Source of the DNA: Erysipelotrichaceae bacterium MTC7 | GTDB taxonomy: Bacteria > Bacillota_I > Bacilli_A > Erysipelotrichales > Erysipelotrichaceae | Assembly: GCA_001695645.1 (NCBI GenBank) | Contig: LVZN01000056.1 | Span: 60,001-92,000 of the forward strand | DNA: 32,000 nt | Direction of reading: 5' to 3' | Shown: in pieces, positions 1 through 32,000 of the stretch | How positions within the stretch are numbered: the first letter of the stretch is position 1 | How the letters are laid out: each line of letters starts with the position of its first letter | Made by a program: the position numbers and the translations under genes | The notes under the pieces: generated by a model | Seen by the model: only the letters and a program-made list of their open reading frames with translations | The model's database searches: none | What the model was told of the DNA's origin: nothing

Positions 1-318
1 ATTGTAACGATATGAGCTATTTTTGAACAATATCGATAAACCGATACTAACAAATGCACCTGCTCCCATTAGTGGCCAAAAACCAACGACATTATCAAAT
101 TCTAAATAACTTCTGTTGATCCAGAAAGCTAAGCATAGTGGCATCACAATTAAAAACCAATTACGATACTTCACATTACTCACTGCAACGACTAGCAACA
201 ATACCGTAAAAATCATATGTGTTAAATTGATTGATAAATCAAACATTGGTGCAAGCACAATAAATAATCCTAACCCTATAAACAACAATCCCCATAACCA
301 ATTTGTTTTCTTATTCAT
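1..318 (-). CDS. polytopic membrane protein, C-terminus outside window; partner of the LytTR regulator
   Basis: Not in the ORF track because it runs off the window. The minus-strand ATG at 318..316 gives MNKKTNWLWGLLFIGLGLFIVLAPMFDLSINLTHMIFTVLLLVVAVSN..., open for 106 codons down to position 1, with several hydrophobic spans. The start overlaps the LytTR stop by 8 nt (TATTATGAATAA). Confidence 0.55.
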   Translation of the reverse strand, partial: MNKKTNWLWGLLFIGLGLFIVLAPMFDLSINLTHMIFTVLLLVVAVSNVKYRNWFLIVMPLCLAFWINRSYLEFDNVVGFWPLMGAGAFVSIGLSILFKNSSYRYN

Positions 319-772
319 AATAACTCCTTTCATGAAGTCGTAACTTCAATTCTTTATAGTACATTCGTGAAACGTACACCTCTTTTACACTGTTCATAAA
401 CCGAACCAAACTACTGCTCGTAATATTTTTTTGCAAAGACATAATCTTTGATAGGTTGATAATCGTTGATTTACTCACTCGCATAAAACTGTCAGGCAAT
501 TCCTTCTCCAGTTCATACAAGCGAAGTTTCACAACGTATGCATCATTTTTTGTATGTGCATACACACCATCAGTAGATGTTTCAAAAAACAAGATTTGCT
601 CGACCGGTACAAACAATTCTTCTTCATCTTTATACAGGACCAGACGTTTTACACCTTTGAGCCGATTTTGGATGAATTTTTGAATATCTTTGACTTCTTT
701 TGTTATATCTTTTGTTTTTATAATGATCTCTTCATCATTTTCATCTTCGATTAACTCAATATGTATCTTCAT
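311..772 (-). CDS. stand-alone LytTR-family DNA-binding transcriptional regulator (no receiver domain)
   Basis: 153-aa ORF. The C-terminal ~100 aa fit the LytTR pattern as I recall it (LFFETSTDGVYAHTKNDAYVVKLRLYELEKELPDSFMRVSKSTIINLSKI). The N-terminus is acidic and too short for a receiver domain. SD AAGGAGAA lies 4 nt before the ATG. Confidence 0.85.
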   Translation of the reverse strand: MKIHIELIEDENDEEIIIKTKDITKEVKDIQKFIQNRLKGVKRLVLYKDEEELFVPVEQILFFETSTDGVYAHTKNDAYVVKLRLYELEKELPDSFMRVSKSTIINLSKIMSLQKNITSSSLVRFMNSVKEVYVSRMYYKELKLRLHERSYYE

Positions 773-827
773 GTCATTCTCCTTACCTGTATTATACTAG
801 ACATCAAATAAAAATATACGTTTTACT

Positions 828-857
828 GCTAAGTGGTTTATTTTCTTAACTAAGTTG
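828..857 (-). promoter_or_regulatory. two 9-bp direct repeats with 21-bp phasing upstream of the LytTR operon (candidate LytTR binding site)
   Basis: On the minus strand, CAACTTAGT (857..849) and CCACTTAGC (836..828) share 7/9 positions, and the ACTTAG core is exact. Start-to-start distance is 21 bp. The proximal repeat lies ~31 nt upstream of a TATAAT (-10) at 796..791. Confidence 0.4.
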
Positions 858-923
858 CATATTTTTCGATACATGATGACATTATTTCTTTCACTTCCAT
901 GCAAATCTACTTTTAGAAAAGAA

Positions 924-951
924 CAAAAAAAGCTCTTTTACAAGAGCTTTT
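924..951 (-). terminator. rho-independent terminator after tRNA-His
   Basis: 9-bp stem AAAGCTCTT/AAGAGCTTT (929..937 and 942..950) with a 4-nt loop. It is followed on the minus strand by a run of 7 T. Confidence 0.65.
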
Positions 952-961
952 ATGCTTTATA

Positions 962-1038
962 TGGGGCGACCGAAGGGATTTGAACCCTCGCATGACGGGA
1001 CCACAACCCGCTGTGTTAACCGCTTCACCACGACCGCC
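962..1038 (-). tRNA. tRNA-His (anticodon GTG) with encoded G-1 and CCA
   Basis: Minus-strand read: G-GCGGTCG-TG-GTGAAGCGGTTAACAC-A-GCGGG-TTGTGGT-CCCGT-CATGC-GAGGG-TTCAAAT-CCCTT-CGGTCGC-C-CCA. It folds as a full cloverleaf with a 7-nt anticodon loop carrying GTG. The extra 5' G pairs with C73, which is the His hallmark. Confidence 0.92.
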
Positions 1039-1059
1039 ATATTTCAGTAAGCATTACCT

Positions 1060-1088
1060 ATTATAAACAAAAAGTTGATGTTTGTAAA
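1060..1088 (-). promoter_or_regulatory. sigma-A type promoter for tRNA-His
   Basis: On the minus strand: TTTACA (1088..1083), a 17-nt spacer, then TATAAT (1065..1060). The -10 hexamer is 21 nt upstream of the tRNA 5' end. Confidence 0.7.
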
Positions 1089-1121
1089 TAGGTATTGCTC
1101 ACTATTTTAAAGAAGTTTACT

Positions 1122-1793
1122 TTATTCTGGATTTACAGGTGCAACCTCTGGCGTTGTAACTGCAGAAATCTCGATTTCTACGTAATCTCCATCTTTTTCT
1201 TTCACGTTTAATACACGTCCAACAAAACCAGTTACTTGTTCGTGTTCTTTTTGATAAACACTTAAGCGTGCACTGTCTTCATCATTGATGGTACCAATAA
1301 GCGTTCCATTGTCTAAAGAAACATTTGTTCCATCAACTAGAATTTTTGAACCAATTGCGATTGTATTATATGCATCTGGAATCTCTGTTTCAACCTCAGT
1401 TGTTAGTACGATACGTTTACGTAAGCTTGCACTATCGTCAACTTTTTGGCGAATGACATTCACTTTATCTTTGAAGTTGATGTTTGTCTTAAATTCAATG
1501 CGTTCGTCAATCGACTTCAATGCACTAATTGAACCCATAGCAGTTAAGATGAAGAACAACGTAATAAATAAAATGACAATCCCTAAAAAGATACTTACCG
1601 TAAATGCATAAATAGTTAATACTGCAAAAGCTACTGCAATTGCTAACTCAATGAAAAAACTCTTTTTTAATTGTTCAGCGCTTTTCCATTCCGTTCCAAT
1701 TTTTACTTTTTGCTCTGCGACTTCCCAGTCACCGTTCTTTTTTTCTTCTACGATTTTTTCTGTTTCTTTAATCTCGTTTTTTTCTTTCATCAT
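1122..1793 (-). CDS. hypothetical membrane protein (charged N-terminus, two TM helices, ~120-aa C-terminal domain)
   Basis: 223-aa ORF. It has a Lys/Glu-rich N-terminus, hydrophobic spans FFIELAIAVAFAVLTIYAF and IFLGIVILFITLFFILTAMG, then a soluble domain. I do not recognise the family. Confidence 0.7.
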   Translation of the reverse strand: MMKEKNEIKETEKIVEEKKNGDWEVAEQKVKIGTEWKSAEQLKKSFFIELAIAVAFAVLTIYAFTVSIFLGIVILFITLFFILTAMGSISALKSIDERIEFKTNINFKDKVNVIRQKVDDSASLRKRIVLTTEVETEIPDAYNTIAIGSKILVDGTNVSLDNGTLIGTINDEDSARLSVYQKEHEQVTGFVGRVLNVKEKDGDYVEIEISAVTTPEVAPVNPE

Positions 1794-1886
1794 GTAACTC
1801 CCGATTCTAACAATAGTTATTATACTAAGTAAACTTTATTTTTACAATGACAAAACCCGAACTTCAACTAAAGTTCATTTCTTATG

Positions 1887-1921
1887 CAAAAAGAGAAACC
1901 GATGGAATTTAACCACCGGTT
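1887..1921 (-). terminator. rho-independent terminator after the EF-G-like gene
   Basis: 9-bp stem (1897..1905 and 1913..1921) with a 7-nt loop. One position is a G-U pair only on the minus-strand RNA and an A-C mismatch on the plus strand, which fits minus-strand use. It is followed by TCTCTTTTT. Confidence 0.6.
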
Positions 1922-1927
1922 ATCTTA

Positions 1928-4012
1928 TTATGCTTCTTTCGCTTTTCTAGCTTTCTCGATGATTTGGTCCTTCATTGCATTAGGAATCTCATCATAGCGA
2001 TCAAATTCTTGCGTATAATGTCCACGTCCTTGTGTACATGCACGTAAAATTGTTGGGAAATCAAGAATTTCCGCTAACGGTGCAGTTGCTGTAATTACTT
2101 GTTTTCCATCTTCAAGGTCCATCGAAATAATCATTCCTCTTCGCTTGTTGATTTCACCAATTACATTTCCTGTATATTCATCAGGAACTACAATACGTAA
2201 GTTCATGATTGGTTCAAGTAAAACTGGGTTTGCTTTAGGAATTCCATCTTTATAAGCTAAACTTGCCGCTAATTTAAATGACAGCTCATTCGAGTCTACA
2301 TCATGATATTTTCCATCATATAGCACCGCTTTTACATTTACCATTTTATAACCAGCAAGCAGTCCAGTTTCCATCGCTTCGCGAAGTCCCGTTTCAACTG
2401 CTGGGAAGTATCCTTTTGGAACAGCTCCACCAACAACGCGTGTTTCAAAAACCATTTCTTCTTCATCAGGGTTTGGCATAAATTCAATGAAGACATGTCC
2501 AAATTGTCCATGACCTCCGGATTGCTTTTTATGACGACCTTCCGCTTCCACTTTCTTTTTAATCGTTTCACGGTATTGTACCTTTGGATCACTCAATTCC
2601 ACATCGACTTTGTAGCGGTTTTTCATTTTATTAACAATCACTTCAAAGTGTTGTTCTCCAACTCCGTATAATACAATTTGCTTTGTCTCTTTGTTATTGT
2701 CAATCCAAGTTGTTTGATCTTCTTCTAAAACCTTTTGTAAGGCTCCATTTACCTTATCATCATCAGCTTTTGTTTTTGGACGAATCGCGTGACCAAGCAG
2801 TCCTTTAGTAAACTGTATTTCTTCAGCAACGAAATGTTTACCTTTATCACAAAGTGTATCGTTTGTTTGTGTAAATTGCAATTTACTAACCGCTCCAATA
2901 TCACCAGTAAACAGTTTTCCTACAGCCGTTTGGTGCTTTCCTTTAATAATATAAATCTGAGAAATCTTTTCAATCTCATCTTTCTTAGGATTGTATACAG
3001 TCGTATCACTTGTCAGGGTTCCACTTAAGACTTTTAAGAATGAAATCTTACCAACAAACGGGTCAACAATCGTTTTAAAAACCAACGCACTAAGTGTTTC
3101 ATCTTCTGCGGTTTGCACTTCCACTGGTTCATCTTTTTCTGTATCAAGTAACGTAATCGTTCCTTGTTCTCCATATGTTGGGAAATACTTCACAATCAAA
3201 TCCATCAAACGTTCGATTCCAACAGATAATGTCGCAGATCCACTAAACACAGGAACAATATCTCCATTACGAACACCAATACGAACCCCTTTGGTCAATT
3301 GTGCTTCTGTGAATTCTTCACCACTGAAGTATTTTTCCATCAACTCATCGTCACCCATTGCAACCGTTTCTGCAATTTGCGCTTTGTATGTATCAACAAT
3401 ATCACGATAGTCATCTGGTACATCATAGGCAGTCTCACGACTTGCTTTTTCACCTTTAAAATACCAAACTTTATCACGTAAAATATTAATGGAACCAATG
3501 ACTTCTCCATTTTCTAAAATTGGCATCTCAAATGGGATAACCGATTTTCCAAAGGTGTCACGTAATGCACTGTATGTTTCTTCAAACGATGTATGATCTT
3601 CATCCAATTTATTGATAAAGAAAATTGCTGGAATCTTTTTCGATTTTGCTGCTTCCCATGCATTGATGGTTCCTGGTTGCACTTTATCTTTTGCACTAAC
3701 GATAATTAGTGCATTATCACAAACTTCCATTGCAGCTTCTTGTTCTCCAATATAATCGAGATATCCTGGAGTATCTAAAAAGTTAATCTTATAATCTTGC
3801 CATTCAATTGGCACAACGGACGTGTAGATGGACATGCCTCGTGCAATTTCTTCACTGTCGTAGTCAATAAGTGAACTTCCTTCACTTGTTTTCCCAAAGC
3901 GATCACTTGCTTTGGTGAAATAAAGCATGGCTTCTAGGATCGAGGTTTTTCCTGATCCGCTATGTCCAAGTACGGCTACGTTGCGAATCTCACTTGATTT
4001 ATAATCTCTCAT
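1928..4012 (-). CDS. elongation factor G-like translational GTPase (EF-G paralogue type)
   Basis: 694 aa with the five-domain EF-G length. Motifs: G1 GHSGSGKTS, G3 DTPGYLDY (Tyr where canonical EF-G has the catalytic His of DTPGH), G4 NKLD. SD GAGGGGA sits in the 11-nt gap after the ankyrin gene. Confidence 0.9.
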   Translation of the reverse strand: MRDYKSSEIRNVAVLGHSGSGKTSILEAMLYFTKASDRFGKTSEGSSLIDYDSEEIARGMSIYTSVVPIEWQDYKINFLDTPGYLDYIGEQEAAMEVCDNALIIVSAKDKVQPGTINAWEAAKSKKIPAIFFINKLDEDHTSFEETYSALRDTFGKSVIPFEMPILENGEVIGSINILRDKVWYFKGEKASRETAYDVPDDYRDIVDTYKAQIAETVAMGDDELMEKYFSGEEFTEAQLTKGVRIGVRNGDIVPVFSGSATLSVGIERLMDLIVKYFPTYGEQGTITLLDTEKDEPVEVQTAEDETLSALVFKTIVDPFVGKISFLKVLSGTLTSDTTVYNPKKDEIEKISQIYIIKGKHQTAVGKLFTGDIGAVSKLQFTQTNDTLCDKGKHFVAEEIQFTKGLLGHAIRPKTKADDDKVNGALQKVLEEDQTTWIDNNKETKQIVLYGVGEQHFEVIVNKMKNRYKVDVELSDPKVQYRETIKKKVEAEGRHKKQSGGHGQFGHVFIEFMPNPDEEEMVFETRVVGGAVPKGYFPAVETGLREAMETGLLAGYKMVNVKAVLYDGKYHDVDSNELSFKLAASLAYKDGIPKANPVLLEPIMNLRIVVPDEYTGNVIGEINKRRGMIISMDLEDGKQVITATAPLAEILDFPTILRACTQGRGHYTQEFDRYDEIPNAMKDQIIEKARKAKEA

Positions 4013-4023
4013 ATCATCCCCTC

Positions 4024-4692
4024 CTATCCTAACAATGGTTCAAGTTCACCCTTTAAGGATTCCCGAACGTAATTGATAGCTTTCTTTCCATCTTCATCTT
4101 CAATATCTTTGTCTGCTCCATAATCGAGTAATTTTTCTACAAGTCCTGCATATCCTGCATAAGCTGCACGCATCAATGCGGTACAACCATTATTATCTTG
4201 CAAGTTTACATCGGCTTTTGCCACCAACAATAAATCAATGGCATCCTGTTTGTACGCCAAGCATGCCTCCATCAATGCCGTGCGTCCTTTTTCATCGCGT
4301 AAGTCCAACATCAAATCACCTTTCAGCAATTCACGAATCACGCGATCATAACCAAGAAATGCAGCACGCATCAGTGCAGTTCTTCCCTTGCTATCTTGAA
4401 TGTTAATATCCGCTCCCGCTTCCATTAACTTTTTAACGATGGTTTTGTTTCCCTTTTTTGCAGCCCCCATCAATGCTGTCCTACCTTGATTATCCCGTAA
4501 GTTTACATCCGCTCCATTGTCAATTAAAATTCTGACAACATCTTTGAAATCTCTTTTTGCTGCACGCATCAAAATTGTTCGTCCTTCTGGATTTTGATAA
4601 TTGATATCCATCCCCTTTTTAATTTGTGCAACCAATGTTGTTACATCTCCTGTAGCACCTGTGTCCCACAGGATTCTCATTTGCTCGTCCAT
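4024..4692 (-). CDS. ankyrin-repeat protein (about 6 ANK repeats)
   Basis: G(R/C)TALM.AA....V..LL..GAD.N..D recurs every ~33 aa. I chose the ATG at 4692 (MDEQMRILW...) because AAAGGAAG lies 7 nt upstream of it. The ORF-track start at 4710 has no SD. Confidence 0.85.
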   Translation of the reverse strand: MDEQMRILWDTGATGDVTTLVAQIKKGMDINYQNPEGRTILMRAAKRDFKDVVRILIDNGADVNLRDNQGRTALMGAAKKGNKTIVKKLMEAGADINIQDSKGRTALMRAAFLGYDRVIRELLKGDLMLDLRDEKGRTALMEACLAYKQDAIDLLLVAKADVNLQDNNGCTALMRAAYAGYAGLVEKLLDYGADKDIEDEDGKKAINYVRESLKGELEPLLG

Positions 4693-4715
4693 TTCAACAC
4701 TTCCTTTCATCCACT

Positions 4716-4739
4716 AAAAAATGCGAATTCTCTTCGCAT
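4716..4739 (-). terminator. terminator-like hairpin immediately upstream of the ankyrin gene (possible attenuator)
   Basis: On the minus strand: ATGCGAA-GAGAA-TTCGCAT (7-bp stem, 4739..4721) followed by TTTTT. It lies only ~24 nt before the ankyrin start codon. Confidence 0.5.
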
Positions 4740-4810
4740 CATGAAACAAACAAAAAAATGGAGTTAATGAATACTTTGCTAACGCTTCCTTGAATGTTAA
4801 ACATACTCAT
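4739..4810 (-). CDS. candidate 21-23 codon leader sORF (MSMFNIQGSVSKVFINSIFLFVS)
   Basis: Below the ORF-track size cut-off. AAAGGGG SD lies 8 nt before the second ATG (4804). The TGA stop (4741..4739) overlaps the first bases of the downstream hairpin. Confidence 0.25.
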   Translation of the reverse strand: MSMFNIQGSVSKVFINSIFLFVS

Positions 4811-4835
4811 CACCCCTTTCATGAAACTAATATAT

Positions 4836-4865
4836 CAAATAAAAACCACATGCGCATGCATGTGG
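4836..4865 (-). terminator. rho-independent terminator after the U32 gene
   Basis: 8-bp GC-rich stem CCACATGC/GCATGTGG (4846..4853 and 4858..4865) with a 4-nt loop. On the minus strand it is followed by TTTTTATTT. Confidence 0.7.
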
Positions 4866-4874
4866 TAGTATCTG

Positions 4875-7091
4875 CTAGTAATTTGGAATTTTTGAAAGGA
4901 CATTTGTTACTTCATCAGCATTTTCATCCGTGAAATCAATTCTAAAGATTTCAATACCAATGTTTTTATATGACTCGATATCCATCAACTCATCTTTTGG
5001 TTCATCTTGATAGATTGCCACGTAGTCATCTTCATCCACGCGCACAAAATAACGATGTTTGTGTAAATCTTCCAATTCGTACTTTTTTTGTGGTTGTAAC
5101 GTTTTCACGTTTGTCTTCAACACATTTGCTTTGATGTGCATAAGCATCGCTTTTCCATAAACTACAATTCCTACATTGGGTAAAAACCCATAGGTGTTTT
5201 GAAACTTGTCAACCAATGCAAAAATTTGTTCGTGACTGAGTTCACGTGAAAGATACATGTGTTGATTGTTTAAACTTTGTAAATACGCGACACTTTCACT
5301 GTTGGATATATTCATACTCTCATCCAACACCTTACCTTTGTTGACACCCCCAACATCACCAACCATTGTTGCATCATCGCTTTGTTGGGTTGTGGTATTG
5401 CTTTGGCGATAGTAAATATCCATTTCTGTATTGTAAGCTTCATAGAGTGCTCTGTTGCTCGTATACAGTGTGGCATTGACGTTTTGACAAGCAAGCAGTT
5501 GCGCTTCTGTAAGCACCGTAATTTCCAGTTTAGCTTGGGTAAAGCTATCCACAACTGGACTTGCAGAAAAGTCGACCGTGCTTCTTGTGAAGTTTGCTAG
5601 ACGCGCTGCATACAGTTTATCTAAAGCTATACGACGCAGGGCATTCAATTGTTGAAGAGGCAAAAAGATTGCATCATCTTTCTTAACAATAATCTTTGAA
5701 AAAGCAAAAATCGTATCATTGGTTTTCGCAATTCGTTTTGTTATATCCGCTTCTTCAACTGGTCTTTTTTGTGCTTGATCAACCCGTATTTCGCTTTTTA
5801 CTTCTACACGATTTCCTGCATCATCTTTGACTTCTAGAACGAGTGGTTTTCCTACATATGCATAAACTCGTGCTTGTACTGGAACTTTACGACATTCATG
5901 ATCGTAAGTTTTGGCAATTTCTTTTTCAACAACGACATCTTTTGTCTTTACCACTTTCATACCAACAGCAACACGCAGTTGTCCTTGGTCCAACTCAATG
6001 GTTTCACCCTTAGTTGCTTTATTGACGAGTAACTCATTTATATACAAACGATTGATGGTAAATCCATCGTTGGTAGCATTTAAGAAACGAATGCCATCGT
6101 GTTGATGTACATCAAGATCTAATTGGATTCCCAAACGACCGTTGCGAACGTAGACAACCGTCCCTAAAGGAACTCCTTCATGATTGGGGCGTGCATGGTT
6201 CATCATTTGCACATCGTTTTTTTCATAAAAATGTGCTTTCGTATAACGACGATTGAACAAGACTTTGAGTGTTTGCAATTCACTAGGATGAATTTTAAAG
6301 TCTTTTTGATCAATTGCCTTACGATACAACATCGTTGTATATGCTACGTATTGTGGACTTTTCATTCGTCCTTCGATTTTCAAAGAATGTACATTAGCCG
6401 CTTTTAGTTGATCAATATCTTCTAATAAGAAATTATCTTTTGGACTTAAAAGATATGCATAGTCTTGGACAAGTTTGCGATCTTCATACAAACGATACAA
6501 CATGCGACAATTTTGTGCACACATCCCGCGATTTCCACTGCGATGCAATTGCAAAGCAGAAAATAAACACTGTCCCGAAAATGAGATACAAAGAGCTCCA
6601 TGCACAAACACCTCTTTTTCAATCGCGACATCTTGATATGACATCATTTGCTTTAACGAAGTTTCACGAGCAAGCACAGCACGTGTAAGCCCTTGTGTAT
6701 GTAAAAATGCTAGTGCTTCATGATTGTATATATGCATTTGGGTAGATGCGTGAACTTCAAAATCCGGATAGGTACGACGAATGGCGTAAAGCAAACCCAA
6801 ATCTTGAACAATGCATGCGTCAACATTTGCATGATACAGTTCATCAATATATTTCATGACCTGCACAAATTCTTGTTCATAAATTAACGTGTTTACGGTA
6901 ACGTAAATTTTTACACCATAGGCATGAGCATAATCTACCATTTCTTTGATTGCATCTAGCGAGAAGTTTGCAGCAAACGCACGTGCTCCAAACAGTTCTC
7001 CACTTAAATATAAAGCATCTGCACCATTTTGAATGGCGGCAATTGCACTCTCTTTATTTCCTGCCGGTGCTAATAGTTCTATTTTTTCCAT
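4875..7091 (-). CDS. U32-family peptidase-like protein, long form (738 aa)
   Basis: The N-terminus MEKIELLAPAGN...ADALYLSG and the U32 signature EVFVHGALCISFSGQC are both present. A ~300-aa C-terminal extension lies beyond the core. Confidence 0.9.
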   Translation of the reverse strand: MEKIELLAPAGNKESAIAAIQNGADALYLSGELFGARAFAANFSLDAIKEMVDYAHAYGVKIYVTVNTLIYEQEFVQVMKYIDELYHANVDACIVQDLGLLYAIRRTYPDFEVHASTQMHIYNHEALAFLHTQGLTRAVLARETSLKQMMSYQDVAIEKEVFVHGALCISFSGQCLFSALQLHRSGNRGMCAQNCRMLYRLYEDRKLVQDYAYLLSPKDNFLLEDIDQLKAANVHSLKIEGRMKSPQYVAYTTMLYRKAIDQKDFKIHPSELQTLKVLFNRRYTKAHFYEKNDVQMMNHARPNHEGVPLGTVVYVRNGRLGIQLDLDVHQHDGIRFLNATNDGFTINRLYINELLVNKATKGETIELDQGQLRVAVGMKVVKTKDVVVEKEIAKTYDHECRKVPVQARVYAYVGKPLVLEVKDDAGNRVEVKSEIRVDQAQKRPVEEADITKRIAKTNDTIFAFSKIIVKKDDAIFLPLQQLNALRRIALDKLYAARLANFTRSTVDFSASPVVDSFTQAKLEITVLTEAQLLACQNVNATLYTSNRALYEAYNTEMDIYYRQSNTTTQQSDDATMVGDVGGVNKGKVLDESMNISNSESVAYLQSLNNQHMYLSRELSHEQIFALVDKFQNTYGFLPNVGIVVYGKAMLMHIKANVLKTNVKTLQPQKKYELEDLHKHRYFVRVDEDDYVAIYQDEPKDELMDIESYKNIGIEIFRIDFTDENADEVTNVLSKIPNY

Positions 7092-7176
7092 GTTCGTATT
7101 GTATCATAAAGTTGCTATGATTTTTCATTTTCGCATTTTTGGCTTATAATAATAAAGATTGAAGGAGGAGATTAAC

Positions 7177-7689
7177 ATGCTAGAAGTATTTAATAAGCGT
7201 TGCAGCATTCGTAGTTACCACGACCAAGTCGTTGAACCAGAAAAACTACAAGCAGTTTTAGAAGCGATTCAAAGCGCACCAACTTGGAAAAACAAACAGT
7301 GTTTTGAAGTCATCGTGATTGATAATCGAGAAACCCTTGAGAAACTAGGGGCTCTTACACGATACAATCCAAGTGAGAGTGCTTATGCAAAGTGTTCTCA
7401 TAACTTGGTTTTTATCGCACGCCCAGACCGTAGTGGTTTGCGCGATGACAAACCATATTACATGGCAGATACAGCCATTGCCTTCACACACGCGACACTC
7501 GAAGCTACCAACCAAGGTTTAGGTACTTGTTGGGTTGGGGTGTTCCCTGAAGCGGAAGTGAAAACATTGCTACAAATACCAAAAGAGTACAAAGTGATTG
7601 CCCTTATGCCTTTAGGTTATGCAAACGAACCTTATGCAAAACGACCACGTCGTCCTCTAGAGGAAATCGTACACAAAAATATATTTTAG
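7177..7689 (+). CDS. nitroreductase-family oxidoreductase
   Basis: The N-terminus FNKRCSIRSY, later QAPTWKNKQ, and GLGTCWVG are typical of the family. I chose the ATG at 7177, which is 7 nt after GAAGGAGGAG. The ORF-track TTG at 7159 lies inside the SD. Confidence 0.85.
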   Translation: MLEVFNKRCSIRSYHDQVVEPEKLQAVLEAIQSAPTWKNKQCFEVIVIDNRETLEKLGALTRYNPSESAYAKCSHNLVFIARPDRSGLRDDKPYYMADTAIAFTHATLEATNQGLGTCWVGVFPEAEVKTLLQIPKEYKVIALMPLGYANEPYAKRPRRPLEEIVHKNIF

Positions 7690-7701
7690 GAGAAAGAAAG
7701 C

Positions 7702-8544
7702 ATGGAAACATACAAATTAAAAAATGGAGTAGAAATTCCAAGAATCGGATTTGGTACTTGGAAATTGGATACAAGAGAACTTGCATATCCAAGTGTGAAA
7801 GAAGCCATCAAAGCTGGATATACACATATTGATACCGCTGCGGTATATGGTAATGAAACCTTCGTAGGTGAAGCTATCCGCGATGCAAACGTTGATCGTG
7901 AAAGTTTATTCATTACGACAAAATTATGGAATGACGTTCGTGGATACGATGAAACAATCGAAGCATTTGAAACATCTTTAGAAAAACTAGGGGTTGATTA
8001 CGTTGACCTTTACCTTATTCACTGGCCAAACCCAGTGAAGTATCGTGATAACTGGCAAGCGATGAACGCAGCATCTTGGAAAGCGATGGAATTTTTATAC
8101 AAAGAAGGAAAAGTTAGAGCTATTGGTGTCTCAAACTTCTTACCACACCATTTAGTAGAACTTGAGAAAACGATGGAAATTGCACCAATGGTCAATCAAA
8201 TTGAATTGCACCCAGGACAACTTCACAAAGAAACCGTTGCGTATTGCCGTGAACATGAAATTCTGATTGAAGCATGGAGTCCATTGGCGAGTGGTCGCAT
8301 TATGGAAAAACCAGAAATTAATGAACTTGCTGCCAAATATAACAAGAATGTTGGACAACTATTATTACGTTGGCATTTACAACACGACTTCTTGCCATTA
8401 CCTCGTTCCACAAAGCCAGAGCGTATCGCTAGCAACATAGATGTCTTTGATTTCGATATTACAAGTGAAGATATGGCATACATTGATGCACTACCTTACG
8501 AAGATACAAACTCTGATACAGATCCAGATACTTCAAATTTCTAA
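7702..8544 (+). CDS. aldo/keto reductase (2,5-diketo-D-gluconate reductase-like)
   Basis: 280 aa. Motifs GFGTWKL, HIDTAAVYGNE, TKLWN and LYLIHWP carry the D-Y-K-H catalytic tetrad context. Confidence 0.9.
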   Translation: METYKLKNGVEIPRIGFGTWKLDTRELAYPSVKEAIKAGYTHIDTAAVYGNETFVGEAIRDANVDRESLFITTKLWNDVRGYDETIEAFETSLEKLGVDYVDLYLIHWPNPVKYRDNWQAMNAASWKAMEFLYKEGKVRAIGVSNFLPHHLVELEKTMEIAPMVNQIELHPGQLHKETVAYCREHEILIEAWSPLASGRIMEKPEINELAAKYNKNVGQLLLRWHLQHDFLPLPRSTKPERIASNIDVFDFDITSEDMAYIDALPYEDTNSDTDPDTSNF

Positions 8545-8548
8545 ACAA

Positions 8549-8574
8549 AAAAGGAACTTCAAGTTCCTTTTTTA
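8549..8574. terminator. bidirectional terminator between convergent AKR and GNAT genes
   Basis: AAAAGGAACT-TCA-AGTTCCTTTT, a 10-bp stem flanked by an A-run and a T-run. It overlaps the GNAT stop codon. Confidence 0.6.
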
Positions 8575-9030
8575 GAGTATTTTTACATATAGCTGACAAG
8601 GATTGTGTGGATCCCACAAGGTCGGCAAAATTTCTAACGGCAAGAAGCCTTCATGTTGATAAAACAAATTCGTTTTATCATAGCTTGCATGTGAACCTGT
8701 TGCTACCGTTTTCACATGCAATACGCGATATCCATGTTCGATTGCATAAACAGTTGCTCGATCAATCAATGCGTGTCCATATCCTTTTCGTTGTTGATCG
8801 ATGCAAACTCCCATAACGGCAATCTCAAGTGCCACACAACTTGTCTTCTTTAAACTAATAAAACCAACTGGCCTACCATTATCGTATATTGCAAACAACG
8901 TTTCGTATTTCGTTTGTTGAATGTAGTTTTCTCTGGCACTTTCAATGCCAAACCACGGTTCTAACTGTTCCAAAACAGTTTTCGTTATAGCAGCTTTTTC
9001 TTTTATGTCTTCAACTATAGATATCTTCAT
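8572..9030 (-). CDS. GNAT-family N-acetyltransferase
   Basis: 152 aa. It carries the acetyl-CoA binding motif QRKGYGHALIDRA with beta-strand context. The start abuts the lipoprotein stop (TAGATG). Confidence 0.85.
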   Translation of the reverse strand: MKISIVEDIKEKAAITKTVLEQLEPWFGIESARENYIQQTKYETLFAIYDNGRPVGFISLKKTSCVALEIAVMGVCIDQQRKGYGHALIDRATVYAIEHGYRVLHVKTVATGSHASYDKTNLFYQHEGFLPLEILPTLWDPHNPCQLYVKIL

Positions 9031-9669
9031 CTACTGTAGTTTAATAATTTCTAAACGTCCGTTGTTGTTGATAACGTAAACAGTAGCTTCTGTTTTCAAT
9101 TCATCTTTACTTACACTTGTATCATCATAAGTAATTCCTAGAGTAATAACATAAGCATCAAAATCTTGTTCTTCAACAGTTGTTTCGGTTCCAAGACTTT
9201 CATCTCCTGGAATTGTAACGTTGAATGTTAAAGCTTCTGTTGTTGTGTTTTCTACTTTTACTTCTTTTACAATTGGTAAATTAGCTTTTCCATATTCATC
9301 ACTAATGAAACGGTAATTTGCATATACGTAATTCATAGCAAAAGTTTTCCATTCTTCACGATGTGCTTCTGGAATGTACGTTAGTCCACCTACATTTTCA
9401 GAACTATCTTTATTTTTTAAACTAAAGAAATCAATAACAAAGTTTTCAGCAACCAGTTGTGCTGTTTTTTCTTCGTTTGAGCCTTTCAATGCACTCGTTA
9501 ATTTATTGTATGTAACAACTTGATATTCAAAAGCATTTGTTGGTGCTTCATATACGTCATTGGTTTTCAATTGTGTTTTTGCTTCTTCCACTTTTTCATC
9601 CTTAGATCCACCACAAGCAACTAATGTTGCAAGCATTAGGACAAGGAATAGTTTTCCAATTTTTTTCAT
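9031..9669 (-). CDS. lipoprotein of unknown function
   Basis: MKKIGKLFLVLMLATLVAC-GGSK gives a signal peptide plus the lipobox LVAC. I chose the ATG at 9669, preceded by AGGAGG, rather than the ORF-track TTG at 9690. Confidence 0.8.
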   Translation of the reverse strand: MKKIGKLFLVLMLATLVACGGSKDEKVEEAKTQLKTNDVYEAPTNAFEYQVVTYNKLTSALKGSNEEKTAQLVAENFVIDFFSLKNKDSSENVGGLTYIPEAHREEWKTFAMNYVYANYRFISDEYGKANLPIVKEVKVENTTTEALTFNVTIPGDESLGTETTVEEQDFDAYVITLGITYDDTSVSKDELKTEATVYVINNNGRLEIIKLQ

Positions 9670-9728
9670 AGTGCCTCCTGCATATACCAAAATATTATAC
9701 CATAAAATAAATTATGTATATTCCTTTT

Positions 9729-9756
9729 TTCAAACAAATGCACACCGTGGTATAAT
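9729..9756 (+). promoter_or_regulatory. sigma-A type promoter for the methyltransferase gene
   Basis: TTCAAA (9729..9734), a 16-nt spacer, then an extended -10 TGgTATAAT (9748..9756). Confidence 0.55.
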
Positions 9757-9780
9757 AGGAAAAGAAATTATGAGGTGCTT

Positions 9781-10659
9781 ATGAAACTTATTGCGAAAAA
9801 TTGGAAAGACTACGAGTGTATTGATTGTGGGGATGGCGAAAAATTAGAACGTTGGAAAGATGTTATCTTGCGACGCCCTGACCCACAAGTCATTTGGCCA
9901 CTAGATCAAGCAGACAGCATGTGGAGAAAAGTTGATGCACACTACCATCGTTCAAAATCAGGTGGTGGACACTGGGAGTTTTTAAAAAAGGTACCTGAAC
10001 ACTGGACCATAGCTTATGGAGATTTAACATTCAAAGTGAGTCCAACTGGATTTAAACATACAGGTCTATTCCCTGAACAGGCTGCAAACTGGGATTACAT
10101 GATGGATAAGATTAAAAACTGTGGTCGTGATGACATTCGAGTATTAAATCTTTTTGCCTATACGGGTGGAGCGACACTTGCTTGTGCCAGTGCTGGAGCA
10201 AGCGAGGTTGTGCATGTAGATGCATCCAAAGGTATGGTGAATTGGGCGAAAGAAAACATGCAATTAAGTCACCTTAGTGATAAAAAAATACGTTTTATCG
10301 TTGATGATTGCGTTAAGTTTGTAAAGCGTGAAGCAAGACGCGGACGTACCTATCACGCCATTATTATGGATCCCCCTAGTTATGGAAGAGGACCGAATGG
10401 TGAGATGTGGAAAATCGAGGAGCAACTGTACCCATTAATATCTGCATGTTTAGAAATTCTTGATAAAGATGCACTGTTCTTCCTGGTGAATTCTTATACA
10501 ACAGGACTAGGAGCTACTGTACTTGAAAACGTTTTAAGTTTAACAGTTAAGCAGCAACAAGGTTCTGGAACGGTTACATGTGGTGAAATCGGTTTACCTA
10601 TTACTTACACCAATCAAGTTTTACCTTGCGGAATCTACGGACGTTGGGAAACGAAATAA
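9781..10659 (+). CDS. class I SAM-dependent methyltransferase (COG1092 / RlmI-like)
   Basis: Motif I is LNLFAYTGGATLACA and motif IV is IIMDPPSY. I chose the ATG at 9781, which is 5 nt after GAGG. Confidence 0.8.
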   Translation: MKLIAKNWKDYECIDCGDGEKLERWKDVILRRPDPQVIWPLDQADSMWRKVDAHYHRSKSGGGHWEFLKKVPEHWTIAYGDLTFKVSPTGFKHTGLFPEQAANWDYMMDKIKNCGRDDIRVLNLFAYTGGATLACASAGASEVVHVDASKGMVNWAKENMQLSHLSDKKIRFIVDDCVKFVKREARRGRTYHAIIMDPPSYGRGPNGEMWKIEEQLYPLISACLEILDKDALFFLVNSYTTGLGATVLENVLSLTVKQQQGSGTVTCGEIGLPITYTNQVLPCGIYGRWETK

Positions 10660-10663
10660 AAAG

Positions 10664-10695
10664 AAAGGAACATTCATTCATTTGAACGTTCCTTT
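10664..10695. terminator. long hairpin between convergent methyltransferase and HAD genes
   Basis: 13-bp stem AAAGGAACATTCA / TGAACGTTCCTTT with one mismatch, which becomes G-U on the minus-strand RNA, and a 6-nt loop. It overlaps the HAD gene stop. Confidence 0.5.
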
Positions 10696-11546
10696 TCATT
10701 TGCTTCAAGTACTTGATAGATGAGTTTTGCAACACCATCTTCTTGATTGCTAGCTGCTTCATATGTAGCAACAGCTTTTACTTCATCACTGGCTTGTCCC
10801 ATCGCATAGGAGTTTGTAAAGGCTTTTAACATGGGAATGTCATTAATTCCATCACCAACGACCAATACTTCGTCTGGATGGTATCCATAAACATCACACA
10901 CTTGTTGGATGGCATGCCCTTTAGTGGCACTGCTTGCATTGACTTCCAAATTAAACTCGTGAGATGACGTCACAATAATTCCTGGCATTGCATCAAGTGC
11001 TTTCTTTAGCGACACTTTCATCTGCGCATCTTTACATATGATTTCAATTTTCAAGATTTCTAAATTTAAAATGGATGTAAGATTGGTTTCCACATGATAA
11101 TCTTTAGTGAAATTATTAATGATTTCATCAAGGTTATCTTGTTTTTCTCCATGAAATAATGAAAGGATGCGTTCGCGCATAAATCCTTCAAAATCATCTC
11201 CATCATACATAACATAGCGACCTTCACTTGCATAATAGTCCGGTGATAATCCATATTCATCAAGAACTTCTTGTACACGGTTTACATCATCCGCACTCAT
11301 TGGATTGCTCACCAAACAGTTTCCATCGTTATCATAAAACTGCGCACCATTTAAGGCAATGCATTTTGGACGGACATTGATTGGTGCAATGGCTTGTTGC
11401 AAAGCCAAATAGTCTCTACCACTTGCTGGCATAAAAGAAACTCCATGTTTACGTAAAAGTTCTACCGCCTTGATATTCTCTTCACTAACTACATGGTCTT
11501 CATTTAATAATGTTCCATCTAAATCACTTACAAATAATCGAATCAT
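10674..11546 (-). CDS. Cof-type HAD-IIB phosphatase
   Basis: Motif I is FVSDLDGTLL and motif IV is GDGINDIPML. The start is 8 nt after the PHP phosphatase stop with SD AGGAGAAGG, so it is probably the last gene of the his transcript. Confidence 0.88.
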   Translation of the reverse strand: MIRLFVSDLDGTLLNEDHVVSEENIKAVELLRKHGVSFMPASGRDYLALQQAIAPINVRPKCIALNGAQFYDNDGNCLVSNPMSADDVNRVQEVLDEYGLSPDYYASEGRYVMYDGDDFEGFMRERILSLFHGEKQDNLDEIINNFTKDYHVETNLTSILNLEILKIEIICKDAQMKVSLKKALDAMPGIIVTSSHEFNLEVNASSATKGHAIQQVCDVYGYHPDEVLVVGDGINDIPMLKAFTNSYAMGQASDEVKAVATYEAASNQEDGVAKLIYQVLEANEKERSNE

Positions 11547-11554
11547 ACCTTCTC

Positions 11555-12325
11555 CTATAACTCCAAGGAATCTACAAAGTGTAATTGCAGACCTTGCATT
11601 TCTTCCAATGCTTTTTCTTCTAGGTTTCGCTCTAAGAGTACTTTGGGATGATGTGCATCATATCCAAAGACGACTTTACAACCTTTATCAGCAATAATTT
11701 TAAACACATCGTAGTGTGGATACATATATTGCATTCCCGTTGGATAAATTTTCTTACCGTACTTCATACCTTTTAAATTCAACTCTAAAATGGCATCGTT
11801 GCGATTTACAGCATCGCAAATACGTGCAATCGCTTGTGCATTACGCGAATTGAAATCATCTTTTCCCAACATAAAGTAATCCACATGGGCTACGTATTTT
11901 GTTAGCTTTTCATCCAATGCACGAATGACTTGTTCTGCCATAAAATCCACATCTTCATCATTACAACCATGGTCGTAATAATGGTCAAAGTTTCTTGCAT
12001 GTTGTCCAACAATCATATAATCGCAACGTTGTTTTACATCCTTTAAGTAAGCTAGTTGATCTTCAAAAAATTCAAATTCGACACCAACACGTAGGTCAAT
12101 TTGGTCTTTGTATTTTTCTTTAAGTTCATACATTCTTTGAAAATATGCATCGACTTCAAGAAAAGGAATTCGCTCTTGCGGATCATCCCAGCCATCATAA
12201 CCCAAGTGTTCACTAAAACCTAAGGTTTTAAATCCTGCTTGTATTGCATGTTTGATGTATTCTTCATCGTCACCAACTGCATGTCCACAACGTACGGTAT
12301 GTGTATGATAGTTGAACGTTTGCAT
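11555..12325 (-). CDS. hisJ: histidinol-phosphatase, PHP family (HisJ/HisK type)
   Basis: YHTHTVRCGHA at the N-terminus is the PHP metal-binding HxH motif, and GFSEH follows. It sits in the his operon, and its ATG overlaps the hisE stop (TAATG). Confidence 0.85.
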   Translation of the reverse strand: MQTFNYHTHTVRCGHAVGDDEEYIKHAIQAGFKTLGFSEHLGYDGWDDPQERIPFLEVDAYFQRMYELKEKYKDQIDLRVGVEFEFFEDQLAYLKDVKQRCDYMIVGQHARNFDHYYDHGCNDEDVDFMAEQVIRALDEKLTKYVAHVDYFMLGKDDFNSRNAQAIARICDAVNRNDAILELNLKGMKYGKKIYPTGMQYMYPHYDVFKIIADKGCKVVFGYDAHHPKVLLERNLEEKALEEMQGLQLHFVDSLEL

Positions 12326-12657
12326 TAGTATTTCTCCACCGGTTTTCTTTCCGGTTTTAAGTTTCCAGTTTTCTGACTACGTTTTTCCAGTTCATTGTTG
12401 ATGTCATCAAGCGAAATATTTTTTTCCGCCATCAAAACAAACACATGGTACAACAAGTCACTTATTTCATTAACAATTTCAGCCTTATTATTTTCTTTCA
12501 TAGAAGCAATGATTACTTCCGTTGCTTCTTCCCCTATTTTTTTAAGGATTTTTTCCAATCCTTTTTCGTATAAATAAGCAGTGTAACTACCTACTTCTGC
12601 ATGTTCTTTACGATCCAATAATGTTTCATATAACACTTGTAATTCATTTTTTGCCAT
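12325..12657 (-). CDS. hisE: phosphoribosyl-ATP pyrophosphatase
   Basis: MAKNELQVLYETLLDRK...SYTAYL...KIGEEATEV...E.SDLLYH is the HisE pattern. I chose the ATG at 12657, 6 nt after AGGAGG. The longer ORF-track start overlaps hisI in another frame. Confidence 0.9.
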   Translation of the reverse strand: MAKNELQVLYETLLDRKEHAEVGSYTAYLYEKGLEKILKKIGEEATEVIIASMKENNKAEIVNEISDLLYHVFVLMAEKNISLDDINNELEKRSQKTGNLKPERKPVEKY

Positions 12658-12667
12658 CACTAACCTC

Positions 12668-12994
12668 CTATAACACTTTCTGGAAGAAACAAGATTTAGC
12701 CCCTGTATGACAAGCAACCCCATCTTGCTTCACAACTAATAGTATTGTATCACAATCACAGTCCAAATACATATGAACCACGTGTTGGTAATGTCCACTT
12801 GTTTCACCTTTCAACCATAATTCTTGACGACTACGAGAATAATAGGTTGCTAGTTTCGTCTCGATTGTTTTTTGTAAGCTTTCTTCATTCATATATGCAA
12901 GCATTAAGACTTCCATAGTTCCCTCTTCTTGAACGATGACCGGAACTAAGCCTCCTTGCTTTGCAAAATCTATTGTTTTCAACATTTTTACCAC
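12668..12994 (-). CDS. hisI: phosphoribosyl-AMP cyclohydrolase
   Basis: 108 aa. [30 protein letters not shown] and DCDCD (the metal site) are all present. Confidence 0.92.
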
Positions 12995-13749
12995 CTCACT
13001 GGAACGTTACGTTCTGCCAAATATGCTTTTACTTCACCAACGGTAAGTTCCCCATAGTGAAATAAACTTGCAGCAAGTGCTGCATCAGCAACATCTTCTT
13101 TAAATACTTCATAGAAATCTTCTAGGCTCCCACATCCACCAGAAGCGATTAATGGCACATCAATGATACGATTCACTGCACGCAACATCTCAATATCAAA
13201 GCCTTGTTTGGTTCCATCAGCATCCATACTTGTTAGTAAAATCTCACCAGCACCAAGAGCAACTGCTTTTTTGACCCAGTCCAATAAATCCAAGCCAGTA
13301 TCTTTTCTGCCACCAGCGACGTACACATTCCAACCCGTGTTATCCTCACGTTTTTTTGCATCAATTGCAACCACAATACACTGAGAACCAAAGGCTTTTG
13401 CCCCAGCTTCAATTAAGGTTGGATCTTGAATAGCTGCTGAGTTAAGCGATATCTTATCAGCTCCTGCAAGCAACATGTTTCGCATATCTTCAACCGAGCG
13501 GATACCACCACCGATAGTGAAAGGAATATAAATTTCTTTGGCAACATCATTTGCGACATCCACCATCGTTTTTCTTTCTTCGTGAGTTGCAGTAATATCT
13601 AAAAAAACGATTTCATCTGCCCCTTGTTCATAATATGATTTGGCAAGGTTTACGGGATCTCCAACTTCTTTAATCCCAACAAAGTTGACTCCTTTTACCA
13701 CTTTACCCTCACGTACGTCTAAGCAAGGAATAATTCGTTTTGTAAGCAT
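12988..13749 (-). CDS. hisF: imidazole glycerol phosphate synthase, cyclase subunit
   Basis: [24 protein letters not shown] and GGGIRS match HisF. It sits in operon context. Confidence 0.95.
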
Positions 13750-13750
13750 C

Positions 13751-14476
13751 TTAGTTCCCCCTTGCTACGCGAATGGCTTCTTGCAAATCCAATGTTTTGT
13801 GGTACATTGCTTTTCCGGTAATGGCTCCATAAAAACCATCAATCGTTGCAAGAGCTTTTATGTCAGCAATGTCTTTAATACCACCACTAGCAATAATTTG
13901 CATATCCACATGATCTTGCAATTCTTGATACATGGTTGCATTGATTCCACTTAAGGTTCCATCTTTTGAGATATCTGTCACAATAATGGTTTTAACACCC
14001 ATGGTCTCCAATTTCTTACAAAAGTCCAAATACTGTTCGTTGCTTGCCTCAAGCCAGCCACGTCCATAGACATATCCATCTTTGAAATCAACGCCAACAG
14101 CAATTTGATCACCATATGCATCAATTGCCTCTTGTAAAAACGCTGGATTTTCAAGTGCCACCGTTCCTAGGATTACACGACTCACCCCATGATTTAAATA
14201 ATAATCAATGGCTTGCATGTCACGAATTCCACCACCGATTTCAACTGGTATCGTTAATTCATTTGCAACTTGTACGATTGCTTCTGCATTGATTAGTTTT
14301 CCGTCTTTCGCTCCATCTAAATCTACCAAATGTAAATAGTCTGCCCCTACGTTTTCAAACATTTTTGCAAGTTCTAAAATGGTTCCTTCGACATTTTCCA
14401 CTTGATTGTAGTCCCCTTTATATAAGCGGACAGGTTTTCCTTTAAGAATATCAATTGCTGGTAGAATAATCATCAC
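13751..14476 (-). CDS. hisA: ProFAR isomerase
   Basis: [26 protein letters not shown] and GGGIR match HisA. It sits in operon context. Confidence 0.95.
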
Positions 14477-15074
14477 AAACCTCCTTAAATCTTGCTAACA
14501 TCGCCAAGCCAACTTCTCCACTTTTTTCAGGGTGAAATTGCATCGCGAAAATATTATCTTTATGAAAATAGCCAGGCACTTGTAAGTTTCCATAGTTACT
14601 ATATCCCACTAGGTCTTCGCTGTCGTAGTTGGTTGCCAAATAACTGTGTACGTAATATACATATGCTTCTTGCATTTCATCAATCAACACATCATTTCTC
14701 GTAAATGATAGTTGGTTCCACCCCATGTGTGGTATTTTTTCATCAACCACCATACGACGAACTTCTCCTTTAAAAAAGCCAAAGCCTTCTGTCGTTTCAC
14801 CTTCATACCCTCGTTCAAACAATACTTGCATACCTAAGCAAATACCTAAAAACGGCGTTTTGTTGCTTACAACGCGGCGAATTACTTCTACCAGGTTTCG
14901 TTCCTTTAAGTTTTTCATGGAATCTTCAAAAGCACCTACTCCAGGCAAAATCACTCCACTTGCCTGCAAAATAACTTTGGGATCACTTGTAATTTGACTG
15001 GTAATACCAAGTGTATCCAATGCATTTTTTACACTGTGAAGATTTCCTAACCCGTAATCAATGATGGCAATCAT
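14451..15074 (-). CDS. hisH: imidazole glycerol phosphate synthase, glutamine amidotransferase subunit
   Basis: IAIIDYGLGNL.SV, LPGVGAF, GICLGMQ (catalytic Cys) and FHPEKS match HisH. Confidence 0.95.
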   Translation of the reverse strand: MIAIIDYGLGNLHSVKNALDTLGITSQITSDPKVILQASGVILPGVGAFEDSMKNLKERNLVEVIRRVVSNKTPFLGICLGMQVLFERGYEGETTEGFGFFKGEVRRMVVDEKIPHMGWNQLSFTRNDVLIDEMQEAYVYYVHSYLATNYDSEDLVGYSNYGNLQVPGYFHKDNIFAMQFHPEKSGEVGLAMLARFKEVCDDYSTSN

Positions 15075-15655
15075 TGAATAACTCCTTTACTGGAAGGAAT
15101 GGAAGTTCCTTCCACTTGAATGGCTTGTTTTAACGCACGAGCAAGTCCTTTAAACATCGCTTCCACTTTGTGGTGATCATTGTCCCCATACAGTAGATTG
15201 ATGTGAAGGGTTACCTTTGCTTGCATCACAAAAGCATAGAAGAATTCTTTTGTCATTTCCAACGAGTATCCATTGATTGACTCACGTTGAAAATCTGCAT
15301 GAAAGACTAAATATGGTCGACCACTAATATCCGCATCCACGGTGCAAAGTGTTTCATCCATGACCATTCGCATACTTCCATAACGAGCAATTCCACGTTT
15401 GTCTCCCAAAGCCAATTGGAATAGTTCTCCAAGTAGAATTCCACAATCTTCAATCATGTGGTGATCATCTACATATAAATCTCCTTTCGCTTTACACACA
15501 AGATCAAAGCCTGAATGAAAAGCAAACAAGGTTAACATATGATCAAAGAAACCAATTCCTGTATCAATATCACTGGTTCCAGAACCATCTAAATTTAATG
15601 ACATTTCTATTTGTGTTTCTTTAGTATCACGTCTTTTACTAGCAAATCGTCCCAT
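15071..15655 (-). CDS. hisB: imidazoleglycerol-phosphate dehydratase
   Basis: R.T.ET.I...L.LDG, GF.DHML, D.HH..ED and HH..EA.FK match HisB. It is monofunctional, with no HAD domain. Confidence 0.95.
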   Translation of the reverse strand: MGRFASKRRDTKETQIEMSLNLDGSGTSDIDTGIGFFDHMLTLFAFHSGFDLVCKAKGDLYVDDHHMIEDCGILLGELFQLALGDKRGIARYGSMRMVMDETLCTVDADISGRPYLVFHADFQRESINGYSLEMTKEFFYAFVMQAKVTLHINLLYGDNDHHKVEAMFKGLARALKQAIQVEGTSIPSSKGVIQ

Positions 15656-15666
15656 TTGGTTCTCCT

Positions 15667-16683
15667 TTACACTTGGCGTAGTATATCTAATACTCGCTTG
15701 TTATCTTGTGTATTTCCCACGGTAATGCGGAAATACATATCGTTAAAATTACGAATTACAATACTTGCTTCTTCCATCAAAGCCAACAATCTTTCTTTTT
15801 GGTTTGTCTTTCCATAAAAGTAGTTTGCACACGATGGATAAAGCGTTACGTTTTTTGGTGTGTCTGCCAAATATGCTTCATACATTGCATCCCTTGCTTG
15901 CGTAATGGCTTCAATATCCGCCAATACTTTATCCTTTTGTTCGAGCACACGAGTTGCAACGACTTGTGTCAACACATTGACGTTATAAGGTACTTTGTAT
16001 ACTTCGAGTTCTTTGATGGTTTCTTTGTTTGCGACCATCATACCACAACGAATTCCAGCCAACCCAAACGCCTTTGATAAGGTACGTGTGACTAGTAAAT
16101 TCTTGTAGTTTTGAATTTGATCAAGCATGCTGCTCTCTGCAAACTCTGCATAAGCTTCATCTACGATGACATATGTATCTGCAAAGGCTTCAACAATTGC
16201 AATGAGATCTTGTTTATCAATACAACGTCCAGTTGGATTGTTTGGATTGGAAAAACAAATCAAATCTGGTTTCGCTTGTTTCCCTTCCGCAATAAAACGA
16301 TCAACATCAAAAACCTCATCAACCTTTAATGGAAAACGAACGACGTTTGCATCTTGTAAGGTTGCATAATAATCGTACATCGAAAAATCATACTCCATCG
16401 TATACAATGTTTTGTCTTTCCCTAGGCGCAAATGAATCATTAACCCTAGTAACTCATCACTTCCATTGCCAACCATGATTTCACTAGGTTGTAAATTCAT
16501 GTACTTTCCGTATGCTTGGCGGACCATCATAACATCATTGTCCGGATAGCGATGAAAATCAATAGTTACCATGCTATCCACGATTGTTTGTATGACTTCA
16601 TCATCCAAATTGTTTGGATTTTCATTTGCATTCAACAAGAGACCTTCTTGTTGGTTAGCTTCATATGCTTCAATTTTTTTCAT
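15667..16683 (-). CDS. hisC: histidinol-phosphate aminotransferase
   Basis: 338 aa. NANENP, YPD, GNGSDE, NPNNPTG, DEAY.EF and TLSKAFGLAG.R (the PLP lysine) are all present. Confidence 0.92.
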   Translation of the reverse strand: MKKIEAYEANQQEGLLLNANENPNNLDDEVIQTIVDSMVTIDFHRYPDNDVMMVRQAYGKYMNLQPSEIMVGNGSDELLGLMIHLRLGKDKTLYTMEYDFSMYDYYATLQDANVVRFPLKVDEVFDVDRFIAEGKQAKPDLICFSNPNNPTGRCIDKQDLIAIVEAFADTYVIVDEAYAEFAESSMLDQIQNYKNLLVTRTLSKAFGLAGIRCGMMVANKETIKELEVYKVPYNVNVLTQVVATRVLEQKDKVLADIEAITQARDAMYEAYLADTPKNVTLYPSCANYFYGKTNQKERLLALMEEASIVIRNFNDMYFRITVGNTQDNKRVLDILRQV

Positions 16684-17962
16684 TTTCTAATCTAACCTCA
16701 ACTGCGTTTGCGTGCGCAAATAATTCCTCTTGCTTTGCAAATTTTGCAATTTTCTTTCCTTCTTCTAAAAGTACTTCTTTTGGATAGTACAAGTACGAAC
16801 TTGTTTTCACAAAACTGTTCACGCCCAGTGGCGAGTAAAAACGTGCAGTCCCATTGGTTGGCAATACGTGATTGGTTCCACCAAAGTAATCTCCAATGCT
16901 CTCGCAACTGTAGTAACCAAGGAAAACACTTCCTGCATTACGTACTTGTGATAAATATGTTTTTGCATCTGCGACCATAAGTTCCAAATGCTCTGGAGCA
17001 ATTTTGTTTGATAATTCAATTGCTTCTGCAATTGTATCAACAACAAGTGCATATCCATATGCTTGAAATGACTGTTCGATGATGTCTTTTCTTGGCATTG
17101 TTTCCACTTGTTTTGCCAATTCTTTTTCTACAGCTTTAACTATCGTTTCATCAGTAGCAATCAAGATACTACTAGCCATCGGATCGTGTTCTGCTTGACT
17201 CATTAGATCGGCTGCAATATATGCAGGATCTGCACCTGTATCAGCAATAACTAGAATTTCACTTGGTCCGGCAATCATATCAATGTCAACTTGTCCATAG
17301 ACCAGTTTTTTTGCTTCAGCCACAAAAATATTACCCGGACCAACAATTTTATCGACTTGTGGGATACTTTCTGTTCCATATGCTAAAGCAGCGATGGCTT
17401 GCGCACCTCCAACTTTATATATGGTATCAACCCCTGCAATTTTAGCGGTAGCCAAAATCACCGGATTGATGTTACCATCCTTGTCTGGTGGCGAAACCAT
17501 GATGACTTCATCCACACCGGCAATTTTTGCAGGTATGACATCCATCAACACCGTACTTGGATAGGGTGAACGTCCTCCTGGCACATAGATACCGACACGT
17601 TGTAAGGGAATCACGCGTTGTCCCATATACACGCCATTATCCTTAGTTAGTTCGTAACCTTCACGCTTTTGGGCTTCATGGTAGAACTCAATATTTGCTT
17701 TCGCTTCTTCCAAAATAGAAATCAACTCAGGATCACATGTTGCATAAGCTTGATCAATTTCTTTTTGACTTACTTTGAATTGATCCAGACTGACTCCATC
17801 AAATTTCTTTGTATATGCTTTTAAAGCAGCATCTTTGTTGGTCTTGACTTTACGAAGTATATCCATAACCGTTATGGTAATTCCTGGATCAATTTCCATC
17901 GAGCGTGCTTGCAACAATTCAAGAATAGCCGCTTCACTTTGAACATCAACTCTTTTCAACAT
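16670..17962 (-). CDS. hisD: histidinol dehydrogenase
   Basis: 430 aa. GIYVPGG, GGAQAIAA, GPGN.FV, AGPSE and SQAEHD match HisD. Confidence 0.95.
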   Translation of the reverse strand: MLKRVDVQSEAAILELLQARSMEIDPGITITVMDILRKVKTNKDAALKAYTKKFDGVSLDQFKVSQKEIDQAYATCDPELISILEEAKANIEFYHEAQKREGYELTKDNGVYMGQRVIPLQRVGIYVPGGRSPYPSTVLMDVIPAKIAGVDEVIMVSPPDKDGNINPVILATAKIAGVDTIYKVGGAQAIAALAYGTESIPQVDKIVGPGNIFVAEAKKLVYGQVDIDMIAGPSEILVIADTGADPAYIAADLMSQAEHDPMASSILIATDETIVKAVEKELAKQVETMPRKDIIEQSFQAYGYALVVDTIAEAIELSNKIAPEHLELMVADAKTYLSQVRNAGSVFLGYYSCESIGDYFGGTNHVLPTNGTARFYSPLGVNSFVKTSSYLYYPKEVLLEEGKKIAKFAKQEELFAHANAVEVRLENEKN

Positions 17963-18590
17963 TTCGTTTATTTACCTCCTGTTGCAAATCCTCAAGAACT
18001 TGCATAATTTCTTTTCGTTTTAAACGAAAACTAGCTTTATTGACAATGACTCTAGCACTGATATCACAAATGCGATCAAGTACCACAAGACCATTTTCTT
18101 TTAAGGTTGTTCCGGTTTCCATAATATCAACAATCGCATCGCATAGTCCTAGGATTGGAGCAAGTTCAACCGAACCTTCAATTTTGATAATTTCAACATC
18201 CAAACCACGATTTTTAAAATACGTTTTGGCAACCGTAGGATATTTCGTTCCAATCTTGATATGTCCATTTTTTGTAAACGGATCTTTCCCAGGTAAACTA
18301 GCTACGATAAAACCACATTTCCCAAGTTCTAAATCAAGTAGCTCATAGAAGCGATTTCGTGATTCCAATAATGTATCTTTACCAACAAATCCCATATCAG
18401 CAACCCCTTGTTCAACATAAGTTACACAATCCGCTGCTTTTACCAAAAAGTAAGAAATGTCTTTCTTTGTATCTTGAATCACCAATTGTCTTGTATCCTT
18501 TTGTAAGTTTTCAACACCATAGTCACATGCTTCAAGCATTTTTACACTTTGCTTTTGCAATCGTCCTTTTGTTAATGCAATTGAAATCAT
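17946..18590 (-). CDS. hisG: ATP phosphoribosyltransferase, short (HisZ-dependent) form
   Basis: 214 aa, lacking the C-terminal regulatory domain. IALTKGRL, DIMETGTTL.ENGL are present. Its start overlaps the hisZ stop by 4 nt. Confidence 0.95.
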   Translation of the reverse strand: MISIALTKGRLQKQSVKMLEACDYGVENLQKDTRQLVIQDTKKDISYFLVKAADCVTYVEQGVADMGFVGKDTLLESRNRFYELLDLELGKCGFIVASLPGKDPFTKNGHIKIGTKYPTVAKTYFKNRGLDVEIIKIEGSVELAPILGLCDAIVDIMETGTTLKENGLVVLDRICDISARVIVNKASFRLKRKEIMQVLEDLQQEVNKRNVEKS

Positions 18591-19711
18591 AAACTTTCTC
18601 CTTTAATTTTAACACCTTTTATCGCCGGATTCGGTGCTAACACTACAATTGTATCTTCTGTGAATTCCTTACGTTTTGTAATAGCTTCAACCAAGGCACC
18701 TTCCCCATATTCAATTTCTACTTTTGTATCTGTATTTTCATACGCATAGGCTTCCATCAATTGGTCAAGTTTAATCGAGAAACCAACTGCTGGACTACTT
18801 TTTCCAAAGCGTGCAAGCAAGTCATCGTAACGACCTCCTGATAACACACGCAAACCAACACCTTCAACAAATGCATCAAAGATGATTCCTGTGTAATAAT
18901 TTAAATTTCCAATCTTACTTAGATCAAAACTAACCATATCTTCATAACCAAGACTTTGCAGGGTTTCATATACTTTTTCTAAATTATCGATAACCGCATG
19001 CAACGCATCATTACATGCATAACTTCTAGCTTTTGCTAAAACATCAACTGGACCACTCCACCAAATCATCTCAGTAAAGAAGGTTGCATACATATCATCA
19101 ACTTTAAGTGCTTTGACATAGTCTTTTAGTTCGACTAGCGCTTTACGATCAATTAACATGGCAAGTGTTTCCATTTGTTCATCATTCAACTTAGCAGCTT
19201 TACAAGCTTCTTTAAAGAAACGAACATCACCAATTTCAAATGTAAAATCTTGTTTCTCAACAACCTTCAATGCATCCAAAGCTGTAACTAAAATTTCAAT
19301 ATCACCTTCTGGTTCTTTTAAACCAATGAGTTCCACACCACAGTCCGTAATTTCATTTTTATTCCCAGATAACATTTCGTGTGCCTTGAATACATTTGCA
19401 CTGTATGAGAATCGTAAAGGTCCTTCAATTTCCTTAAATTTTGTCGCGCAGACACGAGCGATTGGAATTGTCATATCCGCCTTTAAAGTCACAATACGAC
19501 CATGGTCATCCATGGATTTATAGAAATCTTCTTCCTTCACATTTTGGAAACCTACTTCATAAGTTTCATAGTATTCAATACCTGGTGTAATGACTTCATC
19601 ATATCCCCAACGTTTGAATGTTTTTTCAATTTCTTGTTGCAGTTGTCTTTTTTTCTTTGCATCAGTTAAAACTAAATCGCGCATTCCCGACGGTACACTA
19701 AATGTATTCAT
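18587..19711 (-). CDS. hisZ: ATP phosphoribosyltransferase regulatory subunit (HisRS paralogue)
   Basis: 374 aa. P.GMRDL, WGY.E..TP..EY and GGRYD form a class II aaRS-like core without an anticodon-binding domain. It is the first gene after the T-box. Confidence 0.9.
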   Translation of the reverse strand: MNTFSVPSGMRDLVLTDAKKKRQLQQEIEKTFKRWGYDEVITPGIEYYETYEVGFQNVKEEDFYKSMDDHGRIVTLKADMTIPIARVCATKFKEIEGPLRFSYSANVFKAHEMLSGNKNEITDCGVELIGLKEPEGDIEILVTALDALKVVEKQDFTFEIGDVRFFKEACKAAKLNDEQMETLAMLIDRKALVELKDYVKALKVDDMYATFFTEMIWWSGPVDVLAKARSYACNDALHAVIDNLEKVYETLQSLGYEDMVSFDLSKIGNLNYYTGIIFDAFVEGVGLRVLSGGRYDDLLARFGKSSPAVGFSIKLDQLMEAYAYENTDTKVEIEYGEGALVEAITKRKEFTEDTIVVLAPNPAIKGVKIKGESL

Positions 19712-19732
19712 GTTTTGTTCCTCCTATATAAA

Positions 19733-19992
19733 CAAAAAAAACCTTCATCCAAAGGACGAAAGTTTACCTTACGTGGTTCCACCTTTTTTTATTGGTACTT
19801 CGCAGCACCAACCTCTTCGAGTACTATCATACTCTAGCAAGATAACGGTTGCAGGGACACCGATGAAGACTACTTACGTTCACCTTCATAACTCCAAGAC
19901 GTGTTCACAGTTTTGCCAATCTTCTTTTTCACCAACCAAGAAGTCTCTACGTTTATTAAAACCGTTACTATTTCTTATCATCGTTTATTGTT
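19733..19992 (-). promoter_or_regulatory. T-box riboswitch leader, His specifier (CAC)
   Basis: Read on the minus strand. Stem I has AGAGA, the helix CTTCTT...AAGAAG and the distal GGTTGGTGAAA. The specifier loop is GAA-CAC-G, with CAC at 19903..19901. The T-box is AAAGGTGGAACCACG (19783..19772). The terminator is CTTTCGTCC-TTT-GGATGAAGG (19762..19742) followed by T8, then an AGGAGG SD. Confidence 0.88.
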
Positions 19993-19998
19993 AGCATC

Positions 19999-20027
19999 AT
20001 TATAAGATTTCTTTTTATGATTGTCAA
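19999..20027 (-). promoter_or_regulatory. consensus sigma-A promoter of the his operon
   Basis: On the minus strand: TTGACA (20027..20022), exactly 17 nt, then TATAAT (20004..19999). Both hexamers match consensus perfectly. Confidence 0.8.
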
Positions 20028-20060
20028 CACATTTTCATTTTCTTTCATGTAAATTGTTTC

Positions 20061-20090
20061 ATAAAATAGAAAACCAGATTTCTCTGGTTT
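20061..20090 (-). terminator. rho-independent terminator closing the PCAT locus
   Basis: On the minus strand: AAACCAGA-GAAA-TCTGGTTT (8-bp stem, 20090..20071), then TCTATTTTAT. It begins 8 nt after the stop of the 111-aa gene. Confidence 0.6.
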
Positions 20091-20097
20091 CTTTGAA

Positions 20098-20433
20098 CTA
20101 AAGATAACTAGCCCAACGTGGGGTTCTGCCCCATGGCATGGTATGGAAATATACGCGAATTCCATTTCCATTAGCTCCATTCTTGAAGACTTTTGCCGCT
20201 CCTCCAAGAACGGTCGCAATGGCTGTTGCATAAGGTGCAGCTGCAGCACAGAAGTAAGCAATGGCACTAGAAACAGTTGATCCAACACTCAACCACCAAG
20301 AGATGTTTTTACAATCCGTTTTTGTCATTGTATACGTCCATTGTGCATGGCCAACATTTGTCCAATACCCTTGTCCATAACGTTCTTGTTGTAAGGATAA
20401 AGCAGCATAATGTTTAGGTAAAATAAGTTCCAT
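20098..20433 (-). CDS. 111-aa cationic Trp/Tyr-rich protein with Ala/Gly/Ser-rich hydrophobic core; candidate exported cargo (bacteriocin-like), family not recognised
   Basis: Strong SD AAAGGAGGA lies before the ATG. It is the last gene of the PCAT locus. It has 6 Trp, 8 Tyr, 9 K/R and 3 D/E. Residues 46-83 (WWLSVGSTVSSAIAYFCAAAAPYATAIATVLGGAAKVF) form small-xxx-small ladders. Confidence 0.75.
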   Translation of the reverse strand: MELILPKHYAALSLQQERYGQGYWTNVGHAQWTYTMTKTDCKNISWWLSVGSTVSSAIAYFCAAAAPYATAIATVLGGAAKVFKNGANGNGIRVYFHTMPWGRTPRWASYL

Positions 20434-20452
20434 GGTTCCTCCTTTCTAAGCG

Positions 20453-20475
20453 AGGTGCTCACCTTATATTCACCT
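20453..20475. promoter_or_regulatory. clustered AGGTG/CACCT motifs upstream of the 111-aa gene (possible operator)
   Basis: The plus strand reads AGGTG-ct-CACCT-tatat-tCACCT. That is an inverted repeat (20453..20464) plus a direct repeat of TCACCT with an 11-bp period (20459..20464 and 20470..20475). It lies 20-40 nt upstream of the start codon. Confidence 0.3.
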
Positions 20476-20478
20476 GAT

Positions 20479-20505
20479 AAAAAAAGAATCCTAAGATTCT
20501 TTTTT
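20479..20505 (-). terminator. AT-rich terminator-like hairpin between the HlyD gene and the 111-aa gene
   Basis: On the minus strand: AAGAATC-TTAG-GATTCTT, a 7-bp stem extendable through flanking A/T runs, followed by T5+. It starts right at the HlyD stop codon. Confidence 0.45.
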
Positions 20506-21724
20506 AGTAAGTAGTTTCCTTCAGTTGCAAAAGTGTAAGTAGATAATCCACATAGGTTTCTTCTTCATAGATGATTTTACAAGTCACGGGCATCCCTTTT
20601 TTTAATTGTTGAAAACTCTTGGTATCCTTAACTTTTGGATAATTCATCATCACCAGCATACGATACACAAGTTGCCTACCTTCAGCACTATCTTGAGATA
20701 AGCTTCCTTGATCAATTGAGGTTACCATACCAGGAATACTTGGATATACATTGGAGTTCAAGCCATTCAATTCAATCAAGACTGGTTGACCAACTTTGAC
20801 TTTGGCAATTTCATTGGCATCAATATACGTTTCGACAACCCATTTTTTTGGTTCGTTTTCACTTATTTGGGCAATGACTCCATTGCTTTGAATGCTAAGT
20901 CCTTCATACATTGGGTTTAGATAATGCACATACCCTTCATTGCTAGCACGTATGACATAGGTCGATGCACTAGTTGATGCTAAAAGTGTATTGCTTTCCA
21001 GTTCTTGTTTTTGCGTTTCTACTTGCGTTCTTTGCGTCCCCAATTCACTAACAAATTGATAAAATAGTTTCTCGCTTTGCGGTACGTTTTGCAGTTCTTG
21101 TTGCAACTGTTTGATTTCTTCTTGAATATTTTCTAAACTTGCTTGTTTTGCTTCTTGTTCCAAGGAATCTGTAGTTTTCGACAGGGCTTGTTGTTCCTTG
21201 TGAAGCTTTTCTTTTTTCAGTGCTAAATTTTCCTGAACACGTTGCTTGGTTACTTGCTCTTCAGCTAACTGCAATAAGTAGTATTCCACTTTCCCATAAT
21301 ATTCTTGTTGTAGTCCTTTGTTTTGTAAGTGGTTTGTTTTTTCACGTAACGACTGTTCATACAAATCCATAATGGATAATTTCTCTTTGGTCTGTGCGTA
21401 CTGGTCATGTAATGCTTCTACTTCGCTTCCATTTTTTCCATCACTTAATACCAATAAGATTTCACCCGTCTTGATATAATCACCCTCATTTGCTTCAATG
21501 GAAACAACCACACCTTGTGCATTACTGCTCACATAATGATTCTCTTTAGAAACAATACTTCCTTGACCGTAAACCACATAGGGTTTTGTAAAACGTGTAA
21601 TCGCGATTCCAAAACCAATCATAAATAGTAATGTGATTAGGAGGGTATATATGGCGTATTTGGGTGGCTTACGATCAAAGAAAAATCGTGTATAGGTTAA
21701 ATCATGAATGTTGAATAATTTCAC
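20504..21724 (-). CDS. HlyD-family bacteriocin secretion accessory protein (LcnD/ComB type membrane fusion protein)
   Basis: 406 aa. It has an N-terminal TM helix (YAIYTLLITLLFMIGFGIAI), a barrel-sandwich segment (G.I..G..LL), a long Q/E-rich coiled coil and a C-terminal beta domain. The GTG start is preceded by GAAGGGG. Confidence 0.9.
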   Translation of the reverse strand: MKLFNIHDLTYTRFFFDRKPPKYAIYTLLITLLFMIGFGIAITRFTKPYVVYGQGSIVSKENHYVSSNAQGVVVSIEANEGDYIKTGEILLVLSDGKNGSEVEALHDQYAQTKEKLSIMDLYEQSLREKTNHLQNKGLQQEYYGKVEYYLLQLAEEQVTKQRVQENLALKKEKLHKEQQALSKTTDSLEQEAKQASLENIQEEIKQLQQELQNVPQSEKLFYQFVSELGTQRTQVETQKQELESNTLLASTSASTYVIRASNEGYVHYLNPMYEGLSIQSNGVIAQISENEPKKWVVETYIDANEIAKVKVGQPVLIELNGLNSNVYPSIPGMVTSIDQGSLSQDSAEGRQLVYRMLVMMNYPKVKDTKSFQQLKKGMPVTCKIIYEEETYVDYLLTLLQLKETTY

Positions 21725-22184
21725 GACTTGCCCCTTCTAATGGAACATACATAACTGCGTGTATACACGTTTCTGAGTTTTCATAAAATAAAGTATACAA
21801 TTCGCCTGTACTGACATACTCATGCTCATACAAGTACACACTGAGTTTTTGGTGCGATAGATCAAAAAACCTTGGATGATCACAAAACTCGACACGTAAA
21901 CAGTTCTCTAGTGAAATTGAGGCTATTGTTTCAAACCCAGGTGTATCGTGTTCGCTTTGCACCATCAGGATGTAATCCAGTAATAAATCACCTTGTCCAG
22001 TAAACGTGCTACCACAGAGTTTATGTATCAACGGTCCTGTAGTTTGAACCTTTTGTAGCTGGATGCGATTGATAAATTGTTGTAAATAACGTTCAAATTC
22101 GTATACTTGAATTTGTTTGATGTTTTCTATTGCAAGCTGGGTAAACACGATGGATTCATGTTCAGTAATTTTTATTTGTTTCAT
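21702..22184 (-). CDS. GyrI/SbmC-like (small-molecule-binding fold) protein, 160 aa
   Basis: I chose the ATG at 22184, right after AAAAGGAGGA and 10 nt past the PCAT stop. By eye it aligns with E. coli SbmC along the whole length (IKITEHESIVF..., FERYLQQF..., LLLDYILMV, GFETIASI, YLYEHEY, ELYTLFYEN, HAVMYVPLE). The fold call has not been verified by search. Confidence 0.6.
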   Translation of the reverse strand: MKQIKITEHESIVFTQLAIENIKQIQVYEFERYLQQFINRIQLQKVQTTGPLIHKLCGSTFTGQGDLLLDYILMVQSEHDTPGFETIASISLENCLRVEFCDHPRFFDLSHQKLSVYLYEHEYVSTGELYTLFYENSETCIHAVMYVPLEGASREIIQHS

Positions 22185-22194
22185 AATCCTCCTT

Positions 22195-24357
22195 TTATTG
22201 TCTTTCAAGCATTCGATAGTAATATCCTTTGCGAAGATACAATTCATCATGATTTCCTGACTCCAATACACGTCCACTGGTTAATACATGAATCACATCA
22301 CACTTACGAACCGTGGAAAGTCGATGCGCAATCACAATACGTGTATAACCGGCAAGTTGATTGAAGATGACATCACTGATCAATGCTTCGCTTTGGCTAT
22401 CTAAGTTACTTGTTACTTCATCAAAGACGTAGATATCTGGTTTCTTCAATAATGCACGTGCAATCCCAATGCGTTGTTTTTGTCCACCAGATATATTGCT
22501 TGCACCTTCTTGTAAGATACTTAAATAGCGATGTTCAAGCCCATCAATCCATTCATGAATTCCGACTTGCTTACATACACGAACAATTTCTTCAAAACTT
22601 ACATCAGGGTTCGCAAGTTTTAGATTGTCCAAAATGGTACCAGAAAATAGTTGAACTTCTTGTGGAACATAGGCAATCTTGTTTCGCAGCGTTTGTAAGT
22701 TTAGATCTTTAATGTTGTAATTACCAATGGTAATATGCCCATCTCCTACTTCATAGTAGCGCAGCAACAAGCGAACCAATGTCGTTTTCCCACCACCACT
22801 ATCACCAACCAAACCAACGACTTCTCCCGGTTTGAAACTAAGATTTAAACTTTGAAATAACGGTTTGTGTTTTTGATAGCCAAATTGTACCTGGGTAAAA
22901 TGAATCATTTTATCCAATGTAAAAGTATCAATACTTGCTTCTTGGTGTTCCTCACTTTCTAATTCCATAAGTTCACGTAGTCGTGAAATAGATATGCTAA
23001 CTTCTTGAAAACGCAACTGTAAGGACACGAGACTTTGAATCGGTTCCATAAAATATTGAGACAACGTTTGAAAAACTAGCAAGTCACCAATGCTCATTTT
23101 TTGTTGCATAATAAAGTACGCTCCGACCCCTAAAAACAAATAGTTGCACAAACCATTAATGGAATTTGCTAGAAAGGATTGCAAGATGGATAGTTTTCCC
23201 TCCTGATAACCAATCGTCAATGTTTTAATAAAATTTTGTTCAATTTGCATCAAACGAAGTTGTTCATTGTTTTGCGACTTGACCGTATCCATGTTTTGCA
23301 AGGTTTCCACCAATGTTGCATTCATTTGTGAATTGGTTTCCATTTGTTTCACGTTGATTGCTTTGTATGGCTTTTTAAAAACATAGATTAAGACAATGTT
23401 AATACAAACAATAACTAACAAGATTAGAAACAACGTTTGATTCAAGCGGAATAAAATCAGTGATGAACACAAAGCTAACACGATGTCCATCAACAAAGAA
23501 ATAGCAACATTAGAAAAAACTTCTTTAATTGTGATGGCATCTTGAAAACGTGTCAAAATATCTCCTACTTTGCGATTTTTAAAGTACCCGTAAGGTAGAT
23601 ACAAAACGTGTTTAAAATAACCTAGTAACAATGGAATATCAATTTTTCTAGAGAAAAATAACAAGACATGTTCACGTGCTGCACTCAAAAGATTTTGAAG
23701 CAACAAGATAAAACAGAAAAATACCAAATACATGATGAGTAATTGACCTCGGTTGTATGGAATAATTTCATCCATCACAATTTTTGAAAACAGAGAAGAT
23801 AATAACCCCAATACAGTCAAGAGTATCGACATGACTATGACTTGTATGACCAGTTTCTTATGTGGCAAAATCAGTGATGAAAACAAGGTTAGCAACGAAT
23901 GACTTTTCATGGCATCTCTTGTCACTTCTTGATTTTTCACCAACACAATCACAATTCCACCAAACATTGTCTCGAGTTCCATTTTACTCACTTTGCAAAC
24001 ACCTTTGAGTGGATCAGCTAGTATGTATTGATCATTCTTACAAATCTTATAAAGCAAAACATAATGCCACTGTCCACTTTCATTACTTACTTGTAAGATG
24101 ATTGGAAAATTCATCTTTTCATGTAAGTCATTGATACTTGTTCGCACTGCCTGTGCTAAATATCCATGTCCCTGTAAGGTTTCCACCATACCTTCGATGT
24201 TGGTTCCACGCAATTGAACACCAACTTCTTCACGTAAGGTTTCATAACTATACGCGACACCATCGTGTTGAAATACACTTGCGATAACTGCAACACCACA
24301 ATCGTAATCATCCCTTTGATAAACACAAGTGTATCGTTTTTTACGAATCAGGTTCAT
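22195..24357 (-). CDS. peptidase-containing ABC transporter (PCAT): C39 peptidase + 6-TM + ABC ATPase
   Basis: 720 aa. The C39 residues are Q14 and C20 (VYQRDDYDCGVAVIA), His (GQWHYVLL) and Asp (LADP). The ATPase has Walker A GDSGGGKTT, signature ISGGQKQR, Walker B IYVFDE and H-loop IAHRLST. Confidence 0.95.
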   Translation of the reverse strand: MNLIRKKRYTCVYQRDDYDCGVAVIASVFQHDGVAYSYETLREEVGVQLRGTNIEGMVETLQGHGYLAQAVRTSINDLHEKMNFPIILQVSNESGQWHYVLLYKICKNDQYILADPLKGVCKVSKMELETMFGGIVIVLVKNQEVTRDAMKSHSLLTLFSSLILPHKKLVIQVIVMSILLTVLGLLSSLFSKIVMDEIIPYNRGQLLIMYLVFFCFILLLQNLLSAAREHVLLFFSRKIDIPLLLGYFKHVLYLPYGYFKNRKVGDILTRFQDAITIKEVFSNVAISLLMDIVLALCSSLILFRLNQTLFLILLVIVCINIVLIYVFKKPYKAINVKQMETNSQMNATLVETLQNMDTVKSQNNEQLRLMQIEQNFIKTLTIGYQEGKLSILQSFLANSINGLCNYLFLGVGAYFIMQQKMSIGDLLVFQTLSQYFMEPIQSLVSLQLRFQEVSISISRLRELMELESEEHQEASIDTFTLDKMIHFTQVQFGYQKHKPLFQSLNLSFKPGEVVGLVGDSGGGKTTLVRLLLRYYEVGDGHITIGNYNIKDLNLQTLRNKIAYVPQEVQLFSGTILDNLKLANPDVSFEEIVRVCKQVGIHEWIDGLEHRYLSILQEGASNISGGQKQRIGIARALLKKPDIYVFDEVTSNLDSQSEALISDVIFNQLAGYTRIVIAHRLSTVRKCDVIHVLTSGRVLESGNHDELYLRKGYYYRMLERQ

Positions 24358-24514
24358 CGTATTTTCGTATAAGCATCAAGGAAATAAACATGATAAGCGT
24401 AAAAAGAAAAATAAGATTTGTGTATTGTAAAGGAATGATTTGAAAGGTCACTAACAATCCTGTTCCAATTGCCAGCCAACTGCTCATTTGATAAACGATA
24501 TGTATGTATTTCAT
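24341..24514 (-). CDS. 57-aa two-TM membrane protein (candidate immunity or accessory protein)
   Basis: MKYIHIVYQMSSWLAIGTGLLVTFQIIPLQYTNLIFLFTLIMFISLMLIRKYDEPDS. The ATG at 24514 is 6 nt after GGAGG. The 3' end overlaps the PCAT start by 17 nt. The longer ORF-track version runs through a terminator. Confidence 0.6.
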   Translation of the reverse strand: MKYIHIVYQMSSWLAIGTGLLVTFQIIPLQYTNLIFLFTLIMFISLMLIRKYDEPDS

Positions 24515-24562
24515 AGAAAACCTCCGTTCACTTATGTATTGGTAAAAACACGTAGATTTCCT

Positions 24563-24594
24563 AAAAAAAAGAAGCCACTCTACTGAGTAGCTTC
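24563..24594 (-). terminator. rho-independent terminator after the GntR gene
   Basis: 10-bp stem with one mismatch (24571..24580 and 24585..24594) and a 4-nt loop. On the minus strand it is followed by T8. Confidence 0.7.
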
Positions 24595-24599
24595 CATGT

Positions 24600-25268
24600 T
24601 TATGTAACAATTTCAATCACTTTTTCAACTGGGTTATTGTAGACCTTCATAAAAATCACTGGTTCTCCACTGATGCGATTCACAATGTTTTCAACCAAAA
24701 TAAGTGGTTCATTCACGCGCACGTTTAACATATGTGCATACTGTGGCGGAACCATCACCGGTTTAAACCGCGAAGTTAAACTTCCTTCACTGTAAAGTTT
24801 GTTGAAATCTTTCCAGTTTGGTAGATTTCTAAGTTCTTCATCACTTAAATTCAAGCGACGAATATAGATTTCTTCAATACACTGTGGTCTTCCTTCTTTA
24901 CTAACAAGTCGAATCATTCGTACCACAGGTTCATCATCATTGATCCGCAAAGCGGTTTGGACATCATCTCCACTACTCGCTTTCACATCAAAGTAAATAA
25001 TCTTATAGGTAAGTTGTTCAATATCATCAGTTGCTGTTAACGTATTCTTCTTGTGAAGGGTACTATCTGCGACGAAAGTTCCACGATTACTTTCACGATA
25101 AAGATATCCCTCATCCACCAACGCTTCTACTGCTTTTCGCACAGTCATTCGACTTGCATCAAACCGTTTTGTAAGGTCTCTTTCACTTGGTATTGGTGAA
25201 TTGGGTGGTAGATCTTTAATCATTTCAAGCATTTCTTGTTGGATTTTCTTATATACTGGAACATCCAT
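24600..25268 (-). CDS. GntR-family (HutC subfamily, UTRA domain) transcriptional regulator
   Basis: The winged HTH is PSERDLTKRFDASRMTVRKAVEALVDEGYL. It is followed by a ~140-aa UTRA-like effector domain. Confidence 0.9.
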   Translation of the reverse strand: MDVPVYKKIQQEMLEMIKDLPPNSPIPSERDLTKRFDASRMTVRKAVEALVDEGYLYRESNRGTFVADSTLHKKNTLTATDDIEQLTYKIIYFDVKASSGDDVQTALRINDDEPVVRMIRLVSKEGRPQCIEEIYIRRLNLSDEELRNLPNWKDFNKLYSEGSLTSRFKPVMVPPQYAHMLNVRVNEPLILVENIVNRISGEPVIFMKVYNNPVEKVIEIVT

Positions 25269-25297
25269 GCCTGTCCCCCCCTTTCATTGAAAAATTG

Positions 25298-26386
25298 CTA
25301 TTCCATGAAACCGAATGGTCTCCAAGGTTCAATGTAATCCAATAACATCATTTCATTGTCTGGAATGCGCCCGATGACGTTTTTACGTCCATCGTTTGGC
25401 ATATCCTTTAATACAATGTGAAGTTCGCCTTTGTAGCGTGAATAGTTGTCATTTACCACAATCACATCACCACGACGTAAGTCGCGTGTGTTTTCTGGTG
25501 GAACACTTTCACTTGCATAAGTCACACGTGGGAACGTTGAACGTGCCATGTATTCACTCATATCTCCACGAACATAGTGTTCGTGTTCAAAGATTACTTT
25601 TCTCTCCGTTGGATGCAATTCTTTTTCATAATCAATTTTAAACGTTAATAAACCCGGATTGATTTTAGCACATGTTTCTAACTCTTCACGTGTTGCAAAT
25701 TGGTTTCCAATGATCACATCATCAATCATACCTGTTGCAACCAAATGACGCATTTGTACATCAATTGGTAAATCACGGTGAAGTTCTAATGTACATAGAC
25801 CTTCATTTACCGGCCATGGACCAAAGCTATCTTCTGCTTGACTAGAAACAAAAGCTGCGATTTTAAGTCCGTGTTTCTTTATCATATTATTACATAAATC
25901 AAAGTGTTTTTCACTTAAACCTGTATATCTTTGTGGATAAAAATTGTGACAAGTAATCATTTTATCCTTGTCTGGATAATGCGAGATAATATTGTCAATG
26001 TAACCATTTCCAAAACTTGCATTAATTTCAATTTTTAGACCTTCTTTATTATAGGTCATCAAGCTTTCTTTTTGCCCACCAAATCCTTCATCTAAACGAA
26101 TTCCATCAGCGTGCATATCTTTGAAAAATGATAAATCATCATAACTCACACCCAATTTGTCAAAGACAAATGGAGCTACATCTAAGATCACTTCCATATG
26201 TAAGGTATGTGCATAATCAATCATTTCTCTAAATTCTTCTAAGATTTCTTGTTTTGTTCTTCCTTCAACACTTAGTAAACAAGTGAAGATTCTTGTAAAC
26301 CCACACTCTGCTGCTTCTTTAATGTAGGCTTTATTTTTCTCTAATGGTGCATGTTCTGGATAAACCGATATTCCTAATCTTGCCAT
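25298..26386 (-). CDS. DUF871 / MupG-like 6-phospho-glycosidase
   Basis: 362 aa. LGISVYPEH, FTCLL, DV.P, GIRLD.GF and HNFYP..YTGL fit the DUF871 pattern. The family includes S. aureus MupG, a 6-phospho-N-acetylmuramidase. Confidence 0.8.
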   Translation of the reverse strand: MARLGISVYPEHAPLEKNKAYIKEAAECGFTRIFTCLLSVEGRTKQEILEEFREMIDYAHTLHMEVILDVAPFVFDKLGVSYDDLSFFKDMHADGIRLDEGFGGQKESLMTYNKEGLKIEINASFGNGYIDNIISHYPDKDKMITCHNFYPQRYTGLSEKHFDLCNNMIKKHGLKIAAFVSSQAEDSFGPWPVNEGLCTLELHRDLPIDVQMRHLVATGMIDDVIIGNQFATREELETCAKINPGLLTFKIDYEKELHPTERKVIFEHEHYVRGDMSEYMARSTFPRVTYASESVPPENTRDLRRGDVIVVNDNYSRYKGELHIVLKDMPNDGRKNVIGRIPDNEMMLLDYIEPWRPFGFME

Positions 26387-26426
26387 TTGTTTTCCCTTTC
26401 TCTTAAAAAAAGAATAGTGTTAACCA

Positions 26427-26873
26427 CTATTCTTGACTATCAACTAAGGCTTGAAGTTGGTTTAACATAAGATTCATCTTCTTTTTACTTGAACGTGCGT
26501 ATAACTTACTCATTAAACTAAAGTTCAAGTTTTTACTGGTTTTGTCTGAAACAAAATCTTCTGAATATGTAATGCCAAAAAGATCGTCATCTTCATCTTC
26601 TAGATGATAAGAAACCGTATTGACTCCTTGTGCACTATAAAACTTTGCAACGTACACTTCATTTGGTACAAGCTGGGCAAGTTCTACTTTCACGCGTCCT
26701 GCTTTCCCCATCTTTGTTTGCAGTTTTTTATAGTATGTAAAACCCGGATGCAAATCTGTTTCTGTGTATACCTTGCCATCTTCACTATTTGCATTGATAT
26801 CTGCTAAAACAGACTCAATAAAAATATGATAGCAAGTTTCTTTTTTTCCCCGTAGTAATTTAGTTATTTCCAT
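26427..26873 (-). CDS. DUF3284-like protein
   Basis: 148 aa. GFTYYKKL....G.VKV.......Y.A.F.S..G.NTVSY......G..ITY.E and a basic C-terminal helix fit DUF3284 as I recall it. PTS-operon context is typical for the family. Confidence 0.7.
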   Translation of the reverse strand: MEITKLLRGKKETCYHIFIESVLADINANSEDGKVYTETDLHPGFTYYKKLQTKMGKAGRVKVELAQLVPNEVYVAKFYSAQGVNTVSYHLEDEDDDLFGITYSEDFVSDKTSKNLNFSLMSKLYARSSKKKMNLMLNQLQALVDSQE

Positions 26874-27031
26874 TATTTGTCCTTCTTTCTATTACGAAAC
26901 AATTGAAAGGCACCAAATGCTGTTACCGTCAATCCGCTAACTAACATTGGAATACTATTCCCCATCAATGGATAAAAACAAATAAGTAAGCAACCAAACC
27001 CCATGAGTACTAATGCATTTTCTTTCTTCAT
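26873..27031 (-). CDS. 52-aa membrane protein (unlisted small ORF)
   Basis: MKKENALVLMGFGCLLICFYPLMGNSIPMLVSGLTVTAFGAFQLFRNRKKDK. AGGTGG SD lies 5 nt upstream. The stop overlaps the DUF3284 start (TAATG). It has two hydrophobic spans. Confidence 0.5.
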   Translation of the reverse strand: MKKENALVLMGFGCLLICFYPLMGNSIPMLVSGLTVTAFGAFQLFRNRKKDK

Positions 27032-27060
27032 GTTTACCACCTAACTTCTTCCATTATATA

Positions 27061-27276
27061 CTATGCAACGGTAACTGAAAAGTATAAAACTGCTCCAATC
27101 TCTGTAGCTTTAATTGCAGCTTTCGCTGTTGCAATTGCATCATCCATGTCATCTGTATCTACTGAGAAGAATAAGTTAATACCTTCTTTTTTTTCAAATT
27201 TATAGTTGTATTTATCAATTCCTTCAACAATTTCTGTAACATAGTCTTGTTTCATCGGACACGAAATTTTAATCAT
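27061..27276 (-). CDS. 71-aa hypothetical cytosolic protein
   Basis: MIKISCPMKQDYVTEIVEGIDKYNYKFEKKEGINLFFSVDTDDMDDAIATAKAAIKATEIGAVLYFSVTVA. I chose the ATG at 27276, 6 nt after AAGGAG. I do not recognise the family. Confidence 0.6.
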   Translation of the reverse strand: MIKISCPMKQDYVTEIVEGIDKYNYKFEKKEGINLFFSVDTDDMDDAIATAKAAIKATEIGAVLYFSVTVA

Positions 27277-27286
27277 AAAAAACTCC

Positions 27287-27598
27287 TTATTTATCAAATC
27301 TTTTGTAAACATCGATGAACTCATTTGCTAAGATCTTGAATGCTTCTGCACTCATCAGTTGATCTTCAGCATGAAGCAATAACAAAGTAACTTTGTCTAG
27401 TTCACCACTTGCTTCTTGTTGAATCAATTTTGCATGTGCATGGTGTCCCTCTGTAAAGAATTTTTCCCCTTCACTAATTGATTCCTGTGCTTTTTCATAA
27501 TCTCCAGCTTTGGCGTGTTGAATCGCTTCAATGAAGCAACTTCTTGCGCCTCCAACATTAGAGATAATTTGAAAACAAACTAATTCTAAACCTTCCAT
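27287..27598 (-). CDS. PTS lactose/cellobiose-family EIIA component
   Basis: 103 aa. II...G.ARS...EA, the phospho-His region FTEGHHAHAKLIQ, and LLLLHAEDQLM match EIIA. Confidence 0.9.
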   Translation of the reverse strand: MEGLELVCFQIISNVGGARSCFIEAIQHAKAGDYEKAQESISEGEKFFTEGHHAHAKLIQQEASGELDKVTLLLLHAEDQLMSAEAFKILANEFIDVYKRFDK

Positions 27599-27623
27599 GT
27601 CTAACCTCCTAAAATTAGTGCAA

Positions 27624-27645
27624 AAGGAGGATGGTTATCCTCCTT
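27624..27645 (-). other. strong intercistronic stem-loop between the IIC and IIA genes
   Basis: AAGGAGGAT-loop4-ATCCTCCTT, a 9-bp perfect stem. No adjacent U-tract follows on the minus strand (TTGCACTAATTTT), so it is more likely a processing or stability element than a full terminator. Confidence 0.4.
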
Positions 27646-27658
27646 ATGTTGCAACCTA

Positions 27659-29071
27659 CTATTCTGTTTCAGTATCTGCTAGGTCAACTTTGTTACCGAT
27701 CATAACAAAGACTCCCCAAAGGACAACCGCGATTGCCAGGTTGATTGCTGCTAAGATACCAGCTGCGATACTACCACCAGTTGCAAGTACTGCATAAACT
27801 ACTGGAGGCATAATCCAAGGTACTGGTACGTATACAGGTGGAACGATTCCAGCTGCTGTTGCTGCATAAGCAATAATTGTTAAGACAATTGGTACTAATA
27901 ACCAAGGAATAAAGTAAATTGGGTTAAGTACAATTGGCATACCAAACACAACAGGTTCGTTAATGTTGAAAACTCCCATTGGTGCTGATAATGCAGCGAT
28001 TGTTTTCGATTCTTGTTTTTTAGAGAAGATGAAGATTGCAATAATTAATGCGATCGTACATCCAGCTCCACCCATCCAAACGTAAGCGTCAAATGATCCA
28101 CGAGTCCACATGTATTTCATTGTTTCCCCAGCTGCATAAGCTACGTTGTTTTCATTTGTTGCTGTTAAGTAAACACCATCTAATACTGGTGCAAGTACGT
28201 TAGTACCGTGGATTCCAAAGAACCAGAACAATTGAACTGCGATTACGACAATAATAACTGCTCCAAATCCTTGAGATAATGCTAAGAATGGTGCTTGAAC
28301 GTATTCAAAGATTAAGTCTCCAATTGAAGATCCAGTCCATAAGCTTACTAGGTAAGCTGCAATACCAGCTACATAAATAGCGATTAAACCAGGAATGATT
28401 GATGCGAATGCTTTTGATACAGCAGGTGGCACTGAGTCAGGTAATTTAATTGTAATTTTAGCTAACATTAATTTACAGTAGATAACTCCTGTAATAAGTC
28501 CCACGATCAATGCTGTAAATAATCCACCAGCGTTTAGGTATGCCCAGTTAAGGTTTCCCCAAGCTCCGATTCCAGAAATAACAGTTCCACCAGAAGCACT
28601 ATCACCAAGTGTTAATCCGATTGTTTTAAATGCTTCTAATGCATCAGCTCCTAAAACTGTTTCCCCTAAGTCGATTGCTGCAAATGCAGATTGTGGTGTA
28701 ACGGTAATAAATGCTGCAAAAGCAACAACCCCACCAGCTAATGCTGGAACTTTGTATACTTTCGCAAGTTGGTAACCAAGAGCAAATACGAATACCATTG
28801 ATAAGATTGCTAATGTACCCCACCATACGTTTCCGTTTACTCCAATAATTCCAGACACGAATGTGCTGCTTGTGAAACTGTTTCCTGCTCCCCACCATTC
28901 GTTAGGTAGGTCACGGAAAAATACGTTTAACAATGTTGCAAATGCTCCTGCCATGGTAATTGGCATGATTGCGATGAACGCGTCACGAATTGCAACTAAA
29001 TGTTTTTGCGAACCAATTTTCGCTGCTACAGGAACAAAGTGTTGTTCCATCCAGTTTGTAAATCCTTTCAT
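27659..29071 (-). CDS. PTS lactose/cellobiose-family EIIC permease
   Basis: 470 aa and polytopic. The N-terminus ME.HF.PVAAKIG.QKHL.AIRDAF is characteristic of CelB/LicC-type EIIC. Confidence 0.95.
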   Translation of the reverse strand: MKGFTNWMEQHFVPVAAKIGSQKHLVAIRDAFIAIMPITMAGAFATLLNVFFRDLPNEWWGAGNSFTSSTFVSGIIGVNGNVWWGTLAILSMVFVFALGYQLAKVYKVPALAGGVVAFAAFITVTPQSAFAAIDLGETVLGADALEAFKTIGLTLGDSASGGTVISGIGAWGNLNWAYLNAGGLFTALIVGLITGVIYCKLMLAKITIKLPDSVPPAVSKAFASIIPGLIAIYVAGIAAYLVSLWTGSSIGDLIFEYVQAPFLALSQGFGAVIIVVIAVQLFWFFGIHGTNVLAPVLDGVYLTATNENNVAYAAGETMKYMWTRGSFDAYVWMGGAGCTIALIIAIFIFSKKQESKTIAALSAPMGVFNINEPVVFGMPIVLNPIYFIPWLLVPIVLTIIAYAATAAGIVPPVYVPVPWIMPPVVYAVLATGGSIAAGILAAINLAIAVVLWGVFVMIGNKVDLADTETE

Positions 29072-29166
29072 GTTCTCTCCTTTTTAATGAATCAAATACT
29101 ATGTAATAAATCAATCTTCGTTTTTTTCTTCACTTTATCAAGAATGATTTTATTACCAAATCTAAA

Positions 29167-29469
29167 CTACTTAAGTAAAGCTAAAGCGCTTTCAAGGACT
29201 TTTTTACCGTCCATTCTTCCATACGCTGCCATATCGATAACCATTACTGGTTTCTCGTTATTTACGCGTTCTTTCATTTTTGCTTCTAAGTAACGAACTT
29301 GAGGTCCTAAACAGATCACATCCGCTTTCTTAATTGCGTCTTCACTGTCAGCATCCCCTACAGCCCAAATGTTTGCTTCCACATTCATTTCGGTTGCTGC
29401 TTCTTGCATCTTTTTCACAAGAGCACTCGTTGACATTCCTGCCGTACAAACTAGCAAAATATTAGTCAT
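29167..29469 (-). CDS. PTS lactose/cellobiose-family EIIB component
   Basis: MTNILLVCTAGMSTSALVKKM carries the active-site Cys in LLVCxxGMSTS. I chose the ATG at 29469 after AAAGGGGA. The ORF-track start at 29712 runs through the promoter and terminator. Confidence 0.9.
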   Translation of the reverse strand: MTNILLVCTAGMSTSALVKKMQEAATEMNVEANIWAVGDADSEDAIKKADVICLGPQVRYLEAKMKERVNNEKPVMVIDMAAYGRMDGKKVLESALALLK

Positions 29470-29484
29470 ATGCTTCCCCTTTCT

Positions 29485-29496
29485 TGGTATATACCA
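29485..29496. promoter_or_regulatory. 12-bp perfect palindrome TGGTATATACCA (candidate GntR/HutC operator)
   Basis: It is a perfect dyad between the -10 element and the SD of the PTS operon. A half-site copy, TGGTATAg, overlaps the -10. Confidence 0.45.
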
Positions 29497-29509
29497 CCTC
29501 TTTACACTT

Positions 29510-29537
29510 ACTATACCATACAATTCCCATATTTCAA
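29510..29537 (-). promoter_or_regulatory. sigma-A type promoter of the PTS operon
   Basis: On the minus strand: TTGAAA (29537..29532), a 16-nt spacer, then an extended -10 TGgTATAGT (29518..29510). Confidence 0.55.
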
Positions 29538-29650
29538 GTATAGTTCGCATTTTTTTTACATATTCATTGTAATGCATAGGTGATTCCCTTGTCGCCTCAG
29601 ACGCATAAAAAATATATGTCGTATATCTTTTATGATATATAAAAATAAAA

Positions 29651-29668
29651 AACCCTTTATTTAAGGGC
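29651..29668 (-). terminator. weak terminator after the DUF885 gene
   Basis: CCCTT-loop5-AAGGG, a 5-6 bp stem containing the stop codon. On the minus strand it is followed by TTTTTTATTTTT. Confidence 0.4.
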
Positions 29669-31366
29669 TTTTTCAACATAAGATTCAACAATTGAAAATG
29701 GTGCAGGACCAATATTTAAAATTGCTTCATGGAATTTTTTAGCATCAACATCATCATAAGCTTCTGCTAAATCGATAAATTTCTGTCCACCAACGTAATA
29801 TTCAGCAAAGATTCCTGGTGTAACTGCTAATGTTGTATAGATTTCATTTGTATCACCAAACATCGATAGATACTGTTGCAAATCCGCTTGTGTTTGTCCA
29901 TCGTAATTGATCATCAAATCAATCATCAACAACAACGCGTAATTTAAACGCTCCATACTATCGTTCGCTTTAGCAACTTCCGGTTTTAAGGCATACTTTG
30001 TTGTATAGTATTGCACATAGTTTGCCCAACCTTCTGTATAGCCACTGTAATCCATAAGTGAACGGATTAACGGTTGTTCTTGTTCTTTGTAATATTGCTT
30101 TTGGTACATATGTCCTGGATAACCTTCATGGGCGATGGTCGAATAGTCATCTTCCGTAAAGTCGCCATTTAGAATCATCTTTTCTTTTGTATGTTCTTCA
30201 TCAATCGGACTTGTAAAATACGCAGCTGCCGTATTCCCTAAAATCTTACGCATCGACTCTGGCACGATTTCCATTTCGTAATCTAAATCGCGAACCGCTG
30301 GAAAATCATCTTTTGTATCTTTGCTTAACTCCTCCAGTACTTTATTTGGATCGGTTTGTTTTGTATACACACCTGAACTTTCCATTTCCAAAGAATTGCT
30401 ATCCTGCATTTCATTCAAGTAACGTGTATACATATCTTGCAAGTATGTTCGATACGTTTCAATATCCATACCTGTTGTTCCTTCAATTTGAATTGCGTAT
30501 AATTCGCGTCCATTTGCGTATTGAGACATGCCTTCATCAACCGCTTTTACTTGAAGGTTTGCCAAACCTGTTGCCAAGTTGGTATATGCAGTTTGTAAGG
30601 CACCATCAACTAGTGCACTATTTTGCTCAATATATGCTTCTATATCAGCTTTTGATAGGTTCTTAACATTTGCAATTCCCTTTTTGAATGAATCTTTCAG
30701 GAAACTATGATCTCCACTTACATAGGTATCAACAACTTCTTTGGTTTTGGCAATGTGCATTGGTTGCATACCAAATCCTTTATCTTGACGTTCTTGTTCA
30801 AATGCGACCAATGATTGAAAATACGCATCTGTTGTTTCTAACAAATGGAGATAACTTTTGATGTCTTGTTCATCTCTAAATGTGTAGAAATAGAAATTAA
30901 ACGGAATATTCCCCGGAGCTCCGCGATTGTAATCCAAATCATTGTTCATCAAGTAATACAAATCTTCAACTGGAATGCTATCGTCTGGTTGATAAGCATC
31001 AAGTAATACATCGTATGTTAGTTGTTGTTTTTCACTTAACGAGTCACGATCAAAAGCTTTAATCTTGGCATAGATTTCATTTCCTTGGTTGATACTCTCT
31101 TCGAAGTCTTCATAACTTACGAGTTTTTGTTCGTAAAGAGTCTCTTTACTGTAACCAAATGCCTCCTTATCAGCAAGAAAGTAATTTAAACTGTAATCTG
31201 TTTCATCGAATACTTCACCAATTAATGAATCAACGTAGTTTGTAAACTCTTTGTTTTCATTCTTATCTGATAGAGCTGTTGCTGGTTTGCTTTCTTTGTT
31301 GCTTGAACAAGCAACAAGACCCATTGCTAAGACACACACCAATAATACTTTAACTAATTTTTTCAT
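29657..31366 (-). CDS. DUF885-family lipoprotein (metallopeptidase-like HExxxH-type motif)
   Basis: MKKLVKVLLVCVLAMGLVAC-SS gives a signal peptide plus a lipobox. HEGYPGHMYQ is the conserved DUF885 motif. Confidence 0.85.
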   Translation of the reverse strand: MKKLVKVLLVCVLAMGLVACSSNKESKPATALSDKNENKEFTNYVDSLIGEVFDETDYSLNYFLADKEAFGYSKETLYEQKLVSYEDFEESINQGNEIYAKIKAFDRDSLSEKQQLTYDVLLDAYQPDDSIPVEDLYYLMNNDLDYNRGAPGNIPFNFYFYTFRDEQDIKSYLHLLETTDAYFQSLVAFEQERQDKGFGMQPMHIAKTKEVVDTYVSGDHSFLKDSFKKGIANVKNLSKADIEAYIEQNSALVDGALQTAYTNLATGLANLQVKAVDEGMSQYANGRELYAIQIEGTTGMDIETYRTYLQDMYTRYLNEMQDSNSLEMESSGVYTKQTDPNKVLEELSKDTKDDFPAVRDLDYEMEIVPESMRKILGNTAAAYFTSPIDEEHTKEKMILNGDFTEDDYSTIAHEGYPGHMYQKQYYKEQEQPLIRSLMDYSGYTEGWANYVQYYTTKYALKPEVAKANDSMERLNYALLLMIDLMINYDGQTQADLQQYLSMFGDTNEIYTTLAVTPGIFAEYYVGGQKFIDLAEAYDDVDAKKFHEAILNIGPAPFSIVESYVEKALK

Positions 31367-31378
31367 GTTTTTTCCCTC

Positions 31379-32000
31379 TTATAAATGTTTTAAGAAATTA
31401 CCACTTACACTCAATCCTTCAGAGAAGATAATAAATGCATGGCGATCTATTTTTTTGATTTGGTGTCTTAAGAAATGCACTTCATCTTTACTAACCGCAG
31501 TCATTAAGACAAACGTTTCTTTTTCAGTATAACCACCAATTCCTTTCCAATAAGTTACTCCACGATGCAAATCGTTGGTGATAAACTCAACAATTTCTTT
31601 GTTTCTGGTAAATATCATCGCTGTCATGTTGATGTTTTGGTAATGTACTTTATCAATTACAAACGTGGAAACGACAAGATAAATCATTGAGTAAATCGCT
31701 GTTTCAATATTGAATAACATCGCACATACGATAAACAAACACGTATTCACAATCAATGATAAACGCCCCACACTAAAGTTAGGATACTTTTGTGACAAAT
31801 ACACCCCAACAATATCAAGCCCACCACTGGATCCGTGTGCACGTAACATAATCCCGGTTCCACAACCGGCGATAAAACCACCAGCTAAACATGATGCTAA
31901 CGTATCTTGGACAACCGGGATGCTTGGTACCGGAATCAAAGATAAAAAGGTTGTTTGTACAGCAATACAAAGCAGTGTCAAAGAAAAGAAACGCTTGGAC
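31379..32000 (-). CDS. YitT-family membrane protein with C-terminal DUF2179 domain, N-terminus outside window
   Basis: GSSGGLDIVG, several TM spans, then the C-terminal DUF2179-like segment (TAMIFTRN...RGVTYWKGIGGYT...VLMTAVSKDEV). The reading frame stays open upstream of the ORF-track TTG at 31981 to the window edge. Confidence 0.85.
   Translation of the reverse strand, partial: SKRFFSLTLLCIAVQTTFLSLIPVPSIPVVQDTLASCLAGGFIAGCGTGIMLRAHGSSGGLDIVGVYLSQKYPNFSVGRLSLIVNTCLFIVCAMLFNIETAIYSMIYLVVSTFVIDKVHYQNINMTAMIFTRNKEIVEFITNDLHRGVTYWKGIGGYTEKETFVLMTAVSKDEVHFLRHQIKKIDRHAFIIFSEGLSVSGNFLKHL

Follow-up and report, generated by a model that had tools for sequence, protein, structure and literature searches.

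The five-gene locus described here, which lies within a 32-kb stretch (the window) of DNA from Erysipelotrichaceae bacterium MTC7, probably encodes an rtg-type system for secretion of a double-glycine peptide, with a 111-aa protein as its cargo, a GyrI-fold protein (X) as a cytoplasmic accessory and a 57-aa two-TM protein as an immunity factor. The original prediction took it for an undescribed exported-toxin system. Because its architecture and leader class match those of the Streptococcus pneumoniae rtg locus (RtgA, RtgB, rtgX and RtgC/G/T/W; PMC7018657), it is not undescribed, and by sequence it is best regarded as belonging to a known kind of system, of which it is an unusual form. The exported-toxin part of the prediction fares better: of the encoded proteins, the 111-aa one is the strongest candidate for the cargo, and a bacteriocin-like role for the locus is plausible.

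Gene Content and Boundaries of the Locus

ORF calls recover all five minus-strand, co-directional genes of the original prediction at the same coordinates (Table 1), together with its overlaps and gaps: the 57-aa ORF runs 17 nt past the PCAT start, 10 nt separate PCAT from X, the X and HlyD ORFs overlap by 23 nt, and the intergenic gaps are 70 nt and 85 nt. Translation of the X and HlyD genes is coupled. Terminator-like hairpins are found at both of the boundaries first proposed, the one belonging to the upstream GntR gene being the stronger (dG -16.6 kcal/mol, z -4.65), and the weak hairpin noticed after the HlyD gene is likewise present. The gene content thus supports a self-contained PCAT/HlyD export locus, set between a GntR/MupG/PTS operon and the his operon, whose promoter and T-box (19749-19990) follow the cargo terminator.

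Table 1. Features of the locus, numbered from the first nucleotide of the window
Feature	Position	Strand	Evidence
57-aa two-TM protein, candidate membrane immunity protein	24341-24514	-	ORF
PCAT, RtgA-like, 720 aa	22195-24357	-	Pfam, TIGR01193, PCAT1 alignment
X, cytoplasmic GyrI-fold protein, 160 aa, RtgX-like	21702-22184	-	AF2 and Foldseek
HlyD-family adaptor, RtgB/ComB/LcnD-type, 406 aa	20504-21724	-	HlyD_3, TIGR01843, TIGR01000
Candidate cargo gene, 111 aa, whole ORF	20098-20433	-	ORF
Cargo leader, residues 1-22, MELILPKHYAALSLQQERYGQG	20368..20433	-	Alignment to canonical relatives and RtgC/G/T/W
Cargo core, residues 23-111 and stop codon, 89 aa	20098..20367	-	93% identity to Breznakia
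Intrinsic terminator of the upstream GntR gene, upstream locus boundary	24570..24595	-	11-bp stem, T8 run
Terminator 3' of the cargo gene, downstream locus boundary	20070..20091	-	dG -11, z -3.25
AT-rich hairpin and T-run between the HlyD and cargo genes	20478..20505	-	dG -11 kcal/mol, z -3.0

The 70-nt spacer that separates the HlyD and cargo genes is 84% identical to that of Breznakia despite saturated synonymous sites, and is not conserved in either of the two other loci compared, L008 and L006; its hairpin may act as a partial terminator or attenuator. Searching upstream of the 57-aa gene revealed neither a regulator nor a clear sigma-70 promoter, a point against our overall reading. The locus contains no Rgg/SHP (RtgR/RtgS) genes and no receptor kinase genes, and modification enzymes are absent among its ORFs; that it has no quorum-sensing regulator, as first noted, is correct within the window. 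Comparison with the syntenic Breznakia locus (L001) gave dN/dS values of 0.04-0.19 across the five genes, with dS saturated, the pattern of real coding genes under purifying selection.

The transporter matches Peptidase_C39 (PF03412; 8e-25), ABC_membrane (PF00664; 1.3e-40), ABC_tran (PF00005; 7e-29), and TIGR01193 (1.5e-148), and aligns over its full length with PCAT1 (4ry2; E 2.9e-145). Residues Q14, C20, H98, and D115 are invariant in a six-sequence alignment of related PCATs and also align to PCAT1, placing the catalytic Asp at 115, not 114. The NBD motifs GDSGGGKTT, ISGGQKQR, IYVFDE, and IAHRLS are visible in the 4ry2 alignment. The protein therefore has a C39 domain with its catalytic tetrad, an ABC transmembrane domain and an NBD, in agreement with the earlier call of intact peptidase residues and ATPase motifs, and it is 38-42% identical to PCATs of X-bearing Clostridium and Bacillus loci. 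The adaptor has an N-terminal TM anchor and matches HlyD_3 (4.6e-12) as well as TIGR01843 (1.1e-29) and TIGR01000 (7.7e-17), the latter two under their curated cut-offs, while its orthologs match Beta-barrel_AprE and BSH_LcnD. These matches uphold its assignment as an LcnD/ComB-type HlyD adaptor, so the locus pairs a PCAT gene with a ComB/BlpB/LcnD-like HlyD accessory gene, as rtg-type loci do.

The Cargo and Its Leader

The original prediction saw no canonical double-glycine leader in or beside the locus, and indeed GG leaders, whether canonical or rtg-type, are absent from all other ORFs of the 32-kb window. However, the 111-aa protein itself appears to be the "missing" cargo: it descends, as judged from alignment, from a canonical GG-leader family and keeps the MELxLPxxY motif. 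Distant relatives recovered by exhaustive phmmer search have a canonical leader, LPxxYxxIxxEEMxYIDGG/YWT (the slash marks the leader/core junction), which aligns to MELILPKHYAALSLQQERYGQG/YWT in the window. In one of them, P0005, the junction reads LPKRYDEIEEEEMQYIDGG/YWTHVGHAEW, with P0007 and P0008 alike, and P0005 also has a sub-threshold match to Pfam Bacteriocin_IIc. Pro(-18) and Tyr(-15) are present in 12/12 canonical relatives, pneumococcal RtgG/C/T/W (MELILPNNYVDLEQEEMMYLDGG/) among them. The window leader starts MELILPKHY, that of RtgG MELILPNNY; because the window leader is one residue shorter, its Pro falls at -17 relative to G22.

The remainder of the leader is less conserved. MELxLPKxY is conserved in all three of the closest lineages, and between the window and Breznakia eight of residues 1-9 are identical, versus four of residues 10-22. 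In these lineages the leader ends in GQG, AQG, or GEG, so that at -2/-1, in place of Gly-Gly (or Gly-Ala, Gly-Ser), the window has Q21-G22, the Breznakia lineages QG and P0004 EG, whereas more distant relatives have GG. Among the hydrophobic positions at -15/-12/-7/-4, Y9 and L12 are kept, with Q/E in place of -7 and G/Y in place of -4. The clade's oddity is Q or E at -2 together with loss of the -7/-4 hydrophobic residues. In S. pneumoniae, RtgAB exports the RtgC/G/T/W peptides, which have a Pro(-18)/Tyr(-15) leader class (Wang et al. 2020, PMC7018657); leader residues -22 to -18 direct this secretion, and -15/-12/-7/-4 are neither necessary nor sufficient, but PCATs are held to need the GG motif in order to bind and cleave their substrates (PMC7018657).

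The core is rich in Trp (six residues) and cationic (K+R = 7 versus D+E = 1), and its residues 48-83 form a hydrophobic Ala/Gly/Ser small-xxx-small segment with the chains G51-S55-A59-A63 and A65-A69-A73-G77. Between the window and Breznakia, dN/dS is 0.30 in the leader versus 0.015 in the core. No match to the cargo was found in Pfam, NCBIfam, PHROG, or PDB, and its relatives form only four clusters at 50% identity among 1.84 billion proteins.

Distribution of the Module

Thirteen loci from Erysipelotrichia, Clostridia, and Bacilli were inspected: the window, L001, the L002/L003 group, L016, L019, L020, L021, L022, L023, L024, L025, L026, and L027. X sits between PCAT and HlyD in every one (13/13), and a cargo with an rtg-type leader follows the adaptor in 12/13. 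The exception, L027, has PCAT-X-HlyD without an adjacent GG cargo. This gene order extends across Bacillota; Clostridium and plasmids of Bacillus thuringiensis commonly carry the module, and the Clostridium relatives carry LytTR regulators rather than Rgg/SHP. The cargo cores are polymorphic, multi-copy and paired with small TM proteins. At one further site, L008, the cargo is present and PCAT, X, and HlyD are all missing, which indicates that a linked exporter is not needed for the cargo to be retained.

L008, along with the absence of Gly(-2) and of the -7/-4 hydrophobic residues where GG is held required (PMC7018657), sits awkwardly with our assignment. These observations and L027 would fit a 111-aa protein that the PCAT has ceased to export, its leader having decayed in three lineages under the weaker constraint noted above and the protein being retained, for example, as a membrane protein of the producer, while the exporter serves a GG peptide encoded outside the window. 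We think this unlikely. The MELxLPKxY segment, the part on which RtgAB relies, is kept in all three lineages, and the cargo gene lies directly 3' of the adaptor gene and is co-directional with it, an arrangement shared with 11 other loci. Moreover, no alternative GG-type ORF exists in 32 kb, and the PCAT retains its C39 tetrad and is under purifying selection.

The 57-aa protein has two hydrophobic segments and is 68% identical to its Breznakia ortholog (dN/dS 0.19). Positional analogues of 54-68 aa, each with two TM segments, occur beside cargo genes in L008, L010, L006, L021, and L022, although sequence similarity between them and the 57-aa protein is not significant. L008, a natural deletion variant, retains only the cargo gene and a 54-aa two-TM gene. 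Because small TM proteins recur beside cargo genes in this way, the 57-aa protein is a candidate immunity protein, and the earlier statement that the locus lacks any recognisable immunity family is doubtful.

X Is a GyrI-Fold Protein

The window X has no match in Pfam or NCBIfam. An AF2 model built with a 50-sequence alignment (pLDDT 91.6, pTM 0.84) consists of two beta-alpha-beta-beta repeats (E5-25, H27-43, E52-61, E67-77, E85-102, H104-120, E129-136, E141-149). Its best Foldseek match is CTR107 (E 1.2e-5, TMq 0.64); SbmC (1jyh) also has a TMq of 0.64, and the top matches further include SAV2435, STM3175, CtaZ, EcmrR, Rob, and BmrR, all GyrI-like. There are 25 matches at E<=1e-3, and ranks 1-49 are nearly all GyrI-like, the others being SOUL/HEBP2 heme-binding proteins and Listeria hydrolases. 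The model thus places X in the GyrI-like (duplicated SHS2) superfamily, giving the original GyrI/SbmC-like call support at the level of fold.

The X family has at least 307 members. Among 50 of them, 23 match DUF5085 (PF16895) at E<=0.01 and none matches another family, but these relatives score 17-26 bits against a gathering threshold of 30 bits, and the window X itself has no DUF5085 match even at E<=10, another observation that runs counter to our overall reading. The family is accordingly described as related to DUF5085 below the threshold. Members of DUF5085 confer immunity from within the cytoplasm by binding type VII secretion system toxins that contain a glycine zipper (PMC12744356, PMC10434224): ExiA/ExiB bind EsxX in the cytoplasm at its glycine zipper (PMC12744356), and TipE neutralises TelE (PMC10434224).

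Since the best structural matches of X are small-molecule binders and the window protein has no family-level assignment by sequence, X might simply bind a small molecule or confer self-resistance, as do the GyrI-like proteins SbmC, CtaZ, and STM3175 (an albicidin binder), and be unrelated to peptide export, lying in the operon by chance. Its invariable placement, with overlapping reading frames, between PCAT and HlyD in 13/13 loci, its disappearance along with both in L008, and the absence of small-molecule biosynthetic genes from the loci make this very improbable. A core-specific immunity role is also disfavored, both because one X serves several unrelated Clostridium cargo cores and because L008 has lost X along with the transporter.

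Proposed Function

We propose that the 22-residue leader, through its rtg-class MELxLPxxY motif, targets the cargo to the RtgA-like PCAT, which together with the RtgB-like HlyD adaptor would export the 89-aa hydrophobic, cationic, Trp-rich core. The exported core would probably be a toxin of class II bacteriocin or microcin type that acts on the membranes of competitors, with the 57-aa protein providing immunity at the membrane. The hydrophobic small-xxx-small core, the recurring small TM partner and the lack of modification enzymes point indirectly to a class II bacteriocin. X would assist the exporter from the cytoplasm by binding the cargo. It could recognise the shared leader motif and hand the cargo to the PCAT, or it could shield the hydrophobic small-xxx-small segment before export, a role that the related DUF5085 proteins ExiAB and TipE play for the glycine-zipper toxins of the T7SS.

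A broader version of this idea, which we put forward tentatively, is that rtg-type PCAT systems are three-component exporters in which X is a cytoplasmic receptor or holdase that reads residues -22 to -18 or shields the zipper. If X performs recognition, the GG site and the amphipathic helix of the leader could have been free to degenerate in this clade. The C39 domain would then cleave at a non-canonical Q/E-Gly site, or the cargo would be exported uncleaved.

The exported cargo could instead be a signalling or colonisation factor, which would leave the small TM protein without the immunity role proposed for it. The rtg locus confers a colonisation fitness advantage (PMC7018657), killing by any rtg-type member has not been demonstrated in the literature, and the GG peptides VP1 and BriC are not bacteriocins. 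However, the locus encodes neither a receptor kinase nor a regulator, the 89-aa core, with its small-xxx-small helices, is reminiscent of membrane-active toxins, polymorphic multi-copy cores with small TM partners are like toxin-immunity cassettes, and X is related to toxin-neutralising DUF5085 proteins, so we regard such a function as quite unlikely and favor the toxin reading.

Comparison with Known Systems

Class IIa microcins (microcin V, exported by CvaAB/TolC) are unmodified Gly/Ala-rich hydrophobic toxins, about 88-90 aa long when mature, that leave the cell through a PCAT with an MFP, and they have a small membrane immunity protein comparable to the candidate in the window. They are Gram-negative systems, whereas the window host is Gram-positive and has no outer-membrane component, and the window cargo is not known to share sequence similarity with them. 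Microcin systems are not known to include a GyrI-like component.

X resembles the DUF5085 immunity proteins of T7SSb in its soluble duplicated-SHS2 fold, its size (about 150-165 aa), and the position of its gene beside that of a putatively exported membrane-active toxin rich in small-xxx-small motifs, and DUF5085 is the sole Pfam match of its family. In the EsxX system, outside-in immunity comes from a separate membrane protein, which we count as a further likeness. The differences are that export there is by a T7SS and here by PCAT/HlyD, that the X-family matches are all below the gathering threshold with none for the window X, and that there is one X per transporter, gone with it in L008, rather than one per toxin.

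The classical exporters LcnC/LcnD, ComA/ComB, BlpA/BlpB, and Clostridium thermocellum PCAT1 share the C39/TMD/NBD organisation, the intact tetrad, and an HlyD-family adaptor, and by analogy leader removal would be expected during export. Unlike them, the window has a GyrI-fold protein inserted between transporter and adaptor, a cargo about twice the usual size with a degenerate GG site, and recognition that is probably through a distal N-terminal leader motif.

The closest counterpart is the rtg locus, where rtgX is listed in the gene table as a "GyrI-like hypothetical protein" at 21.1%, equal to rtgB intact plus disrupted (PMC7018657). The window differs from it in having GQG rather than DGG and no EEMxYL segment in the leader, a single cargo gene rather than several, no Rgg/SHP regulator, and a cargo core of an unrelated, very rare family. 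Both have a PCAT with a ComB/BlpB-like adaptor, large precursors of about 100-126 aa with a MEL[IV]LPxxY leader, Pro near -18 and Tyr(-15), Gly/Ala-rich hydrophobic cores, and small membrane proteins encoded nearby; the GyrI-fold X may correspond to RtgX, which is described as GyrI-like.

Gene content and boundaries of the locus

The five tightly packed minus-strand ORFs, bounded by the GntR terminator on one side and the T-box of the his operon on the other, were confirmed where the original prediction had placed them, as was their spacing (17-nt overlap, 10-nt gap, 23-nt overlap, and spacers of 70 and 85 nt). The predicted terminator hairpins and a weaker hairpin after the adaptor gene are likewise real. 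Breznakia genomes contain the same five genes, also flanked by GntR and hisZ. Because every gene has a dN/dS of 0.04–0.19 between the window and the Breznakia locus L001, with synonymous sites saturated, we regard all five as functional genes.

Features of the export locus and its surroundings in the window
Feature	Position	Strand	Basis or detail
Two-TM protein, 57 aa	24341–24514	-	ORF
ABC exporter (PCAT), 720 aa	22195–24357	-	ORF and domain matches
C39 peptidase domain	23905–24357	-	PCAT residues 1–150
Protein X, 160 aa	21702–22184	-	ORF
HlyD-family adaptor, 406 aa	20504–21724	-	ORF
HlyD–cargo spacer, 70 nt	20434–20503	-	
Cargo candidate, 111 aa	20098–20433	-	ORF
Terminator hairpin	24595–24570		
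Terminator hairpin	20091–20070		
Promoter preceding his T-box	20027–19999	-	perfect TTGACA-17-TATAAT
T-box leader	19749–19990	-	RF00230, 124 bits
Terminator of his T-box	19765–19739		
GntR-to-DUF885 block	24600–31400	-	
tRNA gene	965–1037	-	Rfam RF00005, 55.6 bits

The T-box leader, which precedes hisZ and the rest of the his operon, follows a promoter and has its own terminator, and this region is the downstream boundary of the export locus. Upstream of the locus, the window encodes a GntR/UTRA regulator, MupG (6-phospho-N-acetylmuramidase family), DUF3284, PTS IIA/IIC/IIB, and DUF885; Breznakia shows synteny over this block, which seems unconnected with the export locus. A tRNA gene is also found in the window. 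A phage or defence origin of the locus was considered and dropped, there being no PHROG matches and a chromosomal context that is syntenic between GntR and hisZ.

The spacer between the HlyD and cargo genes is 84% identical to its counterpart in L001 (9926–10000), while synonymous sites in the genes on either side are saturated (pS about 0.7). Within the spacer lie an AT-rich hairpin with a T-run and a conserved block, GAGCACCTYGCTTAGAAAGGAGGAAC; it could serve as an attenuator, or as an internal promoter driving the cargo gene. This conservation is absent in the comparison loci L008 and L006.

The 111-aa protein as candidate cargo

The locus had been proposed to lack a recognisable double-glycine (GG) leader cargo. 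A regular-expression search of the window for other GG peptides returned only implausible matches without a Shine-Dalgarno sequence. Distant relatives of the 111-aa protein bear canonical GG leaders, and this protein is probably the cargo that seemed to be missing.

Word-seeded homologue searches with the 111-aa and 160-aa proteins recovered only the Breznakia orthologs, whereas an exhaustive phmmer search of 1.84 billion representative proteins with the cargo found four further relatives. An 887-aa repeat protein from the cargo search (P0006) was disregarded as a short, low-complexity “GTWTYT” repeat match. The distant relatives P0005, P0007, and P0008 all have textbook double-glycine leaders. 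In P0005, the leader MGLMLSLPKRYDEIEEEEMQYIDGG is followed by YWTHVGHAEW, which aligns residue for residue with MELILPKHYAALSLQQERYGQG followed by YWTNVGHAQW in the window protein; P0007 and P0008 are similar. P0005 also matches the Pfam family Bacteriocin_IIc, at a sub-threshold score.

The window and Breznakia cargo proteins are 55% identical over their first 22 residues (dN/dS 0.30) and 93% identical over the 89-residue core (dN/dS 0.015). The core is cationic (seven K+R versus one D+E) and Trp-rich, with a 35-residue hydrophobic Ala/Gly/Ser stretch of small-xxx-small type. It matches nothing in Pfam, NCBIfam, PHROGs, or the PDB (where a sequence search gave only noise), and a tblastn search of plasmids with the cargo returned zero matches. 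The core belongs to a family that is very rare, and it may be a new antibacterial protein.

Leader class and the C39 domain

Leaders of the canonical relatives follow the consensus L-x-L-P(-18)-x-x-Y(-15)-V-x-I(-12)-x-x-E-E-M(-7)-x-Y-I(-4)-D-G-G, with Pro(-18) present in all 12 canonical leaders compared. The pneumococcal peptides RtgG, RtgC, RtgT, and RtgW start with MEL[IV]LPNNYVxLEQEEMMYLDGG (supplement, PMC7595303), and MELILP is common to RtgG and the window cargo. By this sequence comparison, the leader class of the window locus is that of the pneumococcal rtg locus. Wang et al. found that rtg peptides are exported by the PCAT and adaptor RtgAB, that residues -22 to -18, with Pro(-18) among them, direct this secretion, and that those at -15/-12/-7/-4 (Y/L/M/L) are neither required nor sufficient on their own (PMC7018657).

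The window-clade leader is shorter by one residue and has lost the hydrophobic residues at -7 and -4. In the three closest lineages (the window, Breznakia, and L008) it ends in G/A-Q/E-G, whereas all others end in D-G-G, a GG motif being regarded in the literature as required for PCAT binding and cleavage (PMC7018657). It is therefore conceivable that the leader has decayed and that the 111-aa protein is no longer a PCAT substrate. Set against this reading, the leader is best preserved in its N-terminal segment: window and Breznakia share eight identical residues in positions 1–9 versus four in positions 10–22.

The exporter itself contains Peptidase_C39, ABC_membrane, and ABC_tran domains, matches TIGR01193 (1.5e-148), and aligns along its entire length with PCAT1 (4ry2; E 2.9e-145); Q14, C20, H98, and D115 are invariant among related transporters. 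A scan of the genome collection with this PCAT returned Breznakia blatticola and two irrelevant ABC ATPases, and nothing else. In the window clade, C39 is the fastest-evolving part of the PCAT: between window and Breznakia it is 64% identical versus 79% for the remainder of the protein, and between the window and the Clostridium and Bacillus loci 28–32% versus 40–45%. Across loci whose leaders are canonical, C39 is no less conserved than the remainder, and in Bacillus–Clostridium comparisons clearly better (70–73% versus 64–66%). The window-clade domain nevertheless keeps its catalytic tetrad, at a dN/dS of 0.155, and its catalytic Cys is followed by Gly, as opposed to Ala in others. These observations are consistent with C39 having co-evolved with an altered cleavage site, or with a loosened constraint on docking of the leader.

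Protein X and the PCAT-X-HlyD module

A protein 100% identical to X is annotated in Erysipelotrichaceae bacterium MTC7. Protein X of the window alone has no match in Pfam, NCBIfam, or PHROGs, and searches of the PDB by sequence gave only noise, or nothing when a 50-sequence profile was used. A tblastn search of plasmids yielded weak matches (19–23% identity) in Bacillus thuringiensis and Clostridium estertheticum, each a ~160-aa ORF between a PCAT gene and an HlyD gene. A profile made from these matches recovered at least 307 proteins; most are 165 aa long and come from Clostridium, and some are labelled “effector-binding domain-containing” at source. An AlphaFold2 model from a two-sequence alignment had a pLDDT of only 33, whereas one from 50 homologues from the profile search reached 91.6 (pTM 0.84) with a duplicated beta-alpha-beta-beta topology. 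Its leading Foldseek matches are nearly all GyrI-like (CTR107, SAV2435, STM3175, CtaZ, EcmrR, Rob, SbmC (TMq 0.64), and BmrR), so the original GyrI-like call was right at the level of the fold.

X lies between the PCAT and the HlyD adaptor in every X-bearing locus opened, 13 in all (the window, Breznakia loci, B. thuringiensis pSCG364, C. estertheticum pCF007-D, C. isatidis, and six metagenome/Logan contigs), and in most of these loci its reading frame runs into those of its neighbours. Far from being incidental, the GyrI-like gene is the fixed middle gene of a PCAT-X-HlyD module of Clostridia, Bacilli, and Erysipelotrichia. At least one protein of 110–135 aa with an rtg-type leader is encoded 3′ of the adaptor in 12 of these loci. 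Cargo cores vary widely within and between loci, and by eye some from Clostridium look like RtgT and RtgW.

The L027 locus (773–2921) encodes a longer X (188 aa) and, directly 3′ of HlyD, a 57-aa TM protein, with zero GG-leader cargo within 3 kb downstream. In L008 (metagenome ERZ27245258, 3600–4950), the GntR...hisZ site holds only a 54-aa two-TM gene and the cargo homologue, which is 55% identical and has a leader ending in GEG. PCAT, X, and HlyD are jointly absent: either the transporter block was deleted there or it was inserted in the lineage of the window.

In pneumococcus, rtgX, a “GyrI-like hypothetical protein,” is listed at 21.1%, and rtgB at 18.6% intact and 2.5% disrupted (Table 2 of PMC7018657). 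Because 21.1 equals 18.6 + 2.5, rtgX seems to travel with rtgB; these frequencies suggest co-inheritance, so that “RtgAB” strains would carry RtgX too.

DUF5085 is the only Pfam family touched by relatives of X: 23 of 50 members match it, with a best E of 2.4e-5 and every score under the gathering threshold. The X family appears to be related to these toxin-neutralising proteins. DUF5085 members are GyrI-like cytoplasmic immunity proteins. ExiA and ExiB act within the producer, where they bind the glycine-zipper region of EsxX, a T7SS toxin; protection from outside comes from the membrane proteins ExiC and ExiD (PMC12744356). TipE neutralises TelE (PMC10434224). That X is instead an unrelated small-molecule binder seems very unlikely, given the fixed position of its gene. 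A role as core-specific immunity protein was down-weighted, as several unrelated cores occur per X and L008 has lost X along with the transporter. For the same reasons, we slightly favour binding to a shared cargo feature, either the leader or a generic small-xxx-small helix, and consider toxin-specific immunity of the TipE kind less likely.

Candidate immunity proteins and proposed function

Scans of Pfam, NCBIfam, and PHROGs with the 57-aa protein were empty. Small proteins of 54–100 aa with two or three TM segments recur beside cargo genes. The match between the 57-aa protein and the 54-aa protein of L008 was not significant (BLASTP E 0.23), so the immunity assignment draws only on position and topology. 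In L010 (824–1818) and L021 (8728–10173), tandem paralogous cargo genes are followed by a two-TM ORF of 59–68 aa, and the two 117-aa cargo proteins of L010 have leader segments identical from YVEIEQ to DGG. Such an arrangement is typical of toxin-immunity cassettes.

We consider it likely that this is an rtg-type export locus. The 111-aa precursor would be recognised mainly via its N-terminal rtg motif and exported by the RtgA-like PCAT and RtgB-like adaptor, X would bind cargo as a cytoplasmic accessory, and the 57-aa protein would serve as a membrane immunity factor. Outside the cell, the cargo would be membrane-active. That it is exported as a signal or colonisation factor instead seems unlikely; the small-xxx-small core and recurrent small TM proteins are more suggestive of a toxin.

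Comparison with the rtg locus

PCATs are the main route of bacteriocin and pheromone export in Gram-positive bacteria. The system had been put forward as undescribed, but its kind is already known: leader class and the PCAT-adaptor pair match the rtg-type PCAT locus described in 2020, which places a system of a poorly studied organism in that class. What is new is an Erysipelotrichaceae member, a very rare cargo-core family, and a natural non-GG leader. In the literature searched, we came upon no account of a GyrI-fold gene that constantly occupies the middle of the module throughout Bacillota, nor of a kinship of X with DUF5085. These loci bear on three points left by the pneumococcal work. 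The GyrI-like gene has a fixed place in the module; kinship with DUF5085, whose members neutralise glycine-zipper toxins before T7SS export, gives RtgX a testable role and supplies a candidate reader of the unexplained distal leader motif; and a natural non-GG leader beside a catalytically intact PCAT lends itself directly to testing the strictness of the GG rule.

Follow-up and report, generated by a model that had tools for sequence, protein, structure and literature searches.

The operon and its exporter

On the minus strand of the window, by which we mean the whole 32-kb stretch of Erysipelotrichaceae bacterium MTC7 DNA analysed here, five genes are arranged as an operon (Table 1). In order they encode a 57-aa two-transmembrane (2-TM) protein, a peptidase-C39 ABC transporter (PCAT), a 160-aa protein, a HlyD-family protein and a 111-aa precursor, the candidate cargo, whose gene is the last of the five. 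There is no modification enzyme among the five. Downstream of the operon terminator lie the perfect promoter and the T-box of the his operon, and the position of the locus is fixed between gntR and hisZ in all of the Breznakia/MTC7 genomes. The operon architecture is conserved and the cargo reading frame is a real gene under selection, preceded by a strong ribosome-binding site; the first-pass annotation gave its coordinates but not its strand.

Table 1. Features of the cargo locus, numbered by position in the window
Feature	Positions	Strand	Remarks
57-aa two-TM protein (MKYIHIVYQ...RKYDEPDS), candidate immunity protein	24341-24514	minus	Unannotated; overlaps the ABC start codon
Peptidase-C39 ABC transporter (PCAT), 720 aa	22195-24357	minus	PF03412, PF00664, PF00005; TIGR01193, 496 bits
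160-aa protein, A4S06_04520	21702-22184	minus	Conserved third component, between the ABC and HlyD genes
HlyD-family membrane-fusion/bacteriocin accessory protein, 406 aa	20504-21724	minus	PF13437, E = 4.6e-12
Conserved 70-nt spacer, HlyD to cargo gene	20434-20503	minus	Palindrome/hairpin AAAAGAATCTTAGGATTCTTTT and TATAAG box
Shine-Dalgarno sequence AAAGGAGG	20438-20445	minus	4 bases 5' of the cargo ATG; read from the sequence; invariant in Breznakia
111-aa precursor gene, OCN03833.1/A4S06_04510	20098-20433	minus	Stop codon 20098-20100; database label 'hypothetical protein'
Leader region, codons 1-22, MELILPKHYAALSLQQERYGQG	20368-20433	minus	Alignments; leader HMM; pN; charge
Predicted mature core, residues 23-111	20101-20367	minus	89 aa, 9.76 kDa (9,757 Da), pI 9.7, net charge +6
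Terminator-like hairpin, operon end	20070-20091	minus	Immediately 3' of the cargo stop codon
his operon promoter	19999-20027		Perfect
T-box	19749-19990		

The catalytic set of the transporter peptidase (PF03412 match, 8e-25), namely Gln14, Cys20, His98 and Asp115, is intact when aligned to the PCAT1 and ComA structures. Cys20 aligns with the catalytic cysteine of PCAT1, the residue mutated in 7n87, and six related transporters show no variation in the catalytic columns. The HlyD-family protein scores under the cut-off with TIGR01843 and TIGR01000. Homologues of the 160-aa protein hold the same slot in loci L001, L006, L008, L012, L013 and L015; the protein has no family match, and a Pfam scan of seven such partner proteins of 155-161 aa was likewise empty.

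A 2-TM gene of 54-59 aa is present in every locus, and in the relatives an ORF of 55-59 aa of this type lies directly downstream of the cargo. The exact sequence of the 57-aa protein of MTC7 is not in the protein collection searched. A 91-aa ORF with a TTG start (24341-24616) was considered as a cargo and rejected, the conserved part being the 57-aa two-TM protein with its ATG at 24514. A scan of the 32-kb window gave no second leader-bearing ORF as an alternative cargo.

A hairpin is predicted in the interval that separates the HlyD and cargo genes. This block (71 columns) is 91.5% identical to that of B. blatticola; the gene itself reaches 78% and HlyD 72%. The spacer may be an attenuator or operator, and may also hold a promoter private to the cargo gene.

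Relatives, leader and core

A word-indexed search with the single protein returned only the Breznakia orthologue, which is 86% identical and has the same synteny. Further relatives surfaced only through exhaustive HMMER searching, which together with a profile search recovered about 12; a search for remote homologues had been proposed in the first-pass annotation. The distant members carry a double-glycine leader. The HMMER hits P0006, P0008, P0009 and P0010 are long repeat proteins and were treated as spurious. The family is rare: GTDB genomes and JGI metagenomes, when scanned, each contributed just three more loci. In P0005, P0007, P0011, P0014, P0015, P0016 and P0017 a leader of the form LPxNYVEIE(E/Q)EEMMY(L/I)(D/E)GG abuts the conserved YWTHVGHAEW. 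The relationship of the MTC7 protein to proteins with a canonical Gly-Gly leader is thus established at the level of sequence. Genes for these canonical relatives directly follow those for a C39-ABC transporter, a protein of about 157 aa and HlyD, and they adjoin a 2-TM gene of about 55 aa. In L018 and L019 the order is HlyD, cargo and a 2-TM ORF of 55-59 aa, with translational coupling in L019. L008 has a LytTR regulator and a histidine kinase (HK) upstream and a second Gly-Gly peptide downstream of the cargo, and a LytTR/HK pair is also present in L013. The shared leader, MELVLPxNYVEIEQEEMMYLDGG, also precedes unrelated cores in Helcococcus and other genomes.

The family could not be assigned to any described one, as had been anticipated. 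The 111-aa protein matched nothing in Pfam, NCBIfam or PHROGs at E <= 1, and Pfam/NCBIfam models gave only sub-threshold noise with ten relatives and leader-sharing proteins: relative P0005 scored 18.8 bits against PF10439 (Bacteriocin_IIc), under the cut-off of 27.1, and the lactococcin G-beta model aligned, below threshold, only to the leader of relatives. Searching PDB sequences with either the single protein or the family profile turned up no meaningful match (best E 0.28-0.5), and no paper with the leader or core motifs came out of a full-text literature search. We regard the protein as a member of a small, previously undescribed bacteriocin-like family.

It had been noted that the leader has no canonical Gly-Gly, and indeed it ends in G20-Q21-G22, with Gln at -2, rather than in GG, GA or GS. 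The leaders of orthologues end in A-Q-G, G-E-G or G-K-G. The only Gly-Gly of the MTC7 protein is, as claimed, at residues 77-78, but the pair itself is unconserved among relatives. In alignments the N-terminal box of the leader, MELxLPKxY, is conserved and the C-terminal half is degenerate, with G-Q-G replacing D-G-G; an HMM made from 30 canonical leaders aligns to no more than residues 1-10. The net charge of the leader is 0 in MTC7, compared with -5 or -6 in the canonical relatives. The leader of the MTC7/Breznakia clade has had one residue deleted and has lost both its acidity and the Gly at -2.

Peptidases of the C39 type require hydrophobic residues at -4, -7 and -12 (also -15) of an amphipathic helix, often with Glu at -8, and known leaders terminate in GG, GA or GS (PMC6363468). 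For LahT150, Lys or Asp at -4 or -7 abolishes or strongly impairs cleavage (PMC6363468). The canonical relatives present Ile or Leu at -4, Met at -7, Glu at -8, Ile at -12 and Tyr at -15. If cleavage after G22 is assumed, the MTC7 leader has an acceptable Tyr at -4, Gln at -7 and -8, Ala at -12 and Leu at -9 and -11. The B. blatticola leader has Phe at -4 and keeps Leu at -7.

Purifying selection on the 89-aa core is very strong. Comparison with the Breznakia orthologue gives 45 synonymous and about nine non-synonymous differences (pS 0.74, pN 0.043), a dN/dS of about 0.015, whereas pN for the leader is 0.24. The core is 93% identical to its Breznakia counterpart, the ABC transporter 76%, HlyD 70% and the leader 55%. 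The corresponding cores of B. blatticola and B. pachnodae have expected masses of 9,713 and 9,893 Da. A frozen core with a fast leader is the reverse of the pattern usual in bacteriocins and counts against a bacteriocin reading. Two motifs are conserved in the core, YWTHVGHAEWTxT and NG[ILF]R[VI]YFHTMxWGR[TQ]PRW, and the aromatic flanks are its most conserved parts, ahead of the small-residue centre.

Predicted fold and comparison with known bacteriocins

The composition first reported, with six Trp, eight Tyr, nine Lys/Arg and three Asp/Glu, was verified on an identical translation. The same annotation had described continuous ladders of small residues at i,i+4 spacing in the centre of the protein. 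All 13 of the residues named are correct, but pair count and chain length are within chance and conservation is confined to the middles of two ladders. In the 38-residue centre, which has 21 small residues, there are 12 small-xxx-small pairs, compared with 10.1 +/- 1.6 in shuffled sequences, 20% of which reach 12; the longest chain is of four residues, which 83% of shuffles equal, and the presence of three chains of at least four is mildly unusual (4.4% of shuffles). The frequency of the ladders is as composition predicts, and the idea that they are statistically special in the single sequence was rejected. Among relatives, G51-S55-A59 and A69-A73-G77 are kept as small residues and positions 63, 65, 66 and 78 are not. 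Pro67 is kept in seven of 12 relatives.

An AlphaFold2 model from two sequences was not usable (pLDDT 36); with 13 sequences the pLDDT was 82.4 and the pTM 0.69. The elements predicted are a beta-hairpin (residues 24-36), two helices (38-61 and 63-88) and two strands (92-95 and 108-110), which together would form a helical hairpin with an aromatic, cationic beta-sheet as its cap. The first-pass suggestion of beta-rich flanks agrees with the model, which places strands in both. A helical hairpin broken at Pro67 had also been proposed; the hairpin is predicted, but its turn is at C62/A63 and Pro67 falls within the opening turn of helix 2. Hydrophobicity in the central 38 residues is moderate; the highest Kyte-Doolittle mean over any 19-residue stretch is 1.64. 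Foldseek found no structural neighbour for the 13-sequence model (best E about 1 in the PDB and 0.3 in BFVD), and generic helical hairpins (WXG100, phage 2-TM proteins) with E >= 0.3 were rejected as homology.

The system resembles those of the class II double-glycine bacteriocins, with exporters such as LcnC/LcnD, ComA/ComB, PCAT1 and LahT, in its C39-ABC transporter with intact Gln, Cys, His and Asp, its HlyD-like accessory protein, a predicted cationic product of less than 10 kDa, the lack of modification enzymes and a small two-TM gene alongside. In the distant homologues the leader is of textbook form (hydrophobic -4/-7/-12/-15, Glu at -8, Gly-Gly at -2/-1), and the LytTR/HK pairs of L008 and L013 are a further likeness. 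The differences are the G-Q-G of the MTC7 protein in place of Gly-Gly, a mature part of 89 aa that is about twice the usual size and at the upper limit of the class, the predicted beta-cap and helical-hairpin fold, the conserved gene for a protein of about 157 aa between ABC and HlyD, a core more conserved than the leader and the lack of a match to the Pfam/NCBIfam bacteriocin models, the closest approach being that of P0005 to PF10439. The leaders of the family also have an additional, strongly conserved N-terminal box, MELVLPxNY, which to our knowledge is not seen in ComC, LcnA or pediocin leaders.

Class IIa (pediocin-like) bacteriocins combine a conserved cationic beta-sheet region with a membrane-entering helical or hairpin part that is hydrophobic and more variable. 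By analogy this general layout is similar to that of the MTC7 protein, which however has no YGNGV box and no sequence or fold match to the class, is about twice the size and draws its predicted beta-sheet from both termini. In class IIb bacteriocins, such as lactococcin G and plantaricins EF and JK, a pair of helices associates through small-xxx-small contacts and has aromatic or cationic ends. The working part proposed here is likewise a helix pair with small-xxx-small packing and aromatic/cationic ends, but a single chain would supply both helices, which would run antiparallel in a hairpin, Ala, Ser and Thr make up most of the small residues, and the sequences show no similarity. GxxxG motifs, which are mentioned for class IIb (PMC5380434), are absent from the MTC7 core and from ten of the 12 relatives tabulated.

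Interpretation and significance

The distant relatives have a Gly-Gly leader and the context of C39-ABC, ~157-aa, HlyD and 2-TM genes, and we therefore interpret the protein as the cargo of a new class II bacteriocin-like family. The proposal that it is the cargo of the adjacent C39-ABC/HlyD exporter is very probably correct, judged from homologues that carry a double-glycine leader and occupy the same slot after HlyD. The full reading, that of a class II-type bacteriocin-like precursor of a new family which is exported by this system and has a membrane-disrupting mature core, we hold at a probability of about 0.6.

An N-terminal leader of about 22 residues would be recognized by the PCAT, which with the HlyD-like adaptor and the conserved 160-aa partner would carry the precursor over the membrane. 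By homology the leader would be cut between G22 and Y23 to release a strongly cationic 89-residue, 9.76-kDa protein. We infer that this protein folds as a hairpin with arms of about 25 residues, packed through conserved small residues at 45, 51, 55 and 59 on one arm and 69, 73, 77 and 80 on the other, and closed at one end by a small beta-sheet from the conserved Trp/Tyr/His/Arg-rich N- and C-terminal flanks. The aromatic-cationic cap might dock at the surface of the target cell, either at the membrane interface or at a receptor, after which the moderately hydrophobic hairpin would enter and disrupt the target membrane. Protection of the producer would fall to the 57-aa two-TM protein, the product of the first gene of the operon.

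In MTC7 and Breznakia the half of the leader next to the expected cleavage site has decayed, Gly at -2 having become Gln, Glu or Lys, and both core and transporter remain; processing therefore would either tolerate a non-Gly P2 residue or have been given up. A more tentative proposal, possible though doubtful, is that the C39 exporter still works on a cargo without a double glycine and that the core is fixed under constraint of a housekeeping level rather than by an arms race. Two routes may be envisaged. The C39 domain of Breznakia/MTC7 may cut after Gly/Ala-Xaa-Gly, a P2 specificity undescribed for this protease family, or the precursor may leave the cell with its leader still attached, recognized through the MELxLPKxY box, which the 160-aa partner possibly reads.

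The conservation of the core bears on whether the protein is a weapon at all. It may be a former bacteriocin that has been domesticated as a secreted or surface protein with a conserved physiological role, for instance in signalling, in the envelope or in interaction with a host or community, which would account for a frozen core with a drifting leader. The core is as conserved as HisG or GntR, and more so than its own transporter, the fixed gntR-hisZ site points to vertical inheritance rather than to a mobile bacteriocin island, and the locus has no LytTR/HK module for quorum sensing of the kind present in L008 and L013. The cargo gene has also been kept after loss of the transporter: it persists in L010 and L011 (one lineage), and in L010 the ABC, 157-aa and HlyD genes have been deleted. 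The 2-TM homologue was co-retained there, however, as a toxin/immunity pair would be; the canonical relatives are found in classic bacteriocin loci with quorum-sensing regulators, several Gly-Gly peptides and small 2-TM genes, and membrane-active peptides typically have such a cationic, amphiphilic architecture. We consider domestication unlikely. The same exporter-less loci would suit a protein that is no longer exported and remains with the producer as a small protein embedded in or attached to its membrane, for example a transporter accessory or immunity protein, with its leader a relic. Gln at -2, the lost hydrophobic residue at -7, the restriction of the HMM match to the start of the leader and the moderate hydrophobicity of the centre are in keeping with this idea. 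Yet the MELxLPKxY box is nearly invariant in the clade, which would not be expected of a functionless relic, the transporter catalytic residues are intact in MTC7, B. blatticola and B. pachnodae-like genomes and the window has no other cargo for it. The hydrophobicity, moreover, is marginal for a stable two-TM hairpin, and the sample that yielded L010 also has a contig with a second transporter of the same type (L013), a co-occurrence at sample level. Loss of export seems to us distinctly improbable.

The analogy with the Caulobacter Cdz proteins drawn in the first-pass annotation fails. CdzC and CdzD (86 and 84 aa) are small, unmodified proteins with ABC/HlyD-type export and a small TM immunity protein, and are defined by an extended GxxxGxxxG and a core of about 75% Gly and small hydrophobic residues (PMC5380434). 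A contact-dependent toxin of this type, a glycine-zipper protein that aggregates on the producer surface and kills by contact, would be in line with the size of the MTC7 protein, the export system with its adjacent small TM immunity-like gene and the small-residue-rich centre. Gly, Ala, Val and Ile, however, account for only 32 of the 89 core residues (36%, against 75% in CdzC/D; PMC5380434), and the glycine-zipper reading was rejected on the missing GxxxG motifs. The host is Gram-positive, there is a single cargo gene instead of two, the conserved aromatic/cationic flanks are absent from Cdz proteins and no search that we ran showed sequence similarity to Cdz. We give this explanation very little credence.

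If confirmed, the bacteriocin-like interpretation would establish a new family of large (about 9.7 kDa) unmodified bacteriocin-like proteins in insect-gut Erysipelotrichaceae, adding a predicted fold without neighbours, a distinctive shared leader and a third exporter component. Cultured strains exist (B. blatticola DSM 28867 and B. pachnodae DSM 16784). The MTC7/Breznakia clade represents a natural experiment on leader recognition by PCATs, in which Gly-Gly, G-x-G and A-Q-G cargos are each found with their own intact transporters. Comparison of the Gly-Gly with the G-x-G and A-Q-G cargos could reveal how strict the requirement for Gly at -2 is, as well as which portion of the leader is responsible for export.

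Operon architecture and the putative cargo slot

The 111-aa protein is encoded by the last gene of a five-gene operon, with a GntR gene and its terminator upstream. The minus-strand ORF runs for 111 codons from ATG to stop, the plus-strand frame being rich in stops, and its product is annotated as 'hypothetical protein A4S06_04510' of Erysipelotrichaceae bacterium MTC7. The ORF and translation of the first-pass annotation are as described there, and script checks reproduced its composition (6 Trp, 8 Tyr, 9 Lys/Arg and 3 Asp/Glu), every residue named in its small-xxx-small ladders, Pro67 and the sole GG at 77-78.

Features of the cargo-gene region (window positions)
Feature	Position	Strand	Remark
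GntR terminator	24570-24595
Two-TM ORF, 57 aa (MKYIHIVYQ...RKYDEPDS)	24341-24514	(-)	unannotated; overlaps ABC start codon by 17 nt
Peptidase-C39 ABC transporter, 720 aa	22195-24357	(-)
160-aa protein A4S06_04520	21702-22184	(-)	between C39-ABC and HlyD genes
HlyD-type protein, 406 aa	20504-21724	(-)
HlyD-cargo spacer, 70 nt	20434-20503	(-)	palindrome AAAGAATCTTAGGATTCTTT
Shine-Dalgarno-position sequence AAAGGAGG		(-)	ATG of cargo gene 4 bases downstream
111-aa cargo gene	20098-20433	(-)	last in operon order
Terminator-like hairpin	20070-20091	(-)	3' of cargo-gene stop
Sigma-70 promoter and T-box leader	19749-20027	(-)	Rfam 124 bits (T-box)

Alignment of the C39 domain with PCAT1 and ComA shows Gln14, Cys20, His98 and Asp115 in place, the cysteine corresponding to the one replaced by Ala in PDB entry 7n87. 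The 160-aa protein matched nothing in Pfam, NCBIfam or PHROG; homologues of 152-161 aa occupy the same slot at every related locus examined, including those of Helcococcus ovis and two quorum-regulated metagenomic loci, and it appears to be a third, hitherto undescribed component of this C39-ABC/HlyD exporter type. The exact sequence of the 57-aa two-TM protein is not in a collection of 15 billion proteins, and homologues of 54-59 aa stand first in the operon at all Breznakia loci.

The trio of ABC, ~157-aa and HlyD genes recurs at L013 and at the H. ovis locus L012. The locus of the canonical relative P0015 (L008) is a classic quorum-regulated bacteriocin locus, in which a LytTR regulator, histidine kinase, C39-ABC, 157-aa protein, HlyD, cargo, 55-aa two-TM ORF and second GG-leader peptide follow in order. 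HlyD, cargo and a 55-aa two-TM ORF are adjacent at L018 (429-981), and at L019 (824-1818) two tandem cargo paralogues precede a 59-aa two-TM ORF, the start of which overlaps the cargo stop codon (ATGA), indicating translational coupling. Since the order is shared, that of the window is characteristic of this exporter type and, judged by gene order, the 111-aa gene occupies its putative cargo slot. The canonical-GG relatives P0007 and P0017 are tandem paralogues. An extra hydrophobic ORF of 48-52 aa separates HlyD from cargo in B. pachnodae-like loci (L006, 7805-7951; L015, 6786-6944) and is missing from MTC7 and B. blatticola.

The spacer before the cargo gene is 91.5% identical in nucleotides to that of B. 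blatticola, compared with 78% for the cargo gene and 72% for HlyD. Its perfect palindrome overlaps the HlyD stop codon and is followed by a TATAAG box; the spacer may be an attenuator or operator with a separate cargo-gene promoter. Directly downstream of the cargo gene, a perfect TTGACA-17-TATAAT promoter precedes the T-box, and together they control the hisZ-hisG-hisD... operon.

Relatives and an altered leader

No match to the 111-aa protein came from curated libraries, PDB sequences or publications, in keeping with the earlier failure to assign a family. A word-indexed search found one orthologue, from Breznakia, 86% identical and with identical synteny. When 1.84 billion representatives were searched exhaustively with HMMER, further relatives of 111-120 aa emerged, to which a profile search added more.

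The more distant of these bear a textbook double-glycine leader. The core, beginning YWTHVGHAEW, follows MGLMLSLPKRYDEIEEEEMQYIDGG in P0005 and ...EEEEMMYLDGG in P0016, and P0014, P0015, P0007, P0017 and P0011 have leaders of the same type, with hydrophobic residues at -4, -7, -12 and -15, Glu at -8 and GG at -2/-1. In the alignment the conserved core starts exactly where these leaders end. A nearly invariant 23-residue form, MELVLPxNYVEIEQEEMMYLDGG, fronts many unrelated hydrophobic cores of 60-105 residues in Helcococcus and metagenomes (L012 and P0019-P0041); in H. ovis several lie in one locus between the C39-ABC and 155-aa/HlyD genes. Such a pattern, one export leader shared by shuffled cargos, is commonly seen. 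Neither this leader nor the relatives and leader-sharing proteins are covered by a curated model.

In all members from cultured genomes the leader is one residue shorter and Gly(-2) is replaced. It ends G-Q-G in MTC7, the interrupted glycine pair already recognized in the first-pass annotation, A-Q-G in B. blatticola, G-E-G in B. pachnodae and the relatives P0004 and P0012, and G-K-G in Breznakia sp. PF5-3. Each of these loci is flanked by gntR and hisZ, which dates the change to the ancestor of the clade, with vertical inheritance since. The window leader has a net charge of 0 versus -5/-6 in canonical members; a leader HMM matched its residues 1-10 (MELILPKHYA) and nothing beyond, and picked out no second ORF with a leader in the window. 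A published study of LahT150 describes leaders of C39 substrates as ending in GG, GA or GS and shows that cleavage is blocked or strongly impaired by a charged residue at -4 or -7 (PMC6363468); in the window leader these two positions are Tyr and Gln, respectively. Among transporters of the clade, however, the Gln/Cys/His/Asp catalytic columns do not vary, so the system has been kept up with a non-canonical leader.

Predicted fold and conservation of the core

With two sequences AlphaFold gave no usable model (pLDDT 36); with 13 family members pLDDT reached 82.4 and pTM 0.69. The model predicts strands at 24-27 and 31-36, helices at 38-61 and 63-88 and strands at 92-95 and 108-110, a helical hairpin whose open end would be closed by a sheet from both flanks. 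The hairpin with beta flanks suggested earlier is thus broadly right, but the turn falls at 62/63 and not at Pro67. A Foldseek search with this model found no significant neighbour.

The central 38 residues, 21 of them small, contain 12 small-xxx-small pairs. Shuffles of the same residues gave 10.1 +/- 1.6, with 20% reaching 12; 83% matched the longest chain of 4 and 4.4% the three chains of 4 or more. We therefore rejected the ladder as a special feature on its own. In a comparison of 12 relatives, helix 1 keeps small residues at 45, 51, 55 and 59 and helix 2 at 69, 73, 74, 77 and 80; the proposed ladders therefore survive in part, but not at 63, 65, 66 and 78. Conservation is strongest in the flanks (Y23, W24, H29, W32, G91, R93, Y95, F96, H97, W101, R103, P105, R106 and W107), which points to the aromatic/cationic cap, not the ladder, as the functional signature.

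Proposed function and alternatives

We consider the 111-aa protein to be the precursor of a new class II-type bacteriocin-like family, with a probability of roughly 0.6. Its leader would be recognized and the protein exported by the C39-ABC/160-aa/HlyD system, with probable cleavage between Gly22 and Tyr23 releasing a core of 9.76 kDa and pI 9.7. The cap would bind the target surface before the hairpin enters the membrane, and the 57-aa protein would protect the producer.

Against the B. blatticola-type orthologue the core (codons 23-111) has pS 0.74 (saturated), pN 0.043, dN/dS ~0.015 and 93% amino-acid identity, whereas the leader (codons 1-22) has pS 0.54, pN 0.24, dN/dS ~0.30 and 55% identity. 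The ABC, HlyD, 160-aa and 57-aa proteins are 76, 70, 75 and 68% identical, and housekeeping neighbours 73% to 97%. The core is thus constrained like the best-conserved neighbours. Bacteriocins do not usually show this, and a role other than that of a weapon therefore stays under consideration; a domesticated protein, still exported but not antimicrobial, is the likeliest of the rival explanations, albeit an improbable one beside the bacteriocin-like precursor. In two samples of a Breznakia pachnodae-like lineage (L010, 3651-4146, and L011) a clean deletion has removed the ABC, 157-aa and HlyD genes, leaving a 54-aa two-TM gene (L010, 3791-3955), a 21-codon stump of the 48-aa ORF and an intact cargo gene, which is thus kept without a local exporter. 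That the protein is no longer exported and resides in the producer's membrane seems to us unlikelier still. The L010 sample also yielded a contig (L013) with a second, LytTR/HK-regulated exporter of the same type, a link at the level of the sample. The joint retention of cargo and small TM protein resembles that of a toxin/immunity pair. A Cdz-like glycine-zipper contact toxin is highly improbable, since the core contains no GxxxG, the defining motif.

In kind, the bacteriocin-like precursor belongs with the double-glycine-leader cargos of PCAT exporters and class II bacteriocin biology, although the MTC7-lineage protein lacks the GG that defines PCAT substrates. No curated bacteriocin family matches it, and its predicted fold is without structural neighbours; its leader box is distinctive, and the third exporter gene beside it is conserved but of no family. 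Its chief interest is that culturable strains offer a natural series of leader ends (GG, G-x-G and A-Q-G), each paired with an intact transporter.
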